A stretch of 64,000 nucleotides of DNA from Pseudomonadales bacterium (GTDB lineage Bacteria > Pseudomonadota > Gammaproteobacteria > Pseudomonadales > Azotimanducaceae), in NCBI GenBank assembly GCA_965116345.1, contig OZ220680.1, positions 3,976,330 through 4,040,329 on the forward strand. Reading direction: 5' to 3'. Positions 1 to 64,000 of the stretch are shown here, one piece after another; positions within the stretch are counted from its first letter, which is position 1, and each line of letters begins with the position of its first letter. Position numbers and translations under genes: made by a program. A model generated the notes under the pieces. The model ran no database searches. It was not told the origin of the DNA and saw nothing but the letters and a program-made list of their open reading frames with translations.

Positions 1-441
1 GTTACGTCGCTGATCGTCAAGCGCTACCACCACATCGGTTTCGCGGTCGACACGGAGGACGGACTCGTGGTGCCGGTGGTTCGCGATGCCGGTGGCAAGG
101 GCGTCTACGAACTCGCCACCGAGATCGCCAGGCTGTCGGAAGCGGCCCGCTCGAAGAAGCTCAAGCCCGACGAGATGCAGGGCGGCAGCTTCACGATCTC
201 GAGCCTCGGGGCCGTCGGTGGCACGGGCTTCACGCCCATCGTCAACGCGCCGGAAGTGGCGATCCTCGGCGTCGCCCGGCTCGACACGCGACCCGTCTGG
301 GACGGAACCGCGTTCCAACCGCGCAAAGTCCTCCCCGTGTCGCTGTCCTACGATCACCGCGCCATCAACGGTGCCGAGGCCGGAAGGTTCGTCGTCGACC
401 TAGGCCGGCTTCTCGGGGACGTCCGGCGATTCGCGCTCTAG
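1..441 (+). CDS. 2-oxoacid dehydrogenase E2 (dihydrolipoamide acyltransferase), C-terminal catalytic domain, 5' truncated by window
   Basis: Frame 1 open from nt 1. Catalytic motif SLSYDHRAINGAEAGRF (DHRxxDG-type) and GGSFTISSLG; C-terminal tail resembles the AceF type. Confidence 0.85.
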   Translation, partial: VTSLIVKRYHHIGFAVDTEDGLVVPVVRDAGGKGVYELATEIARLSEAARSKKLKPDEMQGGSFTISSLGAVGGTGFTPIVNAPEVAILGVARLDTRPVWDGTAFQPRKVLPVSLSYDHRAINGAEAGRFVVDLGRLLGDVRRFAL

Positions 442-483
442 GAGTTCGCACTCCGGGCGCGGCCGGCGCCTGGAGCAACGAAT

Positions 484-581
484 CGTAGGGGACGGGCTTG
501 TCCCGTCCCGTTGCGGAGGTACCCGGATGTCGGACACGGGCGACCACAACGCGCCCGTCAGGACGCGCGGTCGGCCCTACG
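484..581. repeat. REP-like palindromic element (GTAGGGG...CCCTAC family), inverse orientation relative to the copy at 2169-2276
   Basis: 535-581 is nearly the reverse complement of 2169-2213 (cgtagggScgaccgcgcg.cctgacgggcgcgttgtggtcgccc). Contains nested hairpins. Confidence 0.7.
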
Positions 582-670
582 ATTTCATCATTGGATTCGA
601 AGGGTCGAGACGTTTTTCCATGCAAGCTTGCGCCGCAGAAGTTCCGCGCTAGCGAAACTTCCACCCATCG

Positions 671-1246
671 TCAGGATGGGCCGTGACCGTCAGATCGCGC
701 TAGCGGCTCCCAGAGCACCTCGGTGTCGGCCAGCGTCCGCGCCAACACGAACAGGTAGTCCGAAAGGCGGTTGAGAAAGACGCCGGCGCCGGTGTCGGCA
801 AGGTCGCTTGATTCGTCCGCTGCCGCCCACCAGGCGCGTTCGGCACGGCGGACTCCGGCGCGGGCGACATGCGCTGCGGCTGCCGCCCGCCCGCCGCCCG
901 GCAGGACGAACTCCCGCAGCGGCTCGAGACGCGCGTTGAGTTCCTCGGTGTCCTCGTGCAGGTCTGCTGCGAGCGACGACCAGTCGATGTCCGAGTGTCC
1001 GGTGGCGACGACGGCACCGAGGTCGAAGAGCCGTGCCTGGAGGACGCGGAGCCGCCTGGTGACCGACGCATCCGTTTCTTCCGCCAACGCGCCGATGAAG
1101 GTATTGGCCTCGTCGAGGGCGCCGGCGAGTTCGATCTTCGCATGATGCTTGGCATAGCGGTGGCCATCGGCCAGCGATGTCTCCCCCGTGTCGCCGCTCT
1201 TGGTGGTGACCCGGTCGATCCGGTTGCGGCGTCTGCGTTCGTTCAT
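671..1246 (-). CDS. ATP:cob(I)alamin adenosyltransferase, PduO/MMAB type
   Basis: N-terminal TKSGDTGETSL motif and ~190 aa size typical of PduO-type adenosyltransferases. Confidence 0.85.
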   Translation of the reverse strand: MNERRRRNRIDRVTTKSGDTGETSLADGHRYAKHHAKIELAGALDEANTFIGALAEETDASVTRRLRVLQARLFDLGAVVATGHSDIDWSSLAADLHEDTEELNARLEPLREFVLPGGGRAAAAAHVARAGVRRAERAWWAAADESSDLADTGAGVFLNRLSDYLFVLARTLADTEVLWEPLARSDGHGPS

Positions 1247-1286
1247 GTCAAGATGGCCGTCGTTGCGGACGGAAAGCGAGTGGATT

Positions 1287-1769
1287 ATGCCTACCTTCGA
1301 CGTGGTTTCCGAAGTCGATCATCAGGAGGTGCGCAATGCCATCGACCAGTCGATGCGCGAGCTCAGGACGCGATTCGACTTTCGCGGGGTCGACGCCGGC
1401 TTCGAGTTCGACGGCGACACGGTCACGGTATGGGCGCAGGAGGAGTTTCAGGTCGATCAACTGGTCGACATCCTGAGGGACAAGCTGACCCGCCGCGCCG
1501 TGGACGTCGGCGCCCTGGATCCGCGACCGCTCGAAGCCTCGGGCAAGCAGAAGCGCCAGCCGTTCGGTCTGAAGCAGGGCATCGACCGCGATTCCAGCAA
1601 GCGAATCGTCAAGACCGTGAAGGACACCCGCCTCAAGGTGCAGTCGCAGATCCAGGGCGACAAGGTACGGGTCACGGGCAAGAAGCGAGACGACCTGCAG
1701 GCGGTGATCGCCAAGCTCAAGGACGGCGAGTTCAGCGTACCGCTCCAGTTCAACAACTTCCGCGATTGA
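1287..1769 (+). CDS. yajQ: YajQ family cyclic-di-GMP/nucleotide-binding protein
   Basis: MPTFDVVSEVDHQEVRNAIDQ start is the canonical YajQ N-terminus; 160 aa; ATG at 1287 inside the longer ORF 1188-1769. Confidence 0.9.
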   Translation: MPTFDVVSEVDHQEVRNAIDQSMRELRTRFDFRGVDAGFEFDGDTVTVWAQEEFQVDQLVDILRDKLTRRAVDVGALDPRPLEASGKQKRQPFGLKQGIDRDSSKRIVKTVKDTRLKVQSQIQGDKVRVTGKKRDDLQAVIAKLKDGEFSVPLQFNNFRD

Positions 1770-1774
1770 ACGGC

Positions 1775-1840
1775 GGCGCTACGGGACCCACCCGTAGGCG
1801 CTACGGGATCCACCCGTAGGCGCTACGGGACCCACCCGTA
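1775..1840. repeat. Tandem repeat, 3 x 22 bp (GGCGCTACGGGAYCCACCCGTA), each unit holding a 7-bp stem hairpin CTACGGG/CCCGTAG
   Basis: Units at 1775-1796, 1797-1818 and 1819-1840 differ at one position; located between convergent yajQ and the ATL gene. Confidence 0.9.
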
Positions 1841-2134
1841 GCGGTCGAGATTCACCCGACCCTTGGTGAAGGTCACTCCTTCGTCCCGCAACCGCTGCCG
1901 CTGACGCTCCGCGGCGGCTCCTTGTAGGGAGACGCGTCCTGCCGCGTTGATCACGCGATGCCACGGCAGCCGGCTGTCGGCGGGAAGCCCGGCGAGGCTG
2001 CGGCCGACGCGGCGGGCACCACCGGGCAGGCCCGCAAGTTCAGCCACTTGTCCATAGCTCGCGACCCGCCCGCGTGGAATGCTGGCAACGACGTGCCAGA
2101 TCTGTTCGTCGGGGGAGGGTTCCGTCCTGAGCAT
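1823..2134 (-). CDS. Alkyltransferase-like (ATL) protein, MGMT DNA-binding domain without the acceptor cysteine
   Basis: IPRGRVASYGQVA and PWHRVINAAG: Trp replaces Cys of the PCHRV active site, as in ATL/YbaZ proteins. Confidence 0.8.
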   Translation of the reverse strand: MLRTEPSPDEQIWHVVASIPRGRVASYGQVAELAGLPGGARRVGRSLAGLPADSRLPWHRVINAAGRVSLQGAAAERQRQRLRDEGVTFTKGRVNLDRYGWVP

Positions 2135-2168
2135 TTGCTCGATTGTAGGGTCTTACCGGGGGATCAGG

Positions 2169-2276
2169 TCGTAGGGGCGACCGCGCGCCTTGACGGGCGC
2201 GTTGTGGTCGCCCGTCTTGCCAAAGCGACGCCGTGCGGGTGCCGGCACGGGCGACGACAAGCGTCGCCTCTACGGG
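2169..2276. repeat. REP-like palindromic element (GTAGGGGCGACC family)
   Basis: cgtaggggcgaccgcgcgccttgacgggcgcgttgtggtcgccc plus a second hairpin ggcgacgacaagcgtcgcc, ending ctctacgggg; matches 484-581 in reverse. Confidence 0.7.
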
Positions 2277-2339
2277 GTGCCTCTTCGGTCTAATCCAGCG
2301 AGGCGTTCGCCACCGATCGAAGAAAGCCCAAGCAAAGGG

Positions 2340-2367
2340 GTTGAAATCGCGAAATCCGCCCCTATGA
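2340..2367 (+). promoter_or_regulatory. Sigma-32 (RpoH)-type heat-shock promoter candidate for groESL
   Basis: GTTGAA-N13-CCCCTATG compared with consensus CTTGAA-N13/14-CCCCATNT; ~90 nt upstream of groES. Confidence 0.6.
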
Positions 2368-2382
2368 TTAGCGCCGCGTGGA

Positions 2383-2409
2383 TTAGCACTCTCATCTCAC
2401 GAGTGCTAA
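2383..2409 (+). promoter_or_regulatory. CIRCE operator (HrcA binding site)
   Basis: Perfect TTAGCACTC-N9-GAGTGCTAA inverted repeat in the groES 5' leader. Confidence 0.9.
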
Positions 2410-2454
2410 TCCATGATCGGATTGGTGTTTGAACAGCATTGGGAGAAGCTAGTC

Positions 2455-4411
<1,957 letters not shown>

Positions 4412-4491
4412 CGCGCCTTCGTGGTCTCTCCGGATTTTCGCTACGCGAAGTCCGGAGTCAGACGCCAGGAATCGGTCTTCGGACCGACGGG

Positions 4492-4520
4492 AACCCCGCC
4501 TCCGGCGGGGTTTTTGTTTG
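4492..4520 (+). terminator. Rho-independent terminator after groEL
   Basis: CCCCGCC-tcc-GGCGGGG stem followed by TTTTTGTTTG. Confidence 0.75.
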
Positions 4521-4563
4521 TTATGATCGAACGACACTGGAATATCCGTTTAGGGGGAGTGCG

Positions 4564-5229
4564 ATGGATTTCATGGGGTTGTTCGACTATGCCGTGCGTT
4601 GGGGTCACTACCTGTTCGGCATCACCTGGATTGGCCTGCTCTACTACTTCAACTTCGTTCAGGGCGGCTACATGGCGGCGGCGTCGGACGAAGCGAAGGT
4701 CGATGCGTTCACCAAGCTCGTGCCGAAAGCGTTGTGGTGGTTCCGCTGGGGTGCGTTCTTCACGTTCCTGACCGGCCTCTACCTCCTGTACCTCGCCATG
4801 ACCGGACTGTCGGTCGACATTCTCCTCGCGGCCTTGATGGCGACCCTGATGTTCCTCAACGTGTGGGGCATCATCTGGCCGAACCAGAAGATCGTGATCG
4901 CCTCCAACGAGTCGGTTCGCGACGGTGGCGAGGCCGATCCCGCAGCCGCCGGGGCCGCCGCCAAGGCGCTTCTGGCATCGCGCACCAACACCTTCCTGTC
5001 GATGCCGATGCTCTTCCTGATGGGATCCCACGGCCACTTCATGCTGGGTGCCATGGGCGATTCGGGGCTCGGCGGGATGACATCGCTGTGGGTCGGTGTC
5101 GTCATCATCGCCGCCATCGAGGCCAATGCGATCTGGGGCAAGACGATGGTCCTGACCACCGTGCGGGGCGTGATCGTCTCAAGCCTCGTGCTCACCGTCG
5201 TCATGGGCTTGATGGTGGCAAACCTCTAG
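4564..5229 (+). CDS. Polytopic inner-membrane protein of unknown function (weak resemblance to the N-terminal membrane domain of PuuD-like proteins)
   Basis: Several hydrophobic helices; VRWGHYLFGITWIGLLYYFNFVQ motif; strong codon periodicity. The family call is weak. Confidence 0.6.
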   Translation: MDFMGLFDYAVRWGHYLFGITWIGLLYYFNFVQGGYMAAASDEAKVDAFTKLVPKALWWFRWGAFFTFLTGLYLLYLAMTGLSVDILLAALMATLMFLNVWGIIWPNQKIVIASNESVRDGGEADPAAAGAAAKALLASRTNTFLSMPMLFLMGSHGHFMLGAMGDSGLGGMTSLWVGVVIIAAIEANAIWGKTMVLTTVRGVIVSSLVLTVVMGLMVANL

Positions 5230-5256
5230 GGAAGGTCTGAGTAAGACCTTCCCTAG
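5226..5256. repeat. Solo copy of the MITE terminal hairpin CTAGGGAAGGTCT-N5-AGACCTTCCCTAG
   Basis: Perfect 13-bp stem identical to the hairpin at the right end of the elements at 18555-18710 and 24369-24525. Overlaps the TAG stop at 5227-5229. Confidence 0.85.
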
Positions 5257-5393
5257 CGCGGTTGCGCTTCAGGCAACCCGTCACCACACGGGTTGCCTGG
5301 ACGACCTCGAGGTCGCGACCTCCTGAGCGCTAGCGCGAAAGTCCGGCAGGCTGCTAGTCTTTTGCAATCTTTTCTCACACTGGGAGAGTCCTC

Positions 5394-6128
5394 ATGGATC
5401 AGGACTCAACACCCACCATCGCAGCGAATCCCGAGGATGCCGGCCGCTACGGTCGAGGCGGTCGGGGCCGGTCGCGTACGAGCAGCGGTTCGTCGTCGCC
5501 GCGGGTAGTCAACGCCCTGCTCGTGGTGCTGATCGCGGGGCTCGCGGGCGCGGGCTGGTTCATCTTCAACCAACAGGAGCAACTCGCACGGGCGAGCAGG
5601 GAATTGGCCGAATCGGACGTTCGCCTCGGCGTCCTGGAGGACCGATTGAGGGCTACGGACGAGAAAGTGACGAGTTCCGACACGGAAATCGTCGAGAAGC
5701 AGAACGAGTGGATTTCGGAGGTCGACAAACTCTGGGCGAACTACCGTCGTCATCGGGACGACATCGCCGATCTCGACAAGAAGACCAAGGCGTTGACGGC
5801 GACGCTCAACCGGGTCGACAGCGACACCAAGAACAACGCGGGCAGACTCGCGTCGATGGATGCTGTGCTGTCGCGCCAGCGCGATGTGGCCGACAAGGTG
5901 ACGGCGTTGGACATGCAGTCGAAGCGAATGACCAAGGACCTGCAGGACGCGGTGGACAAGGCGAACGCGGCCTTCCAGTTAGCATCTCGTCTACAGGCTT
6001 CGCTGGCGACCAAGGTCGCGGAGAACGATACGGCGATCCGCGCCATCGACGCCCACCGCACGCAGATCAACACCGACATCTCAAGCCTTCGCCGCGACGT
6101 CGACGCTCTGCGCATGCGCGTACCGTAA
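5394..6128 (+). CDS. Membrane-anchored coiled-coil protein, unknown function
   Basis: Basic/Ser-rich N-terminus, one TM (VVNALLVVLIAGLAGAGWFIF), then ~180 aa of heptad-like charged sequence; SD GGGAGAG upstream of the ATG. Confidence 0.65.
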   Translation: MDQDSTPTIAANPEDAGRYGRGGRGRSRTSSGSSSPRVVNALLVVLIAGLAGAGWFIFNQQEQLARASRELAESDVRLGVLEDRLRATDEKVTSSDTEIVEKQNEWISEVDKLWANYRRHRDDIADLDKKTKALTATLNRVDSDTKNNAGRLASMDAVLSRQRDVADKVTALDMQSKRMTKDLQDAVDKANAAFQLASRLQASLATKVAENDTAIRAIDAHRTQINTDISSLRRDVDALRMRVP

Positions 6129-6139
6129 TAGCCTCGTTC

Positions 6140-7021
6140 CTACGAGGCGGTCAGGCGGGCATCCTTGTCCTTCCAGAGCTGCTCGACCCAATCCCGCATT
6201 GCCTCGGGTTCGGCGGACGGTAGCGGCAGCGGACGGATCGCCACGTCCACGTCCGGGCAACGTCCACAGCAGAAGTCCCAAAAGCCCGGCGCGTCGCCCG
6301 GATAGCGGATCGTGACGTCGACCACGCCGTCCATGCGATCGGAAAGGTTCTCCAGAACAAGCCCGAGGCCGCCGGTCTTCGGGAACAGCAGCGCTTGGTA
6401 GGGCGAGTTCTGAGCATCGCGCTTCGCCGGTGTGAAGCGGGTGCCCTCGAGGAAGATCAAGACGCTCGTCGGACGGTCCCGGAACACCCGGCATGCCCGC
6501 AACGTGGCCTCACGGTCCCGCTCGCGCAACCCCGGATCGGCCTCGAGGCGCTCGCGGCTGTAGCGGTGAACGTAGGGAAACTCCAGCAACCACATGGCGA
6601 GACCGAGGAACGGCAGCCAGATCAGTTCGCGCTTGGTGAAGAACTTGAACTGTGGGATGCGGCCGTAGAGGGTGAGGACCAGCACGAGAATGTCGGCCCA
6701 GGTCTGGTGATTGGACACCACGGCGTACCACGCGTCGCGCCGTAGACCCTCGGCTCGCTCGGCTTCGTGAACGCGGCAGATGCCCAGGACCCGCACCATC
6801 CACCGTGCGCACACGACCCAGCCATCCATGGCGCGCACCATGGCGTTGCCAAGGGCTATCCGATGTCTTCCATTCCTCGGCAGAAACGGACGCGCCAGAC
6901 CAAGGCAGAATATCAGCGTGCACCAAAGGACGCTGTTCACGATGATGAACGCGAACGCGAGGGTTCCTCGAAACGACTCGACCACGCCCGTGCAGCCCGG
7001 GTTGCCGCTTGCTGAGTCCAT
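6140..7021 (-). CDS. Lysophospholipid/glycerolipid acyltransferase (PlsC/YihG-like)
   Basis: NHQTWAD (HX4D) and FLEGTRFT motifs; N-terminal TM as in YihG. Start chosen at MDSAS (ATG 7021); the ORF is open to 7111. Confidence 0.75.
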   Translation of the reverse strand: MDSASGNPGCTGVVESFRGTLAFAFIIVNSVLWCTLIFCLGLARPFLPRNGRHRIALGNAMVRAMDGWVVCARWMVRVLGICRVHEAERAEGLRRDAWYAVVSNHQTWADILVLVLTLYGRIPQFKFFTKRELIWLPFLGLAMWLLEFPYVHRYSRERLEADPGLRERDREATLRACRVFRDRPTSVLIFLEGTRFTPAKRDAQNSPYQALLFPKTGGLGLVLENLSDRMDGVVDVTIRYPGDAPGFWDFCCGRCPDVDVAIRPLPLPSAEPEAMRDWVEQLWKDKDARLTAS

Positions 7022-7022
7022 T

Positions 7023-8072
7023 GTGCCCCCTGGTCGGCGCAGCGTAAACGCAAAGCTCGTCTTGCCCGTCCTGCTCGGACTCCTCGTACTGAGTCTCGGC
7101 GGTTGCAGCACCGTCGGCTTCTACGCCCAGGCGGCGGCCGGCCAGGCATCGCTGATGTTCTCGCGCCGGGATGTCGGAGAAGTGATCGCCGACCCCCGTT
7201 CCGACCCCGAAGTCGTGCGCAAGCTTCACTTGGTGGAGAACCTGCTGCACTACGCGGAAGACGAACTGCATCTGCCCGTGGGCGGGCGATACCGAAGCTA
7301 TGTCGAGATCGACGGCGCGCTCCTGTGGAGCGTGGTCGCGGCACCTGAGTTTTCCGTCGACGCGGTTCCTCGCTGCTACCCGGTGATTGGCTGCGCCGTG
7401 TACCGTGGCTACTTCGCCCGAACAAGGGCCGCTCGCGAAGCCGAACGGCTGGGCGTAACCCACGACGTGCTGATTGCCGAGGTCGCCGCCTATTCGACAC
7501 TCGGCTGGTTCGACGACCCGATCCTGTCGAGCTTCCTCGGTTACGACGAGGCGGCGCTCGCCGATCTCATCTTCCACGAGCTTGCCCACAGCGTCGTCTA
7601 CGTGGCGGGCGACTCGGCGTTCAACGAGTCGTTCGCCGGGTTCGTCGGCAACGAAGGTGCGTTTCGCTGGCTCGGCCGCGATGGTGGCGACGCGGCCGCC
7701 TATCGGCGGAGCCTGGCATCGGCGAGGGCGTATAGCCGCTACCTGGGTGAGTGGAGAGGGCGGCTGGCGGACCTCTACGCGCGGCCGGTCGGCAATGCCG
7801 CCAAGCGGCAACTCAAGGCCGAGCTGTTCGCAGCGATGCGGCGGGACTACGAGTCGAACCGAGAGCGTCTTGGGGGTGGGCGATACGATGCCGCCATGGC
7901 GGTGCCGTTCAACAACGCGCGCATGGCGCTGATTGCCACCTACGAGGACAACAAGCCGCGGTTCGCGCGACTGTTCAGCGAGGTCGGTGAAGATTGGCCG
8001 GCGTTCTATGCCGCCGTGAGGAAACTCGGCGCGCGACCTAAGGACGAGCGCTGGGAGAGCGTTGATCGGTAG
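7023..8072 (+). CDS. Predicted aminopeptidase lipoprotein (DUF2265-like, HELAH zinc motif)
   Basis: Lipobox LSLGGCS after a basic N-terminus; FHELAHSVVYV..NESFA. GTG 7023 chosen as start and uncertain; the ORF is open from 6780. Confidence 0.7.
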   Translation: MPPGRRSVNAKLVLPVLLGLLVLSLGGCSTVGFYAQAAAGQASLMFSRRDVGEVIADPRSDPEVVRKLHLVENLLHYAEDELHLPVGGRYRSYVEIDGALLWSVVAAPEFSVDAVPRCYPVIGCAVYRGYFARTRAAREAERLGVTHDVLIAEVAAYSTLGWFDDPILSSFLGYDEAALADLIFHELAHSVVYVAGDSAFNESFAGFVGNEGAFRWLGRDGGDAAAYRRSLASARAYSRYLGEWRGRLADLYARPVGNAAKRQLKAELFAAMRRDYESNRERLGGGRYDAAMAVPFNNARMALIATYEDNKPRFARLFSEVGEDWPAFYAAVRKLGARPKDERWESVDR

Positions 8073-8218
8073 GGCCGTCCGGGGGGGCGTGCGGGTGGGG
8101 CGTGCGGGGACACCCACCCGGGGCCGTGCGGGAAGTGCCGTGCAGTGGGCCGTGCGGGGACACCCACCCCGGCGGCATCGACGACTGAAGAGGCCGACCA
8201 CAAAGGTCTCCCCTACGG
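8069..8218. repeat. Composite REP-like element: GTAGGGCCG...GACCACAAAGGTCTCCCCTAC ends with internal CGTGCGGGGACACCCACCC direct repeats
   Basis: 19-nt unit at 8102-8120 and 8152-8170, shorter GTGCGGG copies between them. The right end matches the 47480-47497 REP arm. Confidence 0.65.
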
Positions 8219-8237
8219 TTACGATAGGCCGTCGTTG

Positions 8238-9326
8238 GTGGAGCTTGGCGTGTACGGAACTCGCGGCTGTTGCGTGATCCTGGCCCTCGCGGTGGGCGCA
8301 TGCAGCGAGGATGGCGCCTCGGGCCCCGGTGGATTCAGGCCGCAGCCGCCCTTGGTGACCACGGCCGTGGCGAGGGTCCATCCCCTCGCGGACATCGTCG
8401 AGTCGGTCGGCACCACCCGGGCCAACGAGTCGGTCACGGTCACCGCCAAGGTCACCGACCCGATTCGACACGTGCGCTTCGAGGACGGCGACTTCGTCGA
8501 GCAGGGCGACGTCCTGGTCGAACTCACCAACGAGGAGCAGACCGCGCAGCTCGAGGAGGCCGAGGCCGGTCTCGAGGATGCCCAGACCCAATACGACCGG
8601 TTGAGGGACCTACTCGACCAGCAGAGCATTCCGGTGTCCGACGTGGACGAGGCGCGGGCGCGCCTCTCCGGTGCCCGGGCCCGCTATCAGGCCATCGTCG
8701 CCCGTCTGGACGACCGGCTGATCCGCGCGCCATTCGCCGGCGTACTGGGATTCCGGCAGGTCAGCGCCGGCAGCCTGATCACGCCGGGCACGTCGATCAC
8801 GACGCTGGACGACATCTCGGTCATCAAGCTCGACTTCACATTGCCCGAGGTCTATCTCGGTAGCGTGCATGCGGGGCTCGATCTCACCGCGGCCAGCGCC
8901 GCGTTTCCGGACCGGCCGTTCGATGCGGTGGTGCGGACCGTGGGTTCACGGGTCAATCCGGTGACCCGGGCGATTCAGGTGCGCGCGCACATCGACAATC
9001 CGGATGCACTGCTTAGACCCGGCATGTTGATGACGGTCCGTCTCGCCACGGCCAACCGCAACGCCTTGATGGTGCCGGAAACCGCGCTCCTGCAGCGTGG
9101 TGCGGAGACTTTCGTCTATCTTCTCGACGACGGCCGCGCACGAATGAACGTCATCGAACTGGGCGTTCGTCGCGGCGGTCAGGCGGAGGTGCGCCGGGGC
9201 CTGGAACCCGGGCAGGAGGTGATCGCCACGGGACTGATCAACGTACGCAACGGCGGTCCGGTCCGCGTCGCCGGGAACGACGGCGATGCCGCCGCCCGGC
9301 CGCCGCCCGAACCGACCGACGCCTGA
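8238..9326 (+). CDS. RND efflux periplasmic adaptor (membrane fusion protein) lipoprotein
   Basis: Lipobox LAVGACS; HlyD/MFP-like barrel-sandwich and coiled-coil pattern; followed within 3 nt by the RND pump. Start GTG 8238 or TTG 8235, because the upstream part of the ORF is translated REP sequence. Confidence 0.85.
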   Translation: MELGVYGTRGCCVILALAVGACSEDGASGPGGFRPQPPLVTTAVARVHPLADIVESVGTTRANESVTVTAKVTDPIRHVRFEDGDFVEQGDVLVELTNEEQTAQLEEAEAGLEDAQTQYDRLRDLLDQQSIPVSDVDEARARLSGARARYQAIVARLDDRLIRAPFAGVLGFRQVSAGSLITPGTSITTLDDISVIKLDFTLPEVYLGSVHAGLDLTAASAAFPDRPFDAVVRTVGSRVNPVTRAIQVRAHIDNPDALLRPGMLMTVRLATANRNALMVPETALLQRGAETFVYLLDDGRARMNVIELGVRRGGQAEVRRGLEPGQEVIATGLINVRNGGPVRVAGNDGDAAARPPPEPTDA

Positions 9327-9328
9327 AC

Positions 9329-12300
9329 GTGTGGCTCTCGGACACATCCGTCAAACGACCGGTGTTCGCGACGGTTGTCGCCCTGGCGCTGGTCGCGTTC
9401 GGGTTTCTGTCCTTCAGCCTGCTGCCGCTGCGCGAGTACCCCGACATCACGCCGCCCGTGGTGTCCATCAGCACCGCGTATCCGGGCGCTTCGGCCGACG
9501 TGGTCGAGAGCCGGGTGACGACCGTCATCGAGGACGAGATCAGCGGCATCCCCGGGGTCAAATCCGTGCGCTCGTCGAGCCGGGACGGCGGATCCTCCAT
9601 CAACCTCGAGTTCGACCTCGGCAGGGACATCGACAAGGCGGCGAACGACGTCCGCGACCGGGTCGCGCGGTCCATGCGCGTCCTGCCCGAAGACGCCCGT
9701 CCACCGGAGGTCCGCAAGCAGGATTCGGACGCCCGTCCGGTGATGTACATCAATGTCGTCAGCTCGGTGCTCGGACGCATGGAACTGACGGACTACACCG
9801 ACCGCTACATCGCCGACCGCTTCGCCGCCATCCAGGGAGTGGCCAACGCCGGCGTCTACGGGGCGAGGCCGGCGATGCGCATCTGGGTGGACCGGTTGGC
9901 ACTCGCAGCACGGGGACTGACCGTGAACGACATCGAGTCGGCGCTCAGGCGCGAGAACCTCGAACTCCCCGCCGGTCGTATCGAGACCGACGACAGGGAA
10001 CTCACGGTGCGCATCGCCCGCGGCTACGAATCCGCCAAGGAGTTCCGCGAACTCGTCATCACCCGGGGCGACGACGGCCACCTCGTCCGCCTGGGGGAGG
10101 TCGCCCGCGTCGAGGTGGCGCCGTTGGACCGGCGCTCCATCTACCGTGCCAACGGCCTGCCGACGGTGAGCATCGGCATCATCAAGCAGTCCACCGCCAA
10201 CACGCTGGAGACGTTGGAGCAGGTCAAGGAGGAGATCGACCGGATCAACGACACGCTGCCGGCGCACATGCGGCTGTCGACGGGTTCCGACGACTCGGTG
10301 TTCATCCGCGCCGCCATCAACTCCGTGTACCGCACCATCGCGGTGACCACGGTGCTGGTCAGCCTGGTGATCCTGGTGTTCCTGGGATCGCTGCGCACCA
10401 TGGCCATCCCGGCGGTGACGATCCCGGTATGCCTGGTATCGGCCTTCATCGCCCTGGCCGCGTTCGGCTTCACCGTCAACCTCATCACCCTGCTGGCGCT
10501 GGTGCTGTCCATCGGTCTCGTCGTGGACGACGCCATCGTCGTGCTGGAGAACATCCACCGCCGCATCGAGGAAGGCGAGTCGCCGCTGGTGGCGGCGTAC
10601 CGGGGATCCCGACAGGTTGCATTCGCGGTCATCGCCACCACCGCGGTGCTGGTGGCGGTGTTCACGCCGATCATGTTTCTCACCGACAACATCGGGGCCA
10701 TCTTCGGCGAGCTTGCGGTGACGATCGCCGCCGCGGTGGTGTTCTCGAGCGTGCTGGCGCTCTCGCTGACGCCGGTGATGTGCGCCAAATTGCTTCGCCC
10801 GGCGGCGGTCGAGAACCGCATGTCCCGGACCGTCAACCGGGGCTTCGCGGCGCTGCGGCGAGGCTACGGCCGCATCCTGCGGGTACTCATCCGGCATGCC
10901 TGGGCTGCCGTGCTGGCGGCGGCAGTGGCGTTGGGTGCCGCCTATTGGCTATTCGAGTCGGTGCCCCGGGAGTACGTTCCGGAGGAGGACCAGGGCGCCT
11001 TCATGGCGATGTTCTCCGGTGCCGAAGGCATGGGCATCGAGCGGATGAAGACCGAGGCCCTGAAGCTGGAGCTGCCGGCATTGCAGATGGTGGAGGAGGG
11101 CATCGCCGACGTCGTCGTGATGGCGGTTCCCGGGTGGGGCGGCAACGCGTCCAACAGCGGCGTGATCATGGTCGTGATGAAGCCCTGGGGAGAGCGGCAG
11201 GTGACCACCAAGGCGGCTGCCGCCCGCGCCACCGCCGAGTGGCGCAACGTCGCCGGCGTCCGGGCGTTCGCCTTCGTCCGTTCGGGCCTGTCGCGCATCG
11301 GCGGCGGCCAGCCCGTGCAGTTCGTCCTCGGCGGTCCCGACTACGACACCCTGGCCCGCTGGCGGGATGTGATCATCGAGCGGGCGACGGAGTTTCCGGG
11401 CCTCACCCGACTCGACAGCGACCTGCGGGAAACCCGACCGCAGGCCGTGGTCCGCATCGACAAGAATCGTGCCGCCGCCCTCGGGGTCTCGGTGCAGAAC
11501 ATCGGCCGGACTCTCTCGGCGATGATGAGCGAACAGCGCATCACCACCTACGTCAAGGACGGCGAGGAGTACGACGTGATCCTGCAGGCGCGCGACGATC
11601 AGCGCGCCTCGGCGCAGGATCTCGCCAACATCTACGTCCGCTCGGACCTCGGCGGCGAGCTCGTGCCGCTGGCGAACCTCATCCGGGTCGAGGAGCTTGC
11701 CGGCCCGGGTAGCCTCAATCGCTACAACCGGCTGCGTTCGGTCACCATTTCGGCGAGCCTCGCGCCGGGCGTGGCGCTCGGCGACGCACTGGAATTTCTC
11801 GAGAGGATCGTCCGCGAGTCGTTTCCCGACCAGGCCCGCATCGACTACCAAGGCGAGTCGCTGGAGTACCGGGAGGCGACCGGCAGCCTGTTGTTCACCT
11901 TCGGCCTGGCGCTGCTGATCGTGTTCCTGGTGCTTGCCGCGCAGTTCGAGAGCTTCGTGCATCCATTCGTTATCCTGGTCACCGTGCCGCTGGCCATGAC
12001 GGGGGCGCTTCTCGGGCTGTATCTCACCGGCTCGTCGATCAACATCTACAGCCAGATCGGCATCGTCATGCTGATTGGCATCGCGGCCAAGAACGGTGTG
12101 CTCATCGTTGAGTTCATCAACCAGCGGCGCGATGCCGGCATGGCCTTCGAGGAGGCCATCATCGAGGCGTCCGGTGTGCGTCTGCGCCCGGTGATCATGA
12201 CGACGATTTCGACGGTGATGGGTTCCATCCCGCTCATTCTCGCCACCGGAGCCGGTTCCGAGAGCCGCACCGTGCTCGGCATCGTGGTCTTCTCCGGCGT

Positions 12301-12427
12301 GTCGCTGGCCACCTTCCTGACGCTGTTCGTGGTGCCCTCGTTCTACGCCCTGCTGGCCCGGCGGACGGGATCGCCGAACAGCGTGGCGAGGAAGCTCGCG
12401 GCCGGTCTTTCGGACGAGGCCGGTTGA
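9329..12427 (+). CDS. RND multidrug efflux permease (AcrB/MexB HAE1 family)
   Basis: 1032 aa, 12-TM architecture, conserved VVDDAIVVLENI and IGIAAKNGVLIVEF motifs. Confidence 0.95.
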   Translation: MWLSDTSVKRPVFATVVALALVAFGFLSFSLLPLREYPDITPPVVSISTAYPGASADVVESRVTTVIEDEISGIPGVKSVRSSSRDGGSSINLEFDLGRDIDKAANDVRDRVARSMRVLPEDARPPEVRKQDSDARPVMYINVVSSVLGRMELTDYTDRYIADRFAAIQGVANAGVYGARPAMRIWVDRLALAARGLTVNDIESALRRENLELPAGRIETDDRELTVRIARGYESAKEFRELVITRGDDGHLVRLGEVARVEVAPLDRRSIYRANGLPTVSIGIIKQSTANTLETLEQVKEEIDRINDTLPAHMRLSTGSDDSVFIRAAINSVYRTIAVTTVLVSLVILVFLGSLRTMAIPAVTIPVCLVSAFIALAAFGFTVNLITLLALVLSIGLVVDDAIVVLENIHRRIEEGESPLVAAYRGSRQVAFAVIATTAVLVAVFTPIMFLTDNIGAIFGELAVTIAAAVVFSSVLALSLTPVMCAKLLRPAAVENRMSRTVNRGFAALRRGYGRILRVLIRHAWAAVLAAAVALGAAYWLFESVPREYVPEEDQGAFMAMFSGAEGMGIERMKTEALKLELPALQMVEEGIADVVVMAVPGWGGNASNSGVIMVVMKPWGERQVTTKAAAARATAEWRNVAGVRAFAFVRSGLSRIGGGQPVQFVLGGPDYDTLARWRDVIIERATEFPGLTRLDSDLRETRPQAVVRIDKNRAAALGVSVQNIGRTLSAMMSEQRITTYVKDGEEYDVILQARDDQRASAQDLANIYVRSDLGGELVPLANLIRVEELAGPGSLNRYNRLRSVTISASLAPGVALGDALEFLERIVRESFPDQARIDYQGESLEYREATGSLLFTFGLALLIVFLVLAAQFESFVHPFVILVTVPLAMTGALLGLYLTGSSINIYSQIGIVMLIGIAAKNGVLIVEFINQRRDAGMAFEEAIIEASGVRLRPVIMTTISTVMGSIPLILATGAGSESRTVLGIVVFSGVSLATFLTLFVVPSFYALLARRTGSPNSVARKLAAGLSDEAG

Positions 12428-12440
12428 GGGCGAGCCCGGT

Positions 12441-14684
12441 TCACTGACTGCCCATCAACTCCTCGAGCAACGTCTCCTGGTCGACCACTTCGGTGCCGAC
12501 CGCTTCGATCACGACGTCGACGATCCGCCCATCGAAGACGAACGGCGACTCGTAGACGTCGTCGACCGGGGTCTGACTGTCACGACCCACGTCCAGGGGT
12601 TCGTTGACGAAGTTGTGGTAGCGGAACGGCGCCAGGACGCCACCGCCCGCGGCCTCGCCGTCGACGAAGAAGCGCACCCGACCCTCGTCGGGTCCGGTGC
12701 GCACGACGTCTGCGCGCAGGGTGACGGCACCCGGCGGAATGGCGACCGGGGACGAGACCCGGCAGCGGTCACCGAAGTTGTTGGTCGTGTAGTGCATGCG
12801 GTTGCCGAGAACGTAGATGCTCCAGCCGCCGAAGCGCCCGCCGTCGGCGATGATGGTGCCGGCCGAGTCGGTGGATTCGCGGTCGATGCGGGCGGTGATT
12901 CGATGCGACACGCCCCGCACCCGCGGTCCTGCGCGGAAGAAGTGCGGCAGCACGGCATCCTGGTAGAGCACCCAGCGGTTGCCGGGTTCCGGCCACCAGC
13001 CGACACCGCGACGGCCGGTCAGGTCGTCCAGCGGTAGTACTCCGTAGCGCTCGGCCTCCCGCCACCAGAGGCTGATGAGTTCTTCGAGTTTTTCGGGATG
13101 CTCGTCGGCCAGGTTGTCGATCTCGGCGAGATCCCGGTCAAGGTGGTAGAGCTCCCAGACGTCGTCGTCGAAGGAGGTCCCGCGATGGTGGAAGGTGACC
13201 GCCTTCCAGCCCTCGTGCCAGATGCCGCGTTGGCCGATGGTCTCGAAGTACTGGATCGTCTTGCGGGTGTCCGCGTTGTCGTCGTTCAGCGTGTGCGCCA
13301 TGGAAACGCCGTGCAGCGGGATCTGCTCGACGCCGTTCACCTGGCCCGGTAGCGGCACCGCCAGGAGATCCAGCAGGGTCGGGGTGATGTCGACGACGTG
13401 GTAGAACTGGCGGCGGGTCTCGCCGCGGGCGTGGATGCCGTTGGGCCAGCGGACGACCAGCGGCGCGCGAACGCCGCCCGCGTAGGTGTTGCCCTTGTAG
13501 CGCTTGAACGGCGTGTTTCCCGCCATGGCCCAGCCGAACGGATAGTGGTTGTAGGTCAGCGGTCCGCCCATGTCGTCGAGGCGCTTGAGGTTGTCCTCCA
13601 CGCTGCTGCCGAAGCCGTTGCGCGACCGCTGATGGTCGTAGGTACCGTGGGGACCGCCCTCGGAACTGGCGCCGTTGTCGGAGATCGCCATGACGATGGT
13701 GTCGTCGCGCTTGCCGAGCGCGTCGATCTGCTCGAGGAGACGGCCGATCTGCACGTCGGTGTGGTCGAGGAAGCCCGCGAACACCTCCTCGAAGCGTGTC
13801 GCCAGCCGCTTCTCGTCGGGCTCGAGATCGTCCCAGACCTGCACCCCGGGATTCCGCGGCGCGAGCCGCTGATCCGGTGGCAGGAGTCCGGAAGCCTTCT
13901 GGCGCTCGAGTGTATGCACGCGCGCGGCATCCCAGCCGGCGTCGAATCTGCCGCGGTACTTGTCGGCGTAGGCCCGTGGCACGTGGTGCGGGGAATGTCC
14001 GGCGGCGAAGGCGACGTAGAGGAAGAACGGGCGGTCCGGATCGGCGGAGACGAGTTGGCGCAACCACTTGCAGGATTGGTCGACGATGTCCTCGGAGAGG
14101 TGGTAGTCGTCGCGGTCGGGTGGTTCGATCCGTTCGTTGCCCTGGATGAGTTCGGGGTCCCACTGGTTGGTCTCACCCGCCAGGAAGCCGTGGAAGCGGT
14201 CGAACCCCCGCTGCAGCGGCCAGTGGTCGTACGGCCCGGCAGGGCTCGTCTCGTTGATCGAAGCGAGGTGCCACTTCCCAGCCGCGAGGGTGTGGTAGCC
14301 GTGGGGGCGGAGCATTTCCGCGACGTTGGCCGCTTCCTTCGACACGAATCCGCGCGTGTTGGGGAAGCCGTTCGTCATCTCGGCGACACGGCCCATGCCG
14401 ACGCTGTGGTGATTGCGGCCGGTGAGCAGACAGGTCCGCGTGGGCGAACACAGCGGCGTGACGTGGAAGTTGGCGTAGCGCAGCCCGTCGGTCGCGAGGC
14501 TGTCCAACGCGGGCGTGTCGATATCCGAACCGTAGCAGCCGAGTTGGGAGTAGCCCACATCGTCGAGGACGATCATGACGATGTTGGGGCGTCGTTCGAG
14601 CACCGAGGGCGATGGCGACCACGACGGCGTGGACTCGTCCACCGTGCGCTTGATGACCCCGTCGAATAGCCGGTCGTGCTCCAT
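12441..14684 (-). CDS. Arylsulfatase (Cys-type, formylglycine-dependent) with C-terminal extra domain
   Basis: CSPTRTCLLTGRNHH sulfatase signature; ~747 aa. ATG 14684 is preceded by AGGAAGGGGG; an alternative ATG lies at 14702. Confidence 0.9.
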   Translation of the reverse strand: MEHDRLFDGVIKRTVDESTPSWSPSPSVLERRPNIVMIVLDDVGYSQLGCYGSDIDTPALDSLATDGLRYANFHVTPLCSPTRTCLLTGRNHHSVGMGRVAEMTNGFPNTRGFVSKEAANVAEMLRPHGYHTLAAGKWHLASINETSPAGPYDHWPLQRGFDRFHGFLAGETNQWDPELIQGNERIEPPDRDDYHLSEDIVDQSCKWLRQLVSADPDRPFFLYVAFAAGHSPHHVPRAYADKYRGRFDAGWDAARVHTLERQKASGLLPPDQRLAPRNPGVQVWDDLEPDEKRLATRFEEVFAGFLDHTDVQIGRLLEQIDALGKRDDTIVMAISDNGASSEGGPHGTYDHQRSRNGFGSSVEDNLKRLDDMGGPLTYNHYPFGWAMAGNTPFKRYKGNTYAGGVRAPLVVRWPNGIHARGETRRQFYHVVDITPTLLDLLAVPLPGQVNGVEQIPLHGVSMAHTLNDDNADTRKTIQYFETIGQRGIWHEGWKAVTFHHRGTSFDDDVWELYHLDRDLAEIDNLADEHPEKLEELISLWWREAERYGVLPLDDLTGRRGVGWWPEPGNRWVLYQDAVLPHFFRAGPRVRGVSHRITARIDRESTDSAGTIIADGGRFGGWSIYVLGNRMHYTTNNFGDRCRVSSPVAIPPGAVTLRADVVRTGPDEGRVRFFVDGEAAGGGVLAPFRYHNFVNEPLDVGRDSQTPVDDVYESPFVFDGRIVDVVIEAVGTEVVDQETLLEELMGSQ

Positions 14685-14870
14685 GTGTCCCCCTTCCTTC
14701 ATGTTTCGTTTCCCCCTTGCGCCTTGTTGGTTCCGTTAGCTTAGCCGGTTGCGGCCCAGCGCGGCATTGTCACCCGTCGCGCGTTGGCTGGGCGACCCGA
14801 ACTGCCGTCGCGGACGGAAACCCGTAACATGGTCGGCGCACGGGATGGCCCGGGCAATGGATGGGGAGGC

Positions 14871-16304
14871 ATGGCGCGCGCAAGGGGGACACCGGCCCCG
14901 TCGAGTTTCTACTGGTACGACCTGGAGACCTCGGGTACCCATCCGGGCAGCGACCGCATCATGCAGTTCGCGGGCTGCCGGACCGACACGGATCTCGAGG
15001 TGGTCGACGAGCCCTACGTGACCTATGTCCGTCTAGGGCGGGAGGTTCTGCCGAGCCCCGAGGCGTGCCTGGTCACGGGCATCACGCCGCAACGTGTCGA
15101 TGCCCAGGGCGTCGATGAATGGCAGGCGATCCGGCAGATCGATTCGACCCTGCGAGTGCGCGGCACCTGCGTCGTTGGCTACAACAACCTGCGTTTCGAC
15201 GATGAGTTCCTGCGCCACACCCTGTATCGGAACTTGATGGATCCCTACGCCCGCGAGTGGCAGGAGGGCAACTCGCGCTGGGATCTCATCGACCTGGTCC
15301 GGGCGACCTGCGCCCTGCGTCCGGACGGCGTCAACTGGCCGGAGGAGGAAGGTATCGTGACCTTCGCCCTGGAACGCCTGTGTGCCGCCAACGGCATCGA
15401 CCACGGCAACGCCCACGATGCGCTGGCCGACGTCAACGCGACCGTGGGCCTCGCGAGGCTCATCCGCGAGGCCCAGCCGAAGCTCTGGGACTACGCCCTA
15501 AGGCAACGATTCCGCCACGCGTGCGGTGCGCTGCTGATGCCCTTGGGCGAGAACCTGGGCGTACACGTCTCCAACCGCTACGCCAACGAGCGCTTCTGCG
15601 CCGCGCCCGTGGTCTCCGTGGCCATGCACCCGGAGTACGACAACCGGTTCATCGTCGCGGATCTGTCTCGGGACGTCTCCCCGCTCGTCGAGTGCGATGC
15701 GGCCGAGCTGGCCGGGCGCCTGTTCGCCGACGACCTGCCGGCGGCGGAGGAACGGCCTCCGATCAAGGTGGTGCAGACCAACCGTTGTCCGTTCCTCGCG
15801 CCGATCAACGTCGTCCGGCAACAGGACGCCGCGCGCCTGGGGTTCGACATGGAGGAGATCGAGCGCCGTCGGGAGACCCTCCAGGCGATGCAACCGGGGC
15901 TCGCCGAGAAGATCGCGGAGATCTACCGTCCCGACCAGGACCGCGGTCCGGCGGAGGATCCTGAACTCGGCCTCTACGACGGCTTCGTCGACGAAGCGGA
16001 CCGGTTCGCGATGGAGCGTCTGGGCAGGACGCTTGTGGCAGGCGGAGCGTGGCCGGATTTCCGGCCCCGGGACGAGCGGCTGCGGACACTTGCGGAGCGT
16101 CTCAAGGCGCGCGTGCGTTCTGATGAGCTGGCGCCGGACGAGGGAGAACGCTGGCAGGAGCACGTCCGTCGATGCCTGGGCGAGGGATTCGGACGCCGGT
16201 CGTCGCTTGCCGACTACAGGAAGAAGGTGGCGGACCTGTTGGATGCGGAGTCGGACCCGTCGCGCCGAGAGGTGCTCGAAGAACTCGCCGCGTACGAGCC
16301 GTGA
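14871..16304 (+). CDS. sbcB: Exodeoxyribonuclease I
   Basis: FYWYDLETSG..DRIMQFAG (ExoI motif), NNLRFDDEF, HDALADV; ATG 14871 with a GGGGAGG SD. Confidence 0.9.
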   Translation: MARARGTPAPSSFYWYDLETSGTHPGSDRIMQFAGCRTDTDLEVVDEPYVTYVRLGREVLPSPEACLVTGITPQRVDAQGVDEWQAIRQIDSTLRVRGTCVVGYNNLRFDDEFLRHTLYRNLMDPYAREWQEGNSRWDLIDLVRATCALRPDGVNWPEEEGIVTFALERLCAANGIDHGNAHDALADVNATVGLARLIREAQPKLWDYALRQRFRHACGALLMPLGENLGVHVSNRYANERFCAAPVVSVAMHPEYDNRFIVADLSRDVSPLVECDAAELAGRLFADDLPAAEERPPIKVVQTNRCPFLAPINVVRQQDAARLGFDMEEIERRRETLQAMQPGLAEKIAEIYRPDQDRGPAEDPELGLYDGFVDEADRFAMERLGRTLVAGGAWPDFRPRDERLRTLAERLKARVRSDELAPDEGERWQEHVRRCLGEGFGRRSSLADYRKKVADLLDAESDPSRREVLEELAAYEP

Positions 16305-17038
16305 CCTCCTCCCGCGACAACGCCATCGTCTTCGAAGGCGTCGGCAAACGGTTCGACGACTGGGTCTTCCGGGGCGTCGATCTCGCCCTGCCGGCACGGG
16401 CCACCAGTGCCATCGTCGGCGAGAGCGGCTGCGGCAAGACCACCCTTCTACAGCTCGTCAACGCCGTTCTGCGACCCGACGAGGGCCGCATCGACGTCCT
16501 CGGCGAGGCCGTGCCCGACGACGGCCTGGTAGCCTTCAGACGGCGAATCGGCTACGCCGTCCAGGGTGCGGGATTGTTCCCACACCTGACCCTCGAGGAG
16601 AACGTCTCGCTGATCGCGCGGTTGCAACGATGGCGCCAGGAGGAGATCGACGCGAGGCGCAGTGAACTGTTCGATCTGGTGGGCCTCGGCCCGGATCTGG
16701 ACCAACGCTACCCCCACCAGTTGTCCGGCGGGCAGCAGCATCGGGCGGGACTGTGCCGGGCGATGATGCTCAAACCCGAGATGCTGCTCCTGGACGAACC
16801 GTTCTCGGCCATCGATCCCATTACCCGCACCGAGATCTACGGCCAGTTCGAGACTCTGCGTGGCCACGAGCCGGTCACCACCGTGCTCGTCACCCACGAC
16901 ATTCGCGAGGCACGCCGTCTGGCGGACTATCTGGTCATCATGGGGGAGGGCTCGGTGGTGCAGGCGGGGCCGACCGATTCGGTGGTGGCGTCGCCCGCCG
17001 ACGGCCTCGTGCGGCGCCTGTTGGAGTCGGCGGAATGA
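16301..17038 (+). CDS. Osmoprotectant (betaine/choline/carnitine-type) ABC transporter ATP-binding protein
   Basis: Walker A GESGCGKTT, signature LSGGQQHR, Walker B LLLDEPFSA. GTG start overlaps the sbcB stop (GTGA). Confidence 0.85.
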   Translation: MTSSRDNAIVFEGVGKRFDDWVFRGVDLALPARATSAIVGESGCGKTTLLQLVNAVLRPDEGRIDVLGEAVPDDGLVAFRRRIGYAVQGAGLFPHLTLEENVSLIARLQRWRQEEIDARRSELFDLVGLGPDLDQRYPHQLSGGQQHRAGLCRAMMLKPEMLLLDEPFSAIDPITRTEIYGQFETLRGHEPVTTVLVTHDIREARRLADYLVIMGEGSVVQAGPTDSVVASPADGLVRRLLESAE

Positions 17039-18543
17039 GCGTGCGCGGCTTCGTCGTCGCACTGGGGCTGGCCTTCGGAGCGGCGGCTGCGAGCGCTGCG
17101 GATGAGGCCATCGTCGTCGCCAGCAAGAACTTCACCGAGGCCTACATCCTGGGCGAAGCGGTGGCGCAGCTCTTGGAGAGCGAAGGCTTCGAGGTCGACC
17201 GCAAGCTGGGCCTGGGCGGCACCAAGATCTGTTACGACGCACTGGTCGCGGGGGACATCGACGTCTACGTGGAGTACACGGGAACCATCGCGGAGGCCAT
17301 CAAGAACATCGACGGCGAGCCGACCCGCGAACGCCTCGCCGACGTGCTCGCTCCCGACGGTGTCGAGATGCTCGAGACCTTCGGCTTCAACAACACCTAC
17401 GCACTCGCGGTCTCGGAGCAGGTGGCGACGGCACGTGGTCTGACGCGGATTTCCGATCTGGGTTCGTATCCCGCTCTGCGCATGGCCGTGTCCCACGAGT
17501 TTCTCGAACGCGGCGACGGCTGGCCGAGCCTGCAGCGCGCCTACGGCATCGAGGAGGTCCCCGCCGGCATCGAGCATGCGCTCGCCTACCAGGCCATCGC
17601 CGACGGCGCCATCGACCTCACGGACGCCTATTCCACCGATGGCGAATTGAACCGCTATGCGCTGACGGTGCTCGACGACGACCTCGGGTTCTTCCCCGTC
17701 TACCTGGCCGTGCCGCTGGCGCGTTCCGACCTCGATGCCCGCGCCAAGGACGCGTTGCGGCGTGTCGCCGACACGTTGAACGACGCCGAGATGCGGGAGA
17801 TGAACGCGGCGGCGGTTTTGGGCGGCGAGAACACCGTCACGGTGGCCACGGCGTATCTGGTGGACAAGGGAATCGTGGCCGGCGATGGCGCTGCCGATGG
17901 GCCACGGTTTCGCGATTCGCTGACGGGCCGTCTCGCCGCCAACACCACGCGGCACCTGGAACTGGTGCTCCTCGCGCTGTTGCCGGCCAGCGTCCTGGCC
18001 GTGCTGCTCGCGCTCGCCATCTTCAAGTCGCCGGTGCTCTCCCGTGCCGCGGTCTACGTCGCCGGACTGCTGCAGACGGTGCCGTCGATCGCACTCCTGG
18101 CGCTGCTGATTCCGCTTGCCGGGATCGGCGTGTTGCCGGCGGTCGTGGCGTTATTCCTCTACGCGCTGCTGCCGATCCTGCGCAACACGGTCACCGGCTT
18201 GACGTCCATCGAGCCGACACTCCGCCGCGTCGCGGTGGCCATGGGACTCTCACCCGCAGAGGAACTGCGCCACGTCTTCGTGCCGCTGGCCATGCCGAGC
18301 ATCATCGCCGGGGTCCGCACCGCCGCGGTGATCAGCATCGGCACCGCCACGCTCGCCGCCTTCATTGGCGCCGGCGGACTCGGCGATCCCATCGTCAAGG
18401 GACTTGCCTTGAACGATACGCGGCTGATCTTGGAAGGTGCGATCCCGGCTGCCTTGCTGGCGGTCGTCACCGAGCTGGTGTTCGAACAGGTCGAGCGTTG
18501 GTTGGTGCCGGGCCACCTCCGGGCGACGAACGCCGGCGGTTGA
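17034..18543 (+). CDS. Fused osmoprotectant-binding domain + ABC permease
   Basis: Signal peptide, OpuBC/OpuCC-like binding domain (NFTEAYILGE..DVYVEYTGT), then permease TMs (EAA-like loop). ATGA overlap with the ATPase gene. Confidence 0.85.
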
Positions 18544-18554
18544 TCAGACCTTCC

Positions 18555-18710
18555 CTAGGTATCCTCTGATCAAGCCCGTCCATGGGCTTGATCAGGAGAA
18601 AAACAAAAGCGCGGTTTTGTTTTTCTGACAAATTCAGTGGCTTGCGCCACCGAATTTGGCGGCACGTCCTTGTGCCGCGCTAGGGAAGGTCTTAATCAGA
18701 CCTTCCCTAG
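18555..18710 (+). mobile_element. MITE-like element, copy A (156 bp)
   Basis: Ends CTAGGTATCCTCTGATCAAG / CTTAATCAGACCTTCCCTAG form a 15/20 imperfect TIR, with 4-5 internal hairpins. One loop nucleotide differs from copy B. Preceded by an extra half-site ATCAGACCTTCCCTAG at 18543-18558. Confidence 0.8.
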
Positions 18711-19507
18711 GCCGAATCCGCCCCCGAGGACTCGCGCTGGCCGGCGATTCTCGCCTGCATCCGGCGCATGCCGTTCAACCACCGCTCCAGGTCGCTGGTC
18801 TTGCGCGCCATCCACGTCTCGGCGATGGAATCGGTGAGAATCAGGAAGCGCTCCGCGTAGACCGCATCGGAGACCATGCGGGCGACTTCTTCCGGCTCCT
18901 TGACCGGCCCCGCGGCGGTGCTGGCGAATGCCGACGAGCCATCGCCCAGCATGGGTGTTCGCACCCCCAGTGGCGCGAGCAGGGACACCCGGATGCCGTT
19001 GTCGTGGTAGGTGATCGACAGCCATTCGGCGAGCCCGACCACCGCGTGCTTGGTGACCGCGTAGGTCAGGTTGCCGTGACTCGTGAGGATGCCCGCGATG
19101 GACGCCGTGTGCAGCAGGTAGCCGGACTCGCGTTCGAGCATCGAAGGCAGCACCGCGCGCACCGCGTACACGTGGGCCATGACGTTGACCTGCCATTGCT
19201 CGTTCCAGACGTCGATTTCGGTATCGAGGGGTGTTCCGCCGGTGGCGATGCCGGCGTTGGAGAAGAACACGTCCACCGGGCCGTTCGTGCGTTCGGCCTC
19301 GGCCACCAGGGCGTTGACGTCCGCCTCGTTCGCCACATCGCAAACCACCGCGTGTCCGTCGATCTCCCGGGCCACGCGGCGGGCGTCGTCGCCGTTGACG
19401 TCGGCAACCACGACGCGGGCACCCAACCGGGCGAACTCGCGCGCTGATGCCGCGCCGATGCCGCTGGCGCCGCCGGTGATGATGGCGTGCTTGTCCGCCA
19501 GGTCCAT
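18707..19507 (-). CDS. Short-chain dehydrogenase/reductase (SDR)
   Basis: TGGASGIG cofactor motif and YAVTKHAV (YxxxK). ATG 19507 preceded by AAGGAGGG. The stop TAG lies in the MITE terminal CTAG. Confidence 0.9.
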   Translation of the reverse strand: MDLADKHAIITGGASGIGAASAREFARLGARVVVADVNGDDARRVAREIDGHAVVCDVANEADVNALVAEAERTNGPVDVFFSNAGIATGGTPLDTEIDVWNEQWQVNVMAHVYAVRAVLPSMLERESGYLLHTASIAGILTSHGNLTYAVTKHAVVGLAEWLSITYHDNGIRVSLLAPLGVRTPMLGDGSSAFASTAAGPVKEPEEVARMVSDAVYAERFLILTDSIAETWMARKTSDLERWLNGMRRMQARIAGQRESSGADSA

Positions 19508-19627
19508 TGAACTGCCCTCCTTCACAACGCGGGCCGACGCCAGTGGACGCCAGCGGTGCGTTCTTGGCGTTTCCTCGGACGACAGCGTAGCATCCGCCGC
19601 TTGGCATCGTGCGGGGAGGTGGAGAGC

Positions 19628-21769
19628 GTGAAGTCAAGAGTTGCCGCGGCGGTCACGCGGTTGTGGGGAGTCCACGTGCTGTTGTTGGCGACGTCGGTCG
19701 CGTTCGGCTGGCAGTCCGTGGGTGAAGAATCGTCGGTGGAATACGAGGCACCCGAGGCACGTCCTCCCGGCTGGGTGGACGAGGCCCGGCTCGCCGCCGC
19801 AGGCGACGCCGAACCCGGTAGCTGGCTGGCCCATGGGCAGACCTACGAGGAACAGCGCTTCTCGACGCTCACCCAGATCAACCGGGACACGGTGGCCAGG
19901 CTCGGTCTGGCATGGGTTAAGAACCTGGACGTTCCCTTCCGGATGCAGGCGACGCCGCTGGTCATCGACGGCGTGATGTACTTCACCGACCCGTGGAGCG
20001 TGGCCTATGCCGTGGATGCCCGAACGGGCGAGGAGATCTGGCGCTTCGATCCCGAGACCGATCGCGCCTTCATTCGGTACTCGTGCTGCGGCGGTCCGTC
20101 CAACCGCGGTGTCGCGGCGTACAAGGGCCGCATCTACTTCGCGACCTTCGACGCCCGCCTGGTGGCCCTCGACCAGGCGACGGGCGAGAAGGTCTGGGAC
20201 GTCGACACGACCCACTACCCGACCCACACGCCCTACACGATCACCGGCGCGCCCCGGGCCGTGCACGGCAAGGTGATGATCGGCCAGAGCAGTTCCGAGT
20301 TCGGCGTGCGCGGGCATCTGTCGGCCTACGACGCCGACACCGGGGAACTGGCTTGGCGTTTCTTCGTCGTACCGGGTGATCCGTCGCAGCCTTTCGAGCA
20401 TCCCGAACTGGAGGAGGCCGCCAAGACCTGGTCCGGGGAGTGGTGGAAGCTGGGCGGCGGCGGCACCCCGTGGCACGCCATCGTCTACGACGCCAAGTTC
20501 GATCAGCTGATCTTCGGCACCGGCAACGGTGCGCCGTGGCCGCGCAAGATCCGTTCGCCTGGCGGCGGCGACAACCTGTTCCTCGGTGGCGTCCTGTCGG
20601 TGAACCCGAACACCGGGCGCATGAACTGGTTCTACCAGATGACGCCGGGAGACAACTGGGACTTCAATGCCGCCCAGGACATCGCCCTGATGGATCTGGA
20701 AGTGGACGGCGAGATGCGTTCGGTATTGGTGCAGGCGCCGAAAAACGGCTTCTTCTACATGCTCGACCGGGAAGACGGCGAACTCCTCACGGCGGAGCCC
20801 TACATGGACCAGAACTGGGCCACGCACATCGACATGGAGACCGGCCGGCCCGTGGAGCACCCCGACCAGTATGACGAGGAACCGCGCTGGGTCATGCCGG
20901 GTAACTCCGGCGCACATAGTTGGCAGGCGATGGCCGTGGATCCGAATCGCGGCGTAGCCTACGTCCCGGTGCAGGAGATGGCGGCCTTCTACAGGCTGCC
21001 GAAGGCGTTCCTCGAGACCGGCGAGTACGAACTCGACCCCAACAGGATGAGCCTGGGCGTGGAATTCGGACCCCCGGCGGGTGGACCGGAGAAGCCGGAG
21101 GACAAGGGCTACCTGAAGGCGGTCGACGCACGTACGGGGGCGATCCTCTGGAGCGTGCAGCGGAAGACGCCCTACAACGGCGGCACGCTGGCGACAGCCG
21201 GTGGACTCGTCTTCCAGGGCGACGCCACCGGCACGCTGGCGGCCTACGATGCCGACGACGGCTCGACCCTGTGGGAGTACGACACCCAGGGCAGCACGCC
21301 GGCATCGCCGATCAGCTACGAACTCGATGGCGAGCAGTACCTCGCGGTGCTGGTGAGCGGCCAGTGGCAACGCGAGGAGAGCGACGGACGGCTGATGGTG
21401 TTCAAAGTGGGCGCGGAAGGGGACATCACCAAATCCCTCGGCGAAGTCCAGATTCCACAACCGCCGCCGCTCGCGGCGAGCGAGGAGGAAGTGCGCCAGG
21501 GCGAACTGCTCTACAACCGGGTCTGCGTCGGCTGCCACGGGATCGGTGCGGTGGCGACCATGAACGCCGACCTGCGGATGATGACCGCCGAGACCCACGA
21601 GCGCTTCCAGGAGATCGTCCGCGGGGGTGTACTGAGCGACAAGGGCATGCTGTCCTTCGCCGCGGCGGTCACCGCGGAGGAAACGGAACTCATCCGCCAG
21701 TACGTGATTTCGCAGGCCATAAGGGCCGGCGAGGAAGAAGAACCACCGATGCCCCCATCCCGCCGTTAG
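19628..21769 (+). CDS. PQQ-dependent alcohol dehydrogenase, quinohemoprotein type (C-terminal cytochrome c domain)
   Basis: Vicinal-disulfide SCCGG, repeated W-motif propeller, GGGGTPW, C-terminal CVGCHG heme site, signal peptide; GTG 19628 after GGAGGTGGAG. Confidence 0.9.
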   Translation: MKSRVAAAVTRLWGVHVLLLATSVAFGWQSVGEESSVEYEAPEARPPGWVDEARLAAAGDAEPGSWLAHGQTYEEQRFSTLTQINRDTVARLGLAWVKNLDVPFRMQATPLVIDGVMYFTDPWSVAYAVDARTGEEIWRFDPETDRAFIRYSCCGGPSNRGVAAYKGRIYFATFDARLVALDQATGEKVWDVDTTHYPTHTPYTITGAPRAVHGKVMIGQSSSEFGVRGHLSAYDADTGELAWRFFVVPGDPSQPFEHPELEEAAKTWSGEWWKLGGGGTPWHAIVYDAKFDQLIFGTGNGAPWPRKIRSPGGGDNLFLGGVLSVNPNTGRMNWFYQMTPGDNWDFNAAQDIALMDLEVDGEMRSVLVQAPKNGFFYMLDREDGELLTAEPYMDQNWATHIDMETGRPVEHPDQYDEEPRWVMPGNSGAHSWQAMAVDPNRGVAYVPVQEMAAFYRLPKAFLETGEYELDPNRMSLGVEFGPPAGGPEKPEDKGYLKAVDARTGAILWSVQRKTPYNGGTLATAGGLVFQGDATGTLAAYDADDGSTLWEYDTQGSTPASPISYELDGEQYLAVLVSGQWQREESDGRLMVFKVGAEGDITKSLGEVQIPQPPPLAASEEEVRQGELLYNRVCVGCHGIGAVATMNADLRMMTAETHERFQEIVRGGVLSDKGMLSFAAAVTAEETELIRQYVISQAIRAGEEEEPPMPPSRR

Positions 21770-22083
21770 CGAGGCCCGTTTGGGCGGCCGCGTTACCGAA
21801 CGATCTCTTGCCGTCGAGACGATCGATCGCAACGGTCGCCCCCATAAGCGCCAACCAGTTCTGGGTGCGCCGAATACGCGACGTACAGCAACCTACCCCA
21901 GGGAACCTACGGGTTCGACTGGCTCGAAGTTCCTTGGCTACTGGACGTTCAGTCCACTTGATTGGGACTTCAAGATGGCTGATGCCGCTGCGTGTCCAGA
22001 TCAGGCACCGGATTGCGCGTTTTCTATGTCCATAGGTCCGATATCGTGGGGCTTGGGTTGCGGGGGATGACGGCGACCAAAAC

Positions 22084-22308
22084 ATGAGGAAGTTCGGCGC
22101 GTTCCTAGTGTCGGTGGTGCTGGTGTTTCCAGCGGCGGTCTTGGCAATCGCTGGAATAGTCGGCCTGCTAGGATCGCTGGCCGACATTACGATGTCGGCG
22201 AGCATGCAGGTCCTGTTGTCAGGGGCTTGTCTGTTCGTGTCCATCGTGGTGGCGAACATGGCGTACTATTGGATCATCCGACGCATGGATGAGACATCGA
22301 ACGAGTGA
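22084..22308 (+). CDS. Small two-TM membrane protein, unknown function
   Basis: 74 aa with two hydrophobic helices and the charged tail RRMDETSNE; lies in the lower-GC islet. Confidence 0.5.
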   Translation: MRKFGAFLVSVVLVFPAAVLAIAGIVGLLGSLADITMSASMQVLLSGACLFVSIVVANMAYYWIIRRMDETSNE

Positions 22309-22528
22309 GGGACGCACAGTCTGTTGACTCCTGATCGCGGCTTGTACGTGTTCAGAACATCGCTTCGCACGCCAGTTGATGCGTTGTAGGACGGAGACGG
22401 GTACGCATGCGTGTTCCGTCGCGCATACTTGTGCGACGTTGGCACCGGAATGTTGGCGAAGCACCATCGCAACGTGGTCAACGGGATTGATGTTTGCGGG
22501 TGCGGGCAAGGTGGCACGGCTTAGAGCC

Positions 22529-22858
22529 ATGCGGCCTGTTCGGGCCGACTGCAGGGTGACGGACAACGGCACCGTCCTTAGTGCAGGTTCGAGCGCTAAT
22601 GTCCTGATCTATTCGAACAAGAACTGCCCGGCGGGAACCTCAGCGCAACTATGCCGCGAGGCTAGGGCCATCGCGAGGGAGATCCAAGCGGTTTACCAAG
22701 AGGTCAAGGAGGCCGTCGGTCCCAACGACCTTGTTAGGGTCGACTTGTACGACAAGCTACATCCAGGGGGCCCGCCGGACCCCGGCACAGGGGGAGTATC
22801 GCCGCCCTGGCCGGATCGACCTGCGGCGGGGCGCGCCCGCAAGTGCGATTCACCATGA
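22529..22858 (+). pseudogene. Possible N-terminal portion of the HEXXH protein, separated from it by a +1 frame change
   Basis: The ORF overlaps the next ORF by 128 nt in an adjacent frame. G5 runs at 22766-22770 and 22790-22794 are candidate slip sites. Coding status is uncertain. Confidence 0.35.
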
Positions 22859-23333
22859 GATGGGACATGCCTTCTTCAACGATCACATCCAGACTACAGG
22901 GCATCTTCAAGAATGGGGCTCGGAGGAGGGGATTGGTATGATCTTCGAGGAAGCGCTCGGGGCTGCGTCGCGACGCGACCCACGCGCGGCAACGGTCGAG
23001 GGCGTCCTACAAGTATGCTCAGTGGATCTTGACTGCGCCTACGAGTTAGGAAGGCTCGTAGCCAAGCGATACCGCGAGGTGAAAGAGATAAGGAACAAGG
23101 ACTACGCGCTCAAGGTGTACCTAGAGGCGGTGAGGAACGTTGAGGTGGCCGTGACTCCAGACTCGCTCGAAGAACGGGTGAACACCGAGATGGAGAGAAT
23201 TGACGGACGAGAAGACCACGCGGAGGACGATTATGTTAATGAGGACGAAGAGGAACGTGCGAATCGGGAGTTCGATAATTCACCCACTGACACCGGCTTC
23301 TTTGACGATTGGGATGAGAATTGGGAAGAATAG
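22731..23333 (+). CDS. HEXXH zinc-metalloprotease-like protein with a strongly acidic Trp-containing C-terminal tail
   Basis: IHHEMGHAFFNDH motif followed by EEGIGMIFEE (possible third ligand); tail DDYVNEDEEE..FFDDWDENWEE. No family recognised. Confidence 0.55.
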   Translation: MLGSTCTTSYIQGARRTPAQGEYRRPGRIDLRRGAPASAIHHEMGHAFFNDHIQTTGHLQEWGSEEGIGMIFEEALGAASRRDPRAATVEGVLQVCSVDLDCAYELGRLVAKRYREVKEIRNKDYALKVYLEAVRNVEVAVTPDSLEERVNTEMERIDGREDHAEDDYVNEDEEERANREFDNSPTDTGFFDDWDENWEE

Positions 23334-23449
23334 CGGGGCTCGCTCAATTTGGACGAATTCTTGGAGTCTCTAAGCAAGCTCGTCGGGCTCCCTCGCGACG
23401 CCGAAAGCCGAGGACCGCACTACGGCCCATGATAAGGGGCGGGAGGAAA

Positions 23450-24358
23450 ATGCAGGCGGTGATGGCGACGTTGCTGGCGGCGGTCCTGTTTGTCGTGCTG
23501 GCGTACTCGCGCAGTGGTGTGGACACGGGACTTCCCGTGGTCGAAACAGAGCGTGAGCCGGTGTCACCGCGACCCCCGCCGGCCACGCGGGTGGACCTGA
23601 CCGAGCCGGCGACCGGCACGGCGAAGGCCGCCGGGAAGGAATACGCGGCGCCGCCGTGCGACGGATGCCTCAACGAGCCCGAGGTACTGGACGTGGCAGA
23701 GACGTTCGTTTACCACATGCGCCATGAAAAACACATCGGCTTACGGGCCGAGCTTTACTCCGACATCGCCGCTAGCCTCGAGGCTGCGGGGCAGCCCGCT
23801 CCGCACGAGACGCGACTTCCTAAGCTTCCGCAGGGGCTGGTGGACGCTCCGCCGGATCGTTCGATGAGCGGCAGGGTGCTCCCCCTCGTGGATAGGCCAG
23901 CAGAGACCTGGGTTATCTGGGTGCAGGAAGGCTGGTTCGACACCCAGTCCTACATCGATGGCGGCATCCTTCCGCCGATCGCAGCCTCATGGCCACCACT
24001 CAAACATGAGAAGTTCATGCTCATAGATGCTCGCAGCGGTGAAGTGTTCGCGGATGACATTTGGCGTAGTAGACATCGTCGCAGTCTGGGTGCCTACGGA
24101 GATATTGCTGCGCAGGCTGCCGGGAAACGCGCCGAGCACTGGATCGCCAAGAGGTCAGTCCCCTGGCCCGCATTTGTCACCACGCCGCTTGTGCGAACAA
24201 CATATGCTTCGAATATCAGTTGCTTGTGTCGGAATCCCGAGGTGTCGGAATTTGCAGACTGCGCTGGCCGCGAGCGCGCGCTCCAAGGAGCGCGTTCGCA
24301 CGGGGCCAAAATCCTCGAACGCGCCCGCAAGGGCGCGCATCATCGCGGCCCGTGGTGA
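23450..24358 (+). CDS. Membrane-anchored protein, unknown function (weak PepSY-like motif)
   Basis: ATG 23450 after GGGAGG; TM ATLLAAVLFVVLAY; Pro-rich linker; FMLIDARSGEVF resembles the PepSY DAxTGEV signature. Confidence 0.55.
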   Translation: MQAVMATLLAAVLFVVLAYSRSGVDTGLPVVETEREPVSPRPPPATRVDLTEPATGTAKAAGKEYAAPPCDGCLNEPEVLDVAETFVYHMRHEKHIGLRAELYSDIAASLEAAGQPAPHETRLPKLPQGLVDAPPDRSMSGRVLPLVDRPAETWVIWVQEGWFDTQSYIDGGILPPIAASWPPLKHEKFMLIDARSGEVFADDIWRSRHRRSLGAYGDIAAQAAGKRAEHWIAKRSVPWPAFVTTPLVRTTYASNISCLCRNPEVSEFADCAGRERALQGARSHGAKILERARKGAHHRGPW

Positions 24359-24368
24359 GAAATTCGGG

Positions 24369-24525
24369 CTAGGTATCCTCTGATCAAGCCCGTCCATGGG
24401 CTTGATCAGGAGAAAAACAAAAGCGCGGTTTTGTTTTTCTGACAAATTCAGTGGCTTGCGCCACCGAATTTGGCGGCACGTCCTTGTGCCGCGCTAGGGA
24501 AGGTCTTAAATCAGACCTTCCCTAG
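24369..24525 (+). mobile_element. MITE-like element, copy B (157 bp)
   Basis: Identical to 18555-18710 except for one extra A in the terminal hairpin loop; flanked by CTAG on both sides. Confidence 0.85.
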
Positions 24526-25406
24526 CCCGCGAGCGCCCAGGCCATGCCGACGACGGTGATGGTCGTCCAGGCGAAGAAGCGCTGTGCCCTTGGACCCGCG
24601 AGGTGCAGCCTCGTCTTGGCCACCTGGAGGCCGATCAGGAAGCCGGCGATCAAGCCGGTGAGGTGGGCGACGACGTCGGTGTCCTGGCCAGCGGTTCCGG
24701 TGTAGGCGAAGAACGCGAACGCGGCGAACACCGGGGCGAAGCGGTGTTGCCAGCGACCGCGGCGGAAGTAGCCGCTTCGCCACATGAACGCACCGACCAG
24801 GCCCACGGCGGCGAAGGTCGCGGTGGATGCGCCGATGGACATGAAGAACTCCGGTCGCACCAGGACGTTGAGGGCGTTGCCCAGCGTGCCGCCGCCGACG
24901 ATGCACAGCCACGCCAGGCCGGATCCCAGGTAGCGGCCGGCCAGCACCCCGAACAACGCGCCGAACAACGAGTTGGCGACGATGTGGGGCACATCGGCGT
25001 GCAGCGTGAGCGCCGTCACCAGCCGCCAGAACTCGCCCGACATCACCGATGCCACGTGGATCCGGCCGATGGTGTTCCAGTCCCAGCCGAAGAGGTCGGC
25101 TCCTTGGGCGAACATCACCCCCCAGATGACGCCGAGGTAGGCAAGCACGCCCGGCCAGCCACTGTCGATCCGCACCGGCAGCACGGGTGGTGGTTGGGGG
25201 ACATTCTCGCCTTCGTACGCGGCGAGCTCGGCGGCGGCGGCATCGACATCCTCCTGCGCCACGAGCAGTCGCCAGGCACCGGCTTCGTGACCGATGCGGC
25301 TGTCGATGCCCCGGGCGGTCAGGACGAGCTCGAACGTGCGCAGATCCCGTCGTTCGCGTCCGGTGCGCAGGACCAGCCAGTCTTCGTCGTCGGACATGGG
25401 AGTCAT
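24522..25406 (-). CDS. Rhomboid family intramembrane serine protease
   Basis: GASTATF (GxSxxxF) and AHLTGLIAG catalytic motifs, 6-7 TMs, cytoplasmic N-terminal domain. Start ATG 25406 (ORF open to 25601). The stop TAG is inside the MITE terminal CTAG. Confidence 0.85.
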   Translation of the reverse strand: MTPMSDDEDWLVLRTGRERRDLRTFELVLTARGIDSRIGHEAGAWRLLVAQEDVDAAAAELAAYEGENVPQPPPVLPVRIDSGWPGVLAYLGVIWGVMFAQGADLFGWDWNTIGRIHVASVMSGEFWRLVTALTLHADVPHIVANSLFGALFGVLAGRYLGSGLAWLCIVGGGTLGNALNVLVRPEFFMSIGASTATFAAVGLVGAFMWRSGYFRRGRWQHRFAPVFAAFAFFAYTGTAGQDTDVVAHLTGLIAGFLIGLQVAKTRLHLAGPRAQRFFAWTTITVVGMAWALAG

Positions 25407-25472
25407 GTTGGCACGGCCAGCGGGTCTTGATCGAGTAACATCGAGGGTTGGCAATCGCAAAGCGAAATCTGC

Positions 25473-27131
25473 ATGAACAGCGTTGAGTACGTCGCCCGGA
25501 TCCTCAAGGACGAGGGCGTCACCTGGATGTCCTGCTATCCGTCCAACCCACTCATTGAAGCGGTGGCGCGGGAGGGGATCCGTCCGGTCGCCTTCCGCCA
25601 CGAGCGTGGGGCCGTGATGGCCGCGGATGGGTTCTCGCGGCTATCCGACCGCCGGCGCTTCGGGGTCGTCGCGGTGCAGTCCCAGGCCGGTGCCGAGAAC
25701 TCTCTCGGCGGTCTTGCCCAGGCGAATGCGGACAACGTCCCGATCCTCGCATTGCCCGGTGGCAATCCCCTCGACATGCTCTTCGTCCGGCCCAACTTCT
25801 TCGCCGCCACGACCTGGGCGCCGGTGTTGAAGCGCGCCGAAGTCATCACCCGGCCCGACCAGACCGGCAACGTCATGCGCCGGGCCTTCCACGCGCTGCG
25901 GTCCGGACGCCCGGGGCCGGTGCTGGTGGAAATGCCGGGCGACGTGTGTGCGCAGCCGATTCCGGAGAACGCGCCGGGATATTCATCGCCGACCCCCGCG
26001 CTGTATGGGCCGTCGGCCGGCGCCGTCGCGGATGCCGCGAAGAAGCTCGTCGAGGCGCGCGAACCCCTGATCTGGGCTGGTGCCGGGGTGATGACCGCCG
26101 GGGCGACCGGCGAACTGCGTGCCCTGGCCGAGCTGCTCGATGTTCCCGTCTACACCTCGATGCCGGGCAAGTCGGCCTTCGACGAACGTCATCCCCTGTC
26201 GGTCGGTGCCGGCGGCAGCACGGTCGCCGGTCCCGCGCGGCAGTGGCTCGATGATTGCGACGTGCTGTTCGCGGTCGGTACCTCGCTGACCGCGACACCC
26301 TACGGCCAGCGTTTTTCGCGCGGCAAGTTCCTCATTCACTCGGTGATCGCGGACGACGAGATCAACAAGGACACAGCGGCCGACATCGGTCTCGTGGGCG
26401 ACGCCAAGCTGACCTTGGAAGCGCTCCTCGATGCGGTCAGGGGACTGATCGGCGAGACCGGACGCGACACTGGCGTGCGGGCGCGGGTCAAGGCCGCGCG
26501 GGACGCCTGGCTCGCCGCGTGGCAGCCGTATCTGACCACCGACGACGGGCCGTTGTCGCCCTACCGGGTCATCCACGAGATGAACCGCGTGCTCGACAGC
26601 GAGACCAGCGTCGTAACCCACGACGCCGGCGCGCCGCGCGACCAGATCTTGCCGTTCTACACGGCCACCACACCGCACAGCTACGTGGGCTGGGGCAAGA
26701 CCACGCATCTCGGCTTCTCCATCCCGCTGATGATCGGTGCCAAGATGGCGGCACCGGAGCGCATGTGCGTCAACCTCATGGGGGACGGGGCCTTCGGCAT
26801 GTCCGGTCTCGACATCGAGACCTCGGCCCGGGCCGGGATCCCGATCACCACGATCGTGCTCAACAACGGCGTGATGGCGACGTACCCGGGCGGATTTCCG
26901 ACCGCGCGGGAGAAGTACGGGGTATCCCACATGCAGGGCGACTATGCGGATCTCGCCAAGGCCATGGGCGCCGAGGGGATTCATGTGGCCGAGGCTGCCG
27001 AGATGGGTCCCGCGCTGGAACAGGCGAAACGCCTGAACGCCGACGGCAAAACGGTGCTCATCGACGTCAAGACGCGAGCCGAGGACTCCCGGTCGCCGGC
27101 ACGATTCGCCAAGAGACCAGATGGTGAGTAA
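25473..27131 (+). CDS. Thiamine diphosphate-dependent enzyme (acetolactate synthase / 2-hydroxyacyl-CoA lyase superfamily)
   Basis: 552 aa; ThDP motif GDGAFGMSG...NNGVM; N-terminal Pyr-domain pattern. Subfamily not assignable by eye. Confidence 0.85.
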   Translation: MNSVEYVARILKDEGVTWMSCYPSNPLIEAVAREGIRPVAFRHERGAVMAADGFSRLSDRRRFGVVAVQSQAGAENSLGGLAQANADNVPILALPGGNPLDMLFVRPNFFAATTWAPVLKRAEVITRPDQTGNVMRRAFHALRSGRPGPVLVEMPGDVCAQPIPENAPGYSSPTPALYGPSAGAVADAAKKLVEAREPLIWAGAGVMTAGATGELRALAELLDVPVYTSMPGKSAFDERHPLSVGAGGSTVAGPARQWLDDCDVLFAVGTSLTATPYGQRFSRGKFLIHSVIADDEINKDTAADIGLVGDAKLTLEALLDAVRGLIGETGRDTGVRARVKAARDAWLAAWQPYLTTDDGPLSPYRVIHEMNRVLDSETSVVTHDAGAPRDQILPFYTATTPHSYVGWGKTTHLGFSIPLMIGAKMAAPERMCVNLMGDGAFGMSGLDIETSARAGIPITTIVLNNGVMATYPGGFPTAREKYGVSHMQGDYADLAKAMGAEGIHVAEAAEMGPALEQAKRLNADGKTVLIDVKTRAEDSRSPARFAKRPDGE

Positions 27132-28278
27132 CAGGCAGGAACCGTTCGCGGAGCGGGTGGTCAAGTTCGACCGCCCGGTGCGTTCCCACGCGCTGCTGCT
27201 CGACGCGCACGGGGCTTTCCTGGGTGTCGGCACGAACGGTGAGTTGGAAGCGTTCGACATCGCCGACGACCGGGTAATCTGGGACCGTGGGGACGGCGAC
27301 GTGAGGCATGTGGCGACGGGGCGCAGATTGCCTGTTGCCGAGGGTTTCGTCACCGCCATGGGCGAGCGCTTCGCCCTGTCGCACGGCCCGGAGAAACTGC
27401 CCTCCGAGTACCTGGAGACCATGGAAGCCAACGGGTGGGTGTGCCTGACCAGCCTCCTCGCGCCCGAGGTGGCCGATGGTCTTCGACGGGTGGCCTGCAC
27501 GGACGAATACGCCGACCGGCCGCGGGACACGTCGCGCGGGGCCATCTGCCAGGACATCGCGGTGGCACGCGCGGCCGCCGAACCGGTTTCGCTTTGGCTG
27601 ATCCGCGAGTACATGCGCACCGCCGACATCTGCATGGCGCATGCCCCCGCCCTCGCGGTGCTTGGCAGGGACGACGGCAAACGCCGGGTACAGGGCTGGC
27701 ATTCGGACTACCCGTACCACTGGGGCGTGCCGGCCCCGGGACAGGTGCCGATACAACCCGGGGCGACCCGGCTCGGCGTGCAGCGCAACGTCTGCGTGTC
27801 GGATTTCACCAAGGTGGGCGGCGCCACGGTCTTCAAGCTGGGCTCACATGCCAGGAACCAGGGGCCCCCCGACGAGTGGGGTACGGCGGCGCTCCACGCC
27901 CGGGCCGACTACCGTGCCCGATACGGACTGCCCTACAACGGCCCGGATGCCGACATCATCGAGGCGCCGGGCGGCAGCATCATCCTGTACGACGCGCGCA
28001 CCTGGCACCGCGCCGGCATCAATCGCACGGACAATCGGCGCGCCGCGATGCTCCAGGCCATGGTGCCGATGTACGTCATGCCCAAGGTGGACATGGGCGC
28101 GGCCTACAAGCAGTTCGCCGCGAGCGACGTCTACGCCGAGATCACGCAACGCGAGCGCCGTGAACTCGAGGCCCTACTGGTCCGCCGGCTTCCCGGTCCG
28201 CCCCTCCACGGTGCGCTCGCCACGGATCGGGAACTGGCCGCCCTCGTGAAGCGGGACGCGGCTCCCGGCGGCTACTAA
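27121..28278 (+). CDS. PhyH-family Fe(II)/2-oxoglutarate dioxygenase with ~90 aa N-terminal extension
   Basis: WHSDYPY (HxD) and ARTWHRAGINRT (distal His, Arg). 11-nt overlap with the ThDP enzyme gene. Confidence 0.8.
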   Translation: MVSNRQEPFAERVVKFDRPVRSHALLLDAHGAFLGVGTNGELEAFDIADDRVIWDRGDGDVRHVATGRRLPVAEGFVTAMGERFALSHGPEKLPSEYLETMEANGWVCLTSLLAPEVADGLRRVACTDEYADRPRDTSRGAICQDIAVARAAAEPVSLWLIREYMRTADICMAHAPALAVLGRDDGKRRVQGWHSDYPYHWGVPAPGQVPIQPGATRLGVQRNVCVSDFTKVGGATVFKLGSHARNQGPPDEWGTAALHARADYRARYGLPYNGPDADIIEAPGGSIILYDARTWHRAGINRTDNRRAAMLQAMVPMYVMPKVDMGAAYKQFAASDVYAEITQRERRELEALLVRRLPGPPLHGALATDRELAALVKRDAAPGGY

Positions 28279-28392
28279 GAATGCTCTGATCAAGCCATCC
28301 CTGGCTTGATCAGAAACGCAAAAGCAAAGAGCGCGTCCCCAGCAGTCGCTTCTGACTGATTGGCGCGAAGCCACCGGTCTCAGACCAACCGG
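28275..28392 (+). mobile_element. MITE-like element, diverged/partly decayed copy C
   Basis: Left end CTAAGAATGCTCTGATCAAG matches the copy A TIR 17/20, and the TGATCAAGCC..GGCTTGATCA hairpin is conserved. The right end is reduced to GGTCTCAGACC. Overlaps stop codons of both flanking genes. Confidence 0.6.
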
Positions 28393-29885
28393 CGCCGTTC
28401 GTTGGATGGTGGGATCCCCAGCGACTCGCGGTACTTGGCCACGGTTCGTCGGGCCACCTGGATGCTGCGTTCCTTGAGCAGGGCGGCGATGCGGTTGTCC
28501 GACAGGGGCTTGCGCGGATTCTCCTCGGCGGTGAGTTTGCGGATCAGCGCGCGGATCGCGGTGCTGGATACTTCGCCGCCGTTGACGGTGCCGACGTGAC
28601 TGGAGAAGAAGTACTTCAACTCGAACACGCCCTGTGGCGTCGCCATGTACTTTCGGGTCGTGACGCGAGAGATCGTGGATTCGTGGCGGTCGACGGCGGT
28701 CGCGATGTCGGCGAGCACAAGCGGCTGCATGGCCTCCTCGCCGCGCTCGAGAAAGCCGACCTGGCGTTCGACGATCTTTGCGGCGACCTTGAGAAGGGTT
28801 TCGTTCCGGTAGTCGAGGTTCTTCAGGAACCACTTGGCGTCCTGCAGGTTGTTCTTCAGGTACTGGTTCTCGGCACTCGGGTCGGCGCGCCGGATGAGGC
28901 CCGCATAGCCTTCGTTGATTCGTATCCGGGGTGCGGCATCCTGGTTCAATTCCACGGTCCAACGGCCGTTGCGCTTGGTAACCAGGACGTCCGGTTCGAC
29001 GTACTCGATGCCACGGTCGCCGATGCCGGCGCCGGGACGTGGATTGAGCGAACGGACCAGCGTCATGACCTCGACCAGTTGCTCTTCGCCCAGCCGCGCG
29101 CGTCGAGCCAGGGCGACGAAATCCCGGCTGGCGAGCAATGGGAAGTGGTCGCGCACCAGGCGGATGGCCTCGGCCCGCCAGGGGGTGTCCTCGGCAAGCT
29201 GCTCGAGCTGTAGGCGGAGGCACTCGGCCAAGTCTCGCGCGCCGATCCCGGGCGGTTCGAAGGACTGCACCAACTTCACCACGGCCTCCATCTCGTCGGT
29301 GCCGTAGTCGAGGGTGGAATCCATGTCTTCGACGAGTTCCTCGACGGTGGCCGAGAGCATGCCGTCGTCGTCGATGTTGCCGATGATGGTCATCGCGGCC
29401 AACCGGTCGCGGTCGGACAGGCGCGTCAGTTCGAGTTGCCACAGCAGGTGGTCCTGCAGGGTGTCGGTGGCGCCGTTGCGCTCTTCGAATCCGTCGTCGC
29501 CGTCCGCGGCGGACACCCGGGTCGCCGTGGTGGGCTGATAGACATCGTCCCAGGAGACGTCGACGGGCAGATCCTCGGGAATCTCCTCCATGGTCTCCGG
29601 TCCCTCGGCGGGCTCGTCCAACTCGGCGTCGAGATCAGCGGTGTCCAGGTCGCCGCCGTCGTCGACGTTGTCGGCCTCGGTGATTTCCGGAGGCTCGTCG
29701 TCCTCGGCGAGGGCGTCCGTGTCGTCGTCCTCGGAGAGGTCCAGCATGGGATTCGACTCGATGGTCTGCTGGATCTCGGCCTTGAGTTCCAACGCCGAGA
29801 GCTGCATGAGACGGATTGCCTGCTGCAGCTGCGGCGTCATGGCGAGTTGCTGGCCCAGCCGCAGCGACAGCGATTGCTTCATCAC
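28380..29885 (-). CDS. rpoN: RNA polymerase sigma-54 factor
   Basis: [29 protein letters not shown] start and a C-terminal RpoN box [10 protein letters not shown]. Confidence 0.97.
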
Positions 29886-30628
29886 AGTTCGAACATCTCG
29901 CCGAGATAGACCCGTCTTACCGTCTCGTTGGATAGTATGGCTTCGGGACTGCCTTCGGCAATCAAGTGCCCCTCGTTGACGATGTAGGCGCGGTCGCAGA
30001 TGTCGAGGGTTTCGCGGACGTTGTGGTCGGTGATGAGAACGCCGATCCCGCGGCCGGCAAGGCTCCTGATCTCGTTCTTGAGATCGTTCACCGAGATGGG
30101 ATCGACACCGGCGAAGGGTTCGTCGAGGAGCATGAACCCGGGTTCGCCGGTGAGTGCCCGGGCTATCTCGACCCGGCGCCGCTCACCGCCCGACAGCTGT
30201 TCGCCCATGCTGTCGCGGATGCCCTCCAGGCGAAAGTCACGGAGCAGGGCGGCGACCAGCTCGTGGCGCGCGCCGCGATTCAGGTGGCGGCGCAGTTCGG
30301 CGACGGCGAGCAGGTTGTTCTCGACGCTGAGCTTGCGGAACACGCTCGCTTCCTGGGGCAGGTAGCCGAGCCCGGCACGGGCACGTTCATGCATGGGGCG
30401 GCCGCTCAAGTCCGTAGCGTCGATCCGCACACTCCCCGCATCGGCCCGGATCAGTCCGAGAATCATGTAGAAGCAGGTCGTCTTGCCGGCGCCGTTGGGA
30501 CCCAAAAGCCCGACGACTTCGCCGCTTTGGACGCTCAGATTGACGTCTTCGACGACGTTGCGTCCGCGGTAGCCCTTGGTCAGGCCGGCGACGGCTAGGG
30601 TGGCCGGTCGTGCGGTGGCGCCGGCCAC
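29882..30628 (-). CDS. lptB: LPS export ABC transporter ATP-binding protein
   Basis: [33 protein letters not shown]; sits between lptA and rpoN. GTG 30628 chosen as start. Confidence 0.93.
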
Positions 30629-30630
30629 GA

Positions 30631-31167
30631 TCAGTCGGAATCGGTGGTCGGTGGCAGAACGGCGCGGCAGCCGGCACCGCATTCGACGCGGTCGTCCTTG
30701 AGGTGGTAGACGATCACGCCGCCCTCGAACTCGCCATCGCCCTTGGCCAGGAACGCCTCGCCGCGCAACTCGATCCGGTCATCGGCCAGGCGGTAGTCGA
30801 TGGTCTGTGCGCGGGCGTCGACGAACGGTTCGTCCGTCCGAACCTGTTGACGAAGCCGTGCCGGCTCGTCCGGATCGCCCTTGGCCACGGCCCTGGCGAG
30901 CTTGCCGTCCCGGTTCGTGAGCGTCAGCGCGTTCGCGGCGATGCGCAACGTACCCTGTTCGACCACCACCGATCCGGAGAGCTCGGTGACCCCGTTCGGG
31001 TTCAAGTCGGCAGTACCCTTGAGGGCCACAATGGACACGGGTTGATCGGCGTCTTCGGGCAAAGCCGAGACCGGTCCGGCGACGAACGCGAGCAACAGGC
31101 CGACGCGACGCCATGCAACGAGGGCGGGTCGGTCAGGGAGAGCCGTTGTGCTGGTGCGGTTCAACAA
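30631..31167 (-). CDS. lptA: LPS transport periplasmic protein LptA (OstA-like)
   Basis: Signal peptide, OstA-like beta-jellyroll pattern, position between lptC and lptB. TTG start uncertain. Confidence 0.85.
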
Positions 31168-31792
31168 GGATGGAAATCCGCTGGTTCGCCGACGAAAAGA
31201 GCTCCACGCGCCTGCTGGCGAGGTCGGCCTCGAAGCCCGCGGCGGCCAGGCGACCGGAACTCGTCTCGATCATAACAGGTTGATCCGTGCGCACGTGCCG
31301 CCGGTCGGGGTGAACGACCAGGGACTCGGTGCGCATCTCGGCGAATTCCGGTCCGCCGATGTCGCGAGTCAGCCGGACCTCGCCCTGCAGTTCGATGCGT
31401 TCCTCTTCGCCTCCTTCGGCGCGGGCAACCGTGAACACGTCGCCGCGCCGTGACGCGACCTTCCAGGGCGGGCCATCGACTTCGTGGAGTTCGAGCACCG
31501 GCTCGATCAGGCGGGCGACCCGATCACGTTCGAACTGGCTGGTCCTTTCGGCGCTGAGGCGATAGTGGACCGTGCCGTCGTCCCGAAACCGGGTGATGAC
31601 GCTGTCCTCGAGGTAGACGTCGGGTTCGTCGGCGAACTCCGCCGGCAGCTCCGGGCTGCGGAGTTCGCCGGGGACCAGCAGCACAGCCACGGCGGCGAAC
31701 CCGACCGCGCCGATCACCACGGTACCCCAGCGGATGAACGTCTTGCCCGGCGGCGGGTCCGCGGTCCCGGGCTCGGCGGGTTCGGTGGCCAC
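31133..31792 (-). CDS. lptC: LPS export system protein LptC
   Basis: Single N-terminal TM, size, and position downstream of kdsC. Confidence 0.8.
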   Translation of the reverse strand: MATEPAEPGTADPPPGKTFIRWGTVVIGAVGFAAVAVLLVPGELRSPELPAEFADEPDVYLEDSVITRFRDDGTVHYRLSAERTSQFERDRVARLIEPVLELHEVDGPPWKVASRRGDVFTVARAEGGEEERIELQGEVRLTRDIGGPEFAEMRTESLVVHPDRRHVRTDQPVMIETSSGRLAAAGFEADLASRRVELFSSANQRISILVEPHQHNGSP

Positions 31793-31795
31793 GCT

Positions 31796-32302
31796 TCACC
31801 CCCTGGCGGTGAGGAGGAGGTCGCAGATCTCGCGCACCGCGCCCAAGCCCCCGGGAGTCGTGGTGACGTAGTCGGCCCTGGCGATGACGGTGGGATGCGC
31901 ATTGGGCACGCTCAAGGACATGCCGACCCGGCCAAACACCGGGAGGTCGGGCAGGTCGTCGCCGGCGTAGGCCATGTGCCGGGTTTCGATACCGGTCAAC
32001 TTCGACACCTCGTCGAGGCTTGCCACCTTGTCGCCGACACCGGTGAAGACATAGGGCACGCCCAGCTCGGCGGCCCGCCGATCGACGGCCTCCGAACGGC
32101 GTCCCGAGATGATCGCGATGGGCGTGCCAGCGGCGAGCAGCATCTTCACGGCGCTGCCGTCGTGGACGTGGAACGCCTTGAATTCGGTACCGTCGGTGCC
32201 GTAGTAGAGGCGCCCGTCGGTCATGACACCGTCGACGTCGAGGCCAAGCAGACGGATTTCCCTGGCCTGGTCGAGAACGGCGTCGGGAAAGGTGTGGTTC
32301 AC
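31796..32302 (-). CDS. kdsC: 3-deoxy-D-manno-octulosonate 8-phosphate phosphatase
   Basis: HAD motif LLGLDVDGVMTDG, ..GDDLPDL; GTG start overlaps the upstream stop (GTGA). Confidence 0.9.
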   Translation of the reverse strand: MNHTFPDAVLDQAREIRLLGLDVDGVMTDGRLYYGTDGTEFKAFHVHDGSAVKMLLAAGTPIAIISGRRSEAVDRRAAELGVPYVFTGVGDKVASLDEVSKLTGIETRHMAYAGDDLPDLPVFGRVGMSLSVPNAHPTVIARADYVTTTPGGLGAVREICDLLLTARG

Positions 32303-33291
32303 GCGCCGTGTTCGTGCTGGTAGAGAATGACGGTATAGCCGATCCACGCGGCGAGCAGGACGAGGCCCTCGAACCGGGTGATCACCTTGCGCGAGCCGAC
32401 CGCGTACGCCAACAGCATGAGCAACGCGGTGAGCGCCACCATCATGCCGTAGTCCCGCCACAGCACGGCGACGTCGATGACCTGCGGGTCGAGGAGCGCC
32501 GGGATGGCGAGCACGGCGAGGATGTTCAGGATGTTGGAGCCGACGACGTTGCCGATCGCCATTTCCGGATGTCCTTGGCGCGCGGCGGCAACGGTCACCG
32601 ATAGTTCAGGCAGGCTGGTGCCGACGGCGACGATGGTCAGGCCGATGACCAGTTCGCTGACGTGGTATTCGACGGCGACGACCGCCGCGCCCGTAACCAA
32701 TATATGCGCGGAGACCAGCAGTGCCACGAGGCCGACTACGAACCAGGTGAAGGACTTCACCGCCGTCATGTCGGGCAACTCGTCTAGGTCGGTCTGCAGG
32801 GCGTCCGGCCTGGCGCGGTTCCGCCTTGCCAGCAGGTAGAGGATGACGCCAAGGCCGGCGAGCAGTGCCAGGCCGTCGAGGATCCCGACGTACAGGTTGA
32901 ACAGGCAGGCCAGCGTCAGCAGCGTTGCACCGATCAGCCAAGGCAGTTCGCGCTTCAGAACGTTGTCGGCGAAGGGCAGGGGGCTCACCAACGCCGTGAT
33001 GCCGAGCACGAGACCGATGTTGGCGATATTGGAGCCGATGGCATTGCCGATGGCCAACTCGCCGATGCCCATGACACTCGCCTCGATGCCGACCATGATC
33101 TCCGGCGCGGAGGTGCCCACGGCGATCGCGGTCAATCCGATGACGATCTTCGACACGCCCAGGTTCTTGGCGACTGCGGCGGAGGCGTTGACGAATCGGT
33201 CGGCGCTCCAGCCGAGCGTGAGGAAGCCGACGATCAGCGCGAGGAACGGGTAGTTCTCGATCGCCTCGTAAAAGGTCGCAATGAGCCCCAT
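32299..33291 (-). CDS. yrbG: Ca2+/Na+ antiporter, CaCA family (YrbG-like)
   Basis: Two alpha-repeats GTSAPE / GTSLPE, ~10 TMs, conserved position upstream of kds/lpt genes. Confidence 0.9.
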   Translation of the reverse strand: MGLIATFYEAIENYPFLALIVGFLTLGWSADRFVNASAAVAKNLGVSKIVIGLTAIAVGTSAPEIMVGIEASVMGIGELAIGNAIGSNIANIGLVLGITALVSPLPFADNVLKRELPWLIGATLLTLACLFNLYVGILDGLALLAGLGVILYLLARRNRARPDALQTDLDELPDMTAVKSFTWFVVGLVALLVSAHILVTGAAVVAVEYHVSELVIGLTIVAVGTSLPELSVTVAAARQGHPEMAIGNVVGSNILNILAVLAIPALLDPQVIDVAVLWRDYGMMVALTALLMLLAYAVGSRKVITRFEGLVLLAAWIGYTVILYQHEHGA

Positions 33292-33403
33292 ACACCCACA
33301 ATAGTCTCCATCCCGAACGCATTATGTTACCGACAGTAACACTGAGTAAACACGATTGACGCCGTGTTACTCTGACTAGCGGCGGCAAAAGCGATATCGA
33401 TCC

Positions 33404-33631
33404 ATGACCGAGGACCTGCAGGAACGCATCGAAAAGGCCATCTCTGGCGCCGAGGTCGTGGTGGCGGGGGAGGGCAACCGCTTCGAAGTTCGCGTCGTCG
33501 CAAGGGAATTCGAAGGTTTGAGTCGGGTCAAGCGTCAGCAGGCCGTCTACGCGGCCATCGGCGACCTGATCGCCTCGGGTGCCGTCCACGCCGTGACCAT
33601 CCGAGCCTTGACGCCTGCCGAGGCGGGTTGA
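33404..33631 (+). CDS. ibaG: BolA family protein IbaG/YrbA
   Basis: ..GEGNRFEVRVVAREFEGLSRVKRQQAVYAAI..HAVTIRALTPAE aligns with E. coli IbaG. Confidence 0.9.
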   Translation: MTEDLQERIEKAISGAEVVVAGEGNRFEVRVVAREFEGLSRVKRQQAVYAAIGDLIASGAVHAVTIRALTPAEAG

Positions 33632-34968
33632 CCCGAGGCGACGGCGACAGTTCCGTGTTCCGACGCCTGGACACCCGCGATCCGGATTTCGACGGCGAGC
33701 TGGACAAGCTACTCGCCTGGGATGCCAGGGAGCCCGACGAGGTGGCACGTACCGCCGCCGAAATCGTCGCCGAGGTACGCGAGGGTGGCGATACGGCGCT
33801 GGTCCGCTTCACACGGCTTCACGACCGCGTCGACGTGGATGACCCCGCGGCCTTGGAACTGGAACCTGCAGAACTCCGGCGGTGCCTGGACGCCTTGCCG
33901 ACTGCGGACCGCGATGCCCTGGTCGCTGCCCGCGACCGCATCCGGGACTACCACGAACGCCAGCCGGACGGTGGATTCGAGTACACGGACCCGCTCGGCA
34001 ACCGGCTCGGCCAGCTCGTGCGGCCGCTCGACCGCGTCGGCGTCTATGTCCCCGGTGGCCAGGCCGCCTATCCATCGACGGTGCTGATGACGGTCGTCCC
34101 GGCGCGGGTCGCCGGTGTGGGCGAGGTGATCGTCACGGTACCCACGCCCGGCGGCGAGCGCAGCGATCACGTCTTCGCGGCCATGGCCATCTCGGGCGTC
34201 GACCGCGTGTTCACCGTCGGTGGTGCGCAGGCGATCGCGGCGCTGGCGTACGGTACGGCCACGGTACCGCGGGTGGACAAGATCGTCGGCCCGGGTGGCG
34301 CCTACGTCGCGGCCGCCAAACGCCTGGTGTTCGGCGCCGCGGGCATCGACCTGATCGCGGGACCGAGCGAGATCCTGGTGGTCGCCGACGGCAGTGTGGA
34401 CGCCCGTTGGACGGCCTTGGACCTGCTTTCGCAGGCGGAGCACGATGCCGCCGCGCAGGCGATTCTGGTGTCGCCGCACGGCGATTGTCTCGACGGCGTG
34501 GCCCAGGCGGTTGAGGCCCTGCTAACCGATCTGCCCCGTCGGGAGGTGATTCGGGAATCCCTGCGCCGACGCGGCGCCATGATTGCGGTGCGCGACCTCG
34601 CCGAAGCCTGCGACATCGCCAACCGGGTCGCGCCGGAGCACCTGCAGCTTGCCGTCGCCGACCCCGAGTCGTTGCTGCCCGCCGTGCGTCATGCGGGCGC
34701 CGTCTTTCTCGGCGCTCATGCGGCCGAGGTGTTCGGCGACTACGTCGCGGGTCCCAGTCATGTGCTGCCCACCTTCGGTACCGCCCGCTACGCATCGCCC
34801 CTCGGGGTCACGGACTTTCAGAAGCGCATGTCGGTAATCGGCGGCAGCGCCTCGTCGGTGCAGCCGCTGGCGCGCACCGCCGCGAACATCGCGACAGCGG
34901 AAGGGCTCGCGGCCCATGCGGCGGCGGCGCGGGTGCGTATCACGGGCTTTGACGACAACGAGTCTTGA
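33628..34968 (+). CDS. hisD: Histidinol dehydrogenase
   Basis: 446 aa; GGQAAYPSTVLM, QAEHD, PEHLQL, GDYVAGPSHVLPT motifs. Confidence 0.95.
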   Translation: MTRGDGDSSVFRRLDTRDPDFDGELDKLLAWDAREPDEVARTAAEIVAEVREGGDTALVRFTRLHDRVDVDDPAALELEPAELRRCLDALPTADRDALVAARDRIRDYHERQPDGGFEYTDPLGNRLGQLVRPLDRVGVYVPGGQAAYPSTVLMTVVPARVAGVGEVIVTVPTPGGERSDHVFAAMAISGVDRVFTVGGAQAIAALAYGTATVPRVDKIVGPGGAYVAAAKRLVFGAAGIDLIAGPSEILVVADGSVDARWTALDLLSQAEHDAAAQAILVSPHGDCLDGVAQAVEALLTDLPRREVIRESLRRRGAMIAVRDLAEACDIANRVAPEHLQLAVADPESLLPAVRHAGAVFLGAHAAEVFGDYVAGPSHVLPTFGTARYASPLGVTDFQKRMSVIGGSASSVQPLARTAANIATAEGLAAHAAAARVRITGFDDNES

Positions 34969-36050
34969 CGCCGTCCGAAGCCCACGCCGCCAACGTCCGC
35001 GACGGATTCGCCGCGGATCCGGCGCAAGCACGGCTCGCCGATGACCTGACCGACCTTCATCGTCGGCTGGTTCATACCGGGAACCGGGGCCGCCTGGCGC
35101 AATGGTGGCGACGCCTGCTACGGCGCGACGAGATACCCGTCCGTGGGCTCTACCTCTGGGGTGGGGTGGGGCGTGGCAAGACCTACCTGATGGACCTGTT
35201 TCACGACACCCTGCCGTTCGCGGACAAGCAACGCCTGCATTTCCACCGTTTCATGCAACGGGTCCACGCCGAGCTCGGCGATCTCGAGGGTCGGGCGGAT
35301 CCTCTGGAGACGGTCGCCGATCGATTCGCCGCCGAGGCCCGGGTCATCTGCTTCGACGAATTCTTCGTCTCCGACATCGGCGACGCCATGATCCTCGGCG
35401 AGCTTCTCGGCGGACTCTTCCGGCGCGGCGTCACCCTGGTGGCGACCTCCAACGTGGCGCCCGACGACCTCTACGAGAATGGCCTGCAGCGGCGCCGGTT
35501 CCTGCCGGCGATCGAACTCCTCAAACGCCACACCGAGGTCGTGCACGTGGGCGGTGACCTGGACTACCGCCTGCGGATGCTGCGGCGGACCGACATCTAC
35601 CGCACGGATGGCGACATCGATGCGCTCGGTGCGAACTTCCGTTCGCTCAGCAATGCGCGGGTGATCGCCGACGAGGATGTTGTCGTGAACGGCCGGCCGA
35701 TCCGCGCCCGCCACTGCGCCGAGGATGCGGTCTGGTTCGACTTCGCCGCGATCTGCGAGGGACCGCGCAGCCAGAACGACTACATCGAACTCGCCAGGCT
35801 GTTCTCCACCGTGGTGGTCAACGGCGTGCCCGTATTCGACGCCGGCGGCGAGAGCGAGAACGCCGCGCGACGCTTCATCAGCCTGGTGGACGAGTTCTAC
35901 GACCGCAACGTCAAGGTGCTGTTCTCCGCGGCGGCACCCGTCGATGCCCTGTACGGCGGTAACCTGCTGACCGCCGAGTTCGAGCGCACCAGGAGCCGGA
36001 TCAACGAGATGCAGGGTGAGACCTACTTGCGCCGCATGCACCGCCCGTAA
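34965..36050 (+). CDS. zapE: Cell division protein ZapE (AFG1-like ATPase)
   Basis: Walker A GGVGRGKTYLMD, ICFDEFFVSDI, position upstream of rplM. Confidence 0.9.
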   Translation: MTPSEAHAANVRDGFAADPAQARLADDLTDLHRRLVHTGNRGRLAQWWRRLLRRDEIPVRGLYLWGGVGRGKTYLMDLFHDTLPFADKQRLHFHRFMQRVHAELGDLEGRADPLETVADRFAAEARVICFDEFFVSDIGDAMILGELLGGLFRRGVTLVATSNVAPDDLYENGLQRRRFLPAIELLKRHTEVVHVGGDLDYRLRMLRRTDIYRTDGDIDALGANFRSLSNARVIADEDVVVNGRPIRARHCAEDAVWFDFAAICEGPRSQNDYIELARLFSTVVVNGVPVFDAGGESENAARRFISLVDEFYDRNVKVLFSAAAPVDALYGGNLLTAEFERTRSRINEMQGETYLRRMHRP

Positions 36051-36072
36051 TGTTCTCGATGACAGGTCGCGT

Positions 36073-36204
36073 ATGCCCGAGAAAAGCTGGATGCTCTTCT
36101 GTCGAGCGACTTTCATCGGTTGCGCCGACGGCCCCGAGGATCTCGCCAACCAGTACAAGGATTACCTGACACGAGACTTGAACGCCAAGCATGGTGCTCG
36201 CTGA
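36073..36204 (+). CDS. Putative short antitoxin partner of VapC (43 aa)
   Basis: Small ORF overlapping the vapC start by 14 nt. FIGCADGPEDLANQYKDYL is reminiscent of C-terminal toxin-binding segments of PIN-associated antitoxins. No DNA-binding domain evident. Confidence 0.4.
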   Translation: MPEKSWMLFCRATFIGCADGPEDLANQYKDYLTRDLNAKHGAR

Positions 36205-36613
36205 CACCGGGTATTGGCTGGCGTTGGCCAATCGGACTGACCGGTGGCATGAGGTCGCCGTGGCGGTGACCCGGCGACTCGACGAATCCCTCGTCGTGAC
36301 TTGGCCTGTTCTGACCGAAACCTGTCACCTAATGCTGGCTCGGCTCGGTACGCTGGCGGAGTTGCGGTTCGTCGAGCAGATTTCGACGCACGTCGATATC
36401 TACGAGATGGGCAAGGAGCGCATCGACGATGTTCGCGCATTGATGGAGAGGTACAGCAACTTGCCCATGGATCTGGCTGATGCCTCCTTGGTGGTGGCCG
36501 CGACCGATCTGGGCGAGGGACGAATCCTCACGACGGACCAACGTGACTTCAATGCCTACCGGTGGAAGGACACGGAACCGTTCACCAACCTGCTGGTGTT
36601 ATCCGGGGGTTGA
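36191..36613 (+). CDS. vapC: PIN-domain ribonuclease toxin (VapC family)
   Basis: MVLADTGYWLAL (Asp near the N-terminus), TETCHLM, DLADASLV, TTDQRDF acidic PIN quartet pattern. Confidence 0.8.
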   Translation: MVLADTGYWLALANRTDRWHEVAVAVTRRLDESLVVTWPVLTETCHLMLARLGTLAELRFVEQISTHVDIYEMGKERIDDVRALMERYSNLPMDLADASLVVAATDLGEGRILTTDQRDFNAYRWKDTEPFTNLLVLSGG

Positions 36614-36740
36614 TCGCAGCTCGCCGGACGATGATGCTACCCATCAACTCGCCTTTTTCTGGCGTCGCCGGGGTTGTTGGACGGGGGCGAGATGCGTACC
36701 ATTCGCGCCTCGTTTGCTAATGGATCCGGCAAGTTAAGCC

Positions 36741-37169
36741 ATGAGAACCGTGAGCACGCGCCGCGAGGACGCGCAGCACGATTGGTACGTCGTGGACGCC
36801 GAGGGCAGGACCCTGGGTCGTCTGGCGTCGGAAATCGCCAGGCGCCTGCGCGGCAAGCACAAGCCGGAGTATACGCCCCACGTCGACACGGGCGACTTCA
36901 TCGTCGTGGTCAATGCCGACAAGGTGAAGGTCACCGGCCGCAAGGAAACCGACAAGGTCTACTACCGGCACTCGGGCTATCCCGGCGGCATCAAGGCGAC
37001 GTCGCTGGACAAGATGCGCGAGGACCACCCGGATCGGATTCTCGGCAATGCGGTCAGGGGCATGCTGCCCCGCAACCCCTTGGGGCGCGCCATGCTGCGC
37101 AAGCTGAAGATCTACGCCGGGCCGACGCATCCACACGCCGCCCAGCAACCGAAGGCCCTCGAACTCTAG
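36741..37169 (+). CDS. rplM: 50S ribosomal protein L13
   Basis: [39 protein letters not shown] almost identical to E. coli L13. Confidence 0.98.
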
Positions 37170-37184
37170 GAGTTGAACGACCCG

Positions 37185-37574
37185 ATGGCAGAGACGCAAT
37201 ACGGCACCGGACGCCGCAAGACCTCAACTGCTCGGGTGTTCATCACCGAGGGCATGGGCAGAATCCTAGTCAATCGTCAGCCGCTCGACGAGTACTTCGG
37301 CCGAGAGACGGCGCGGATGATCGTCCGGCAGCCGCTGGAAACGGTCGGTGCGACCACTAGCCTGGACGTCAAGGTGACCGTCAGGGGCGGCGGCGGCTCC
37401 GGCCAGGCGGGCGCCATTCGCCACGGCATTGCGCGGGCATTGGTCGAGCGCGACGAGGAGCACCGCGTGCCGCTGCGCCAGGCGGGATTTCTGACCCGCG
37501 ACGCCCGCGAGGTCGAACGCAAGAAGGTGGGTCTGCGCAAGGCGCGCAAACGCCCGCAATACTCAAAGCGCTAG
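37185..37574 (+). CDS. rpsI: 30S ribosomal protein S9
   Basis: [18 protein letters not shown] ... [12 protein letters not shown]; ATG 37185 preferred over TTG 37173. Confidence 0.97.
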
Positions 37575-37721
37575 ACTCCTTGAGCGCCCTTGATTGCTTT
37601 GGAAGCGGCACACTAGCCCGCAATCGACGCCACGTCCTGTCGCCGGTTTCGGTCCAACCACGGCCCTGTGATAAGATTTTCCGATCCTACCCCGTGAGTT
37701 TGAATTCGCCCGAGTAGTCGC

Positions 37722-38414
37722 GTGAGCAAGAGACGAGAAGAAGCCGACGCGACCAGCAGCGCGACCAGTAAGGGCAGGCGCAAGTTCCTTATCGGAATGA
37801 CCTCCGCAGCGTCCACCGTCGGTGCCATCGGTGCAGCCGTGCCGTTCGTGAAGTCGTGGACTCCGAGTGCCAAGGCCCGTTCCGCCGGGGCGCCGAAGAA
37901 GGCGGACATCGCCCGAGTCGGGCCGGGAGAGCTGCTTAGTCCGATACCGTCCTGGCGGGGCAAGCCGGTTTTCGTCGTTCGGCGCACGCCCGAGGACATC
38001 GAAAGGCTGGCGACCGAGAACCCTGAATTGGCCGACCCCGAGTCCGAGGACCTGGCACGGCAGCCCGCGTACGCGCGCAACGCCTGGCGCTCGCGCAGCC
38101 CGGAGTTGGGGGTCTACGTCGGCATCTGCACCCACCTCGGCTGCTCGCCCAAGTACTTCGGCGAGGCCAAGCCGGAGGACTTCGCAAGCGACTGGGAGGG
38201 AGGCTTCTACTGCCCGTGCCATGCTTCCCGGTTCGACCTGGCGGGCCGCGTCGTCAAGGGCGTGCCGGCGCCGGACAACCTCGAGGTGCCGCCGTATTCC
38301 TACCTGTCCGACACAGAAATCATCATCGGCGTGGACGAGGATACCGTCGCGGCGGCCGACGGCGACGTCCACTTGGCGGCACAACCGGGCGAAGATCCCG
38401 AGGAGATCGCGTAG
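37722..38414 (+). CDS. petA: Ubiquinol-cytochrome c reductase Rieske iron-sulfur subunit
   Basis: Tat-like RRKFL, CTHLGCSP and CPCHASRFD 2Fe-2S boxes. Confidence 0.95.
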   Translation: MSKRREEADATSSATSKGRRKFLIGMTSAASTVGAIGAAVPFVKSWTPSAKARSAGAPKKADIARVGPGELLSPIPSWRGKPVFVVRRTPEDIERLATENPELADPESEDLARQPAYARNAWRSRSPELGVYVGICTHLGCSPKYFGEAKPEDFASDWEGGFYCPCHASRFDLAGRVVKGVPAPDNLEVPPYSYLSDTEIIIGVDEDTVAAADGDVHLAAQPGEDPEEIA

Positions 38415-39671
38415 GTGGCCGAGCCTTCCCCGGCGAGGCCGCTGATGCGGTTGCTCGCGTGGGTCGACGAGCGCTTTCCGCTGACGCGGACGTTCGAAGA
38501 CCACGCCGCGAAGTACCACGCGCCGAAGAACTTCAACTTCTGGTACTACTTCGGCGTGCTCGCCCTTGTGGTCCTGGTCATGCAACTGCTGACCGGCCTG
38601 TGGCTGACCATGTCCTACGTACCGAGTGGCGAAGAGGCATTCGCGTCGGTGGAATACATCATGCGGGATGTCGAGTACGGCGACATCATCCGCCTGGCGC
38701 ACTCGACCGGCGCCTCCGCGTTCTTCGCCGTGATCTACCTGCACATGTTCCGGGCGCTCGCCTACGGCTCGTACCGCAAACCGCGTGAACTGCTCTGGCT
38801 AATCGGCATGGCGATCTTCCTCGTCATGATGGCGGAGGGCTTCTTCGGCTACCTGCTGCCCTGGGGGAACATGTCCTACTGGGCGGGGCAGGTCATCGTC
38901 TCGCTGGTCGGCGCCGTACCCTTCGTCGGCGAGGAACTGATGACCTGGGTGCGCGGCGACTTCGGCATCTCCGACATCACGCTGAACCGGTTCTTCGCCC
39001 TGCACGTCGTGGCGCTGCCGATCGCGCTGATCGGCCTGGTCTTCGTCCACATCGTGGCCTTGCACCATGTCGGATCCAACAATCCCGACGGCGTCGAGAT
39101 CAAGGCCAACAAGGACGAGAACGGCATACCTCTCGACAGCATCCCGTTCCACCCGTACTACACGGTGCACGACTTCCAGGCGACCGTGGCGTTCCTCATC
39201 ATCTTCTGCGCGATCCTGTTCTTCGTGCCCGAGATGTTCGGCTACTTCCTGGAGAAGCCGAACTTCGAGCAGGCGGACCCGTTGAAGACGCCGGATGTGA
39301 TCGCGCCGGTGTGGTATTACACGCCGTTCTACTCGATGTTGCGGGCGACGACGTTCCCGTTGTTCGGCGTCGCGGCCAAGTTCTGGGGTCTCGTGGTAAT
39401 GGGCGCGGCGGTCATGATGCCCGCCGTCCTGCCGTGGCTCGACCGTAGTCCGGTCAAGTCCATACGCTACAAGGGCCTCATCTCCAAGCTCATGCTGGCG
39501 CTGTTGGTGGTGAGCTTTTTCATTCTCGGCTATCTGGGCACGATCCACGCCACCCCCCTGACCACGGGAATCGCGCAGGTCTGCACGTTGATCTATTTCG
39601 CGTACTTCATCCTGATGCCCTGGTATACGCGGATCGAGAAGACCAAAACACCGCCGGAGCGGCTGACGTGA
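38415..39671 (+). CDS. petB: Cytochrome b
   Basis: WVDERFPL..APKNFNFWYYFG..; heme-ligand His pattern; 418 aa. Confidence 0.95.
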   Translation: MAEPSPARPLMRLLAWVDERFPLTRTFEDHAAKYHAPKNFNFWYYFGVLALVVLVMQLLTGLWLTMSYVPSGEEAFASVEYIMRDVEYGDIIRLAHSTGASAFFAVIYLHMFRALAYGSYRKPRELLWLIGMAIFLVMMAEGFFGYLLPWGNMSYWAGQVIVSLVGAVPFVGEELMTWVRGDFGISDITLNRFFALHVVALPIALIGLVFVHIVALHHVGSNNPDGVEIKANKDENGIPLDSIPFHPYYTVHDFQATVAFLIIFCAILFFVPEMFGYFLEKPNFEQADPLKTPDVIAPVWYYTPFYSMLRATTFPLFGVAAKFWGLVVMGAAVMMPAVLPWLDRSPVKSIRYKGLISKLMLALLVVSFFILGYLGTIHATPLTTGIAQVCTLIYFAYFILMPWYTRIEKTKTPPERLT

Positions 39672-40546
39672 CCCGGCTGGCTTTGCAGGGTGCAGGCATG
39701 GCGTTCGTGCTCGCGTTGGGTGCGGTGGGTGCGGGTGGTGCCGAGTCCTCGGTGGAACTCGAGCCCATGAAGCCGAACCTCAAGGATTTGCCGTCGCTGC
39801 AACGCGGCATGACGCTCTACGTCAACTACTGCCTAGGCTGCCATTCCCTCAAGTTCCAGCGCTACGAGCGTACCGTCGACGATCTCGGCATTCCCCATGA
39901 TGTGGCTCTCGCGAACCTCGTGTTTCCTGGTCGTGCACGCGCCGAAGGCAGGGATGGACCGGCGATCGGCGATCTGATGCACACCGCCATGCCGCCGGAA
40001 CGGGCTCAGGAGTGGTTCGGCAAACCGCCGCCGGACCTCACGATGGTTGATCGCGTACGCGGTACGGCGTGGGTCTACAACATGCTGAAGAACTTCTACG
40101 TCGACCCCAAACGCCCGTTTGGATTCAACAACCGCGTCTACGAGAACATCGGCATGCCCCATGTGCTTGCGGGGCTGCAGGGCGTGCCGCACTTGAAGGA
40201 AACCGGCTTGAAGGCCCTTGACCTGTTGGACGGCAAGGCCGCCCTGATCCGCAACCGTGCCGACGGGTCGTACGTGACGTCGGTCACGGCCAGCGACGAG
40301 GTCGACGGCGAGGATCCCTTGATCCGGGGCAAGCACTACGTCCTCGAGGTGGAACCCGGCACGGCGGCAATGTCGCCCGAGGAATTCGATCAGGCCGCCT
40401 ACGATATCGCCAACTTCCTCCACTACGTGGGCGACCCCGGACGTCTGGATCGCCAACGACTGGGACTCTGGGTGCTCGGTTTCCTCGTCGGACTGTTCGT
40501 TCTCGCCACCCTGCTCAACCGGGAATACTGGAAGGACGTGCATTGA
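39668..40546 (+). CDS. petC: Cytochrome c1
   Basis: CLGCHS heme motif, PPDLT, C-terminal TM anchor; overlaps the petB stop. Confidence 0.92.
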   Translation: MTRLALQGAGMAFVLALGAVGAGGAESSVELEPMKPNLKDLPSLQRGMTLYVNYCLGCHSLKFQRYERTVDDLGIPHDVALANLVFPGRARAEGRDGPAIGDLMHTAMPPERAQEWFGKPPPDLTMVDRVRGTAWVYNMLKNFYVDPKRPFGFNNRVYENIGMPHVLAGLQGVPHLKETGLKALDLLDGKAALIRNRADGSYVTSVTASDEVDGEDPLIRGKHYVLEVEPGTAAMSPEEFDQAAYDIANFLHYVGDPGRLDRQRLGLWVLGFLVGLFVLATLLNREYWKDVH

Positions 40547-40565
40547 CTCACGCAAGGGGCATGCG

Positions 40566-41201
40566 ATGGATCTGAACCCGGTAAGACGCTCGTCAATGAC
40601 GCTGTATTCGGACCCGCGGGACCACTACAGCCATCGGGTCCGCATGGTCCTCGCCGAGAAAGGCGTCACCGTCGACATCATCGACGTCAACGCCCGGCGA
40701 CCCACCCAGGCCCTCGCCGAGCTGAATCCCTACAACACCGTGCCGACGCTGGGGGACCGCGAACTGGTCCTCTACGAGAGCACGATAATTATCGAGTATC
40801 TCGACGAGCGCTTCCCGCATCCGCCCCTGCTGCCGGTGTATCCCGTCGCCCGCGCCCAGAGCAGGCTGCTCATGCATCGCATCGAGAAGGACTGGAGCGG
40901 GCACGTCGACGTCCTCATGCGCGGCCGAGGCGGCGAACGCACGCTCGCAAGGGCGCACCGGGAACTGCGGGAGAGCATCGTCAGCGCGTCGCCGTTGTTC
41001 GCCGAACGGCCGTTCTTCATGAACGATGAGTTCACGCTGCTCGACTGCTGCGTGGCGCCGATCCTCTGGCGTCTGAACTACATCAACATCGAACTGCCGG
41101 AGCGCCAGACCCGACCGTTGACCAAATACATGCAGAGGATGTTCGCGCGCCAGTCCTTCCGCGACAGCCTGACCGAGTTCGAAGTCGAAATGCGCGAATG
41201 A
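40566..41201 (+). CDS. sspA: Stringent starvation protein A
   Basis: MTLYSDPRDHYSHRVRMVLAEKGV aligns with E. coli SspA; GST fold. Confidence 0.95.
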   Translation: MDLNPVRRSSMTLYSDPRDHYSHRVRMVLAEKGVTVDIIDVNARRPTQALAELNPYNTVPTLGDRELVLYESTIIIEYLDERFPHPPLLPVYPVARAQSRLLMHRIEKDWSGHVDVLMRGRGGERTLARAHRELRESIVSASPLFAERPFFMNDEFTLLDCCVAPILWRLNYINIELPERQTRPLTKYMQRMFARQSFRDSLTEFEVEMRE

Positions 41202-41581
41202 CGGGCCGGGCGAAGCGCGGCTGCGCTACCGGTGCGCTGATCCGGGCGTTGATCGACTGGGTCGTCGACCATGAATGCACGCCCCATGTGGCCATCGACT
41301 GCGGTGCGAGTGGTGTGCAAGTCCCCTTGGATCATGCCGTAGACGGCAAGCTTGTGCTGAACGTGTCGGCGAGTGCGACGCGCAATCTCGACGTCGGCGA
41401 CGACACGCTCAGTGTCGACTGTCGGTTCGGCGGACGCCCGGTCCACGTAAGCGCACCGGTGGGTGCCGTGCTGGCCGTATATGCCCGAGAGACCGGCATG
41501 GGGATGGCGTTCGAGGTGGAGACCGGCGGCGGTGCGCCGGCACCCCCGAAGTCACGACCGAAACTGACGCTGGTCAAGTAG
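41198..41581 (+). CDS. sspB: ClpXP adaptor / stringent starvation protein B
   Basis: LIRALIDWVVDHECTPHVAIDC matches the SspB N-domain; C-terminal RPKLTLVK ClpX-binding-like tail; follows sspA. Confidence 0.9.
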   Translation: MTGRAKRGCATGALIRALIDWVVDHECTPHVAIDCGASGVQVPLDHAVDGKLVLNVSASATRNLDVGDDTLSVDCRFGGRPVHVSAPVGAVLAVYARETGMGMAFEVETGGGAPAPPKSRPKLTLVK

Positions 41582-41606
41582 GCCGTTGCACCACGGCGCC
41601 GTAACG

Positions 41607-42197
41607 CTACTTGTCTGGCTTTTCACCCAGATAATCAAACACTTTGACGATCTTTTGAACGCCGAACACGTTTTTCGTCACGGCGACCGTGGCGTCCGCC
41701 TGCTCCCGTGACACGATCCCGACCAGGTGCACGACGCCGTCCTCGACGACAACCTTGACCCGACTCGCGACGACGTCGGGGTTGGCGATCAGACGGGATT
41801 TGACCTTGGTTTCGAGCCAATTGTCATTGGCGCGTGCGACTAGGCTGATCGCCCCGCCAACCTTCAACTCGTTGTGGACGCGACGAATCCTCTTGACCTC
41901 GGCGACCGAATTCTCCGCCAGTTCCCGCAGCTCCTCGTTCTCGACCTGGCCGGTGAGCAGGACGATGCCATCGTAGCTGTCGACATTGATGTGGCTTCGG
42001 GAGAGACGCTCGTCCGCCGCGTCTATGCGCCGCGCGACCATCGACTCGATCACTTCGTCGTCGATCGCGCCACCGGGCGTCCTGAGGGTGGGATCCTCGC
42101 CCGTTAGGCTGACACAGCCACCGAGGCAGGTGGCCAGCAGGACGAGCGCGGCGTGAGCGGTTCGTGCGCGAACCTCAGTCCATTGCTTCGAACGCAT
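41607..42197 (-). CDS. dolP: Dual-BON-domain outer-membrane lipoprotein (DolP/YraP)
   Basis: Lipobox LGGCVS, two BON repeats, position downstream of yraN. ATG 42197 inside the longer ORF. Confidence 0.88.
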   Translation of the reverse strand: MRSKQWTEVRARTAHAALVLLATCLGGCVSLTGEDPTLRTPGGAIDDEVIESMVARRIDAADERLSRSHINVDSYDGIVLLTGQVENEELRELAENSVAEVKRIRRVHNELKVGGAISLVARANDNWLETKVKSRLIANPDVVASRVKVVVEDGVVHLVGIVSREQADATVAVTKNVFGVQKIVKVFDYLGEKPDK

Positions 42198-42543
42198 CGG
42201 GAATCCATTCGCATGCGATGCCGTAGTTTCCCTTTGACGCGGACACCACGTCAAATCGAATGCCGCGATAGCGGTGCTCCGGGTGCTCGTCGAGATAGAG
42301 CTCGGCGGTGCGCACGAGCCGCTGCCGCTTGGCCCCGTCCACGGAGCCGAGGCCCGTCGTCCATGCGCCCTGACCCCTGTAACGGACTTCGACGAACGCG
42401 AGCACATCGCCGTCGAGCATGACGAGGTCGATCTCGCCGGTCCGGCGGGAGTAGTTGCGGGCGAGGGTGCGCAAACCCCGCCGGCGAAGCATCCGCTCCG
42501 CCCGGCGTTCCGCGCGCCGGCCCCGGGTGAGGACGCCCCCCAC
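42175..42543 (-). CDS. yraN: YraN family (UPF0102) endonuclease-like protein
   Basis: GEIDLVMLDGDVLAFVEVRYR motif; lpoA-yraN synteny. Confidence 0.88.
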   Translation of the reverse strand: MGGVLTRGRRAERRAERMLRRRGLRTLARNYSRRTGEIDLVMLDGDVLAFVEVRYRGQGAWTTGLGSVDGAKRQRLVRTAELYLDEHPEHRYRGIRFDVVSASKGNYGIACEWIPDAFEAMD

Positions 42544-42546
42544 GGG

Positions 42547-44406
42547 TCAGTCCCTCGCCAGCGGGTCCGATGTGGCGCGTTCGCCACCGCTGGTGGCGCG
42601 TTTGCCACCGCTGGCGGCGATGGGTACCAAGGTGCCTTCGACGACCTGTGCCCAGGCGAGTTCGCGCTGGATGCGGCCGTCGTCGCCGAGCGTCAGGGTG
42701 CCCGTGGAGCCGGCGATCGGTGTTCGCCCCTGAATGAGGCGTGGTAGCTGGTTTGCGAGGCGGTAGCCGTCGACGCCCAGTGCGAACAGGGCGGCATAGG
42801 AACCCCGGCTCAACGGAAAGGCGGCGCGGACCGAATCGCCGAGTTCGCCGGTATGGATGCGCCACGGGATGTCGCACACCCGCACACCCTCCAACCGCTT
42901 CAGATCGGCGACGTCGATGGCCGGCGACGGCGCGAAAACCGGAAGATCGCGGGCGAAGTGGAAGTCGAGGGCGGGTTTGAGCGACTTCAACGCCGCGCTG
43001 TCCACGAGCGCCACGACGGCATCCACATCGTCGCGTCGACGGGGCGAGAACTCGAAGGATGCGCCGAGACTCTGCTCCAACCGGGCGGCCCGCGCCTGGC
43101 TCTCGGTGACGTGCAGCGCGTCGCCGACGATGGACGTCACGTCCTCGACCCGGAAAAACGTGCCGAAGCCGACGATTTCGATGTCGCCGAGACTGGCCTC
43201 GAGCTGCGTCCGTGCCCGCGCCGCCCAGCGGGCCGGGCTGTCGAACAGGACGATCCTCTGGACGCCTTCGGCGGCCAATGCCGTGGCGATGGCCCTGGCT
43301 TCGTCCTCGACGGCGAGCGACAACTGGACGATGCCTTCTCGGCCACCGCTGTCCAGATTGTTCAGGGCGATCACCGGCACGTCCGGCGCCATGCCCGACA
43401 GCGCGGCCAGGGAGGACTTGCGCAACGGCCCGACGACGACGTCCACGCCTTGTCTACGCGCCTGTTGGTAGGCGACCTCCAAGGACAGTGCGGCGGTGTC
43501 GTAGATGTGGATTCCCTGCCGTCCCAGGCTCGTGCCCGCGTGCGCGTCCAGGTAGGCCGCGACGAAGCCGTCCCTGACGGCCTCTCCCGCGACACCGTAG
43601 TTACCGGCAAGCGGCGTCAGCAGGGCGATGCTGGCCGGGTCGGGAGCAATCTCGACGAGATCCGGTGGCGGGAATCGGGCCGCGACATGGGTTGGGTGGC
43701 TCGCCCGCCAGCTTTGCCACCGACCTCGCTGTTCGGTTCCGGTCAAGGCGCTGTTGAAGTCGTGTGCCAGCGACCACCAGGCCCGGGCTTCGGCGGTCGT
43801 TGCCTGTGCCGCGTTGCGGGCGAGTTCGGGTGCCGTCAGGGAGGACAGGTACCGCCAGATCGTGGAGCTGACCTCGGCCACTTGCGATACGTTCTCCACC
43901 GGATCACTAACCAGTGAAATCAAGATCTTGGCCGCGTCAACATGCAAGCCGTCGGCACTCAGCTCCCGGGCTCGGCGTCGGGCTGCCATCCACTCCTGTT
44001 GCTGGCCGACGGGATCGACCACCCCCCGTAGGCCGCCACCCGCGGCATCATCCGGGTCGGCCACGGCAATTCCGAGCGCGATGGTCTCGAAGCGTCGGCG
44101 AGCCGCCTCCGGCAAGGCGGCGAGCAGCGGTGCCCCGTCCGTTCCGGACTCCCGCATGCGCGCGACCACGCGGGCGGCGGCGGCGAAGTCGCCACGGGCG
44201 TGGAGCCCCAACAAGCCGTCGAAGTAGTTACTGGCCTTGATGCGGTCGACCGACGCCGACTCCGCGCGGCGCAAGGCGTCCTCGGCGGCGTCCTCCTCTT
44301 GTTCAGCGGGTGACTCGGGCGTGGGTTCGACGGCAGGGGTCGTCGCGCACCCGGCTACCACGACCAGGACGGCGAGGGCTCCGTGGACCCGGATCACCTT
44401 GCCCAA
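42547..44406 (-). CDS. lpoA: Penicillin-binding protein activator LpoA
   Basis: Lipoprotein signal VLVVVAGCATT, TPR-like N-domain, periplasmic-binding-fold C-domain, divergent from rsmI. TTG 44406 preferred; the ORF is open to 44481. Confidence 0.85.
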   Translation of the reverse strand: MGKVIRVHGALAVLVVVAGCATTPAVEPTPESPAEQEEDAAEDALRRAESASVDRIKASNYFDGLLGLHARGDFAAAARVVARMRESGTDGAPLLAALPEAARRRFETIALGIAVADPDDAAGGGLRGVVDPVGQQQEWMAARRRARELSADGLHVDAAKILISLVSDPVENVSQVAEVSSTIWRYLSSLTAPELARNAAQATTAEARAWWSLAHDFNSALTGTEQRGRWQSWRASHPTHVAARFPPPDLVEIAPDPASIALLTPLAGNYGVAGEAVRDGFVAAYLDAHAGTSLGRQGIHIYDTAALSLEVAYQQARRQGVDVVVGPLRKSSLAALSGMAPDVPVIALNNLDSGGREGIVQLSLAVEDEARAIATALAAEGVQRIVLFDSPARWAARARTQLEASLGDIEIVGFGTFFRVEDVTSIVGDALHVTESQARAARLEQSLGASFEFSPRRRDDVDAVVALVDSAALKSLKPALDFHFARDLPVFAPSPAIDVADLKRLEGVRVCDIPWRIHTGELGDSVRAAFPLSRGSYAALFALGVDGYRLANQLPRLIQGRTPIAGSTGTLTLGDDGRIQRELAWAQVVEGTLVPIAASGGKRATSGGERATSDPLARD

Positions 44407-44473
44407 TCGACGAGAACTGCGACAGACTCTCTCCGCCCTGGCGAAGCGCTCGCGTGGTCGTCGTTGAAAAAGG

Positions 44474-45349
44474 TTGGGCATGGCCCGTCACCACACTCCG
44501 CGTGAACGCACCCCGGCGGGAACCGCCAAGCTGTACATCGTGGCGACGCCTATCGGCAATCTGCAGGACATCACGCAGCGCGCCGTGGACGTGCTCAAGT
44601 CGGTCGCGACTGTCGCCTGCGAGGATACCAGACGCAGCCGCAAGCTGTTATCGCACGTCGGTGCCGCGCCGAGGCGCCTGGTGGCGCTGCACGACCACAA
44701 CGAGACCTCGGCCACCACCGCCATCCTGGAGACCCTCGAGGCCGGGGAGCGTGTTGCGCTGATCGCCGACGCGGGCACGCCTTTGATCTCAGACCCCGGC
44801 TTTGAACTCGTGCGGCGGGCATGGCAGGCCGGAATCTCGGTTGTCCCGGTGCCGGGCCCCAGCGCGGTGGCGGCGGCCGTGGCAGTCTCCCCGGTGGCGG
44901 TGAACCGCTTCCACTTCGAGGGTTTCCTGCCGGCGAGGGCGGCGGCCCGGCGGGAGGTCCTGGCACGGCTGCTGGCCAGCGAGGTCGCGGTGGTGTTCTT
45001 CGAGGCGCCACACCGCCTACGTGACACGCTGGAGGATCTCAAGGACTTGAGCGGAGGTGGCCGTTCCGTGCTGATCTGCCGGGAGCTGACGAAGCTGCAC
45101 GAGACGATCACCTTCGGCACGGTCGACGAATTGCTGATTGCGGACACGGTTTTGGATCGCGGCGAGTTCGTCTGCATCCTGGGCCCGGCGCTCGAAGCGG
45201 CGCCGCGCGACGAGGGCGAAGCCGTCGTCGACGTGCTGAGCGCCGAACTGCCAGCGGCGCAGGCGGCGAGGCTGGCGTCGAAGATCACGGGTCTGCCGCG
45301 TCGTGGGCTCTATGCGCGTGCTGTTTCCAAGCGCTCGCCGACGGAGTAG
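44474..45349 (+). CDS. rsmI: 16S rRNA (cytidine1402-2'-O)-methyltransferase
   Basis: LYIVATPIGNLQDIT, EDTR, SDAGTPLISDPG motifs. Confidence 0.95.
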   Translation: MGMARHHTPRERTPAGTAKLYIVATPIGNLQDITQRAVDVLKSVATVACEDTRRSRKLLSHVGAAPRRLVALHDHNETSATTAILETLEAGERVALIADAGTPLISDPGFELVRRAWQAGISVVPVPGPSAVAAAVAVSPVAVNRFHFEGFLPARAAARREVLARLLASEVAVVFFEAPHRLRDTLEDLKDLSGGGRSVLICRELTKLHETITFGTVDELLIADTVLDRGEFVCILGPALEAAPRDEGEAVVDVLSAELPAAQAARLASKITGLPRRGLYARAVSKRSPTE

Positions 45350-45355
45350 GCTCGA

Positions 45356-45726
<371 letters not shown>

Positions 45727-45899
45727 CTCGCCCGGCGACCACGAGGCGTCGCCGGGCGGTGTAGGTTCCCATCCCGACGTCGTGCGCGAAATTCGCCCGG
45801 CCGCTGGCGCTGACGCCGCCAAGGCTTCAAGCTACCGCGTCTGCTCGCGGTCGTAGTAGAGCGTGGCTTGGGGCGTTGGGGCGTGGTTTGGGTAGTACC

Positions 45900-46196
45900 G
45901 TGGTAGGTCAGTCGCACCGGTTCGTTCTTCGTTTGCCGGCCGATCTGAGGGATCGCATCGTCGAAGCGGCGGAGTTGTACCGGCGCAGCATGAATTCCGA
46001 GATCGTTGCGCGGCTGGAGCACTCGCTCTCGGGCGTCCCCAACCACCGGACCGAGAGCGGTATCGAGCCGCCGTTCTTCCCGCATCTCGAAACCACGTTC
46101 CGCCGCGACCTGTCGGACGACGAGGATCAGCTGGTCCGCCTGTTCCGGCGGCTGTCCAGTCGACAACGCCAGGCCCTGTTCGACCTCCTGACCTGA
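45900..46196 (+). CDS. Arc/MetJ ribbon-helix-helix regulator, AmrZ/AlgZ-like
   Basis: RFVLRLPADLRDRIVEAAELYRRSMNSEIVARLEHSL and the C-terminal LVRLFRRLSSRQRQALFDLL parallel P. aeruginosa AmrZ. Start GTG 45900 or TTG 45876. Confidence 0.8.
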   Translation: MVGQSHRFVLRLPADLRDRIVEAAELYRRSMNSEIVARLEHSLSGVPNHRTESGIEPPFFPHLETTFRRDLSDDEDQLVRLFRRLSSRQRQALFDLLT

Positions 46197-46332
46197 CCTC
46201 CCGAGGGGCCCCAGAACGAACGAGACCGATGCTCGCGTCTTGACCGACACGACCGTCCGGTAGCCATCCCTTATGGACGCCACGCAACTGACTTGCTAAA
46301 AAGGTCCATTCACCACGACGGTCAGGATACCC

Positions 46333-47433
46333 ATGACAAGCTTGCTGCCGAAGAGCGTCACGATCACCGACGACACGATGCGGGAAGGACTGCAGATCGA
46401 GAGTCCCGACATTCCCGTGTCGGAGAAGCTCCGGCTCCTCGATGCCTTGGGCGAAACCGGCGCCAAGGTCATCTCCATCGGCTCGTTCGCGCATCCCAAG
46501 TGGACGCCATCCATGGCCTGCATCGACGAGATCGCAGAGCGCTTCGTGCCGAAGCCCGGCGTGCGCTACACGGCGGCCGTGTTCAACAAGAAGGGCTTCG
46601 ACCGTGCCGACGCCTATTATCCGAAGGTCGACGTCCGGGGCCGGCGTTTCGGCACCCACGTGGAACTCTGCGATTCGTTCGCGCGGCGCAACTACAACCG
46701 CACCCAGGCACAGCAGATCGCGGCCATGGACGGGTCGATCGCGGGCGCCAAGGCGGCGGCTGCACAGGCTGCCTCGGTCGCCCTCGGCAACCCCTTCGGC
46801 TCCAACTTCGAAGGCCCCTTCGATCTCGACCAACGCATGGAATTCCTCGCCATGATGATCGGCAAGTGGCACGACGCCGGTATTCCGGTCACCAAGGTCT
46901 CCTTCCTCGACGCCATGGGCTGGAACATGCCCCACGAGGTCCGCGAGACCCTGACGGCCATCCGCGACCGCTGGCCGGAGGTGGAGACGTTCCACATGCA
47001 TCTGCACAACACCCGGGGCGCCACCATGGCGAGCTTCTACGAGGCGCTCATGCTCGGTGCCACCGAGTTCGACACGTCCATCGGCGGCATGGGTGGCTGC
47101 CCGTACTGCGGCAACGGTCGTGCCGCCGGGCATGTCCCGACGGAGGACTTCGTCCATCTGTGCCACGAGATGGGCATCGACACCGGCTACGATCTCGACA
47201 AGCTCATCGAAGCGGCCGCGATTGCCGAGGAAGTCGTCGGCCACCCGCTTTGGGGTCATGTGTCCAAGGGGGGTCCGCGCCCGCACCGGACGGAGGAGCT
47301 GTACCCGCTCGACATGCCTTTCGTCGAGTCGTTGGAGGAAGCGGCCCACTTCCGCAAGGGCCCGGACGTCTACGAAGGCCAGATCTCCCCGTGGCAGCAG
47401 GGCAGTGCCCTGATCGGGGGAGCGCAGGCGTAG
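46333..47433 (+). CDS. HMG-CoA-lyase-like (DRE-TIM metallolyase) family protein, long form
   Basis: TMREGLQ, HPKWTPSMA, HMHLHNTRG, GGMGGCPY..GHVPTEDFV; ~60 aa C-terminal extension compared with classical HMG-CoA lyase. Confidence 0.8.
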   Translation: MTSLLPKSVTITDDTMREGLQIESPDIPVSEKLRLLDALGETGAKVISIGSFAHPKWTPSMACIDEIAERFVPKPGVRYTAAVFNKKGFDRADAYYPKVDVRGRRFGTHVELCDSFARRNYNRTQAQQIAAMDGSIAGAKAAAAQAASVALGNPFGSNFEGPFDLDQRMEFLAMMIGKWHDAGIPVTKVSFLDAMGWNMPHEVRETLTAIRDRWPEVETFHMHLHNTRGATMASFYEALMLGATEFDTSIGGMGGCPYCGNGRAAGHVPTEDFVHLCHEMGIDTGYDLDKLIEAAAIAEEVVGHPLWGHVSKGGPRPHRTEELYPLDMPFVESLEEAAHFRKGPDVYEGQISPWQQGSALIGGAQA

Positions 47434-47497
47434 CGTAGGGGTCGCCTTGTGGCGGCCATGGTTCACGGTCACGGGCGACCACAAGGGTCGCCCCTAC
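47434..47497. repeat. REP-like hairpin (GTAGGGGTCGCCTTGTGGCGGCC ... GGGCGACCACAAGGGTCGCCCCTAC)
   Basis: Imperfect ~23-bp inverted repeat immediately after the TAG stop; same family as 484-581, 2169-2276 and 8069-8218. Confidence 0.8.
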
Positions 47498-47509
47498 AGG
47501 GGGAATAGA

Positions 47510-49204
47510 ATGTCCGTCATCCAGTCGAAGCTGGACACGCGCTCCGAGCAGTACCGGACGAATCGCCGGGAGATGCTCGACAAGCTTGCGTTCCTGGACG
47601 AGTTGTACGAGCAGGCCGCGCAGGGAGGCGGTCCGGAGGCGATGGAACGCCTGCGCACGCGGGACAAGCTGCCGATCCGTGAGCGCATCGCCAAGGTGCT
47701 CGATCCCGACTCGCCGTTCCTCGAGATCAGCCCGCTCGCCGCCTGGCACTCCCACTACACCATCGGCTCGGGGTTCACCGTCGGCATCGGTGTCATCTCC
47801 GGGGTCGAGTGCGTGATTCTGGGTCACGACCCCTCGGTGCGTGCCGGGGCGATGAACCACTTCAACTCGAAGAAGCTGATGCGCGGCCTCGAGATCGCCC
47901 GCGAGAACCGCATGCCCTACGTGCAGTTCGTGGAATCCGCCGGCGCGGACCTCGGTGCAGGCGGCCGTGGCGGAGGCGGAGGAGGCCCCCGGCGCCAGTT
48001 GACACCCGAGGAGGAGCGCGAGCAGTTCATCCGCGGTGTCCAAGAGAGCCTGCGCGGCTCCACCGGCCACTTCGCCGAGTCGGGGCGGCTGTTCTACGAG
48101 ATCACCGAGCTTTCGAAGATGCGCATCCCGACGATCTCCGTGGTGTTCGGGGTGTCCACTGCGGGCGGTGCGTATCAGCCCGGCATGAGCGACTACAACA
48201 TCTTCATCCGGGGGCGATCCCGGGTATCCCTGGGCGGCCCGCCGCTGGTGAAGATGGCCACCGGCGAGGACGCCGACGGCGAGGAACTCTCCGGTGCATT
48301 GATGCATACCACGCTGTCCGGACTGGGGGACTACCTGGCGGAGACCGAGTTGGACGGCATTCGTCTGTGCCGCGAGGTGGTCGCGCACCTGAACTGGCGG
48401 AAGCTCGGACCGGGTCCGTCCCTGCCGGCGGACGAACCGGTCTACGACAAGGACGAGTTGATCGGCATCGTCGGCGAGGATCTGACGATCCCGTTCGACG
48501 TGCGCGACGTCATCGCCCGGGTGGTGGACGGCTCGCGCTTCGAGGAGTTCAAACCCCTCTACGGGCCGACGCTGGTGTGCGGCTGGACCTCCGTTCACGG
48601 CTATCCCATCGGCATCCTCGGCAACAACGGGGTGTTGATGTCCGAATCGTCCGAGAAGGCGTCGCAGTTCATCCAGCTGTGCAACCAGGTCGACGTGCCG
48701 CTGCTGTTCCTGCACAACATCACGGGCTACATCGTCGGTACCGACTTCGAGCAGCGCGGCATCACCAAGAACGGTTCAAAGATGATCAACGCGGTGTCCA
48801 ACTCGACGGTTCCGCACATCACCGTGATCGTCGGCGCCTCCTACGGCGCGGGCAACTACGGCATGAGTGGCCGCGCCTACGGCACGCGGTTCTGCTACAC
48901 ATGGCCCACCGCGAAGATCGCCGTCATGGGGCCGAAGCAGCAGGCGGGTGTGATGACCATCGTGCAGCGTGCGGCGGCCGAGCGGCGCGGGCTCGAGTTC
49001 GACGAAGCGGGCGACGCCAAGCGGGTGGAACGGGCGGAATACCAGTTGGAGGAGGCCTCCAAGGGCCTGTTCGCGACCTCGCGTGTCGCCGACGACGGCA
49101 TGATCGATCCCCGCGACACCCGCGACTTCCTCGGCATCTCGCTGTCGGCCTGCCACAACAACGTGGTCCAAGGCACCAAGGAGTTCGGCACATGGCGAAT
49201 GTGA
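47510..49204 (+). CDS. Acyl-CoA carboxylase carboxyltransferase (beta) subunit, methylcrotonyl/geranyl-CoA carboxylase type
   Basis: Pattern KLPIRERI..LDPDSPFLE, GGAYQPGMSD, GASYGAGNYGM; ATG 47510 downstream of the REP. Confidence 0.88.
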   Translation: MSVIQSKLDTRSEQYRTNRREMLDKLAFLDELYEQAAQGGGPEAMERLRTRDKLPIRERIAKVLDPDSPFLEISPLAAWHSHYTIGSGFTVGIGVISGVECVILGHDPSVRAGAMNHFNSKKLMRGLEIARENRMPYVQFVESAGADLGAGGRGGGGGGPRRQLTPEEEREQFIRGVQESLRGSTGHFAESGRLFYEITELSKMRIPTISVVFGVSTAGGAYQPGMSDYNIFIRGRSRVSLGGPPLVKMATGEDADGEELSGALMHTTLSGLGDYLAETELDGIRLCREVVAHLNWRKLGPGPSLPADEPVYDKDELIGIVGEDLTIPFDVRDVIARVVDGSRFEEFKPLYGPTLVCGWTSVHGYPIGILGNNGVLMSESSEKASQFIQLCNQVDVPLLFLHNITGYIVGTDFEQRGITKNGSKMINAVSNSTVPHITVIVGASYGAGNYGMSGRAYGTRFCYTWPTAKIAVMGPKQQAGVMTIVQRAAAERRGLEFDEAGDAKRVERAEYQLEEASKGLFATSRVADDGMIDPRDTRDFLGISLSACHNNVVQGTKEFGTWRM

Positions 49205-49300
49205 ACGGCGTCCGCGTCCGCTTCGCGGACGTTTCGAGTTCGCTAGCGCGAATTCGGCGAGCACACCGCGTAGAAATGTGGGACAGACAATCAACGAGTT

Positions 49301-51295
49301 ATGAGCATGAGTGAAGTGAAGATCGAGCCGATACGGCGGTTGTTGATCGCCAACCGGGGCGAGATCGCGAGACGGGTGATCCGCACGGCCCACGAGATGG
49401 GGATCGCCACGGTGGCGGTCTATGCCGACGGCGACGTCGGCGCGCCGTTCGTACTCGACGCGGACTCGGCGATTGCGCTCGACGGCAAGACCTCCGCCGA
49501 GACCTACCTCGACATCGCCAAGGTGTTGTCCGCCGCCCGCCGTTCGGGAGCGGACGCCGTGCATCCCGGGTACGGGTTCCTCTCTGAGAACGCCGCCTTC
49601 GCCGAGGCCGTCATCGATGCCGGCATGCGCTGGGTGGGGCCGTCTCCGGACGCCATCGGCCAGATGGGCGACAAGCTGGCGGCCAAGCGGCTCATCCAGG
49701 AAGCGGAGGTCCCGACGTTGCCGGCGATCGAACTGACCGCCGGAGAACGGCTGGAAGCGGCGGCCGAGCAGATCGGCTACCCCGTGCTCGTCAAGGCCTC
49801 GGCGGGCGGCGGCGGTCGTGGCATGCGCGTGGTGGAAAGTCCGGACGAACTTGGCGCCGCCGTCGAAGGTGCGCGACGTGAAGCCGCGGCGGCATTCGGC
49901 GACGACACGCTGTTCCTGGAACGCTGGCTGACCGCGGCGCGCCATGTGGAGATCCAGATACTCGGCGACAACCACGGCAACCTGGTGCATCTGTTCGAAC
50001 GCGAGTGCTCGATCCAACGACGCCATCAGAAGATCATCGAGGAAGCGCCGTCGCCTGCCGTGGACGACGAGTTGCGCGCGGTCATGGGTGAAGCGGCGGT
50101 ATCGGCGGCGCGCCGCATGGGCTATTCGTCCGCCGGCACGGTGGAGTTTCTACTGGCTGGCCGCGAGTTCTTCTTCCTGGAGGTCAATACCCGGCTGCAG
50201 GTCGAACACCCCGTCACCGAAGAGATCACCGGCCTCGACCTCGTGCGGGAGCAGCTCAGAATCGCCGAAGGGGAGGCGCTCGGCTACGGCCAGGACGATC
50301 TGGCAATCAACGGCCACGCCATCGAGGCGCGCATCTACGCCGAAGATCCGAGCCGCGGCTTCCTGCCGTCGCCGGGCACCGTGACGGTTTGGCGCCCCGC
50401 CGCCGACGGCGGCGCACGGTTCGACTCCGGGGTCGAGTCGGGCAGCGAGGTCAGTCCCGAGTTCGATCCGATGATCGCCAAGGTCATCGCCCACGCGCCG
50501 ACCCGGCGGGAAGCCGCGGCACGTCTTGCCCGGGCGCTGGAACGAACATCGCTTCAGGGTCTGCGCCACAACCGCGACTTCCTGGTGGCGACATTGCGCG
50601 AATCCGCGTTCCTGGCCGGGGACACGACCACCGACTTCATCGAGCGCGTGGAGCCCGCGCGAACGCGGGAGTTGTCGGCCGAGGATCTGGCCGACGCCGT
50701 CACGGCCGCAGTGATGTGTGGTCAGGCAACGCGTCGGGCAGCGGCGAAAGTGCTGCGCGGCTTTCAAAGTGGCTGGCGAAACTCGATGATGCCGCCGGAA
50801 CGGACGACGTTGGTTCTCGGCGACGTCGAAGTACCGGTTGGCTATCGGTCGCACCGGGACGGCACGTTTCGGGTCACGATCGCCGAACAGGAGCGCACCG
50901 TCGTCGCCTACAGCGCCGGCGAGACAGGCGCGGATCTCGAGATCGACGGTCGCCGGCTGCAGTTCGCGGTGACCTGTAGCGGCGAGGTGTGGTTCGTCCA
51001 CGGCGCCGACTACGATGTGGAACTCGTCGAGCGACCGCGTCTGCCCTTGCCCGAGCAATACGAGATCAAAGGCGGCTTGACCGCGCCGATGCCCGGCAAC
51101 GTACTGGCGACACACATCGCCGAAGGGGATGCGGTGACCGAAGGACAACTCCTGCTGGTGCTGGAGGCGATGAAGATGCAGCACCGGATCACGGCACCCT
51201 TCGACGGCTCGGTCAAGGAGGTCCATGTCGAGGAGGGGCAGCAAGTCGACAACGGCGCGTTGCTCGTGCTTCTGGAAGAGGCCGAGAGCGAATGA
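49301..51295 (+). CDS. Acyl-CoA carboxylase biotin carboxylase + BCCP (alpha) subunit
   Basis: LLIANRGEIARRVIRT, GGGGRGMR, C-terminal biotinylation motif EAMKMQH. Confidence 0.93.
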   Translation: MSMSEVKIEPIRRLLIANRGEIARRVIRTAHEMGIATVAVYADGDVGAPFVLDADSAIALDGKTSAETYLDIAKVLSAARRSGADAVHPGYGFLSENAAFAEAVIDAGMRWVGPSPDAIGQMGDKLAAKRLIQEAEVPTLPAIELTAGERLEAAAEQIGYPVLVKASAGGGGRGMRVVESPDELGAAVEGARREAAAAFGDDTLFLERWLTAARHVEIQILGDNHGNLVHLFERECSIQRRHQKIIEEAPSPAVDDELRAVMGEAAVSAARRMGYSSAGTVEFLLAGREFFFLEVNTRLQVEHPVTEEITGLDLVREQLRIAEGEALGYGQDDLAINGHAIEARIYAEDPSRGFLPSPGTVTVWRPAADGGARFDSGVESGSEVSPEFDPMIAKVIAHAPTRREAAARLARALERTSLQGLRHNRDFLVATLRESAFLAGDTTTDFIERVEPARTRELSAEDLADAVTAAVMCGQATRRAAAKVLRGFQSGWRNSMMPPERTTLVLGDVEVPVGYRSHRDGTFRVTIAEQERTVVAYSAGETGADLEIDGRRLQFAVTCSGEVWFVHGADYDVELVERPRLPLPEQYEIKGGLTAPMPGNVLATHIAEGDAVTEGQLLLVLEAMKMQHRITAPFDGSVKEVHVEEGQQVDNGALLVLLEEAESE

Positions 51296-51407
51296 CAGTT
51301 GGCACGGAACCACGCCCGAACGGCAAGCCAAGGCGCGCAACTTCGCGTCGCGGTGCGGGCTTGCTCCGCAAGACTCCGTCGGACGAGGGTAGATAAGGGA
51401 GAACGCG

Positions 51408-52184
51408 ATGCCTGAACTGGAGGCCACCATCTACGAGGTGAGGAACGGTGCGGCGTGGATCACGCTGAACCGTCCGCAGAACCGCAACGCGCTGTCGGCG
51501 ATCCTGGTCAGCGAGCTCTACGACCACCTGCTCGCCGCCAACGAGGATCCCGCTGCGAAGTCCATCGTCATCACCGGCACGGATCCCGCGTTCTGTGCGG
51601 GCGCCGATCTCAAGAGTCCCCCGGGCGCTTCGGTGGAGGGGCGCCGCGCCGTACCGTATCCACAGGTACTGACGACGATCCAGGACAGCCCCAAACCGGT
51701 CATCGCTGCGGTCAATGGGGCCGCGTTCGCCGGCGGCTTGGGACTCGTCGGTGCCGCGGACATCGTCATCACTGCCGAGGAGGTGCAGTTCAGCTTCAGC
51801 GAAGTGCGGATCGGCGTGATTCCCGCCGTGATCTCGGTGGTCTGCATTCCCAAGCTCGGCACGCATCACGCGATGCGCCTGTTCGTCACCGGCAAGCGTT
51901 TCACCGGTAGCGAAGCCGTTGAGATGGGATTCGCCCACCGGGCGGTGCCGAGGGCCGAACTGGAGGCCGCGGTGGACGAGGAGGTCGACATGATCAACCG
52001 CGGTGGCCCCAACGCCGTGGTCGAATGCAAGAAGCTGGTCCGACGTGTGCCGCTGCTCAATCGCGAGGATGGCTTCGCCGAGACCGCCGAGTGGAGCGGA
52101 CGGATGTTCCGCAGCGAGGAAGCCCGTGAGGGCATGGCGGCGTTCCGGGAGAAGCGCGATGCGAGTTGGATCGCCGATGATTAG
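51408..52184 (+). CDS. Enoyl-CoA hydratase/isomerase (methylglutaconyl-CoA hydratase-like)
   Basis: Crotonase fold motifs FCAGADL, AAVNGAAFAGG, SFSEVRIGV. Confidence 0.88.
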   Translation: MPELEATIYEVRNGAAWITLNRPQNRNALSAILVSELYDHLLAANEDPAAKSIVITGTDPAFCAGADLKSPPGASVEGRRAVPYPQVLTTIQDSPKPVIAAVNGAAFAGGLGLVGAADIVITAEEVQFSFSEVRIGVIPAVISVVCIPKLGTHHAMRLFVTGKRFTGSEAVEMGFAHRAVPRAELEAAVDEEVDMINRGGPNAVVECKKLVRRVPLLNREDGFAETAEWSGRMFRSEEAREGMAAFREKRDASWIADD

Positions 52185-52244
52185 CGGAGGCTGACCTCGG
52201 GGATCGAAGGGACCATAGGCTCGCGCAGGCCCCGCGCCTACGAG

Positions 52245-53483
52245 CTACTGCACCGACGGGGAGTCGATAGACAATACGTTGCGGCCCTGGGCTTTGAGAT
52301 GACGTTCCGCGCGTGGTCGCACGTGTTGCCACTCTTCGTGGGACACCGGAGGCCCCACTTGCCGGGCAAGCCATTGGCGATCAAGGACCACACCCTGAGC
52401 GGTGGCCCAAGTGGCGGCTAGAAACGCATGAACCAGTCGGGCGTTGCGGTGGTCGCCGGGTCCCGGGTTCTTCCACCACTTGAGCTGGACGATCTCTGCC
52501 AGGAGGGGGTCGTCACGTTGCCACGAATTGGGTTCCGGGGCTCCGTATTTGTACGGCGAGCCAGTCAACCGGCCGGCGCGATGAATCTGATCGAGGCCCG
52601 CTGCGTACGTCATGAGTTGGTAGGCTTCCCATGCCTGTTCAGCCCACCACCACCCTTCCTGACCGGGCGCTGGTTCGTGGCCGACCGGTGCGGTGTTCGA
52701 GATTTTTGGCTTAAGCCGGGGATCTCTGCTAGGGAACGCCGAGTTGCGCCCCTCTGGAACGAACGAAGCCAACACGCCCTGGGGAATGGCCGCACACTTG
52801 GCGGCGAGCCAAGCGGCTCGGTAGTACCCTTTCTCGACCTCGGTGCGTCGTTGCCAATAGACGGTGTTGTCGGCCAAATCCCCCAAGCCGGCTCGTTCTA
52901 CGACTTCGTGGATTCCGGCTTCAATGTGACGGAGCATCTCGTAGCGCTTCCCGGCACACTGGTATTTGAGGACGCCGAACGAGGCCAAAGCGTCAAGGTC
53001 GCAGTCGGCGCCTGCATTCGCACACGAGCGCGTAAGAAGTGTCCGTTCAGCCCTGTCGCGCTTTTCGAGGGGAGACGAGAAAACCTCGCGCCAGTAGAGG
53101 GACCCGTCGGACGCGGCAATGGGCATATGGGACGGCGAAGTATCGAGGAGCTGTCGATCAAGCGCGGCCTCGCACGCGGGTGTTAGACCTCCACGCGCCG
53201 AGAGACGGTGCGCCATGGGCTCGGCTAGGGGACTGCAGAGTCCATAGATGTCCTCCCAACCAGCGGAGTCGTTCGTGGGCGCGACGCGTCGCGTCTGATC
53301 AGCGGCTTCGCGGGCGGGTATGGCGTGCGGCGTTGGCTCGGCCTGAGGGGACGTTTTCGCTTCGAGGGCTTCAGTGTCTAGCCAAACCCAGATAAACGCG
53401 CCGGCAAGGGTGCCGAAGGTGAGCGCCGCTAGCAATCCAAACGTTGTAGCAGGCGACCATCGCCTTGTGTCGTTCGCAGACAT
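52245..53483 (-). CDS. Hypothetical membrane-anchored protein (412 aa), no recognisable domain
   Basis: N-terminal TM FGLLAALTFGTLAGAFIWVWL, Trp/Cys-rich body; long uninterrupted ORF. Confidence 0.6.
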   Translation of the reverse strand: MSANDTRRWSPATTFGLLAALTFGTLAGAFIWVWLDTEALEAKTSPQAEPTPHAIPAREAADQTRRVAPTNDSAGWEDIYGLCSPLAEPMAHRLSARGGLTPACEAALDRQLLDTSPSHMPIAASDGSLYWREVFSSPLEKRDRAERTLLTRSCANAGADCDLDALASFGVLKYQCAGKRYEMLRHIEAGIHEVVERAGLGDLADNTVYWQRRTEVEKGYYRAAWLAAKCAAIPQGVLASFVPEGRNSAFPSRDPRLKPKISNTAPVGHEPAPGQEGWWWAEQAWEAYQLMTYAAGLDQIHRAGRLTGSPYKYGAPEPNSWQRDDPLLAEIVQLKWWKNPGPGDHRNARLVHAFLAATWATAQGVVLDRQWLARQVGPPVSHEEWQHVRPRAERHLKAQGRNVLSIDSPSVQ

Positions 53484-53511
53484 GAGCTTGAGCCAGTATC
53501 AGTAGTAGCCT

Positions 53512-54615
53512 CTACGAATCAAGCAGTTGCATTGCGTTCCGGATGAGCCTCGGCAAGTCATCCGCGACGTTTTCCATGCGTGGGTCGGCTGAATCGCCCA
53601 CTTTCCAGCGGTGGTGCAACTGTTGGATCACCGTTCCCGACTTCCATAGTGCGAAGGCTTCGTACCAGCCGATGTCCGACAGGTCGAGGCCGCTACGGGA
53701 CGCATAGTGTTCCGCCACCGCTGCCCGGGAAGGCAGCCCCATGCGCTGCATGCCGCTATGGCTGAAGCGGTTCTCGTCGTCGCTGTCGGCGGGGTCCGGC
53801 CAGTAGTTGAGCAATGTGCCCACGTCGATCAACGGGTCGCCTAGGGTGGTCATGTCCCAGTCGAAGAAGGCGGTGACCCGGTCGGGGTCGGCGGGATCGA
53901 ACAGGCAGTTGTCGAGTTTCAGGTCGTTGTGTACGAGCGACACCCGTTGGGCTTCGGGGCGCGAGGACTCGAGGCGGGCGTGGACGGCGGACATGTCGTC
54001 GTCGTAGCGCTCATCGGCGACCAGGTCCCAGCGCTGCTTCCAGCCGGCCAGTTGACGAGCCACGAATCCGTCGGGGCGTCCGAGTCCGCCGAGATCGACC
54101 GCTTCGGGATCGAGGGCGTGGAACTGGGCGATACGCTCCACCAGGGCGATACCGATGCGCTGGCCGACATTGGCATGACGGCGCATCGCCGTTGGCACGA
54201 CGCCGCGGATGACTTCGCCGCACCGTCGCTCCATGACGAAGAAATCCGCGCCGCCGACCTCTGGATCGTCGCAGAAGAGGTAGGCCCGGGGGGCGGCGTC
54301 GAAGATCCGCCATAGCCGGGACAGCACGCGGTACTCGCGCTTCATGTCGTGTGCGCCCGGCGCCAGGTCACCGAACGGTGGTCTGCGCAGCACCAACTCG
54401 GATCGGCCGAAGCGGAGCAGGTACGTCAGATTGGCGGAGCCGTTGGGGAACTGCAGGACTTCGAAGTCGCCGTCGGGGTCGTACACGTCGGCAGGCAGCT
54501 TCTCGCGCAGGTAGGCGACGATGCGCGACCAGTCGAGATCCTCGCCCGGGCGCACCGGTGCGAACTCCGGCGGTGCCTCGTCTGCGAACGGATCGACGTC
54601 GGTTCGTTGCAACAC
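53512..54615 (-). CDS. Phosphotransferase (APH/ChoK-like kinase fold; ACAD10/11-N-terminal type)
   Basis: HNDLKLDN catalytic loop and FDWD metal-binding motif; GTG 54615 after GAGGGGA. Confidence 0.8.
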   Translation of the reverse strand: MLQRTDVDPFADEAPPEFAPVRPGEDLDWSRIVAYLREKLPADVYDPDGDFEVLQFPNGSANLTYLLRFGRSELVLRRPPFGDLAPGAHDMKREYRVLSRLWRIFDAAPRAYLFCDDPEVGGADFFVMERRCGEVIRGVVPTAMRRHANVGQRIGIALVERIAQFHALDPEAVDLGGLGRPDGFVARQLAGWKQRWDLVADERYDDDMSAVHARLESSRPEAQRVSLVHNDLKLDNCLFDPADPDRVTAFFDWDMTTLGDPLIDVGTLLNYWPDPADSDDENRFSHSGMQRMGLPSRAAVAEHYASRSGLDLSDIGWYEAFALWKSGTVIQQLHHRWKVGDSADPRMENVADDLPRLIRNAMQLLDS

Positions 54616-54729
54616 GGTGTTCCCCTCGAGTGTTGGCGGCGAGCGAGAATGACGCACCGGACCGCGGTTGTCACCGGAATTCCCCGAGCATGGGATTGAA
54701 CAACCTGTTTGGATTCTCTGGCGTGTCCG

Positions 54730-54757
54730 TTGACGCATGACGATTACTGGATATAAT
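54730..54757 (+). promoter_or_regulatory. Near-consensus sigma-70 promoter candidate
   Basis: TTGACG-N16-TATAAT in an AT-rich patch ~70 nt upstream of the DUF222-like ORF. Confidence 0.55.
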
Positions 54758-54825
54758 AACAGTTATTCGATAGGGGTCTCCGAGACCGGAGTTGCCCTTC
54801 AGGCCAGCCGCAAGGAACCGATCCC

Positions 54826-55260
54826 ATGCACGCCAATACCGCGTCAATTCCCGTTGAATCCGTTGCCGATGATCTTCTCGCGGGTTGCAGAGCCGTTTCC
54901 CAGCAGGCCAGTCGCTTCCTTGTCCTGCTGCGCGAGTTCGACCTGCGCCGGGGCTATCGGGAAGCGCAGGGCACGGGCCCATGTGCCGCCGACAGCGTCG
55001 AGTGGCTCGCCGGCCGATGCGGCATCGGCAAGGACGAGATCCGCGAGCAACTGCGCGTTGCCTACGCGCTGCTCAACCTGCCCGAGACCGAGGCTGCCTT
55101 CGAGTCCGGGGACCTGACGTTTGCCAAGGTGCGCGCCCTGGTCCAGGTAGCGACATCGGCGAACGAGACCGCGCTACTCGATTTCGCCCGCGCCATGACG
55201 GACGCGCAAGTCGTGACCTACTGCCAACGGCTGTCAGGCGATGGATATACTCCTGACTGA
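54826..55260 (+). CDS. DUF222-like N-terminal domain of 13E12-type HNH endonucleases, lacking the HNH domain (probable remnant)
   Basis: ..SVEWLAGRCGIGKDEIREQLRVAYALLNLPETEAAFESGDLTFAKVRALV.. matches the DUF222 pattern. The ORF stops after 144 aa. Confidence 0.65.
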   Translation: MHANTASIPVESVADDLLAGCRAVSQQASRFLVLLREFDLRRGYREAQGTGPCAADSVEWLAGRCGIGKDEIREQLRVAYALLNLPETEAAFESGDLTFAKVRALVQVATSANETALLDFARAMTDAQVVTYCQRLSGDGYTPD

Positions 55261-55263
55261 AAC

Positions 55264-55635
55264 TTGACGGAGGGGCAACAACCCTTGGCACGTACCGTTC
55301 TCTACCACAACCCGGCGTGCAGCAAGTCGCGCGGGGCCAAGCAGATCCTGTCCGAACGGGGCGTAGACTTCGACACGGTCGAATATCTGAAGACACCGCT
55401 GGACGAAGCGGAGCTGCGCCGAGTCCTCGACATCATCGACGATCCCCCTGCGGAGCTTGTCCGCAAGGACGCGAACTTCCGCGAGCTAGGCTTGAGCGCC
55501 GGGGACTACGTGACCGCGGATGCCGTGGTGAAGCTGCTGCTCGAACATCCCAAGCTGATGCAGCGCCCGGTTGTCCTGCGGGGTGACCAGGGGGTGATCG
55601 GTCGGCCCTCGGAGCTTGTCGAGAAGCTTCTTTGA
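55264..55635 (+). CDS. arsC: Arsenate reductase, glutaredoxin-coupled ArsC family
   Basis: LYHNPACSKSR and QRPVVL..GRPSE align with E. coli ArsC. Start TTG 55264 or 55285. Confidence 0.85.
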   Translation: MTEGQQPLARTVLYHNPACSKSRGAKQILSERGVDFDTVEYLKTPLDEAELRRVLDIIDDPPAELVRKDANFRELGLSAGDYVTADAVVKLLLEHPKLMQRPVVLRGDQGVIGRPSELVEKLL

Positions 55636-55736
55636 GCCGGGCTCGGGCCCATGACGCTCGTCCTGTCCGAATGGCGCTGGTCTTAGGCAGTCGCAGCGTG
55701 CCTCTCTTTAGCCGCGACACTTGAGGCGATTCGACC

Positions 55737-56675
55737 TCAGCGGAACTCCGGCATCACCTCCTCGGCGAACAACTGCGCCGGCTCCTGGGTGTCCTTGCCG
55801 AAGAACTCGATTACGAACATCGTGCAGCCCAGATCGATGTGCTTGTGGATCTGCTCGGCGCAGCGTTCCGGAGTGCCGGTAATGGCCAGCGGTCCCTTCG
55901 GATCGCCCATATGGCCGCCGAAGATGCGCTGCGCCTGGTCCGCCATGGGTTGTGCGCGCCGCGCATCAGGCGCGATGGTGACGAGGCACTGCTGGCTGGC
56001 GACGATCTCGCCCGGGTCGCGGCCGATGGCATCGCAGTGGCGTCGCAGAACGTCGATCTTGTGGTCGAGGGCCGCCTGGTGGCCCGCGGCGTTGTTCCAG
56101 ATGTCGGCATGCCGGGCGGTGATCTTCAGTGTGACACGCTCGCCGGCGCCACCGATCAGGATGGGTATCCGCCGCGGCGGCTTGGGTTGGCAGACGACGC
56201 CGCTGGCCTTGACGTATCGACCTTCGTAGGTGACTTCGTCCTCGTCGCTCCACATGCGCTTGAACAGTTCGACGGTCTCTTCGAGTTGAGCCAGGCGCCC
56301 AGGCGTGTCGAGAAACGGCAGCCCGAAGTCGGTGAACTCCCGCGGCATCCAGCCGCCGCCGAGTCCGGCGATGACGCGGCCGCCGGCGATGTTGTCCACG
56401 GTGGCGATCACCTTGCCGAGATGCGCCGGGTTGCGCATTCCGGCAGGTGTCACCAGGGTGCCCAGTTCGACGCGCTCGGTGATGGCCGCCACGGCGGCGA
56501 TCATGGACCAGGCCTCTAGGATGGGCAGTTGCGGCGACTGCGGGCCGTAGAGGTGGTCGCACACCCATAGCGAGTCGTAGCCCATCGCCTCGAAGGCACG
56601 GGCGGCATCCGCGGCGGCCACCCAGGGGCGCTTGATCTGGGGCAGGGTCACGCCGAAGTGGGCTTTCACAGTCAT
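55737..56675 (-). CDS. Luciferase-like monooxygenase (LLM) class flavin/F420-dependent oxidoreductase
   Basis: FGVTLPQ..YDSLWVCDHL, GGRVIAGLGGGW motifs typical of the LLM family. Confidence 0.8.
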   Translation of the reverse strand: MTVKAHFGVTLPQIKRPWVAAADAARAFEAMGYDSLWVCDHLYGPQSPQLPILEAWSMIAAVAAITERVELGTLVTPAGMRNPAHLGKVIATVDNIAGGRVIAGLGGGWMPREFTDFGLPFLDTPGRLAQLEETVELFKRMWSDEDEVTYEGRYVKASGVVCQPKPPRRIPILIGGAGERVTLKITARHADIWNNAAGHQAALDHKIDVLRRHCDAIGRDPGEIVASQQCLVTIAPDARRAQPMADQAQRIFGGHMGDPKGPLAITGTPERCAEQIHKHIDLGCTMFVIEFFGKDTQEPAQLFAEEVMPEFR

Positions 56676-56740
56676 GGTCGTCCCCGTATTTCGAACCGTC
56701 GGAACCAGCGTATCATCAAGCGGGAGGCGGGAGATTCGAC

Positions 56741-57712
56741 ATGGCGAGAATCGAGTTCGAGGTCATCGAAGGCTGGGAGAAGCTCCCGGAAGGCTGGAGC
56801 TTCGTCGAGGTGGCTGGGGTCGCCACCGACTCCGAGGACCGGGTGTACGCCTTCAACCGGGGTGAACACCCCATGATCATCTTCGACGCCGAAGGCAACT
56901 TCCTCGACGCCTGGGGGGAGGGCGTGTTCGCCAACGCCCACGGCATCCACATCGGCCCGGACGACCGGATCTACGCGGCGGACAACGTCGACCACACGGT
57001 GCGCATCTTCACGCCCGGTGGCGATCTCCTGCAGACGCTGGGCGAGAAGGACAAACCCGCGGATACCGGATTCGTGCCGGGTCGCTCGGGTGTGCAGTTC
57101 GGCGGCGGACCCTTCAACCGCGTCACCAACGTCGCGCTGTCGACCAGCGGAGAGATGTACGTCGCCGACGGCTATGGCAACGCCCGCGTACACAAGTTCT
57201 CCGCCGCCGGCGAGCACCAGTTCTCCTGGGGCGAACCGGGGCGGGGACCGGGCGAGTTTCGGCTGCCCCACGCCATCGCCGTGGACCGCGACGGCACCGT
57301 CTACGTCGCCGACCGCGAGAACTCGCGCATCCAGGTGTTCAAGGCCAACGGCGACTACGTCAAGGAGTGGACCCACATCGTCCGACCCGACGACCTGTAC
57401 ATCGATGATGACGATATCCTCTACGTCGCCGAGCTCGGCGAGATCGCCGGCCAGCCTCCCGACCACGAGATCCTGCCCCATACGCCCCACGCCCGGGTGA
57501 CGGTCATGGACCTCGACGGCGAGGTGATCACGCGGTTCGGCGGCAGGGATGCGGTGCGCCCCGGCAACTTCTTCGCGCCCCACGGCATCTGGTCGGATTC
57601 CAAGGGCGATCTGTATGTCTCGGAGGTGACCTACAGCGGCGGCGGCAACCGGGGGCTCGTCCCGCTCGACTGCCACTCGCTGCAGAAATTCGCGCGCATC
57701 CGCGCCGATTGA
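56741..57712 (+). CDS. NHL-repeat beta-propeller, peptidyl-alpha-hydroxyglycine alpha-amidating lyase (PAL)-like family
   Basis: Repeated YVAD..N.R[IV].[VK]F NHL units (MYVADGYGNARVHKF, VYVADRENSRIQVF, LYVSEV); no signal peptide. Confidence 0.75.
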   Translation: MARIEFEVIEGWEKLPEGWSFVEVAGVATDSEDRVYAFNRGEHPMIIFDAEGNFLDAWGEGVFANAHGIHIGPDDRIYAADNVDHTVRIFTPGGDLLQTLGEKDKPADTGFVPGRSGVQFGGGPFNRVTNVALSTSGEMYVADGYGNARVHKFSAAGEHQFSWGEPGRGPGEFRLPHAIAVDRDGTVYVADRENSRIQVFKANGDYVKEWTHIVRPDDLYIDDDDILYVAELGEIAGQPPDHEILPHTPHARVTVMDLDGEVITRFGGRDAVRPGNFFAPHGIWSDSKGDLYVSEVTYSGGGNRGLVPLDCHSLQKFARIRAD

Positions 57713-58509
57713 CACCGGTGTCCCGGCAACCCTCGTTGACGCGTCGGCTGATCGCCGTCAATTGTCTAAGCGCTCTGGCGGTCGGTACGAGCGTTCCGGC
57801 CATCTCCGCGGTCGAGTCGCTGACCGTGCGGGTGCAACGCGTCATACCCCACGAAACGGATGCCTCCACCCAGGGCCTTGTCTGGTGGCGGGGGAAGCTC
57901 TACGAGAGCACCGGCCGGCGGGGTCACTCGGACCTGCGGCGGATCGATCCGACCACCGGGAAGGTGGAGCGGCGCATGCCGATTTCGAAACTGTTCTTCG
58001 GCGAGGGCCTTGCCCAGGCGGGGGACCGCCTCGTCATGCTGACCTGGCACGCGGAGCAAGCCTTCGTATTCGGCATCCGCGACTTCGACCGTCGCGGCAC
58101 GTTCGGCTACCGCGGTGAAGGCTGGGGGTTGTGCCATGACGGCGAGGTATTCGTCATGAGCGACGGATCGGATCGGCTGGCGTTCCGGGACAGCGACTCG
58201 TTCGCCGTCGTCGGCAGCGTCGGCGTCACCCTCGATGGCCGGCCGGTGCGCCGCCTCAACGAGCTCGAATGCGTCGGCGGCGAGGTCTACGCGAACGTCT
58301 ACCTCGAGGACGTGATCGTCCGCATCGATCCGACGAGCGGTCGCGTCACCGGGCGTGTCGACGCATCCGGGCTGCTCGGACCGGAGGACGCCGTCCGCGC
58401 GGATGTACTGAACGGCATCGCCCACGTTGCCGAGACGGATCGCTTCCTCATCACCGGCAAGCTCTGGCCGAAGATGTTCGAAGTGACCTTCGTCGCTGAA
58501 GCCCGATAG
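57709..58509 (+). CDS. Glutaminyl-peptide cyclotransferase, plant/bacterial beta-propeller type
   Basis: Signal peptide; HETDASTQGLVWWRGKLYESTG, FGEGLA, ECVGGEVYANV motifs. TTG start overlaps the upstream stop. Confidence 0.8.
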   Translation: MTPVSRQPSLTRRLIAVNCLSALAVGTSVPAISAVESLTVRVQRVIPHETDASTQGLVWWRGKLYESTGRRGHSDLRRIDPTTGKVERRMPISKLFFGEGLAQAGDRLVMLTWHAEQAFVFGIRDFDRRGTFGYRGEGWGLCHDGEVFVMSDGSDRLAFRDSDSFAVVGSVGVTLDGRPVRRLNELECVGGEVYANVYLEDVIVRIDPTSGRVTGRVDASGLLGPEDAVRADVLNGIAHVAETDRFLITGKLWPKMFEVTFVAEAR

Positions 58510-58515
58510 CCGCCG

Positions 58516-59505
58516 ATGCGTCGGCGGGGAGACGTCGAGGAAATGCGCCTCGAGCGTGCCCTGGAGTCGATGGCGCCGGTGGTCGAGCGCTACGCCCCAC
58601 TGCTTCGTGAACGGTCTCCCGGGTTGGCGCTCTGGCGTGGGGCCGTTGCCGACGTGCAGGCGGGCAACCTGGATGACCGGTCGCTCTACTGGGCCCGCCT
58701 CAGGCTCCTGCGTATGCTGCGCGACGTTGACGAATCCGTGGCGGCTGTCGAGCGTGAGTCGCGGGGACTGCTCCGGACTTCGGATGGCGATGCGCCGGGC
58801 GTCCTACTGACGGGGTTCGACCCGTTTCGCCTGGATGCCGACATCGGCCAGAGCAACCCGTCCGGTCTCGCGGCGCTCGCGCTCGACGGCACGCTGATCG
58901 CGGGCTCGCGGGTACAGAGCGCCATCCTGCCGGTGCGTTATGCCGACTTCGACTCCGGCTTGGTCGAGGGCTACTTGGCAGCGCACTACACGAACGGGCT
59001 CGATCTTGCGGTGACCGTGAGCATGGGGCGCGATGCCTTTGATATCGAGAGATTTCCTGGTCGTCGGCGTTCGGCGACGAAACCCGACAATCGCGGCGAA
59101 TACGGAGGTGGGTCGCCGACCGAGCCCCACCCACCGCCGGATCTGGATGGTCCGGAGTTCCTGGAGTTCTCGCTACCCGGCGAGTCCATGGCGCGAGTGG
59201 GTGGGCAGTGGCCCGTTCGCGACAACCGCGACGTTCAGACGCTACGCGGGGCGCTTAGTGCGCGGTCGCTTGCCGATCTTCGCGGGGAGACCGCGGTCAG
59301 CGGATCGGGCGGTGGCTACCTGTCCAACGAGGTCGCCTATCGAAGCCTGCTGCTGGGCCGGCGCCTTGGCGTCGACTTTCCCATCGGTCACATCCACACA
59401 CCCGTTCTGCGGGGTCACGACGCGTCGTTGGAACGTGCCATCGTCGACCAGGTGCGTCGCCTGATCGAAGTGGCGCTCACACCGCAGGGCGACCGCATGC
59501 CGTAA
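58516..59505 (+). CDS. Pyroglutamyl-peptidase I (C15) homolog with Ser at the nucleophile position and a ~95 aa N-terminal extension
   Basis: VLLTGFDPF, FDIERF..KPDNRG (Glu), GGGYLSNEVAY (Ser where Cys is expected in TFVCNHLFY), IGHIHTP (His). Confidence 0.75.
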   Translation: MRRRGDVEEMRLERALESMAPVVERYAPLLRERSPGLALWRGAVADVQAGNLDDRSLYWARLRLLRMLRDVDESVAAVERESRGLLRTSDGDAPGVLLTGFDPFRLDADIGQSNPSGLAALALDGTLIAGSRVQSAILPVRYADFDSGLVEGYLAAHYTNGLDLAVTVSMGRDAFDIERFPGRRRSATKPDNRGEYGGGSPTEPHPPPDLDGPEFLEFSLPGESMARVGGQWPVRDNRDVQTLRGALSARSLADLRGETAVSGSGGGYLSNEVAYRSLLLGRRLGVDFPIGHIHTPVLRGHDASLERAIVDQVRRLIEVALTPQGDRMP

Positions 59506-59525
59506 CGTTGTGCGGGTCGCCCGTG

Positions 59526-60575
59526 TCAAGCGCGCCGCTTGCGCACGGCAGCGGCGAGCTCGTCGAGACACGCCGTCGTATCGTCCCAGCCGATGCAGGC
59601 ATCGGTGACACTTTGGCCATAGACCAGGTCGCCGCCGAGATTCTGGCGGCCGGCGACAAGGTTGCTCTCGACCATGACCCCCATGATCTTGTCCTCGCCG
59701 CCGGCGAGTTGCTTGGCGATGTCCTGGCAGACGGCGATCTGGCGGTTGTGGTCCTTCTGGCTGTTGGCGTGGCTTGCATCCACCATGAGCCGCGGGTTGA
59801 GCCCGTCGTGTTCCAATATTCGGCTGGCATAGTGCACCGAGGGATTGTCGAAGTTGGTCTTGCCGCCGCCGCCGCGCAGGATGATGTGGCAGTCGTGGTT
59901 GCCGGCGGTGGAGAAGATGGCCGAGTGACCGGCCTTCGTCACGGACAGGAAGATGTGGGAGTGGAGGGCCGACTTCACGGCGTCGGCGGCGACCTGGATC
60001 GCGCCGTCGGTGCTGTTCTTGAAACCGGTGGGGCAGGACAGGCCGGAGGCGAGTTGCCGGTGGATCTGGCTTTCGGTCGTGCGTGCGCCGATGGCCGCCC
60101 AGCAGACCAGGTCGCCGAGATATTGGGGCGTGATGGGATCGAGATACTCGGTACCGGTGCCGAGCCCCAGGTCGATGATGTCGCGCAGCACGCCACGGGC
60201 GGTCTTGAGGCCGCCGTTGATGTCGAACGAATCGTCGAGGTTGGGGTCGTTGATGAGGCCCTTCCAGCCCACGGTGGTGCGCGGTTTCTCGAAGTACACG
60301 CGCATGACGATGAGCAGGGCGTCCTGCAGGGCGTCCGCCTGTTCCTTGAGCCGGGCGGCGTACTCGCGGGCGGCCTCGGGGTCGTGGATGGAGCAGGGGC
60401 CAACAATGGCCAAGACGCGCGGGTCGCGTCCGGCGATGATCTCGCTGGCCTGGCGCCGGACGTTGAAGACGAGGGTCGAGTGGTCCGGCGCGAGGGGCAG
60501 TTCGTCGATCAGTTCGGCCGGTGGGAGCACTTCCGCCATGCCGGTGATGCGTACGTCGTCTGTTAGATATTGCAT
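59526..60575 (-). CDS. 3-deoxy-7-phosphoheptulonate (DAHP) synthase, class I alpha
   Basis: 349 aa; IVGPCSIHD, KPRTTVGWKGL, GARTTESQ.HR motifs of the AroF/G/H family. Confidence 0.95.
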   Translation of the reverse strand: MQYLTDDVRITGMAEVLPPAELIDELPLAPDHSTLVFNVRRQASEIIAGRDPRVLAIVGPCSIHDPEAAREYAARLKEQADALQDALLIVMRVYFEKPRTTVGWKGLINDPNLDDSFDINGGLKTARGVLRDIIDLGLGTGTEYLDPITPQYLGDLVCWAAIGARTTESQIHRQLASGLSCPTGFKNSTDGAIQVAADAVKSALHSHIFLSVTKAGHSAIFSTAGNHDCHIILRGGGGKTNFDNPSVHYASRILEHDGLNPRLMVDASHANSQKDHNRQIAVCQDIAKQLAGGEDKIMGVMVESNLVAGRQNLGGDLVYGQSVTDACIGWDDTTACLDELAAAVRKRRA

Positions 60576-60646
60576 TTGCTGGTTGTTGCGTCGTGAAAAA
60601 AGGCGTGCAACTTAGCGCGACCGGGCGCCTATGTACAATCAGCCGT

Positions 60647-61327
60647 ATGGCCGGGCGATCTCGCGAAGCGTACTTTCAGGCATTGGGTGTCGATGTATGG
60701 GTGCGCCGCGGGTCGCGTCAAGAACCGCCGTCGTCGGTCGTTGCGCCAGCCGATGATGCGCCAGCCGATGATGCGCCAGCCGACGACACCCAACCGCGTC
60801 CACGGTCGACTACCCGAGTCGAGCAGCACGCTCCGCTTCGCGACGATTCGAGGGGGAAACCGGCCCGCCGCGAACGTCGACCCGCCGCCTTGGCCCGAGG
60901 CGTTGACGAGGCCTTCCGAGTACGCTGTTTCCGCTACGGTCGGGTATTCGCGGCCATCGCCGAGGACGCCTGGGCCCAGCGCCGGTTCCTTGCCGACGTC
61001 GCCTGGGCCCTGAACGGCTTTCAACGTGCCGAGCGACGCGACCTAGTGTTCGATTGGCCCCAGCCGGGCGCGGCGGCCCAAGGCGGTGAGCGGGCATTCG
61101 CCGCGTTCTTCGGCCACCAGACGCGCACCCAGGACGACATCCGGGTGGTCGTCTCCGGTGAGCGCGTCGTGAAGCTGCTGGGCCACGAGGTACCGGACGA
61201 GTCGTGCTACCTGGGGGACTTGCTCTACGTCGTACCGACGGTCCCCGACGCGGCCGCCAAGAAGGCGCTATGGCAGCTAATCGTGAACGGCGCGAACGGA
61301 ACATCCGGGAATCGGGCACCTCGCTAG
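60647..61327 (+). CDS. holD: DNA polymerase III psi-subunit (HolD)-like protein
   Basis: N-terminal YFQALGVDVWVRR and C-terminal AAKKALWQLI parallel E. coli psi (LQQLGITQWSLRR, ARAALWQQI). holD...prfC neighbourhood as in E. coli. Confidence 0.6.
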   Translation: MAGRSREAYFQALGVDVWVRRGSRQEPPSSVVAPADDAPADDAPADDTQPRPRSTTRVEQHAPLRDDSRGKPARRERRPAALARGVDEAFRVRCFRYGRVFAAIAEDAWAQRRFLADVAWALNGFQRAERRDLVFDWPQPGAAAQGGERAFAAFFGHQTRTQDDIRVVVSGERVVKLLGHEVPDESCYLGDLLYVVPTVPDAAAKKALWQLIVNGANGTSGNRAPR

Positions 61328-61371
61328 GCGGCCGTTATAATCCCCCGCCGCCCGTCCAACATGACTGACCA

Positions 61372-63021
61372 ATGAGCGTTCAAACAGTTCGCACGGCTTC
61401 CGAGCCGGCGCCGGTGACGGATCCCGCCCACGAGGGCGGGGTCGCACGTGAAGTCGCGCGTCGACGGACCTTCGCGATCATCTCGCATCCGGACGCCGGG
61501 AAGACGACGGTCACCGAGAAGCTGCTGTTGTTCGGCAATGCCATCGGGCTCGCGGGCACGGTCAAGGCGCGCAAGTCGAACCGCCACGCGACATCGGACT
61601 GGATGACCATGGAACGGGAACGCGGTATCTCGGTGACCACCTCGGTGATGCAGTTCAACTACCGCGGCCGGGTTGTCAATCTGCTCGACACACCGGGTCA
61701 CGAGGACTTCTCCGAGGACACTTACCGGACCCTCACGGCGGTGGACTCCGCCCTCATGGTCATCGACGGCGCGAAGGGGGTGGAATCCCGGACCATCAAG
61801 CTGCTCGAAGTCTGTCGGCTGCGCGACACGCCGATCATGACCTTCGTCAACAAGCTCGACCGCGAGATTCGCGAGCCCATCCAACTCCTGGACGAGATCG
61901 AGGATGTGCTGCAGATCGAGTGCGCGCCGATGACCTGGCCCATCGGCTCCGGTCGGTTCTTCCGCGGCGTGTACCACCTCGGACTCGACCGGATCATCTG
62001 CTACCGACCGGGCGTCGGCGACCGCGTGCATGTGTTCGACACCATCGAGGGGCTCGGCAGCGACGAGGCCCGCGCCTGGCTCGGCGATGACCACGCCGCG
62101 TTCGTCGACGAGGTCGAACTGATCCAGGGCGCGAGCCATCCGTTCGACGAGCAGGCGTTTCTGGACGGCACCCGGTCGCCGGTGTTCTTCGGCACGGCGC
62201 TCGGCAACTTCGGTGTCCGCGAGTGCGTCGACCACCTGGTCGAGCATGCGCCTCCGCCCGGCCAGCGCGAGGCGTCGACGAGGGATGTCCAGCCCGAGGA
62301 AGCGCCGTTCTCCGGGTTCGTGTTCAAGGTCCAGGCGAACATGGATCCCCGACACCGTGACCGGATCGCCTTCCTGCGGGTCTGCTCGGGGCACTACCGC
62401 CAGGGGATGCGCATGCGCCATGTGCGCCTGGCCCGCCCGGTGAAGGTTGCCAACGCCGTCACCTTCCTGGCGGGTGATCGCAAGCGCGCCGACGAGGCCT
62501 ACGCGGGCGACATCATCGGCCTGCCGAACCACGGCGGCATCTGCATCGCCGACACCTTCACCGAGGGCGAGGCGCTCGGCTTTCGCGGCATCCCGAACTT
62601 CGCGCCGGAACTGTTTCGCCGAGTGCGGCCACGGGATCCCTTGAAGTCGAAGCAGCTTGCGCGCGGTCTGCGCCAGCTCTCGGAAGAGGGCGCGAGCCAG
62701 GTGTTCTTTCCGCTGCTGAGCAACGACATCGTCATCGGCGCGGTGGGGCCCCTGCAGTTCGACCTGGTGGCGTTCCGATTGGACGACGAATATCGGGCGG
62801 ACTGCGTCTTCGAGACGGCCAACGTGTACAGCGTCCGCTGGATCAGTGGTGATCCGCGCGCCATCGAGGAACTCAAGCGGCGCAGCTCCGAACGTCTCGC
62901 CCTGGATGGAGGCGGGTGCCTGGCCTACCTGGCGCCCACCCGCGCGAACCTGGCGCTGGCCGAGGAGCGTTTCGCCGAACTGCGGTTCGCGGCGACCCGT
63001 GAACACGCGGAGCACGACTAG
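61372..63021 (+). CDS. prfC: Peptide chain release factor 3
   Basis: [28 protein letters not shown] GTPase motifs; 549 aa. Confidence 0.97.
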
Positions 63022-63064
63022 TGGTCCGTTTCCGACCCCGCGGGTTGCTCGGAGGCGCCCCTTG

Positions 63065-63841
63065 ATGAATCCAGCACTCGGGGAGTCGTTGGAACGCTTC
63101 ATCGCGGAGGGGGAAGACCCCGTGGAGGGTGCGCTGATCGTCGCCGGGATCGTCGATCACGATGCGGAGGTGGACTGGGCGAGGGCGGAAATCGACCGCC
63201 TCGCGAACGAGGTCGGCGGGGCGGCGGAAGTCACCCCTCGGGAGCTGGTCGCCGGTGTCTCGGCGTGTGGCTTCAAGGGCGCGGGAAAGCGCTACTACGA
63301 GATCGAGAACAGCCTCCTGGACCACGTCTTGAGGAGCCGCCGGGGAATCCCCATCTCGCTCGGCGTGGTGCTCATGGGCATCGCCCGCCGCCTGGGTCTG
63401 GAAGCCCTCGGCGTCAATTTTCCGCGCCATTTCCTCATCACCATCGGCAATCTCTTGGTTGACCCCTATGCCGTCGCCCCCACGTCCGTCGAGAACTGCC
63501 GTGCCTGGCTTCGGGAGAACAAGGTAAGCGAGGAGGGCGCTTTCGGGATCGCCGACGCCGGCGACATCGTCCTGCGCATGCTCAACAACGTGCGCATGCT
63601 GGTGCAGTCGCGGGGCGACTTCACGCGCGCCTTGGAAATAGCCGACTACCAGTTGGTGGTGGTCCCCGATTCCTATGCGCTACGGGTGGAGCGTGCCGAC
63701 GCCTGGCTCGGCCTGCGCGCGCCCGAGATGGTGGTGGAGGAACTCGAGCATGCCGTGCGCGATGCACCCGACGATGCGACGGCGGAGAGATTGCGCGAGC
63801 GCATCGAGCAAGCACGGCGCATGAAGTCGGTGGTCAACTGA
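63065..63841 (+). CDS. SirB1/YchA family protein (transglutaminase-like + TPR-like)
   Basis: ..YYEIENSLLDHVLRSRRGIPISLGVVLMGIARRLGL..GVNFPRHFL pattern typical of the SirB1 N-domain. Confidence 0.75.
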   Translation: MNPALGESLERFIAEGEDPVEGALIVAGIVDHDAEVDWARAEIDRLANEVGGAAEVTPRELVAGVSACGFKGAGKRYYEIENSLLDHVLRSRRGIPISLGVVLMGIARRLGLEALGVNFPRHFLITIGNLLVDPYAVAPTSVENCRAWLRENKVSEEGAFGIADAGDIVLRMLNNVRMLVQSRGDFTRALEIADYQLVVVPDSYALRVERADAWLGLRAPEMVVEELEHAVRDAPDDATAERLRERIEQARRMKSVVN

Positions 63842-63857
63842 GCCGCGAACGTCGGGG

Positions 63858-64000
63858 CTAGGGAAGGTCTGATTAAGACCTTCCCTAGCGCGGCACAGGG
63901 ATGTGCCGCCAGATTCAAGGGCGCAAGGAGTTGAATTTGCACGCAAAAAAAAGACCGCGCTCTTGTTTTTGCGTTTCTGATCAAGCCAAGGACGGCTTGA
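63858..64000 (-). mobile_element. MITE-like element, diverged copy D, opposite orientation, truncated by the window end
   Basis: Starts with CTAGGGAAGGTCT-gatta-AGACCTTCCCTAGCGCGGCAC. The internal A/T-rich hairpin and TGATCAAGCC..GGCTTGA hairpin are conserved in reverse order. Confidence 0.75.

Follow-up and report, generated by a model that had tools for sequence, protein, structure and literature searches.

The question raised by this locus is what kind of element occupies positions 18555 to 18710 of the window, by which the whole analysed stretch of 64,000 nucleotides is meant, and why nearly the same sequence returns at 24369. The element comprises 156 or 157 bp including duplications, possesses no coding capacity and has an interior consisting entirely of hairpins. 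It is very probably a non-autonomous MITE of approximately 148 bp, flanked on each side by a 4-bp target duplication and mobilised in trans by a DDE transposase of the IS5 group. The family is new and well-defined and of a well-known kind; it does not constitute a new kind of system.

Within the 64-kb window, four long copies and one stand-alone palindrome were found. They are given here together with a half palindrome next to copy A, with the scores of a covariance model that was built from 26 copies (hairpins H1 to H5 are specified below):

18555..18710, forward strand: copy A, the complete 156-bp element, counted with its two CTAG target duplications (18555-18558 and 18707-18710); 182 bits.
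24369..24525, forward strand: copy B, 157 bp, equal to copy A except for one extra A in the loop of H5, the last loop; 178 bits.
28275..28335, forward strand: copy C, second subfamily, of which only a truncated left end is present: a CTAA duplication, the left repeat GAATGCTCTGATCAAG, H1 and one half of H2; 27 bits.
63858..64000, reverse strand: copy D, an inverted member of the second subfamily, truncated by the end of the window so that ~15 nt on the left are missing; 91 bits at 63858-63999.
5226..5261, no strand assigned: stand-alone H5 palindrome of the form CTAG + 23 nt + CTAG; next comes CGCGG, the 5 nt with which the H4 side begins; 36 nt, 97% match.
18543..18558, forward strand: half of an H5-type palindrome, consisting of right arm and CTAG, directly next to copy A, whose left CTAG it shares.

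The earlier note, made from the sequence, had described copies A and B as near-identical and a single loop nucleotide apart, which was borne out by the alignment (141 identical nt) and by the covariance scores. Their flanks diverge immediately beyond the CTAGs, exactly where the identity ends, and conservation among 33 copies has equally sharp boundaries at the flanking 4-mers. The inverted, diverged copy at the window end was recovered by the model and is about 94% identical to a second-subfamily copy in locus L104. Of the diverged copy that had been placed at 28275-28392, the part up to 28335 stood as a truncated left end (~92% identical to the second subfamily), while the remainder up to 28392 turned out to be unrelated DNA. 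Judged by their sequences, copies C and D form a subfamily distinct from A and B. The solo hairpin read at 5226-5256 is indeed the 31-nt terminal palindrome on its own; the pattern CTAGGGAAGGTCT-N5-AGACCTTCCCTAG occurs at three sites (5226, 18680 and 63858) compared to none expected from shuffles. A decayed relic suspected at 583-665 found no support, the model giving it an E-value of at least 1.

A census of the element revealed a dispersed multicopy family, with dozens of copies in several related uncultured Pseudomonadales or Ca. Azotimanducaceae-like genomes and metagenomes; in the fetched loci and the window, the covariance model gave 68 matches at E <= 1e-12. Besides full copies, the family includes deletion derivatives in which neither end is lost; they consist of H1+H5 or H1+H4+H5 or measure ~130 nt. 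A blastn search of the plasmid collection with the element yielded chance matches of ~20-35 nt only. Matches to the H1 pattern in Pseudomonas, Burkholderia, Hydrogenophaga and Microbulbifer were rejected as unrelated hairpins.

The ends and hairpins of the element were delimited in copy A:

18559..18574, forward strand: left terminal inverted repeat, GTATCCTCTGATCAAG (family consensus GAAACCTCTGATCAAG).
18566..18595, forward strand: hairpin H1, CTGATCAAGCCC / GGGCTTGATCAG, its 5' arm formed by the inner portion of the left terminal repeat.
18597..18626, forward strand: hairpin H2, an A/T-rich 12-bp stem.
18630..18657, forward strand: hairpin H3, AAATTCAGTGGC / GCCACCGAATTT, with a conserved A.C mismatch.
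18659..18678, forward strand: hairpin H4, GCGGCAC / GTGCCGC.
18680..18710, forward strand: hairpin H5, in which the right terminal repeat pairs with an inverted copy of its own tip located inside the element.

The imperfect 20-bp terminal inverted repeats with CTAG at either end, as first described, are present: by direct reading, the 20-nt ends of copy A match at 15 of 20 positions as inverted repeats. The first 11 nt of the left repeat of copy A equal the right repeat of MITEPsy1, GTATCCTCTGA. The right repeat (18691-18706), read inward GGAAGGTCTGATTAAG, agrees with the E. coli IS5 end at 13 of 16 positions, with the first 11 nt of MITEPsy1 and, at 14 of 16 positions, with the right end of an insertion sequence in L207; the H5 stem reaches beyond it into the CTAG duplication. 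The ends are conserved across the aligned copies (26 aligned, 33 with flanks). H1 and H5 are each composed of a terminal-repeat segment and an internal inverted copy of the same segment, and the arms of H1 are essentially invariant, with 11 of 12 pairs never varying in 26 copies. In H2 and H3, the lineages differ in sequence and the hairpins are kept; four pairs of H3 have changed on both sides. RNA folding produced all five hairpins, with -88 and -92 kcal/mol on the two strands (z ~ -12). The interior had rightly been called a chain of hairpins, but H4 was overlooked, so that the chain has five members.

A strong, conserved multi-hairpin fold with covariation might also be expected of a multicopy small-RNA gene family, or of another cis-regulatory RNA that is transposon-like by appearance only. 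We regard this as exceedingly unlikely. Between 18300 and 18900, neither a promoter-like nor a terminator-like site was detected on either strand. A search of the window against Rfam at the gathering threshold matched RNase P alone, and at permissive E-values the best match on the element reached 19 bits against a threshold of 41, so that no Rfam family fits convincingly. Moreover, the copies are found in both orientations and extend over stop codons, and besides terminal inverted repeats the family has target duplications and derivatives with internal deletions. There are also sister elements (L053, L165 and MITEPsy1) which have the ends alone in common with the family and unrelated interiors.

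The MITE reading predicts a duplicated target. Identical flanking 4-mers were found in 25 of 46 two-ended copies. At the ends CTAG is by far the most frequent 4-mer, followed by CTAA and TTAG and then by CCAG, CTGG and others. Eight of the 46 copies have an identical non-CTAG pair (CTAC, TTAG twice, CTAA three times, TCAG and CTGG) compared to 1.5 expected (p ~ 1e-5), and an inverted match occurred once only. This indicates a YTAR-like target duplication of 4 bp, probably made in the style of the IS5 group, as had been proposed. For IS5, the target consensus is Py-T-A-Pu, mostly CTAG, and the published list includes CTAG, CTAA, TTAG and CAAG (PMC5493358). In about half of the copies the flanking 4-mers are non-identical, which may be due to decay. 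CTAG itself is rare in the window (48 occurrences versus 202 expected), and 10 of the 48 lie within copies of the element.

One observation is not predicted by a simple target-derived model. In several copies the terminal 4-mer co-varies, as an inverted repeat, with the internal CTAG of H5 (CCAG/CTGG, CTTG/CAAG, TTGG/CCAA). This co-variation of the H5 arms, including the outer 4 bp, would suit a REP/REPIN-type element which is moved on single-stranded hairpins by a RAYT, an IS200/IS605-like tyrosine transposase, in which case H5 would be the REP unit: this short palindrome has a conserved tetranucleotide at its foot, occurs solo or in composite mosaics and superficially resembles REP/BIME. Nevertheless, this origin is highly unlikely, since the foot is CTAG on both sides, with no single GTAG head, and full copies are flanked by direct 4-mer duplications, which are not a product of RAYT/IS200-type transposition. 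In addition, the ends match terminal repeats of the IS5 group at 16 of 16 positions, and a Y1 transposase was seen beside none of the copies. A separate, classical REP family with GTAG heads coexists with the element, at 536-589 and 2162-2215 of the window and with copies in L077 and L082.

The non-autonomous MITE also has to account for the position of the copies, which in the window all lie at gene 3' ends, three of them between convergent genes. The following stop codons touch the element or its palindrome:

18707..19525, reverse strand: SDR gene, stop codon in the right CTAG of copy A.
24522..25601, reverse strand: rhomboid gene, stop codon in the right CTAG of copy B.
Ending at 28278: PhyH gene, TAA stop inside the CTAA of copy C.
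4564..5229: gene with its TAG stop in the left CTAG of the stand-alone palindrome.
18541..18543: TGA stop of the OpuAC-permease gene, at the edge of the half palindrome.

Five overlaps had been counted before, four of which hold (5229, 18707, 24522 and 28278). The fifth, at 28380, is the native end of rpoN (GGTCTGA), which is conserved in the relative L082 and lies outside the element because copy C ends at 28335. That insertion is directed at sequences containing TAG or TAA holds insofar as the link to stop codons is real: in 61% of the copies a duplication doubles as the stop codon of an ORF with 100 codons or more, compared to 36% of control YTAR sites. The association, however, is largely due to where YTAR sites fall in a genome with 66% G+C. 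The orientation of the copies relative to the flanking stop codons revealed no significant bias (24 versus 15).

Copy A is preceded by ATCAGACCTTCCCTAG at 18543-18558, a duplicate of 18695-18710. The suggested nested or tandem insertion at this site is supported by analogy with L063 and L165, where complete terminal palindromes abut a MITE and share its 4-mer. L165 also provides a filled site with empty counterparts: a sister-MITE insert of ~175 bp with the same repeats and a CTAA duplication is situated at a position where more than 30 other assemblies have no insert. For the family proper, no clean empty site was recovered from the loci compared: the element is absent and the intergenic DNA unalignable in relatives whose flanking proteins are 76-91% identical, the loci orthologous to that of the rhomboid gene (L077-L082) possess TGA or TAA stops, and the comparison of an empty site in the window with a filled one in L043 is based on 45% protein identity. 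The empty alleles expected to contain a single CTAG would read GGTTGATCAGACCTTCC-CTAG-GCCGAATCC at site A (18555) and GAAATTCGGG-CTAG-CCCGCGAGC at site B (24369).

A non-autonomous element requires a partner, and the earlier note had asked for an autonomous insertion sequence with the same ends. In the 64-kb window and 75 element-carrying genome loci, neither a tblastn search with E. coli InsH for an IS5-type transposase nor a search for terminal-repeat pairs 0.4-4 kb apart gave a match. Other assemblies did contain such an element. At positions 2937-4137 of L207 lies an intact 1.2-kb IS5-group element, CTAG|GGAAGCTCTGATTAAG...[316-aa DUF772+DDE_Tnp_1]...CTAGATCAGACCTTCC|CTAG, and the same insertion sequence is present in L205/L206 with a CAAG duplication. 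Its left end GGAAGCTCTGATTAAG is identical to the consensus right repeat of the MITE (16/16). The 16-nt ends are all that the two have in common, the subterminal sequences being different. Remnants are known as well: L203 and L204 contain truncated copies of the same type (56-60% identical to InsH by tblastn), and in L104 a decayed gene for an IS5-type transposase lies immediately beside a MITE copy, has MITE ends on both sides and adjoins a PhyH gene homologous to that of the window. The L205-L207 type comes from metagenome assemblies that also contain contigs of relatives; the taxonomic link of these assemblies to the window is thus indirect. The DUF772+DDE_Tnp_1 protein is a candidate transposase for the MITE ends. 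Copies from other genomes differ by 8-20%, but only one indel separates A from B, from which we infer that transposition in the source genome was probably recent; with such recent activity, an active IS5-group element is predicted elsewhere in that genome.

From what is known of IS5, it is likely that the 316-aa transposase, with an N-terminal DUF772 and a catalytic DDE_Tnp_1 domain, would recognise the 16-nt terminal inverted repeats, GGAAG[G/C]TCTGATTAAG on one side and G[A/T]A[A/T]CCTCTGATCAAG on the other. It would make 4-bp staggered cuts at YTAR-like targets, with CTAG favoured, and insertion of the element would duplicate the tetranucleotide. At 66% G+C, where CTAG is four-fold depleted, many YTAR sites coincide with stop codons. 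Duplication would regenerate the stop codon on each side, and an insertion placed exactly on a stop would keep both convergent genes intact, so that copies would accumulate at gene 3' ends. H2 to H4 are maintained as hairpins by compensatory substitutions, which may reflect hairpin-templated correction or else selection acting on the DNA structure or on read-through RNA. The 31-nt H5 palindromes may be derivatives or minimal relatives of the element, whose YTAR flanks could serve as sites for further insertions, as in copy A, L063 and L165. Where stand-alone palindromes have flanks other than CTAG, the few informative cases are inverted, not direct.

It is conceivable that the hairpin chain is a domesticated module selected as a stable 3' structure for read-through transcripts of convergent genes, which would stop transcription in both directions or obstruct 3'-exonucleases, as proposed for REP, ERIC and Correia, with the IS5-type ends as a mere vehicle. 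This would be compatible with the MITE explanation and would add a host function to it; we think it rather unlikely. Either strand folds with extreme stability, and 90% of the stem cells are paired in 26 copies, while slid controls fall to 28-49%. Eleven pairs have changed on both sides compared to 3.4 +/- 1.0 in shuffles, although the copies are related and the shuffles therefore overstate the significance. The persistence of H2 and H3 in spite of lineage-specific sequences and the location at the ends of convergent genes fit a structural role, but hairpin-templated repair can preserve palindromes without selection, relatives lack the element at the same gene junctions, and the orientation shows no significant bias. 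U-tracts are missing downstream of all hairpins, and an intrinsic terminator is predicted at none of them. The complement strand gives the better RNA fold in 25 of 26 copies; this asymmetry goes back to one or two inherited mismatches (counted by position, G.T versus A.C is 22 versus 19) and was rejected as a sign of selection at the RNA level. The evidence for a host function is weak. A broader version is equally doubtful, in which the interior is a selected cassette, either a module for transcript ends or stability or a DNA structure guiding the transposase, and the H5 palindrome in addition attracts insertions at the YTAR sites flanking it and keeps its two arms alike, the target-derived 4-mer included. 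If true, this would be a MITE family whose secondary structure encodes a function at the level of the host or of transposition.

Taken as a non-autonomous MITE, the element leaves the current understanding of transposition unchanged and is a clean, well-delimited case of an IS5-type MITE colonising a high-G+C genome. As CTAG is rare and often lies on stop codons and the duplication restores the stop, insertion at a gene end would cost nothing, which would explain the apparent "capture" of stop codons by the copies. For the annotation of uncultured marine and sponge-associated gammaproteobacteria, the family accounts for a recurrent ~156-bp repeat at which assemblies break and ORFs end spuriously, and it is ready for use as a covariance model. 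With its hairpin chain and palindromic ends, it is also a reasonable system for asking whether the structure of bacterial MITEs is selected.

Intergenic repeats of ~100-160 bp with terminal inverted repeats are known as Correia/NEMIS in Neisseria, ERIC in enterobacteria and RUP and BOX in pneumococcus; Correia duplicates TA, while BOX has neither terminal repeats nor a duplication. Their transcripts form stable hairpins, co-transcription with neighbouring genes is frequent, and modular or deleted variants occur. The element described here resembles them in size, intergenic location, terminal inverted repeats, stable hairpins and variants. It differs in transposase family and target, and its five separate hairpins form a linear chain and not one long end-to-end stem. 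With the REP/REPIN-RAYT system, it has in common short palindromes with a conserved tetranucleotide, single or composite and extragenic at gene ends; by contrast, it shows direct 4-bp duplications, IS5-type repeats and CTAG instead of GTAG. The ends of E. coli IS5 also start with GGAAGGT (13/16) and this insertion sequence uses a YTAR target with a 4-bp duplication (PMC5493358), but the element lacks a transposase and has the 16-nt ends alone in common with the insertion sequence of L205-L207. Closest is MITEPsy1 of Pseudomonas syringae pv. phaseolicola, which derives from ISPsy2 (IS5 family), was trapped while transposing in vivo and duplicates 4 nt at CTAG or YTAA targets (Bardaji et al. 2011, PMC3189936). 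Both elements are non-coding, ~100-160 nt long and flanked by 4-nt duplications of CTAG/YTAA-type targets. They possess the same asymmetric pair of repeats, GGAAGGTCTGA... and GTATCCTCTGA...AAGCC, and their left ends agree at 18 of 21 positions (GTATCCTCTGATCAAGCCCGT versus GTATCCTCTGAAAAAGCCCAT), with the likeness confined to approximately the first 20 nt of each end. The interior of MITEPsy1, however, is unrelated (100 nt without a five-hairpin chain), and its host belongs to another group. In the present family the right repeat is folded into the perfect palindrome H5 and the left one into H1, and two subfamilies occur along with many forms that have internal deletions. On sequence grounds, the element is a sibling of MITEPsy1 that stands outside its sequence family.

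Judged by its sequence, the element is a MITE that would be mobilised by an IS5-group transposase. With a covariance model derived from 26 copies, the window was scored and the following copies and parts were assigned:

18555-18710, 156 bp: copy A, same sequence as copy B apart from one nucleotide; 182 bits; between the convergent OpuAC-permease and SDR genes
24369-24525, 157 bp: copy B, extra A in the last loop; 178 bits; between a 345-aa ORF and the rhomboid protease gene
28275-28335, 61 nt: copy C, left end only by pairwise alignment; 27 bits for the region; between PhyH and rpoN
63858-63999, inverted: copy D; 91 bits; after a transglutaminase-like gene
5226 region: stand-alone palindrome; 45 bits; after gene 4564-5229

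Copies A and B are identical for 141 nt, the single extra A being their sole difference. Their flanks are unrelated, and the alignment with flanks revealed that the identity is bounded by CTAG at either side. Recent activity in the source genome is likely. The 31-nt terminal palindrome CTAGGGAAGGTCT-N5-AGACCTTCCCTAG occurs at three sites (5226, 18680 and 63858), compared to none in 100 shuffles. Thus, the near-identical pair, the inverted diverged copy and the solo hairpin described in the earlier note were all recovered, while a relic suspected at 583-665 gave nothing convincing with the model (E ≥ 1). Of a diverged copy reported at 28275-28392, only the left end stood; pairwise alignment showed that the remainder is not element. 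By the same method, copies C and D form a second subfamily, in which H1 is shorter and H2 and H3 differ, so that two subfamilies are present in the source genome. These coordinate corrections are minor and the original interpretation is supported. A marginal match to the model was seen at 22320-22448 (14 bits, E about 0.03).

Either strand, folded as single-stranded RNA, forms five consecutive hairpins (-88 and -92 kcal/mol, z about -12), given here for copy A:

18566-18595: H1, with the inner left terminal repeat as its 5' arm
18597-18626: H2, A/T-rich stem
18630-18657: H3, with a conserved A.C mismatch
18659-18678: H4
18680-18710: H5, tip of the right terminal repeat together with its inverted copy inside the element

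The hairpin chain was thereby confirmed, though H4 had been missing from the list. H1 combines the inner left repeat with an inverted copy of it; the H5 stem extends into the flanking CTAG. Read inwards after CTAG, the ends are GTATCCTCTGATCAAG (left) and GGAAGGTCTGATTAAG (right), matching at 15 of 20 positions with CTAG counted, which agrees with the imperfect 20-bp repeats already recognized. Copies frequently show internal deletions with both ends retained (H1+H5, H1+H4+H5, or a length of about 130 nt with H3 missing).

Across the 26 copies, 90% of the stem cells are paired and 11 pairs have changes on both sides, compared to 3.4 ± 1.0 in shuffles; sliding the partners lowered pairing to 28-49%. 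Both arms of H1 are essentially invariant, consistent with a possible protein-binding role. H2 and H3 vary in sequence between lineages but are kept as hairpins. The complement strand gives the better RNA fold in 25 of 26 copies because of one or two inherited A.C mismatches. Since these are inherited, and G.T and A.C mismatches counted by position are balanced (22 versus 19), the asymmetry was rejected as evidence of selection at the RNA level. Neither a U-tract terminator nor an Rfam family was found for the element, and a host function of the hairpins is a candidate role only.

In the alignment with flanks, conservation starts at YTAG-GAAACCTC and stops at CTTCC-CTAG. The flanking 4-mers are identical in 25 of 46 well-registered two-ended copies. 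Eight of these pairs are not CTAG (CTAC once, TTAG twice, CTAA three times, TCAG and CTGG once each), whereas shuffled partners gave a mean of 1.5 such matches (p about 1e-5); only one inverted non-CTAG match was present. In copies of the Ca. Azotimanducaceae lineage, CTAG is missing from the inner H5 arm, which leaves the terminal 4-mer without a pairing partner. Of five such copies, three have matching non-CTAG 4-mers. Such a pattern marks a 4-bp duplication of a YTAR-like target, as had been proposed, rather than a repeat merely ending in CTAG. At odds with a target origin is a co-variation of the H5 terminal 4-mer with the internal CTAG as inverted repeat (CCAG/CTGG, CTTG/CAAG, TTGG/CCAA, CGAG/CTCG), observed at the comparison loci L028, L058, L060, L110, L169, L174, L189 and L199. 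Hairpin-templated correction from arm to arm is a possible cause.

An H1-hairpin scan of one genome per species yielded at least 75 loci. Most matches listed belong to a few metagenome-assembled genomes, namely 'Pseudomonadales bacterium' 277c_34 (17 loci) and OY761542 (15), 'Gammaproteobacteria bacterium SB0662_bin_58' (10) and two 'Ca. Azotimanducaceae' genomes (10 and 5). Full-length copies therein are 80-93% identical to copy A. The window genes share 67-73% nucleotide identity with one Ca. Azotimanducaceae genome, a relatedness of the source that corresponds roughly to the family rank. H1-pattern matches in Pseudomonas, Burkholderia and other taxa were unrelated hairpins and were rejected as copies. 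Scanning metagenomes for the H5 core gave at least 120 loci including many further full copies, mostly LXNJ01/LXNI01 among the matches listed; 68 model matches were aligned in total (E ≤ 1e-12). The expected multi-copy dispersal is therefore established. A 151-nt element in a Chromatiales MAG (L053, 7569-7727) shares terminal repeats and H1, has an unrelated interior and is flanked by TCAG on both sides. Judged by this element, the ends rather than the interior would define what can be mobilised.

No element copy is present at the orthologous rhomboid loci of relatives (L077-L082, rhomboid 76-91% identical); their intergenic DNA is not alignable with that of the window, the rhomboid gene there ending in TGA or TAA. 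At one junction L043 has a copy and the window has none, as expected from insertion at a stop codon, the protein identity being only 45%. A clean empty/filled pair was obtained for the terminal-repeat family in an unrelated organism. At a human-gut metagenome locus, more than 30 assemblies have a stand-alone 31-nt palindrome, CTAG-GGAAGCTCTGAATCAGAGCTTCC-CTAA, with host sequence directly behind it (L086, L090, L095 and > 30 other contigs), whereas in L165 (2089-2300) a sister MITE of about 175 bp with matching ends (GGAACCTCTGAATAAAT...ATTTAATCAGAGCTTCC) forms a polymorphic insertion exactly in the CTAA, which is duplicated. A clean empty site was thus recovered for the sister MITE; at the loci compared, none that could be aligned was recovered for the element itself. 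A palindrome abutting a MITE with a shared 4-mer also occurs in L063. Upstream of copy A (18543-18558) the arrangement is truncated, and the nested or tandem insertion suggested there may be understood by analogy with L063 and L165. The OpuAC-permease fusion gene has its TGA at the edge of this truncated H5-type palindrome (18541-18558) and a C-terminus three codons longer than in L077; its end may have been remodelled by insertion.

The relatives L077-L082 carry classical GTAG-headed REPs (GTAGGGGCGACC...GGTCGCCC), a family unrelated to the MITE, in those intergenic spaces where the window has the MITE (L077 12170-12230; L082 10900-11100, 14150-14200). The window has an inverted pair of these (536-589 and 2162-2215; 54 nt, 89% complementary, 1.57 kb apart).

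The window is a chromosomal region of 66% G+C with groESL, rpoN and RNase P RNA (45359-45726, plus strand, bacterial class A, full length, 307 bits). Five stop codons had been placed in or at element ends. Four (5229, 18707, 24522, 28278) lie within flanking 4-mers, but that of rpoN (28380) is outside because copy C ends at 28335; GGTCTGA there is the native rpoN end, as in L082. For 33 of 54 copies, one of the two duplicated 4-mers supplies the stop of an ORF with 100 or more codons, compared to 36% of control YTAR sites. This enrichment is real but moderate, and it is probably owed largely to the locations at which YTAR sites persist in a genome of high G+C content; CTAG occurs 48 times instead of the expected 202, ten of them in element copies. 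Gene-end location would also be favoured since duplicating a stop-containing target keeps both neighbouring ORFs unchanged. Over the whole window, CTAG, CTAA, TTAG and TTAA are depleted 4- to 8-fold, while GATC (463) and TCGA (621) strongly exceed the expected 202. The G+C content falls to 0.61 at 22000-24400 (about 0.66 elsewhere), a stretch including the 345-aa ORF (23321-24358, no Pfam match) and the marginal model match.

The search for a partner started from L104 (2765-3266), where a second-subfamily MITE follows a homologue of PhyH, the neighbour of copy C, and has directly behind it a frameshifted IS5-type transposase remnant bounded by another half palindrome and CTAG. Subsequent protein searches detected truncated copies in L203 and L204; L203 belongs to a 3.72-Mb contig that probably also carries a homologue of the window's rhomboid protein (76% identity). 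They also led to intact insertion sequences in other assemblies:

L207, 2937-4137: CTAG-GGAAGCTCTGATTAAGTCC...316 aa, DUF772 + DDE_Tnp_1...CTAGATCAGACCTTCC-CTAG
L205/L206, 2936-4129: same insertion sequence, flanked by CAAG on both sides

These 1.2-kb IS5-group elements have the left end GGAAGCTCTGATTAAG, identical to the MITE consensus right repeat (16/16), and no similarity to the MITE beyond the repeats. An IS5-type transposase gene is absent from the window and from the 75 genome loci; the element's own transposase presumably stems from an insertion sequence of this kind.

E. coli K-12 IS5 (ends GGAAGGTGCGAATAAG and GGAAGGTGCGAACAAG) matches the right end at 13 of 16 positions. The target that IS5 duplicates is Py-T-A-Pu, in most cases CTAG (PMC5493358). 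Among published elements, the nearest is MITEPsy1 of Pseudomonas syringae pv. phaseolicola, 100 nt long with repeats GGAAGGTCTGAAAAAGCC and GTATCCTCTGAAAAAGCC, which duplicates 4 nt (CTAG or YTAA), was trapped transposing into sacB and was assigned to ISPsy2 of the IS5 family (PMC3189936). Both share the asymmetric end pair, whereas the interior of MITEPsy1 is unrelated. By its ends, the element is a sibling of MITEPsy1, distinguished by its five-hairpin interior: the family is new, the class of IS5-type MITEs is already known.

Follow-up and report, generated by a model that had tools for sequence, protein, structure and literature searches.

Probable separate insertions of an IS5-derived MITE in an inherited gene block beside rpoN

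The tract between an OpuAC-permease gene and rpoN in the window analysed here (a 64,000-nt stretch of the 4.33-Mb genome G000) is interrupted by two full-length copies and one fragment of a MITE, and we consider it probable, at roughly 0.85, that these three inserted separately and recently into an inherited gene order, making them transposon litter and not the borders of a mobile cassette. Under this reading, the block that runs from OpuAC through the SDR, PQQ-ADH, rhomboid, ThDP and PhyH genes to rpoN would have been vertically inherited within this subclade of the genus, while the MITEs would neither have brought in the genes between them nor mobilise those genes as a unit. An earlier note on this DNA had taken the tract as accessory and likened it to a MITE-flanked composite cassette; comparison of the orthologous rpoN region in relatives, the check that the note itself proposed, found the gene order kept without the repeats and only one islet to be accessory, which speaks against that view. 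Genes enclosed by repeats need not form a cassette, and relatives can reveal instead a block passed on vertically into which elements have recently inserted; existing knowledge of MITEs and of the rpoN locus is unchanged by the result.

The gene calls made earlier for the tract agree with Pfam. A fused OpuAC substrate-binding domain and ABC permease (16753-18543, + strand) forms the left border and is followed by a short-chain dehydrogenase (SDR; 18707-19525, -), a PQQ alcohol dehydrogenase with a C-terminal cytochrome c domain (PQQ-ADH; 19556-21769, +), a rhomboid-family protein (24522-25601, -), a ThDP-dependent enzyme (25473-27131, +), a PhyH-family dioxygenase (27121-28278, +) and rpoN, the gene for sigma-54 (28380-29885, -). 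MITE copy 1 (18555-18710, +; 156 nt counting both CTAG target duplications) belongs to a young subfamily and lies in the spacer between the convergent OpuAC-permease and SDR genes. The SDR gene takes its stop codon (18707-18709) from the right-hand CTAG of this copy, as the rhomboid gene takes its own (24522-24524) from the right-hand CTAG of copy 2 (24369-24525, +; 157 nt). The near-identity of these two copies over 156 bp, as first described, is borne out: a repeat search of the window gave 141 nt at 100% identity, the sole difference is one extra A inserted in a loop of copy 2 (TTAATC vs TTAAATC), and the two have a private G variant in common. The ability of two 157-nt direct repeats to recombine is general to any such pair. 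Three copies in the same orientation had been claimed, and the first two are real and both on the + strand, but the third is only a left-end fragment (28275-28335, +; profile positions 1-60, E 4e-13; about 50-60 nt), which holds CTAA, the left terminal inverted repeat (TIR) and the first hairpin and has neither a right end nor a second target duplication. The PhyH stop codon (28276-28278) falls inside the CTAA of this fragment, and the sequence beyond it (28336-28392) is non-MITE, with 28380-28392 being the 3' end of rpoN.

An nhmmer search of the 4.33-Mb genome for the family gave 52 matches over the full length of the element and about 60 partial ones, a copy number far above chance. The element is about 149 nt without its target duplications, is non-coding and consists throughout of five consecutive hairpins; its imperfect 16-nt TIRs (left, GAATGCTCTGATCAAG; right, the reverse complement of GGAAGGTCTGATTAAG) agree with each other at 12 of 16 positions, and its ends are sharply bounded in the 52 copies. 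The flank table shows a 4-bp target duplication, with CTAG..CTAG as the rule and the left and right tetranucleotides covarying in the exceptions (CTAA..CTAA, n = 6; CTAT..CTAT, n = 1). In G000, CTAG is five-fold depleted, with about 9% of its occurrences associated with the MITE. Both the left hairpin and the right palindrome also turn up many times on their own; a solo right-end palindrome of the type CTAG-GGAAGGTCT..AGACCTTCC-CTAG lies at 5224-5261 of the window (strand unassigned), and a full-length copy from an older subfamily runs off the window end at 63858-64000 (-) and has about 83% identity with copy 1. Six of the 32 genomes in the genus set carry the family (G000, G001, G033, G036, G016 and G004). 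In the closest relative, the sister species G001 (assembly 3.1 Mb, 81% complete), orthologous sites are empty for at least five copies of G000 (at genome positions 700890, 1969338, 2537696, 3507384 and 286711), as seen by flank-by-flank local alignment, MAFFT pairwise alignment having opened no MITE-sized gap there. The site of copy 700890 is a clean single CTAG in G001, and the four others each show one diverged tetranucleotide (CTGG, CTGG, CTCA and TTGA). The tract's left-end fragment is likewise absent from G001, relative to which it is a 49-nt insertion. The identification of the repeats as MITEs is thus confirmed by their TIRs, 4-bp duplications, dispersed copies, empty sites in relatives and an end that matches an IS5-family element. 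The family exemplifies, with clearly defined ends, MITEs that derive from IS5, target CTAG and fold into five hairpins; its host is an uncultured, high-GC genus of Pseudomonadales, and the family is usable as a marker of recent divergence in the clade. It also explains contig breaks in related MAGs and matters for annotation, as it makes false ORF extensions and supplies stop codons.

The matching end comes from contig C171 of the sister species, which encodes an IS5-family transposase (NF033581: 323.8 bits, cut-off 140; positions 1-284 of the 285 in the profile) that also has the DUF772 N-terminal domain. Before this transposase gene stands TTAG and then GGAAGGTCTGATTAAG, a 16/16 match to the right TIR of the MITE, and beyond this 16-nt end the two elements have no interior similarity. 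The terminal repeat of the MITE begins GGAAGGT, as that of IS5 of E. coli presumably does as well. The MITE is a non-autonomous IS5-family element, which inserts at the rare CTAG (or CTAA) and duplicates it; from the shared end we infer that it is mobilised in trans by that IS5 transposase. Such a transposase, supplied in trans, would have moved the MITEs, and the two full copies and the fragment would each thereby have entered a different spacer between convergent genes, on or beside a stop codon. Against this explanation, TIR pattern scans found no IS-sized pair of MITE TIRs in G000, and hence no autonomous partner with these ends, so that the elements may not be mobile there at present, and the IS copy in G001 is apparently without a recognisable right end. 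DUF772 was not found in G000, and the DUF772 element of G033 lacks ends that match the MITE. A seven-copy, 1323-bp DDE_Tnp_1 IS of G000 was considered as the partner and rejected, its ends being different (CACTAGTGTCCCAA) and its target duplication 9 bp.

Gene order in the relatives bears directly on whether the tract consists of MITE-cargo-MITE composite transposons, with the MITE copies as the borders of what was acquired or can move. The order OpuAC-permease, SDR, PQQ-ADH, rhomboid, ThDP enzyme, (PhyH) and rpoN is kept in G033 (contigs C29 and C64), G036 (contig C84), G007 and G016, the last three with other indels, while the G005 locus keeps SDR-rhomboid-ThDP-rpoN with only a decayed PQQ-ADH remnant; none of the five has a MITE at the tract sites. 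Specifically, a single contig of G033 carries OpuAC, 44 nt, SDR, PQQ-ADH, 178 nt, rhomboid and ThDP at 83-86% nucleotide identity, its sites 1 and 2 being short empty spacers with neither MITE nor islet and with a single CTAG at site 1, and copy 2 is missing from the PQQ-ADH/rhomboid spacer in G036, G007 and G016 as well. The two 99%-identical direct copies around 5.66 kb, together with the foreign DNA of the islet inside segment 1 (the stretch between copies 1 and 2), are what a composite cassette would have in its favour; against it stand the same cargo genes in the same order and place in relatives that lack these MITEs, and the right border of segment 2 (the stretch between copy 2 and the fragment), which is a 60-nt piece lacking a right end. 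Segment 1, for its part, is bounded by two complete elements. No MITE-bounded unit was found at a second location in G000 or in the relatives' loci examined. In addition, a copy at genome position 1529955, 2.5 Mb away, has exactly the sequence of copy 1, so that copy 2 is no nearer a relative of copy 1 than this distant one is; this points to independent insertions and not to a duplicated boundary. The target duplications themselves are uninformative as to separate insertion or movement as a unit because all four ends of copies 1 and 2 carry CTAG. Taken together, we regard composite cassettes as highly improbable, and copies 1 and 2 appear, on their sequences, to be recent independent insertions from one master lineage. 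The distance of 5.8 kb between the two young copies does not amount to significant clustering (P = 0.12 with the 10 young copies, P = 0.07 with all 52).

With 156 nt of near-identity in direct orientation, copies 1 and 2 could undergo homologous recombination, and this might be active, such that segment 1 is deleted or circularised in the population and its apparent absence from the sister species reflects this flux. Indeed, G001 has no 90%-level match to segment 1 (queried as 18725-24150), although both flanks are present at 93-96% identity, and its contigs end at both MITE sites. Segment-1 presence or absence may therefore differ between these close relatives, but the G001 assembly is only 81% complete (3.1 Mb vs 4.33 Mb), and the sequence next to its rhomboid stop codon is non-MITE, so that G001 is not a simple one-MITE recombinant; the rhomboid C-terminus is the same in both genomes despite the MITE at the stop codon in G000. 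Nor was the OpuAC/one-MITE/rhomboid junction found in JGI metagenome contigs, where the rhomboid flank alone was missing too. Since that flank was missing, the exact ThDP protein had no record elsewhere and the best ThDP homologues were at most 90% identical, no same-species material was reached, and we consider active recombination unlikely. The structure of the element invites a further reading, namely domestication, in which the unit of five hairpins persists because it terminates transcription in both directions or stabilises mRNA where two genes converge, and not as selfish DNA alone. The predicted RNA fold is strong (-88 kcal/mol, z = -11.9) and recurs in 45 of 51 full copies, though the subfamilies differ in hairpins 2 and 3, and the three tract insertions all lie between convergent genes, at stop codons. 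Yet the CTAG target accounts for this placement (a long open frame adjoins 26% of MITE ends, vs 15% of other CTAG sites), no Rfam family was found in a scan of 17000-31000 (E <= 1), and a terminator scan flagged only the hairpin of the fragment, with shuffled sequence giving hits at least as often. Aligned together, the copies match poorly in hairpins 2-3 and likewise show almost no double compensatory changes, and domestication seems to us quite improbable. To a combination of the two, with copies 1 and 2 as an active deletion or excision hotspot, segment 1 polymorphic in the species and the hairpins perhaps kept for terminating or stabilising convergent transcripts, we would give only a small chance. 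Separate, recent insertion into a resident gene block remains the reading that we prefer.

Set beside known systems, the tract resembles composite transposons (IS-cargo-IS, e.g. of Tn5/Tn10 type, or MITE-bounded cassettes) in having like elements around several genes, but differs in that the genes are resident and syntenic in element-free relatives, occupy no second location and have a mere fragment as one boundary. With IS5 (IS5 group, IS5 family) and its derived MITEs the element has the 4-bp CTAG/CTAA duplication in common, CTAG being the usual IS5 target duplication (PMC10379815). It has the same end as the IS5-family (NF033581) element of the sister genome and departs from IS5 itself in its lack of a transposase gene, its length, its 12/16 TIRs and its five-hairpin interior. 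BrickBuilt, MITE293 and MITE700 of Porphyromonas gingivalis and the Neisseria ATR are similarly non-autonomous, tied to IS5-family partners via their TIRs, intergenic, present in tens of copies and predicted to have strong secondary structure (PMC4596501). In all these respects they are like the present family, which is nevertheless unrelated in sequence to the BrickBuilt group, resides in another host phylum and has no internal minisatellite; its target duplication is uniformly CTAG, whereas that of BrickBuilt is variable or absent. BIMEs/REPs, ERIC and pneumococcal BOX elements consist of palindromic modules that occur alone or combined, in intergenic positions and often at gene ends, and the MITE is also modular, intergenic and often at gene ends. 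It differs from REP-type elements, whose movement is ascribed to RAYT transposases, in its TIRs, its target duplication and the matching end of an IS5 partner, none of which REP-type elements are known to have.

The only accessory or imported DNA in the tract is the 2.4-kb islet (21770-24160, +), whose lower GC content, noted from the outset, is 54-61% against 65-70% around it and which is absent from G033, G036, G007 and G016. It contains two overlapping genes (22731-23333 and 23321 to about 24165) that have no match in Pfam or NCBIfam, and the pair recurs elsewhere in unrelated defence-island or mobile contexts. Between the islet and copy 2 lies a second dispersed repeat (24161-24372, +), unrelated to the MITE and present in about 15-20 copies in G000 and also in G001 and G033; it adjoins copy 2, whose left CTAG is common to both. 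Directly left of copy 1, an 11-nt TCAGACCTTCC (18544-18554, +) is the same as the MITE right terminus, and G033 carries CTGCGCGAG in its place. These 11 nt probably remain from the end of an older element, which would make copy 1 a nested insertion.

The tract does occupy the place where hpf and ptsN normally follow rpoN, as the earlier note observed. Neither gene is found downstream of rpoN; both lie 50 kb away on the opposite strand, at genome positions 3954242-3955075. A 50-kb inversion alone, starting from the canonical arrangement of rpoN and hpf, was rejected as a full explanation, because in G013 and G017, genus members with that arrangement, the ThDP orthologue is 0.6-1 Mb from rpoN. 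The break between rpoN and hpf is common to several members of the genus and is therefore older than the MITEs.

The two full MITE copies and the MITE fragment between the OpuAC-permease gene and rpoN probably inserted recently and independently of one another into an inherited block of genes; the reading of this tract as a MITE-flanked composite cassette, put forward in the earlier note, is not supported, as relatives that lack the repeats keep this order of genes. Pfam bears out the gene content described there: OpuAC plus permease (16753-18543), an SDR (18707-19525, minus strand), a PQQ dehydrogenase with a cytochrome c domain (PQQ-ADH, 19556-21769), a rhomboid protease (24522-25601, minus), a ThDP enzyme (25473-27131), PhyH (27121-28278) and sigma-54 (rpoN, 28380-29885, minus). 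The ThDP open reading frame exceeds its 546-aa homologues by six codons, and its true start is thus probably downstream; this protein is very widespread, with >1800 matches at E < 1e-200.

We searched the rpoN neighbourhoods of 20 relatives with the window proteins, and made a second search, with the DNA of the tract, in the relatives that carry the MITE. The MITE was absent from all 20 rpoN loci. In G033 (83-86% nucleotide identity), a single contig carries OpuAC, 44 nt, SDR, PQQ-ADH, 178 nt, rhomboid and ThDP, with PhyH and rpoN on the next contig; this genome has no MITE at either insertion place and lacks the islet described below, and in its OpuAC-SDR spacer a CTAG lies nine bases past the stop codon. 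In G036 the same order occurs on one contig, with unrelated inserts and a MITE of its own after the ThDP gene; it is also seen in G016, where 224 nt separate PQQ-ADH from rhomboid, and in G007 (OpuAC, SDR, 6 kb, PQQ-ADH, 86 nt, rhomboid, ThDP, rpoN). G005 retains SDR, rhomboid, ThDP and rpoN, and a decayed, truncated PQQ-ADH remnant (locus L002, 1270-2340) lies between SDR and rhomboid; the dehydrogenase thus belonged to the ancestral block, and G005 has lost it. Blocks of 6-9 kb separate SDR from PQQ-ADH in three relatives (G007 locus L007, 3070-8976; G036 contig C84, 43458-52308; G016 contig C22, 2413-11470) and are missing from G033 and from the window's own genome, G000; the spacers of the tract are thus indel-prone independently of the MITEs. 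The G007 block includes a mandelate racemase/enolase-superfamily gene. The G036 element is a full-length family copy between the ThDP and PhyH genes (C84, locus L113, 12528-12674), a site that is empty in the window, where the two genes overlap.

The break between rpoN and its usual neighbours is likewise real but old, and has no link to the MITEs. The tract does occupy the place where, as the earlier note had it, hpf and ptsN usually follow rpoN: here the two genes lie together on the plus strand at genome positions 3954242-3955075, outside the window and 22 kb upstream of its first base, 50 kb from rpoN and on the opposite strand to it. Of 80 named gammaproteobacterial loci, 74 have the canonical rpoN-hpf-ptsN arrangement, as do other families of the order and, within the genus, G013, G014 and G017. 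The layout seen here, with hpf tens of kb off on the opposite strand, is common to G007 and G033; G009 has the same rpoN-hpf spacing, but its ThDP gene does not adjoin rpoN. Among other members of the genus the link is broken in at least four different ways (G008, G015, G010, G011 and G003). One 50-kb inversion from the canonical arrangement does not account for the break as a whole.

The three same-orientation copies previously described reduce to two. A perfect direct repeat of 141 nt (18555-18695 and 24369-24509) marks copy 1 (18555-18710) and copy 2 (24369-24525), which read as full-length elements on the same strand and are, as claimed, virtually identical, differing solely by one extra A in a loop. 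The third (28275-28392) is only a fragment: its match to the family profile is limited to profile positions 1-60 (28275-28335, E 4e-13), corresponding to a 49-nt insertion relative to the sister genome G001, and the remainder is unrelated sequence, of which 28380-28392 is the rpoN 3′ end. The 11 nt that separate the OpuAC stop codon from copy 1 (18544-18554, TCAGACCTTCC) are identical to the MITE right terminus, which points to a nested insertion beside the end of an earlier element. Family fragments also adjoin MITE copies elsewhere (e.g. genome positions 202102, 3692139 and 3531098).

Could the near-identity of copies 1 and 2 reflect a locally duplicated boundary? Copy 1 is identical to the copy at genome position 1529955, and both share a private G variant with copy 2, so that copies 1 and 2 would instead be products of one recent burst. 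Two of the 10 young copies lie within 5.9 kb of each other (P = 0.12), and all 52 full copies form seven such pairs against 3.6 expected (P = 0.07). Recombination between the copies would be expected to leave one MITE in place of segment 1 (SDR, PQQ-ADH and islet). In G001 there is no match to 18725-24150 at the 90% level; its assembly is only 81% complete, so the missing segment may be an assembly gap. The G001 OpuAC contig ends 18 nt short of the copy 1 position, and the rhomboid contig ends 33 nt past the stop codon in non-MITE sequence, for which reason a simple one-MITE recombinant was rejected. JGI metagenome contigs lacked the OpuAC/one-MITE/rhomboid junction pattern, and also the rhomboid flank itself; no same-species protein is on record.

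By profile search, the family comprises 52 full-length and ~60 partial copies in the 4.33-Mb, single-contig genome, of which the window spans positions 3976330-4040329, and it was found in just six of 32 genomes of the genus. Full copies fall into an older subfamily (~80-84% identity to copy 1) and a young one (10 members, 91-100%), and partial copies mostly consist of one end only, either the left hairpin module (profile 1 to ~60) or the right-end palindrome (profile ~120-157). Whether taken as RNA or as DNA, the element is predicted to form five hairpins in a row (-88 kcal/mol for the RNA, z = -11.9), and 45 of 51 full copies retain five; an Rfam scan returned nothing resembling it. An alignment of all copies together with flanking sequence gave sharp ends, CTAG-G at the start and CTAG at the end, and a left CTAA pairs with a right CTAA (six cases) and CTAT with CTAT (one case), a pattern that marks a 4-bp target duplication. 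Within the duplication lie terminal repeats, GAATGCTCTGATCAAG on the left and the reverse complement of GGAAGGTCTGATTAAG on the right, matching at 12 of 16 positions.

When the joined flanks of 18 copies were searched against G001, the closest relative (~93% nucleotide identity), and then aligned flank by flank, G001 aligned straight across the junction at several sites. It has a clean single CTAG at the site of copy 700890 and one diverged tetranucleotide at those of 2537696, 3507384, 286711 and 1969338 (CTGG, CTGG, CTCA and TTGA); at site 520020 the MITE is present in both genomes. No IS with MITE ends, and no DUF772-type IS5 transposase, was found in G000. On G001 contig C171, TTAG is followed by GGAAGGTCTGATTAAG, identical to the MITE right terminal repeat at 16 of 16 positions, and then by a transposase matching NCBIfam NF033581 (IS5 family) over the full profile length (324 bits, cut-off 140). 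Given this end match, and as the reported IS5 target duplication is CTAG (PMC10379815), the element is best assigned as an IS5-family MITE, by the same route of shared terminal repeats as other IS5-linked MITEs (PMC4596501). A 1323-bp DDE_Tnp_1 IS with seven near-identical copies (genome 162-163, 269-271, 368-370, 2521-2522, 2588-2590, 3790-3791 and 4091-4093 kb) is unrelated to the MITE and was ruled out as partner, since its ends differ (CACTAGTGTCCCAA type) and its target duplications are 9 bp long.

The description of the whole tract as accessory holds in part: judged from the comparison of relatives, accessory DNA appears confined to 21770-24160, which is missing from G033, G036, G007 and G016, and the remainder occurs in the same order in relatives. 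The GC profile confirms the lower-GC islet, at 54-61% between ~21800 and 23400 against 65-70% around it. Two overlapping genes within it (22731-23333 and 23321 to ~24165; ~200-214 aa and ~240-255 aa) are also found as a pair in other assemblies, where their neighbours are PIN/RHH toxin-antitoxin genes, SNF2 helicases, PLD nucleases and transposases, company typical of variable islands. The last ORF (23321-24358) has 14 homologues of 230-276 aa without a Pfam domain; homology stops at 24165, and the rest, ~64 codons past the homologues' end, crosses a second dispersed repeat family of ~210 nt (24161-24372), unrelated to the MITE. This family has ~15-20 copies in G000 and many also in G001 and G033; here it adjoins copy 2 and ends on the CTAG which that copy used.

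CTAG is five-fold under-represented in G000 (2622 observed, ~13600 expected from base composition; ratio 0.19), and 226 of these sites (~9%) fall within or at matches to the MITE family. CTAG contains TAG on either strand, so SDR and rhomboid take their stop codons from the duplications, and PhyH takes its own from the CTAA of the fragment; compared with G001, the C-terminus of the rhomboid protein has not changed. Genome-wide, 26% of MITE ends close an open frame of 200 codons or more, versus 15% of other CTAG sites.

Follow-up and report, generated by a model that had tools for sequence, protein, structure and literature searches.

The window, a 64,000-nt stretch of contig OZ220680.1, contains an islet of 2.75 kb (positions 21770-24521) between two convergent genes, one for a PQQ-alcohol dehydrogenase (PQQ-ADH; stop codon at 21767-21769) and one for a rhomboid protein (minus strand; stop codon at 24522-24524). 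Read from the PQQ-ADH side, the islet comprises unique non-coding DNA, a 74-aa ORF, a second unique segment, the remnant of a gene for a HEXXH protein, the gene for its membrane-anchored partner, and two MITEs. In at least nine congeners (G021, G042, G043, G002, G012, G007, G010, G019 and G005), which match the window at 70-86% identity in the flanks, the PQQ-ADH and rhomboid stops are only ~10-180 nt apart; G021, one of the nine, is the closest genome with data. We therefore treat 21770-24521 as an insertion; judged by these empty sites, the islet is inserted between two convergent core genes. The initial annotation had remarked that the islet genes lack housekeeping synteny, and the adjacency of PQQ-ADH and rhomboid in nine congeners bears this out.

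The GC content of 21770-24368 is 60.6%, compared with a genome mean of 66.05% (SD 2.7% over genome windows of the same length), which corresponds to z = -2.0 and the 2.7th percentile; 50 regions of the genome are as low or lower. GC3 is 0.65-0.76 in the islet ORFs against 0.82-0.85 in the flanking genes. The compositional and codon-usage scan that had been proposed for this contig thus finds the shift in the expected direction, and the deviation is modest, its size having been overstated at first. No tRNA was found in the islet region and no integrase-like ORF among the islet ORFs, as had been noted before; nor were direct repeats found around the islet, or Rfam matches within 21500-24700.

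Directly 3′ of the PQQ-ADH stop lie about 300 nt (21770-22083) in which the first reading saw no convincing ORF; the frame plot agrees, showing no codon periodicity at 21740-22100. This DNA occurs only once in the genome, and searches of 41 relatives and of plasmids gave no match to it. The 74-aa ORF that follows on the plus strand (22084-22308) has a pair of hydrophobic stretches, at residues ~5-31 and ~41-62, and a strong, coding-like GC3 periodicity in frame (GC1/2/3 = 0.53/0.41/0.76). It is a singleton cluster in the public record, with no relative in its own 90% cluster; searches of 32 congeners and of JGI metagenomes found none either, and the curated libraries gave no family match above noise. 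It is possibly a real gene, and from the copies compared below it is outside the conserved HEXXH/partner module. The next segment (22309-22597), likewise without a further genomic copy, supplies the 5′ part of the ORF at 22376-22858 and is non-homologous to any HEXXH copy. Unique DNA and the orphan ORF together account for ~830 nt of the islet.

The HEXXH remnant spans 22598-23333 (plus strand) as delimited by alignments to the copies L025, L026, L017, L022 and that of G005; local tblastn queries included conceptual read-throughs of the L022 pieces and of the window copy. Three-frame translation and DNA alignment show the overlapping ORFs 22376-22858 and 22731-23333 to be halves of a single pseudogene, and they align to one continuous frame in L017, L019 and L022. 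A 1-nt insertion (A) at 22779 is present in the window alone, and the switch of codon phase is visible in the frame plot. The copy is also truncated at its 5′ end: homology to L025 and L026 starts only at 22598-22601, and the signal peptide, retained in L025, L026 and L022 as MK..LLVLSAGWPSMA/EQ, is gone together with ~34 codons. The motif itself (HEMGH, 22854-22868) is followed by the conserved Glu-Gly ~20 residues further on. With the 5′ end lost and the frame shifted, no exported enzyme would be expected from this copy, and it would not form a functional module. As assembled, the window HEXXH gene is a pseudogene, of which public annotation carries a 131-aa fragment. Where the initial annotation counted three or four orphan genes, the HEXXH entries collapse into one frameshifted pseudogene, and the 74-aa ORF stands as a true orphan, the sole one.

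The partner gene lies immediately upstream of the MITEs (core of 238 codons, 23450-24165, plus strand), and was delimited by homology to P0004-P0012, to which it is 48-83% identical, and by codon periodicity in frame. It has an upstream RBS (GGGAGG), its dN/dS is 0.31-0.39, and it encodes a protein anchored in the membrane by its N terminus, with a Pro-rich linker leading to a ~190-aa domain that opens with PC-x-GC. A promoter scan gave one sigma-70-like site upstream of it (23302-23331), at a score not above chance. At 24164-24166 the window has TGG where relatives have TAG, TAA or TGA, and for this reason the ORF reads 64 codons into the adjoining MITE (24164-24358, plus strand; from alignments of the protein ends and of the DNA at the 3′ boundary). 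Codon periodicity ends after 24166. The last 64 codons of the ORF (345/302 aa) are MITE sequence, and the 302-aa protein of the public annotation accordingly ends in 64 residues of transposon sequence. By these alignments the partner core is intact and its stop codon is lost.

The MITE that the initial annotation placed at the right edge is there; it is not the only one. MITE-1 (24369-24524, 156 bp; inverted repeats I4-I6) begins and ends with CTAG, its ends form an imperfect inverted repeat of 20 nt and its interior contains hairpins; it occurs in at least 40 copies at 79-99% identity in the genome of the window. The rhomboid stop codon lies inside its right CTAG. MITE-2 (24166-24369), which abuts MITE-1 at 24369, belongs to a family of elements 207-404 nt long, of which it is a short variant (207 nt), and has terminal inverted repeats of 19 nt (GCCCGCATTTGTCACCACG / CGTGGTGAGAAATTCGGGC); this second family has at least 13 copies in the same genome and is present elsewhere in the genus too. 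Its ends and flanks were compared across eight copies, and copies other than that of the window are flanked by cTA...TAg. Terminal inverted repeats and many copies are shared with IS5-type CTAG-targeting MITEs (MITEPsy1/ISPsy2-like), as is the placement at gene ends on CTAG or TA. MITE-2 differs in forming a family of its own, distinct in its inverted repeats, and in that its window copy has been absorbed into an annotated CDS. Both are IS5-style elements that inserted into CTAG sites at gene ends.

The HEXXH/partner family is small, making up 54 clusters in a set of 1.84 billion proteins; among ~830 genomes searched it is present in this one marine Pseudomonadales genus only; no relatives were found in plasmids or viral contigs. 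The two genes are adjacent in 3/3 distant metagenomic relatives and at 8/10 loci of the genus. Both gene orders occur, with overlapping stop and start codons, and P0058 and P0065 are fusions of the two proteins. This evidence strongly supports a real two-gene module, in line with the earlier proposal that the HEXXH and membrane-anchored proteins belong together; an intact paralogous pair in the window's own genome adds to it. A co-occurrence search had been suggested for all three proteins of the islet; the pair recurs in other genomes, the trio never does.

Across 26 HEXXH members only E141, E176 and G177 are invariant; H140 and H144 of the HExxH motif and Cys60 are at least 90% conserved. 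E176-G177 (‘WGxDEGxA’) lie 20 residues past the second His in the window copy and ~20-30 downstream across the family. In gluzincins the third zinc ligand is a Glu on a second helix, some 18-30 or more residues downstream; by its conservation E176 is a candidate for this role, and the protein looks gluzincin-like, of clan MA(E) type. A metzincin/M7 reading (HExxHxxGxxH/D) was also considered: position +7 is Phe or variable and +10 is H, Y, N, Q or I across members. As the +10 His is not conserved, the metzincin reading of HExxHxxxxxH was rejected.

The profile searches and structure predictions that had been recommended were carried out. There is no curated model for either protein in Pfam, NCBIfam, PADLOC or PHROGs, and the best curated matches of the HEXXH protein, to Reprolysin_4 (E = 0.076-0.15) and flagellinolysin (E = 0.033), are far below cut-offs. 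The family profile weakly matches snapalysin (E = 0.0056) over the sheet and the active-site helix. An AF2 model of the HEXXH protein from a 6-sequence alignment reached a pLDDT of only 36, too low to be used as a structure, though its order of secondary structures is compatible with a zincin fold (mixed sheet, active-site helix, Glu helix). That of the partner (pLDDT 66) shows a TM helix and an alpha/beta core, with no Foldseek match at E < 0.4 in PDB and BFVD. A PepSY-type inhibitor fold for the partner was rejected, since there was no Pfam match in 11 members at E <= 5, no PDB profile match and no Foldseek match in PDB or BFVD. A Tat signal was likewise dismissed, given a single weak match (E = 0.05) with a non-conserved RR.

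Every close HEXXH copy found elsewhere is broken, each in its own way: L025 has a 1-nt deletion, L026 at least three frameshifts; L022 is interrupted by an IS and frameshifted as well, copies of the L017 group are 5′-truncated, and the G005 gene has CAG>TAG. The partner is intact beside a broken HEXXH gene in L025, L026, L022, the L017 group and G005 C120/C252, as is its core in the window, and it is kept in L027 and L055, where the HEXXH gene is absent. Retention of the partner is a tendency and not a rule, because partners decay too: those of G005 C133 and G042 are split, and that of the window has lost its stop. The dN/dS of 0.3-0.5 on HEXXH and partner genes suggests past selection on both.

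Three readings of the islet itself have to be weighed here. The window copy might still work, with assembly errors or recoding sites behind both the frameshift at 22779 and the TGG at 24164, and with a 267-aa HEXXH protein made from the ATG at 22529. A one-base correction would suffice for the long open frame, the lesions of five copies fall within ~75 nt, a hint of something besides random decay, and dN/dS is below 1. However, the lesions differ in kind (+1, -1, stop codon, IS, truncation) and have no common recoding signal, a repaired protein would still lack the signal peptide and have unrelated DNA at its 5′ end, and the extension after the TGG is MITE sequence lacking codon periodicity; we consider this reading improbable. 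Still less likely, though the islet has no integrase, tRNA or flanking direct repeats to betray an insertion, is that it is ancestral at the site and that the other species lost it by deletion: the empty site is shared by all the congeners listed above, G021 included, cassette copies elsewhere occupy unrelated contexts, and GC and GC3 of the islet are below those of the flanks. Least credible is a single self-contained module of 2-TM peptide (as holin, toxin or immunity), protease and partner. The three ORFs are adjacent on a common strand and the 2-TM ORF has coding-like periodicity, yet the DNA around that ORF has nothing in common with the cassette copies found elsewhere, the 32 congeners, the JGI metagenomes and its 90% cluster contain no relative of the ORF, and none accompanies the intact paralogous pair. 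The trio must be given up, the 2-TM ORF being a singleton never found alongside the pair.

With a broken pair, an orphan ORF and two MITEs, the islet is better described as a decaying remnant than as a working module. We think it probable (roughly 0.6) that it contains an inserted, decayed two-gene cassette, with two MITEs at its right edge, and that in intact copies the partner of an exported zincin acts as inhibitor or immunity protein. The first gene of this small mobile cassette once encoded a Sec-exported, putative zincin of ~300-350 aa, recognizable by HExxH and the invariant Glu-Gly ~20-30 residues downstream. The second encodes the membrane-anchored protein, whose ~190-aa domain with its PCxGC start, carried on the Pro-rich linker, presumably faces the periplasm. 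In intact copies the tethered partner may bind the exported zincin there and, as a cognate inhibitor or immunity protein, shield the producer. The partner gene would then outlive the enzyme gene because of this protective role, as an orphan immunity gene does. A protease/inhibitor or toxin/immunity pair is what we infer as the best functional guess; the partner model matches no fold in PDB or BFVD, so that the role is guessed from gene context.

The partner might instead be a steric chaperone or membrane tether of the secreted enzyme, in the manner of lipase-specific foldases (Lif). Lif proteins are anchored in the membrane at the N terminus and carry a periplasmic domain on a Pro/Ala-rich linker, a layout that the partner matches; tight coupling of its gene to the one for a Sec-exported enzyme shows in the overlap of stop and start codons, and fusion proteins are known in the family. 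Deprived of its client a foldase would serve no purpose, yet intact partners persist next to broken enzyme genes, and in L027 and L055 the partner stands alone; moreover no Pfam foldase model matches and gene order is variable. We regard this role as unlikely. An inhibitor or immunity protein, our preferred reading, could be part of a previously undescribed, genus-restricted antagonism module, in which an exported gluzincin-like enzyme of bacteriolytic or bacteriocin type is countered in the periplasm of the producer by a tethered immunity protein through its PCxGC motif, the weapon being lost repeatedly and the shield kept; what survives in the window would then be a relic of orphan immunity. 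This more specific proposal is tentative, and doubtful as a whole.

Effector-immunity pairs with orphan immunity genes, of which T6SS immunity islets are reportedly an example, resemble the HEXXH/partner pair in tight pairing, in a patchy multi-copy distribution, in lying in hotspots rich in defence genes and IS elements, in elevated dN/dS, and in a tendency of the partner to persist where the enzyme gene is dead or missing. They differ in their delivery: no T6SS, CDI, Rhs or T7SS genes or domains were found in the contexts examined, and the HEXXH proteins have an ordinary Sec-type signal peptide. In the AprA/AprI and Inh systems, a periplasmic inhibitor encoded beside a secreted serralysin-type zinc protease protects the producer; serralysins are metzincins exported by T1SS. 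The periplasm-facing inhibitor proposed here beside a secreted zinc protease would be comparable, whereas the Sec signal peptide, the putative gluzincin-like third ligand and the TM tether of the partner set our family apart, and no homology was found. Snapalysin (M7, the small neutral protease of Streptomyces; PDB 1c7k and 4hx3) is likewise a secreted zincin and the best profile match among solved structures; the HEXXH family lacks its HExxHxxGxxD, has the invariant downstream Glu-Gly, is more than twice as long and is Cys-rich.

The protealysin-emfourin operon of Serratia proteamaculans is described in PMC9505478, citing Chukhontseva et al. 2021, as an M4 protease gene with a co-transcribed protein inhibitor; the same paper treats protealysin as an intracellular protease and discusses the arrangement as toxin/immunity-like. 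Common to both is a two-gene unit of a zinc metalloprotease gene and then a small dedicated partner. No relation in sequence or fold was detected, however, and the HEXXH enzyme is not M4 (no Pfam match) and carries a signal peptide for Sec export; the partner, with its PCxGC motif, is anchored in the membrane, the gene order can invert, and fusions exist.

For the window the main value of the analysis is a corrected annotation, that of an inserted, decaying cassette. Beyond it, the analysis defines a small unnamed protein pair, a putative secreted zincin and a membrane-anchored PCxGC partner, that curated models do not cover. Should an inhibitor or immunity role of the partner be borne out, this would make a new protease/inhibitor family of the pair, and a clean natural case of orphan-immunity retention. 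The pair is directly testable, since an intact one exists in the same genome (G000:C1:3314819-3316900).

A quinohemoprotein PQQ alcohol dehydrogenase gene (PQQ-ADH, plus strand) ends at 21769, and a convergent rhomboid-family gene (minus strand) has its stop codon at 24522-24524. A search of the 32 genus genomes recovered a rhomboid orthologue in 31. In nine congeners (G021, G042, G043, G002, G012, G007, G010, G019 and G005) the two 3′ ends are separated by a spacer of ~10-180 nt. The 2.75 kb islet at this site (21770-24521) is therefore inserted DNA, and its gene set, as the initial annotation had it, lacks housekeeping synteny. The tRNA gene that annotation reported missing is indeed absent from the islet, and no repeats bounding the islet were found. 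The reported drop in GC is real, at about half of the size first estimated: GC is 0.606 at 21770-24368 versus 0.6605 for the genome (z = -2.0, 2.7th percentile, SD 0.027 among same-size genome windows), and 50 regions of the genome (G000, order Pseudomonadales; a 4.33-Mb single contig, C1, with the window at 3976330-4040329) have GC as low or lower. GC3 is 0.65-0.76 in the islet ORFs versus 0.82-0.85 in the flanking genes.

Two of the islet ORFs (22376-22858 and 22731-23333) lie in different frames and overlap by 128 nt. Aligned to relatives, they form a single plus-strand remnant of a HEXXH gene at 22598-23333. In loci L017, L019 and L022 this stretch reads as a single unbroken frame (...VDLYDKLHPGGPPAPAQGEYRGAGRIDLRRGA...IHHEMGHAF...), and a six-sequence DNA alignment places an extra A at 22779 of the assembly sequence in the window only. 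Alignment with the most similar copies, those on TARA scaffolds L025 and L026 (~80% nucleotide identity), begins only at 22598. Upstream of this point they and L022 have an RBS, then a signal peptide reading MKIGSAAALLVLSAGWPSMA, followed by EQK. The window copy is therefore both 5′-truncated and frameshifted, and the comparison shows the enzyme gene to be a pseudogene. Of the three or four orphan genes first proposed, two ORFs are thus one broken gene, while a 74-aa ORF keeps its orphan status.

A search of 1.84 billion proteins with a HEXXH profile gave 54 cluster representatives, 11 of them at E ≤ 1e-30; most full-length members are 310-350 aa. The 26 longest share a signal peptide that ends A-x-A with a conserved Gln after it, conserved cysteines, HExGHAF, and an invariant Glu-Gly in 'EHWGxDEGxA'. 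Contigs were retrieved for three distant members, and in each of them the membrane-anchored partner adjoins the HEXXH gene, downstream in L052 (E = 2e-65) and L053 (E = 2e-13), and upstream with a 4-nt overlap in L054 (E = 1e-19). Of 10 loci in the genus, 8 have the two genes side by side, again in both orders. Two database proteins, P0058 (395 aa) and P0065 (404 aa), are fusions: signal peptide, N-domain and HExxH...EG part lead through a Pro-rich linker into the partner domain (PCxGCL...ETWVVWYQ...LVNARTG), without the enzyme's C-terminal helical half. G000 itself has an intact, diverged paralogous pair (L051/L056, C1:3314819-3316900, minus strand; GC3 0.77-0.78), in which a HEXXH protein of 363-365 aa with a signal peptide precedes, by a 6-nt gap, a partner of 261 aa; an rve-type transposase remnant lies downstream. 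By these gene arrangements, HEXXH and partner are shown to be a real module with tight evolutionary coupling. The self-contained module of the initial annotation survives as this pair, although the HEXXH gene of its window copy is truncated and frameshifted. The co-occurrence search proposed for the trio found HEXXH and partner adjacent elsewhere, but neither the 32 congeners nor JGI metagenomes yielded a relative of the 74-aa ORF.

HEXXH matches occur in 9 of 32 genus genomes and partner matches in 7, often in several copies, many fragmentary. The pair was found in none of 400 other genomes of the order, in none of 400 of the class, and in no plasmids or viral contigs. Its contexts elsewhere are hotspots, with a DISARM-like set (PLD/PLDc_2, MZB/DUF1998, Helicase_C, SNF2), PIN-RHH, RES-Xre, AAA_22, a 64-aa DUF5372 ORF and IS elements. 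In metagenome contigs L017-L021 and L023 the cassette lies within a DISARM-like defence island, close to dnaJ-dapB. An integrase fragment also occurs among these contexts, and flanks are unrelated in each TARA scaffold.

In the close HEXXH subfamily the gene is broken in every copy. The window copy combines its 5′ truncation with the +1 insertion; L025 has lost 1 nt, 43 alignment columns 5′ of the window lesion; L026 has at least three frame changes; and L022 has both an rve-type IS that interrupts the gene and a shifted frame where the signal peptide is encoded. Copies in L017, L019, L023, L024 and G005 (C120) are 5′-truncated with an adjoining DUF5372 remnant, that of G005 having CAG>TAG in addition, and L027 and L055 have the partner without a HEXXH gene. 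All these copies except L055 (a 2x-coverage contig) keep a full-length partner. Between copies, dN/dS is 0.31-0.50 in the HEXXH parts and 0.31-0.39 in the partner. Purifying selection of moderate strength therefore acted on both genes during most of the time in which they diverged, and the copies were inactivated recently, in independent events. The lesions cluster just 5′ of the HExxH codons (window 22715-22815 and homologous positions in L025, L026, L022, L017 and L002), within ~100 nt of a ~950-nt gene by a post hoc count: the L025 and L026 -1 deletions, the L022 IS, the window +1, the G005 stop codon and the L017-group truncation point. The clustering may reflect a hotspot or a recombination junction, or have arisen by chance. 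Between window and L025, dS is 0.67 in the HEXXH part versus 0.29 in the adjacent partner, more than twofold, so the cassette halves may have different histories through recombination.

Neither protein has a curated family: Pfam, NCBIfam, PADLOC and PHROG models gave no significant match. The profile and structure checks proposed at the outset yielded a weak zincin character for the HEXXH protein, the best solved structures being snapalysin (1c7k, 4hx3; E = 0.0056) and then IrrE-type zincins (E about 0.05, also weak), aligned over the beta-sheet and HExxH helix. A metzincin motif fails because family members do not conserve the His at +10. The invariant Glu, 20 residues past the second His in the window copy, suggests a gluzincin-like site. 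In the AF2 model of the partner (pLDDT 66), a TM helix (3-24) leads through a disordered linker to a helix, four strands and a C-terminal helix; searched against PDB and BFVD, the model matched no fold (best E 0.6 and 0.4, TM-scores < 0.2), and a PepSY assignment is not supported.

The enzyme is predicted to be exported by Sec, and the N-terminal anchor of the partner would expose its domain to the periplasm, and there the two proteins would meet. What the partner does there is read in two ways. It might be a Lif-like dedicated foldase or tether, the main rival, which we consider unlikely. We favour, at a probability of about 0.4, a cognate inhibitor or immunity protein, because in many lineages the partner tends to persist after the enzyme gene is broken or lost, and because the family has a patchy distribution, several copies per genome, a link to hotspots and rapid evolution. 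Among described systems, the protealysin-emfourin operon (PMC9505478) comes closest in logic to this inhibitor or immunity role. The module copy in the window is defunct, and at most its partner gene and the 74-aa ORF may still be expressed.

The partner gene (23450-24165, plus strand), recognized by similarity to database proteins, has 48-83% identity to nine of them (230-276 aa), all ending ...AEHWIAKxSxP. Its stop is lost: the assembly has TGG at 24164-24166 versus TAG, TAA or TGA in relatives, and the frame continues for 64 codons, to 24358. The extension, annotated in the public record as part of the protein, is sequence of a transposon, MITE-2 (24166-24369; 19-nt terminal inverted repeats, at least 13 genome copies); at the sequence level, capture of MITE sequence into the reading frame is shown. 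The family (207-404 bp, inverted repeats GCCCGCATTTCTCACCACG; other copies, e.g., at G000:C1:1644943, 2492983 and 2920401) inserts at C-TA-G, with cTA...TAg flanks in 7 of 8 copies examined. Since MITE-2 begins with G, insertion would have kept the TAG stop, and the present TGG would reflect a later A>G change at 24165. A partner with this MITE-encoded tail may still be made. The MITE first seen at the right edge is present, as MITE-1 (24369-24524, 156 bp, at least 40 copies), but is not single, as MITE-2 abuts it and shares its left CTAG. The right CTAG of MITE-1 (24521-24524), also the left flank of the rhomboid 3′ end, contains the rhomboid stop codon, which fits a preference of the element for CTAG at gene ends.

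The left part of the islet begins with non-coding DNA (21770-22083). Codon periodicity is absent, in agreement with the earlier failure to see a convincing ORF, and no similarity was found to anything searched (relatives, Rfam, plasmids, rest of the genome). The 74-aa ORF (22084-22308, plus strand), with two hydrophobic segments, shows a clear phase pattern like that of coding sequence (GC1/2/3 = 0.53/0.41/0.76); the public record annotates it, its cluster is a singleton, and it may still be expressed. Unique DNA (22309-22597) separates it from the HEXXH remnant.

Outside the islet, the G005 PQQ-ADH orthologue beside its rhomboid gene (L032, G005:C142:843-4712) matches the window in short fragments only (19098-19507, 19758-20007, 20389-20483, 21148-21238 and 21614-21717), which suggests a gene with several internal deletions.

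Follow-up and report, generated by a model that had tools for sequence, protein, structure and literature searches.

A clade-restricted block of LLM, PAL-like, glutaminyl cyclase and C15-like genes in a marine gammaproteobacterium of the Azotimanducaceae type

Layout of the locus

We analyzed a 64-kb stretch of DNA (the window) from a marine gammaproteobacterium of the Pseudomonadales/Azotimanducaceae type, and studied a block of four genes within it, encoding an LLM-class oxidoreductase (LLM), a PAL-like NHL protein (NHL), a glutaminyl cyclase (QC) and a C15-like protein of the PA0049 family (C15L) (Table 1). Direct reading of the sequence confirmed the four open reading frames, coordinates and junctions of the original prediction, including the 65-nt spacer between LLM and NHL. 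The NHL stop codon (TGA, 57710-57712) overlaps the QC start (TTG, 57709), and the QC stop codon (TAG, 58507-58509) is followed after a 6-nt gap by the C15L start (ATG, 58516). An alternative QC start, an in-frame TTG at 57736, is a better match to the start called for a 93%-identical ortholog; if real, it would leave a 23-nt NHL-QC spacer and shorten QC from 266 to 257 aa. The database copy of C15L begins at M10 (58543), but we prefer the start at 58516 because the family's N-terminal motif, D-x-E-E-x-R-L, sits upstream of M10, and because an 88%-identical homolog (P0002) begins MSRRGDVEE.

Table 1 Features of the four-gene block.
Feature	Position	Strand	Basis or remark
LLM-class (luciferase-like) oxidoreductase gene	55737-56675	-	ORF read from sequence
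Divergent LLM/NHL control region, 65 nt	56676-56740	.	Sequence
PAL-like NHL gene	56741-57712	+	ORF read from sequence
NHL candidate catalytic residues R40; H67; Y145	56858-60; 56939-41; 57173-75	+	Alignment to PAL
NHL candidate catalytic residues H177; R192; H281	57269-71; 57314-16; 57581-83	+	Alignment to PAL
QC (glutaminyl cyclase) gene	57709-58509	+	ORF read from sequence
QC N-terminal export leader, residues 1-34	57709-57810	+	Hydrophobic (KD 2.3); includes conserved Cys19
C15-like (PA0049-family) gene	58516-59505	+	ORF read from sequence
C15L triad Glu178-Ser270-His294	59047-49, 59323-25, 59395-97	+	Ser in place of Cys nucleophile

The LLM/NHL spacer contains a GGGAGG ribosome-binding site preceding NHL, and a conserved element, AGCGTATCAT (56707-56716), that includes a -10-like TATCAT. 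This element is kept in 9 of 11 aligned loci (L020 differs by one base), and in L003 it is retained in front of QC. A generic sigma-70 scan gave no match, so we assign AGCGTATCAT only a tentative promoter role. No terminator-like sites were found in a scan of NHL-QC-C15L, and the locus has no Rfam matches. The tight co-directional packing noted in the original prediction (junctions of overlap or at most 23 nt, and 6 nt), the lack of an internal terminator and the conserved TATCAT element imply, at the sequence level, that NHL, QC and C15L are co-transcribed. The 65-nt divergent region would then drive LLM leftward and NHL-QC-C15L rightward.

Properties of the four proteins

All four family assignments of the original prediction were recovered in Pfam, at scores well above the chance level: Bac_luciferase for LLM (7e-50), NHL repeats (2.5e-24), a full-length Glu_cyclase_2 domain for QC (1.9e-86) and Peptidase_C15 for C15L (8.9e-11, with the match spanning only half of the profile). 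The prediction had also cautioned that cytoplasmic and secreted members were mixed, and rightly so: QC has an export leader, while LLM, NHL and C15L are predicted to be leaderless. All four are real and apparently active enzyme genes.

LLM (312 aa) shares its TIM-barrel with F420-dependent LLM oxidoreductases and scores best against F420-type subfamilies. It reaches 221.4 bits against NCBIfam TIGR03560 (F420 Rv1855c type), slightly under the cut-off of 231.4, and the flavin/F420 cofactor assignment is putative. Among PDB structures, it comes closest to a putative LLM (3RAO), Mer and F420-dependent dehydrogenases. NtaA and EmoA, LLM monooxygenases that free glyoxylate from N-carboxymethyl groups, and NRPS monooxygenase domains are chemical analogues, but LLM is only distantly similar to the NtaA-type alpha-hydroxylating enzymes (62.9 against a cut-off of 279.7 for NtaA/DmoA). 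The earlier proposal that LLM supplies a PHM-like hydroxylation step thus fares poorly, as the best scores belong to hydride-transfer subfamilies. LLM would be a cytoplasmic flavin/F420-type oxidoreductase whose gain, retention and loss in this clade go hand in hand with those of the lyase, and it may produce or consume the lyase's substrate.

NHL (323 aa) is a six-bladed beta-propeller that is predicted to be cytoplasmic because it lacks a leader; the N-termini of its homologs begin M-x-RIEFEVI. The top Foldseek match of its AlphaFold (AF2) model (pLDDT 90.8) is rat PALcc, the PAL domain of peptidylglycine alpha-amidating monooxygenase (3FVZ; E 1.6e-18, TM 0.74, 24% identity). R40, H67, Y145, H177, R192 and H281 align to PAL R533, H585, Y654, H690, R706 and H786, and all six are invariant in 32 homologs. 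The predicted likeness to PAL therefore holds, with counterparts of the Zn-ligand His, catalytic Tyr and Arg residues all present. Unlike PAL, NHL lacks a signal peptide and is not routed for secretion, has no PHM copper monooxygenase partner at the locus, and carries Gly282 in place of the Ca-ligand Asp787; it is a stand-alone bacterial protein whose very conserved family has more than 7000 database matches. To our knowledge no bacterial PAL-like NHL protein has been characterized, and we found none in the literature. NHL would be a Zn-type PAL-family lyase that cleaves N-acyl-alpha-hydroxyglycine-type carbinolamides, N-C(OH)(COOH), into an amide and glyoxylate. It probably acts on a small molecule or a free peptide, since NHL-family genes elsewhere adjoin generic catabolic genes (SDR, Zn-ADH, ECH, DAO and TctC genes at the other surveyed loci).

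QC is a plant-type (type I) enzyme that matches the bacterial QC structures 3NOL, 3MBR and 3NOK at 1e-57 to 4e-47 (3NOL at 1e-57). All four catalytic residues defined in papaya QC, Q24/E69/N155/K225 (PMC5837995), are kept as Q55, E99, N184 and K251. We found no essential difference from papaya QC (2FAW/2IWA), Xanthomonas XcQC (3MBR) or Zymomonas QC (3NOL), although at the Q24 position XcQC has Glu and the window's QC has Gln. The export leader, common to most bacterial plant-type QCs, is present in 15 of 15 orthologs examined. Exported and with its active site intact, QC would turn the N-terminal Gln or Glu of envelope and secreted proteins into pyroGlu. The physiological substrates of proteobacterial QCs are not established (PMC10653852). 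As in the Bacteroidetes Q-rule system (PgQC and signal peptidase I substrates), pyroglutamylation of envelope proteins would be the expected task of an exported cyclase (PMC5837995, PMC10653852). PgQC, however, is an essential, animal-type (type II) enzyme; the Q-rule is not demonstrated for Proteobacteria, and a linked peptidase is not described for the Bacteroidetes system.

C15L (329 aa) comprises a helical PA0049_N domain (~residues 1-85) and a complete pyroglutamyl-peptidase I (PGP-I, C15) fold, and an identical database protein carries PF27118 (PA0049_N) and PF01470. The top 34 Foldseek matches of its AF2 model (pLDDT 89.9) are all PGP-I, matched over whole structures with TM 0.71-0.77. 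C15L shares with PGP-I (MEROPS C15; D. radiodurans 5Z48, P. furiosus 1IOF) the whole fold, the triad's Glu and His, and the GFxPF, NPS, LPV and PDN-G motifs; these pocket motifs and IHxP are conserved across the PA0049 family. The family differs from PGP-I in using Ser rather than Cys and in its extra ~85-aa helical N-terminal domain, and the insert that separates the PDN motif from the nucleophile is longer in C15L. The Glu-Ser-His triad is invariant in 33 homologs, and the nucleophile position is Ser in 142 of 143 aligned, 50%-identity representatives of the family. The original description of C15L as a C15 pyroglutamyl-peptidase homolog is thus correct as to homology and fold, but a canonical PGP-I is ruled out by the Ser nucleophile, the extra domain and NCBIfam equivalog scores far below cut-off (TIGR00504, 35 bits against 202). 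Because the nucleophile is Ser, pyroglutamyl-peptidase activity is only putative.

Two-domain architecture and triad are common to C15L and the PA0049 family, a large family named after P. aeruginosa PA0049 for which we found no experimentally known function in the literature. Members in Shewanella, Ferrimonas, Kangiella and other loci outside the clade have a signal peptide ending directly before the VEExR motif, whereas those of the window's clade are leaderless; the former would therefore function in the periplasm, without a linked QC. C15L appears to be an active hydrolase, a serine-type omega/exopeptidase-like enzyme that would act on a pyroGlu-like N-terminal group.

Gene neighborhoods in related genomes

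We scored adjacency in surveys anchored on C15L (79 distinct genome loci), NHL (84 loci, 45-85% identity) and QC (4 loci). In all three, genes of the block were adjacent only within one Pseudomonadales/Azotimanducaceae clade. QC lay immediately upstream of C15L at 11 of the 79 loci, joined by NHL at 7, all in this clade; neither gene was found at any of ~55 Shewanella/Ferrimonas/Kangiella loci, where C15L sits in sprT-endA-rsmE-gshB synteny. The NHL-anchored survey recovered the block only in the two closest relatives, and the three families were never adjacent in ~160 loci outside the clade.

Within the clade, we found all four genes together, LLM-NHL-QC, QC and C15L beside a disrupted LLM and a deleted NHL, QC and C15L only (L015/L021), and each gene alone. 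Three loci (L169-L171) keep ArsC..LLM-NHL-QC-aroG..prfC without C15L, and one (L172) has QC alone. In L001-3/L010, an insertion of ~100 nt interrupts LLM, and all that is left of NHL is a stub of 10 codons joined to the QC leader; QC and C15L are intact there. C15L stands without an adjacent QC in at least nine clade members, as at all Shewanella-type and other out-clade loci. A neighbor-joining tree places QC-linked loci in one clade only, with "alone" loci interspersed, and the adjacency fits one origin with at least four later break-ups. The original prediction of a single peptide-terminus module is not supported by this survey, as any one of the genes can be lost while others stay. As noted earlier, the window holds no precursor-peptide ORF; nor did we find a protease or dedicated exporter within its 64 kb, the remainder of which is core chromosome.

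Interpretation of the block

On balance, we favor the view that the locus is a clade-restricted operon of separately functioning enzymes rather than one pathway. The genes would have joined once in the clade ancestor and later been lost or separated independently. The confinement of adjacency to one clade, the occurrence of every sub-combination, the mixed compartments and the missing linked precursor, protease and exporter all support this reading. Counting against it, the four genes have stayed together in at least two different flanking contexts (the APH/ArsC/aroG flanks are missing at L004/L020 and L008), 16 of the best 120 QC matches lie on same-sized contigs as a top C15L match, and chance adjacency of two pyroGlu-chemistry families is a priori unlikely.

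The perfect co-occurrence and joint decay of LLM and NHL within the clade also count against separate functions. LLM orthologs (82-96% identity) occur only in this clade and always with NHL (at least 13 loci), LLM is disrupted or missing wherever NHL is deleted or missing, and most loci share a divergent 65-107-nt spacer with the conserved element. Given also the invariant PAL catalytic set, LLM and the lyase could form a two-step, copper-independent unit for oxidative N-C-alpha cleavage parallel to PHM and PAL, an arrangement we regard as possible but not probable. LLM would hydroxylate or oxidize an N-acylglycine or glycine-extended substrate at its glycyl alpha-carbon, and the lyase would free a primary amide and glyoxylate, in a catabolic or amide-forming role. 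Flavin/F420 enzymes that hydroxylate glycine C-alpha in nonribosomal peptide amide formation provide a precedent (PMC12912966), yet LLM resembles hydride-transfer rather than O2-activating enzymes, and the co-loss comes from one lineage. Outside the clade, LLM-family genes occur near NHL at 0.29 per 10 kb versus 0.41 at control loci, just one is directly adjacent, and NHL relatives of 76-78% identity have ArsC, not LLM, immediately upstream.

A further observation counting against separate functions is that QC-C15L spacing fits translational coupling, with stop and start abutting or overlapping, in 13 of 15 loci. QC and C15L might thus form a functional pair, with LLM and NHL as unrelated passengers: exported QC would block the N-termini of envelope proteins, and the cytoplasmic serine-type hydrolase would unblock recycled or imported pyroGlu-peptides. 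The pair persists without LLM and NHL (L015, L021) and after NHL deletion (L003/L010), the QC active site and the PGP-I fold and pocket motifs of C15L are intact, and in P. gingivalis, where pyroGlu shields proteins from aminopeptidases, the pyroGlu made by QC stabilizes exported proteins (PMC10653852). We nevertheless consider such a pair unlikely: its adjacency is limited to one clade and repeatedly broken, each gene occurs without the other, out-clade PA0049 proteins are exported without a linked QC, the top matches include no QC-C15 fusions, and the Ser nucleophile leaves the peptidase activity putative.

That all four proteins act on one ribosomal peptide class encoded elsewhere in the genome (LLM and the lyase in C-terminal amidation, QC and C15L in N-terminal pyroGlu formation and removal) would suit their seemingly competent active sites, probable co-transcription and retention in two flanking contexts, but is very improbable: the comparative-genomic pattern of independent losses argues strongly against it. 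The 64-kb window holds no precursor, leader protease or exporter, and QC alone is exported, which also counts against this model. In the bacterial RiPP systems whose amidation has been characterized, moreover, the step is carried out by alpha-ketoglutarate-dependent non-haem iron enzymes or by MNIO (multinuclear non-haem iron oxidative) enzymes rather than by PAL (PMC12912966).

For the preferred reading of separately functioning enzymes, independent loss after one joining would make co-transcription inherited synteny and at most a loose functional convenience, not an obligate peptide-maturation pathway. The leads worth following would be the uncharacterized bacterial PAL-like family and the Ser-type C15 family.

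Arrangement of the four genes

The four genes under study encode a luciferase-like oxidoreductase (LLM), a propeller protein (NHL) resembling PAL, the lyase domain of peptidylglycine alpha-amidating monooxygenase, a glutaminyl cyclase (QC), and a C15-like protein of the PA0049 family (C15L). Direct reading of the window bore out the predicted open reading frames and their junctions, with a possible refinement of the QC start. The divergent LLM and NHL starts lie 65 nt apart. The NHL stop codon (TGA, 57710-57712) overlaps a TTG at 57709; an in-frame TTG at 57736 matches the start called for a 93%-identical QC ortholog, and if this is the true QC start, 23 nt separate NHL from QC and the overlap disappears. 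Between the QC stop (TAG, 58507-58509) and the C15-like ATG at 58516 there are 6 nt. The database copy of the C15-like protein (P0001) begins at Met10. Because Met10 falls downstream of the family's N-terminal D-x-E-E-x-R-L motif, and the database protein P0002 (88% identity) begins MSRRGDVEE, we consider 58516 the preferable start.

Coordinates of features in the window
Feature	Coordinates	Strand	Description
LLM	55737-56675	-	ORF
NHL	56741-57712	+	ORF
QC	57709-58509	+	ORF
C15-like	58516-59505	+	ORF
AGCGTATCAT element	56707-56716		LLM/NHL divergent spacer
-10-like TATCAT	56711-56716		within the AGCGTATCAT element
RNase P RNA, bacterial class A	45359-45726	+	Rfam RF00010, 306.9 bits
Lower-GC stretch	21770-24520
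ORF in lower-GC stretch	22376-22858
ORF in lower-GC stretch	22731-23333
ORF in lower-GC stretch	23321-24358
412-aa ORF	52245-53483	-	no Pfam/NCBIfam match
244-aa ORF	60593-61327	+	no Pfam/NCBIfam match

The AGCGTATCAT element is conserved in the LLM/NHL spacer and includes a -10-like hexamer that precedes the NHL start codon by ~25 nt. The element is found in 9 of 11 aligned loci (numbered with an L for neighborhoods in other genomes), with a one-base variant in L020, and is kept in L003, where it precedes QC. Among the 15 loci with QC and C15L adjacent, there are 13 in which the C15L start directly adjoins or overlaps the QC stop. We found no terminator-like site inside NHL-QC-C15L, no Rfam family match across the four-gene locus, and nothing in a generic sigma-70 scan of the locus. 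Supported by the AGCGTATCAT element, we infer that NHL-QC-C15L would form one rightward transcription unit, and co-transcription of the four genes appears very likely.

At window positions 58507-58518, the QC and C15-like frames coincide and are parted by the TAG and two proline codons (CCG CCG), an arrangement in which stop read-through would yield an exported QC-C15L fusion. We rejected such a fusion: in L001, L004 and L005 the two genes are in different frames, and the window arrangement looks coincidental. No QC-C15 domain fusion occurs among the best 120 matches of either family.

The window has a GC content of ~66%, and its closest relatives are Pseudomonadales/'Candidatus Azotimanducaceae' MAGs. 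The remainder is core chromosome, including genes for GroEL, RND efflux, rpoN/lptB, hisD, cytochrome bc1, leucine catabolism, aroG and prfC, along with RNase P RNA, the window's sole Rfam match to exceed the gathering score. In one stretch GC is reduced to 0.61 and GC skew is elevated to 0.117, and no ORF in it passed our codon-position GC filter. Loci of the clade share the 244-aa ORF, placed between aroG and prfC, at 43-79% identity.

Catalytic features of the encoded proteins

The QC matches Glu_cyclase_2 at 290 bits (cut-off 22.3; 1.9e-86), spanning positions 4-249 of the 249 in the profile, and the solved bacterial QC 3NOL at 1.3e-57. Counted along the 2FAW alignment, the papaya QC catalytic residues Q24, E69, N155 and K225 (PMC5837995) are all matched in the window protein, by Q55, E99, N184 and K251. 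A hydrophobic leader and a conserved cysteine precede the VESLT start of the propeller in 15 of 15 orthologs, in agreement with the export of most bacterial plant-type QCs (PMC5837995). The window QC is likewise predicted to be exported, through a Sec leader of the signal peptidase I or lipoprotein type. With its full-length domain, four catalytic residues and predicted leader, the gene fits the secreted plant-type glutaminyl cyclase originally proposed. The cysteine (Cys19 in the window, 57763-57765) lies inside the hydrophobic segment or at its end there and in the L003-L024 orthologs; the surrounding sequence fits a lipobox in some (VVAC, L003) and not in others (AVNC, window). We also rejected the idea that QC carries the leaderless C15-like protein along by Tat-dependent "hitch-hiking", as the twin arginine (TRR) of the window QC leader is not conserved in orthologs.

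By sequence, the NHL protein is nearer to generic NHL propellers (Thin, TRIM71) than to PAL, which ranks 16th among its PDB matches (5.9e-21). Its AF2 model (pLDDT 90.8, ~24 strands in blades) is a six-bladed beta-propeller with the rat PALcc structure 3FVZ as best Foldseek match (E 1.6e-18, TM 0.74). For BLASTP we used a rat PALcc sequence whose numbering reproduces the published R533, Y654, H690, R706 and H786; the phmmer coordinates of the NHL protein against 3fvz_A are consistent with this alignment. Two NHL fragment queries, run to obtain a printed phmmer PAL alignment, returned generic NHL/WD40 matches only.

Counterparts of PAL active-site residues (rat PAM numbering) in the NHL protein
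NHL protein	Window motif	PAL motif	PAL residue	Role in PAL	Basis
R40	FNRGEH	FHRGDH	R533	substrate binding	BLASTP, rat PALcc
H67	NAHGI	LPHGL	H585	Zn ligand	BLASTP, rat PALcc
Y145	ADGYGN	SDGYCN	Y654	catalytic	BLASTP, rat PALcc
H177	LPHAI	VPHSL	H690	Zn ligand	BLASTP, rat PALcc
R192	ADRENS	ADRENG	R706	substrate binding	BLASTP, rat PALcc
H281	APHGI	MPHDI	H786	Zn ligand	blade-6 motif only, outside BLASTP alignment

All six counterparts are invariant in 32 homologs. The structural Ca2+ site of PAL lacks its Asp787 side chain here, with Gly282, right after H281, at that position; the remaining PAL Ca ligands are backbone carbonyls, so this comparison by sequence covers Asp787 only. The protein is thus PAL-like, as first proposed, in its fold and its catalytic Tyr, Arg and His counterparts, and differs at this one Ca ligand; the loss of catalytic residues that would have spoken against the original proposal is not seen. 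Lyase activity on peptidyl-alpha-hydroxyglycine is putative. PAL is located in the secretory pathway and paired with the PHM copper monooxygenase, whereas the NHL protein shares neither property: it and ~70 homologs have no leader and begin at M-x-RIEFEVI, and we found no PHM-like gene in the window. The bacterial PAL-like family as a whole is very large, highly conserved and leaderless, and keeps the complete PAL catalytic set. To our knowledge, none of its members has been characterized.

The C15-like protein matches only the N-terminal half of the Pfam Peptidase_C15 profile, and it scores far below the cut-offs of the NCBIfam equivalogs for pyroglutamyl-peptidase I (PGP-I; TIGR00504, 35.1 against 201.75). 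Its AlphaFold model (pLDDT 89.9) nonetheless superposes on whole PGP-I structures, and the best 34 Foldseek matches are all PGP-I (TM 0.71-0.77, target-normalized). Where PGP-I uses a Glu-Cys-His triad, this protein retains Glu178 and His294 and has Ser270 in place of the cysteine; against D. radiodurans PGP-I, the Glu (FDIERF) and His (GHIHTP) motifs are kept and GGGYLSNE aligns with SAGLYVCNF at the nucleophile. PGP-I is a single domain of ~210 aa, whereas the C15-like protein has 329 aa and an extra N-terminal domain, modeled as helices at residues 2-73. The assignment of this domain to PF27118 (PA0049_N) comes from the precomputed Pfam annotation of the identical protein P0001, which, like most other proteins among the best 120 matches, combines PF27118 with PF01470. 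Of the pyroglutamyl-peptidase homolog originally proposed, then, the PGP-I fold holds, and the Glu-Cys-His triad, the equivalog score and the single-domain size do not.

At 50% identity the PA0049/C15-like family comprises 1243 clusters at E<=1e-3 and 366 at E<=1e-30. The Glu, Ser and His of the triad are invariant in 33 close homologs, and among 149 diverse representatives they occupy 144/149 (Glu), 142/143 (Ser) and 141/142 (His) aligned positions. Judged from these alignments, the serine nucleophile is a family trait and not decay, and within the pyroglutamyl-peptidase fold the PA0049 family forms a separate branch with a Glu-Ser-His triad. In the literature, PA0049 itself was found only within transcriptome lists, and an exact-sequence database look-up of the window's C15-like protein returned no record. 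C15-like proteins from Shewanella, Ferrimonas, Kangiella and others outside the clade (L025-L084) carry a classical signal peptide ending just before VEExR(L/I), and 27 of 28 proteins from the window's clade have no leader and begin at the VEExR motif. The window start thus corresponds approximately to the mature N-terminus of the exported forms, and the family appears, from these N-termini, to reside in the periplasm or in the cytoplasm depending on the lineage. Many distant members (P0394, P0429, P0432, P0453, P0465 and others) are multidomain proteins of 600-1769 aa with the module C-terminal.

The LLM protein matches Bac_luciferase at 7e-50. Its best NCBIfam model is TIGR03560 (F420-dependent Rv1855c type), where its 221.4 bits fall just short of the 231.4 cut-off; with the NtaA/DmoA monooxygenase model it reaches only 63 bits, and its PDB neighbors are Mer and F420-dependent dehydrogenases. 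We found no F420 biosynthesis genes in the window.

Gene neighborhoods in other genomes

We surveyed neighborhoods anchored on the C15-like gene (80 reference-genome loci and 4 contigs, giving 79 distinct loci). QC lies immediately upstream in 11 distinct loci, 7 of which also have NHL, and all QC-linked loci come from Pseudomonadales/Azotimanducaceae MAGs. In ~55 Shewanella, Ferrimonas and Kangiella loci, neither LLM, NHL nor QC was ever found beside the C15-like gene, which sits there in a housekeeping sprT-endA-rsmE-gshB neighborhood. A survey anchored on NHL (4 + 80 loci, 45-85% identity, from marine, soil and sediment samples) found LLM, QC and C15L only at the two closest relatives, L089 and L090. 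Of the other recurrent NHL neighbors (SDR, TctC, enoyl-CoA hydratase, Zn-ADH and DAO-type oxidase), none occurs in more than 9 of the ~48 loci whose flanks were long enough, and no universal partner emerged for either the PAL-like or the PA0049 family. General enrichment of LLM genes beside PAL-like genes was rejected, with 0.29 per 10 kb against 0.41 in same-order control loci.

On the QC side, 16 of the 120 best matches lie on contigs equal in length to that of one of the best C15-like matches, suggesting that the QC-C15L pair is common within the clade. Three QC-anchored loci (L169, L170, L171) read ArsC..LLM(-)-NHL-QC-aroG(-)..prfC and have no C15-like gene; at a fourth, L172, QC stands alone.

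Gene combinations found within the clade
Combination	Number	Loci
All four genes	10 loci	window, L005-L008, L020, L022, L024, L089, L090
LLM-NHL-QC	3 loci
QC-C15L only	2 loci	L015, L021
QC 4-8 kb from C15L	2 loci
C15L alone	9 loci
LLM disrupted, NHL deleted, QC-C15L intact	1 lineage	L001-3, L010

In the lineage with a disrupted LLM (L003:6014-7260, L010:7996-9200), a ~100-nt insertion at about residue 75 splits the gene and shifts its frame. All that is left of NHL is the ribosome-binding region and the ten initial codons (MARRIEFEVI), fused in frame ahead of the QC leader, and QC and C15L are intact. In a neighbor-joining tree of C15-like proteins, the QC-linked genes fall in one clade with "alone" genes interspersed, a pattern that suggests one origin of the QC linkage followed by at least 4 break-ups. 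A more distant lineage (L092:3131-10127) has the order PQQ-DH, ArsC, NHL (76% identity), Ldh_2, C15L (43% identity), methyltransferase; there NHL has a C15-like gene close by but no QC, and another gene stands at the QC position. L085 and L091 likewise have ArsC immediately upstream of NHL.

Separable enzymes or a single module

Together, these data indicate that the four enzymes are real and probably catalytically competent. A single peptide-terminus modification module is not supported, because the adjacency is phylogenetically confined and repeatedly broken, each gene is dispensable with respect to the rest, QC is exported and the other three are leaderless, and the locus has no linked precursor, protease or exporter. 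A scan of ORFs over the 64-kb window turned up no precursor peptide, leader protease or exporter, and the cluster has no intergenic room. Two reservations of the original prediction, the missing precursor ORF and the mixed cytoplasmic and secreted locations, were well placed. The co-function it proposed is not supported by the survey, in which adjacency was confined to one clade, with all sub-combinations found.

Two weaker, pairwise relationships are plausible. The LLM monooxygenases NtaA and EmoA release glyoxylate from N-carboxymethyl groups. Alongside this chemistry, flavin/F420-dependent enzymes that hydroxylate the glycine C-alpha en route to amides, documented in nonribosomal pathways (PMC12912966), make a two-step N-C-alpha cleavage unit of LLM and the PAL-like protein chemically coherent. 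The two genes always occur together within the clade, the divergent control region is common to both, and they decayed jointly in one lineage; outside the clade, however, the pairing has no support. QC and the PA0049-family protein may likewise stand in a relationship in which pyroGlu is made outside the cell and unmade inside. Their tight junction and common tie to pyroGlu chemistry favor this reading, as does the finding that QC-made pyroGlu shields exported proteins from aminopeptidases in P. gingivalis (PMC10653852). Each gene nevertheless persists without the other, and the Ser nucleophile leaves the pyroGlu-peptidase activity of the PA0049-family protein unproven. We consider it very improbable that the operon is a copper-independent bacterial counterpart of eukaryotic peptide-terminus processing, in which LLM and the PAL-like protein would produce primary amides from glycine-extended peptides or N-acylglycines, and QC and the Ser-type PGP-like protein would set and reset pyroGlu N-termini, on signaling or protective peptides encoded elsewhere.

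Each of the four genes belongs to an already recognized family: three are already named by NCBI and Pfam, and the fourth has a Pfam architecture. Were the four one system, bacteria would have in it their first analogue of eukaryotic peptide-hormone end-processing; the genome comparisons speak against this, which saves effort on that idea. What remains of value is an uncharacterized bacterial PAL-like family whose catalytic set is intact, together with the Ser-type C15 (PA0049) family. The co-inherited LLM and PAL-like genes offer a concrete candidate pair for N-C-alpha cleavage chemistry, and the QC-PA0049 junction, recurrent in one clade, is the only current genomic hint tying the PA0049 family to pyroGlu metabolism.
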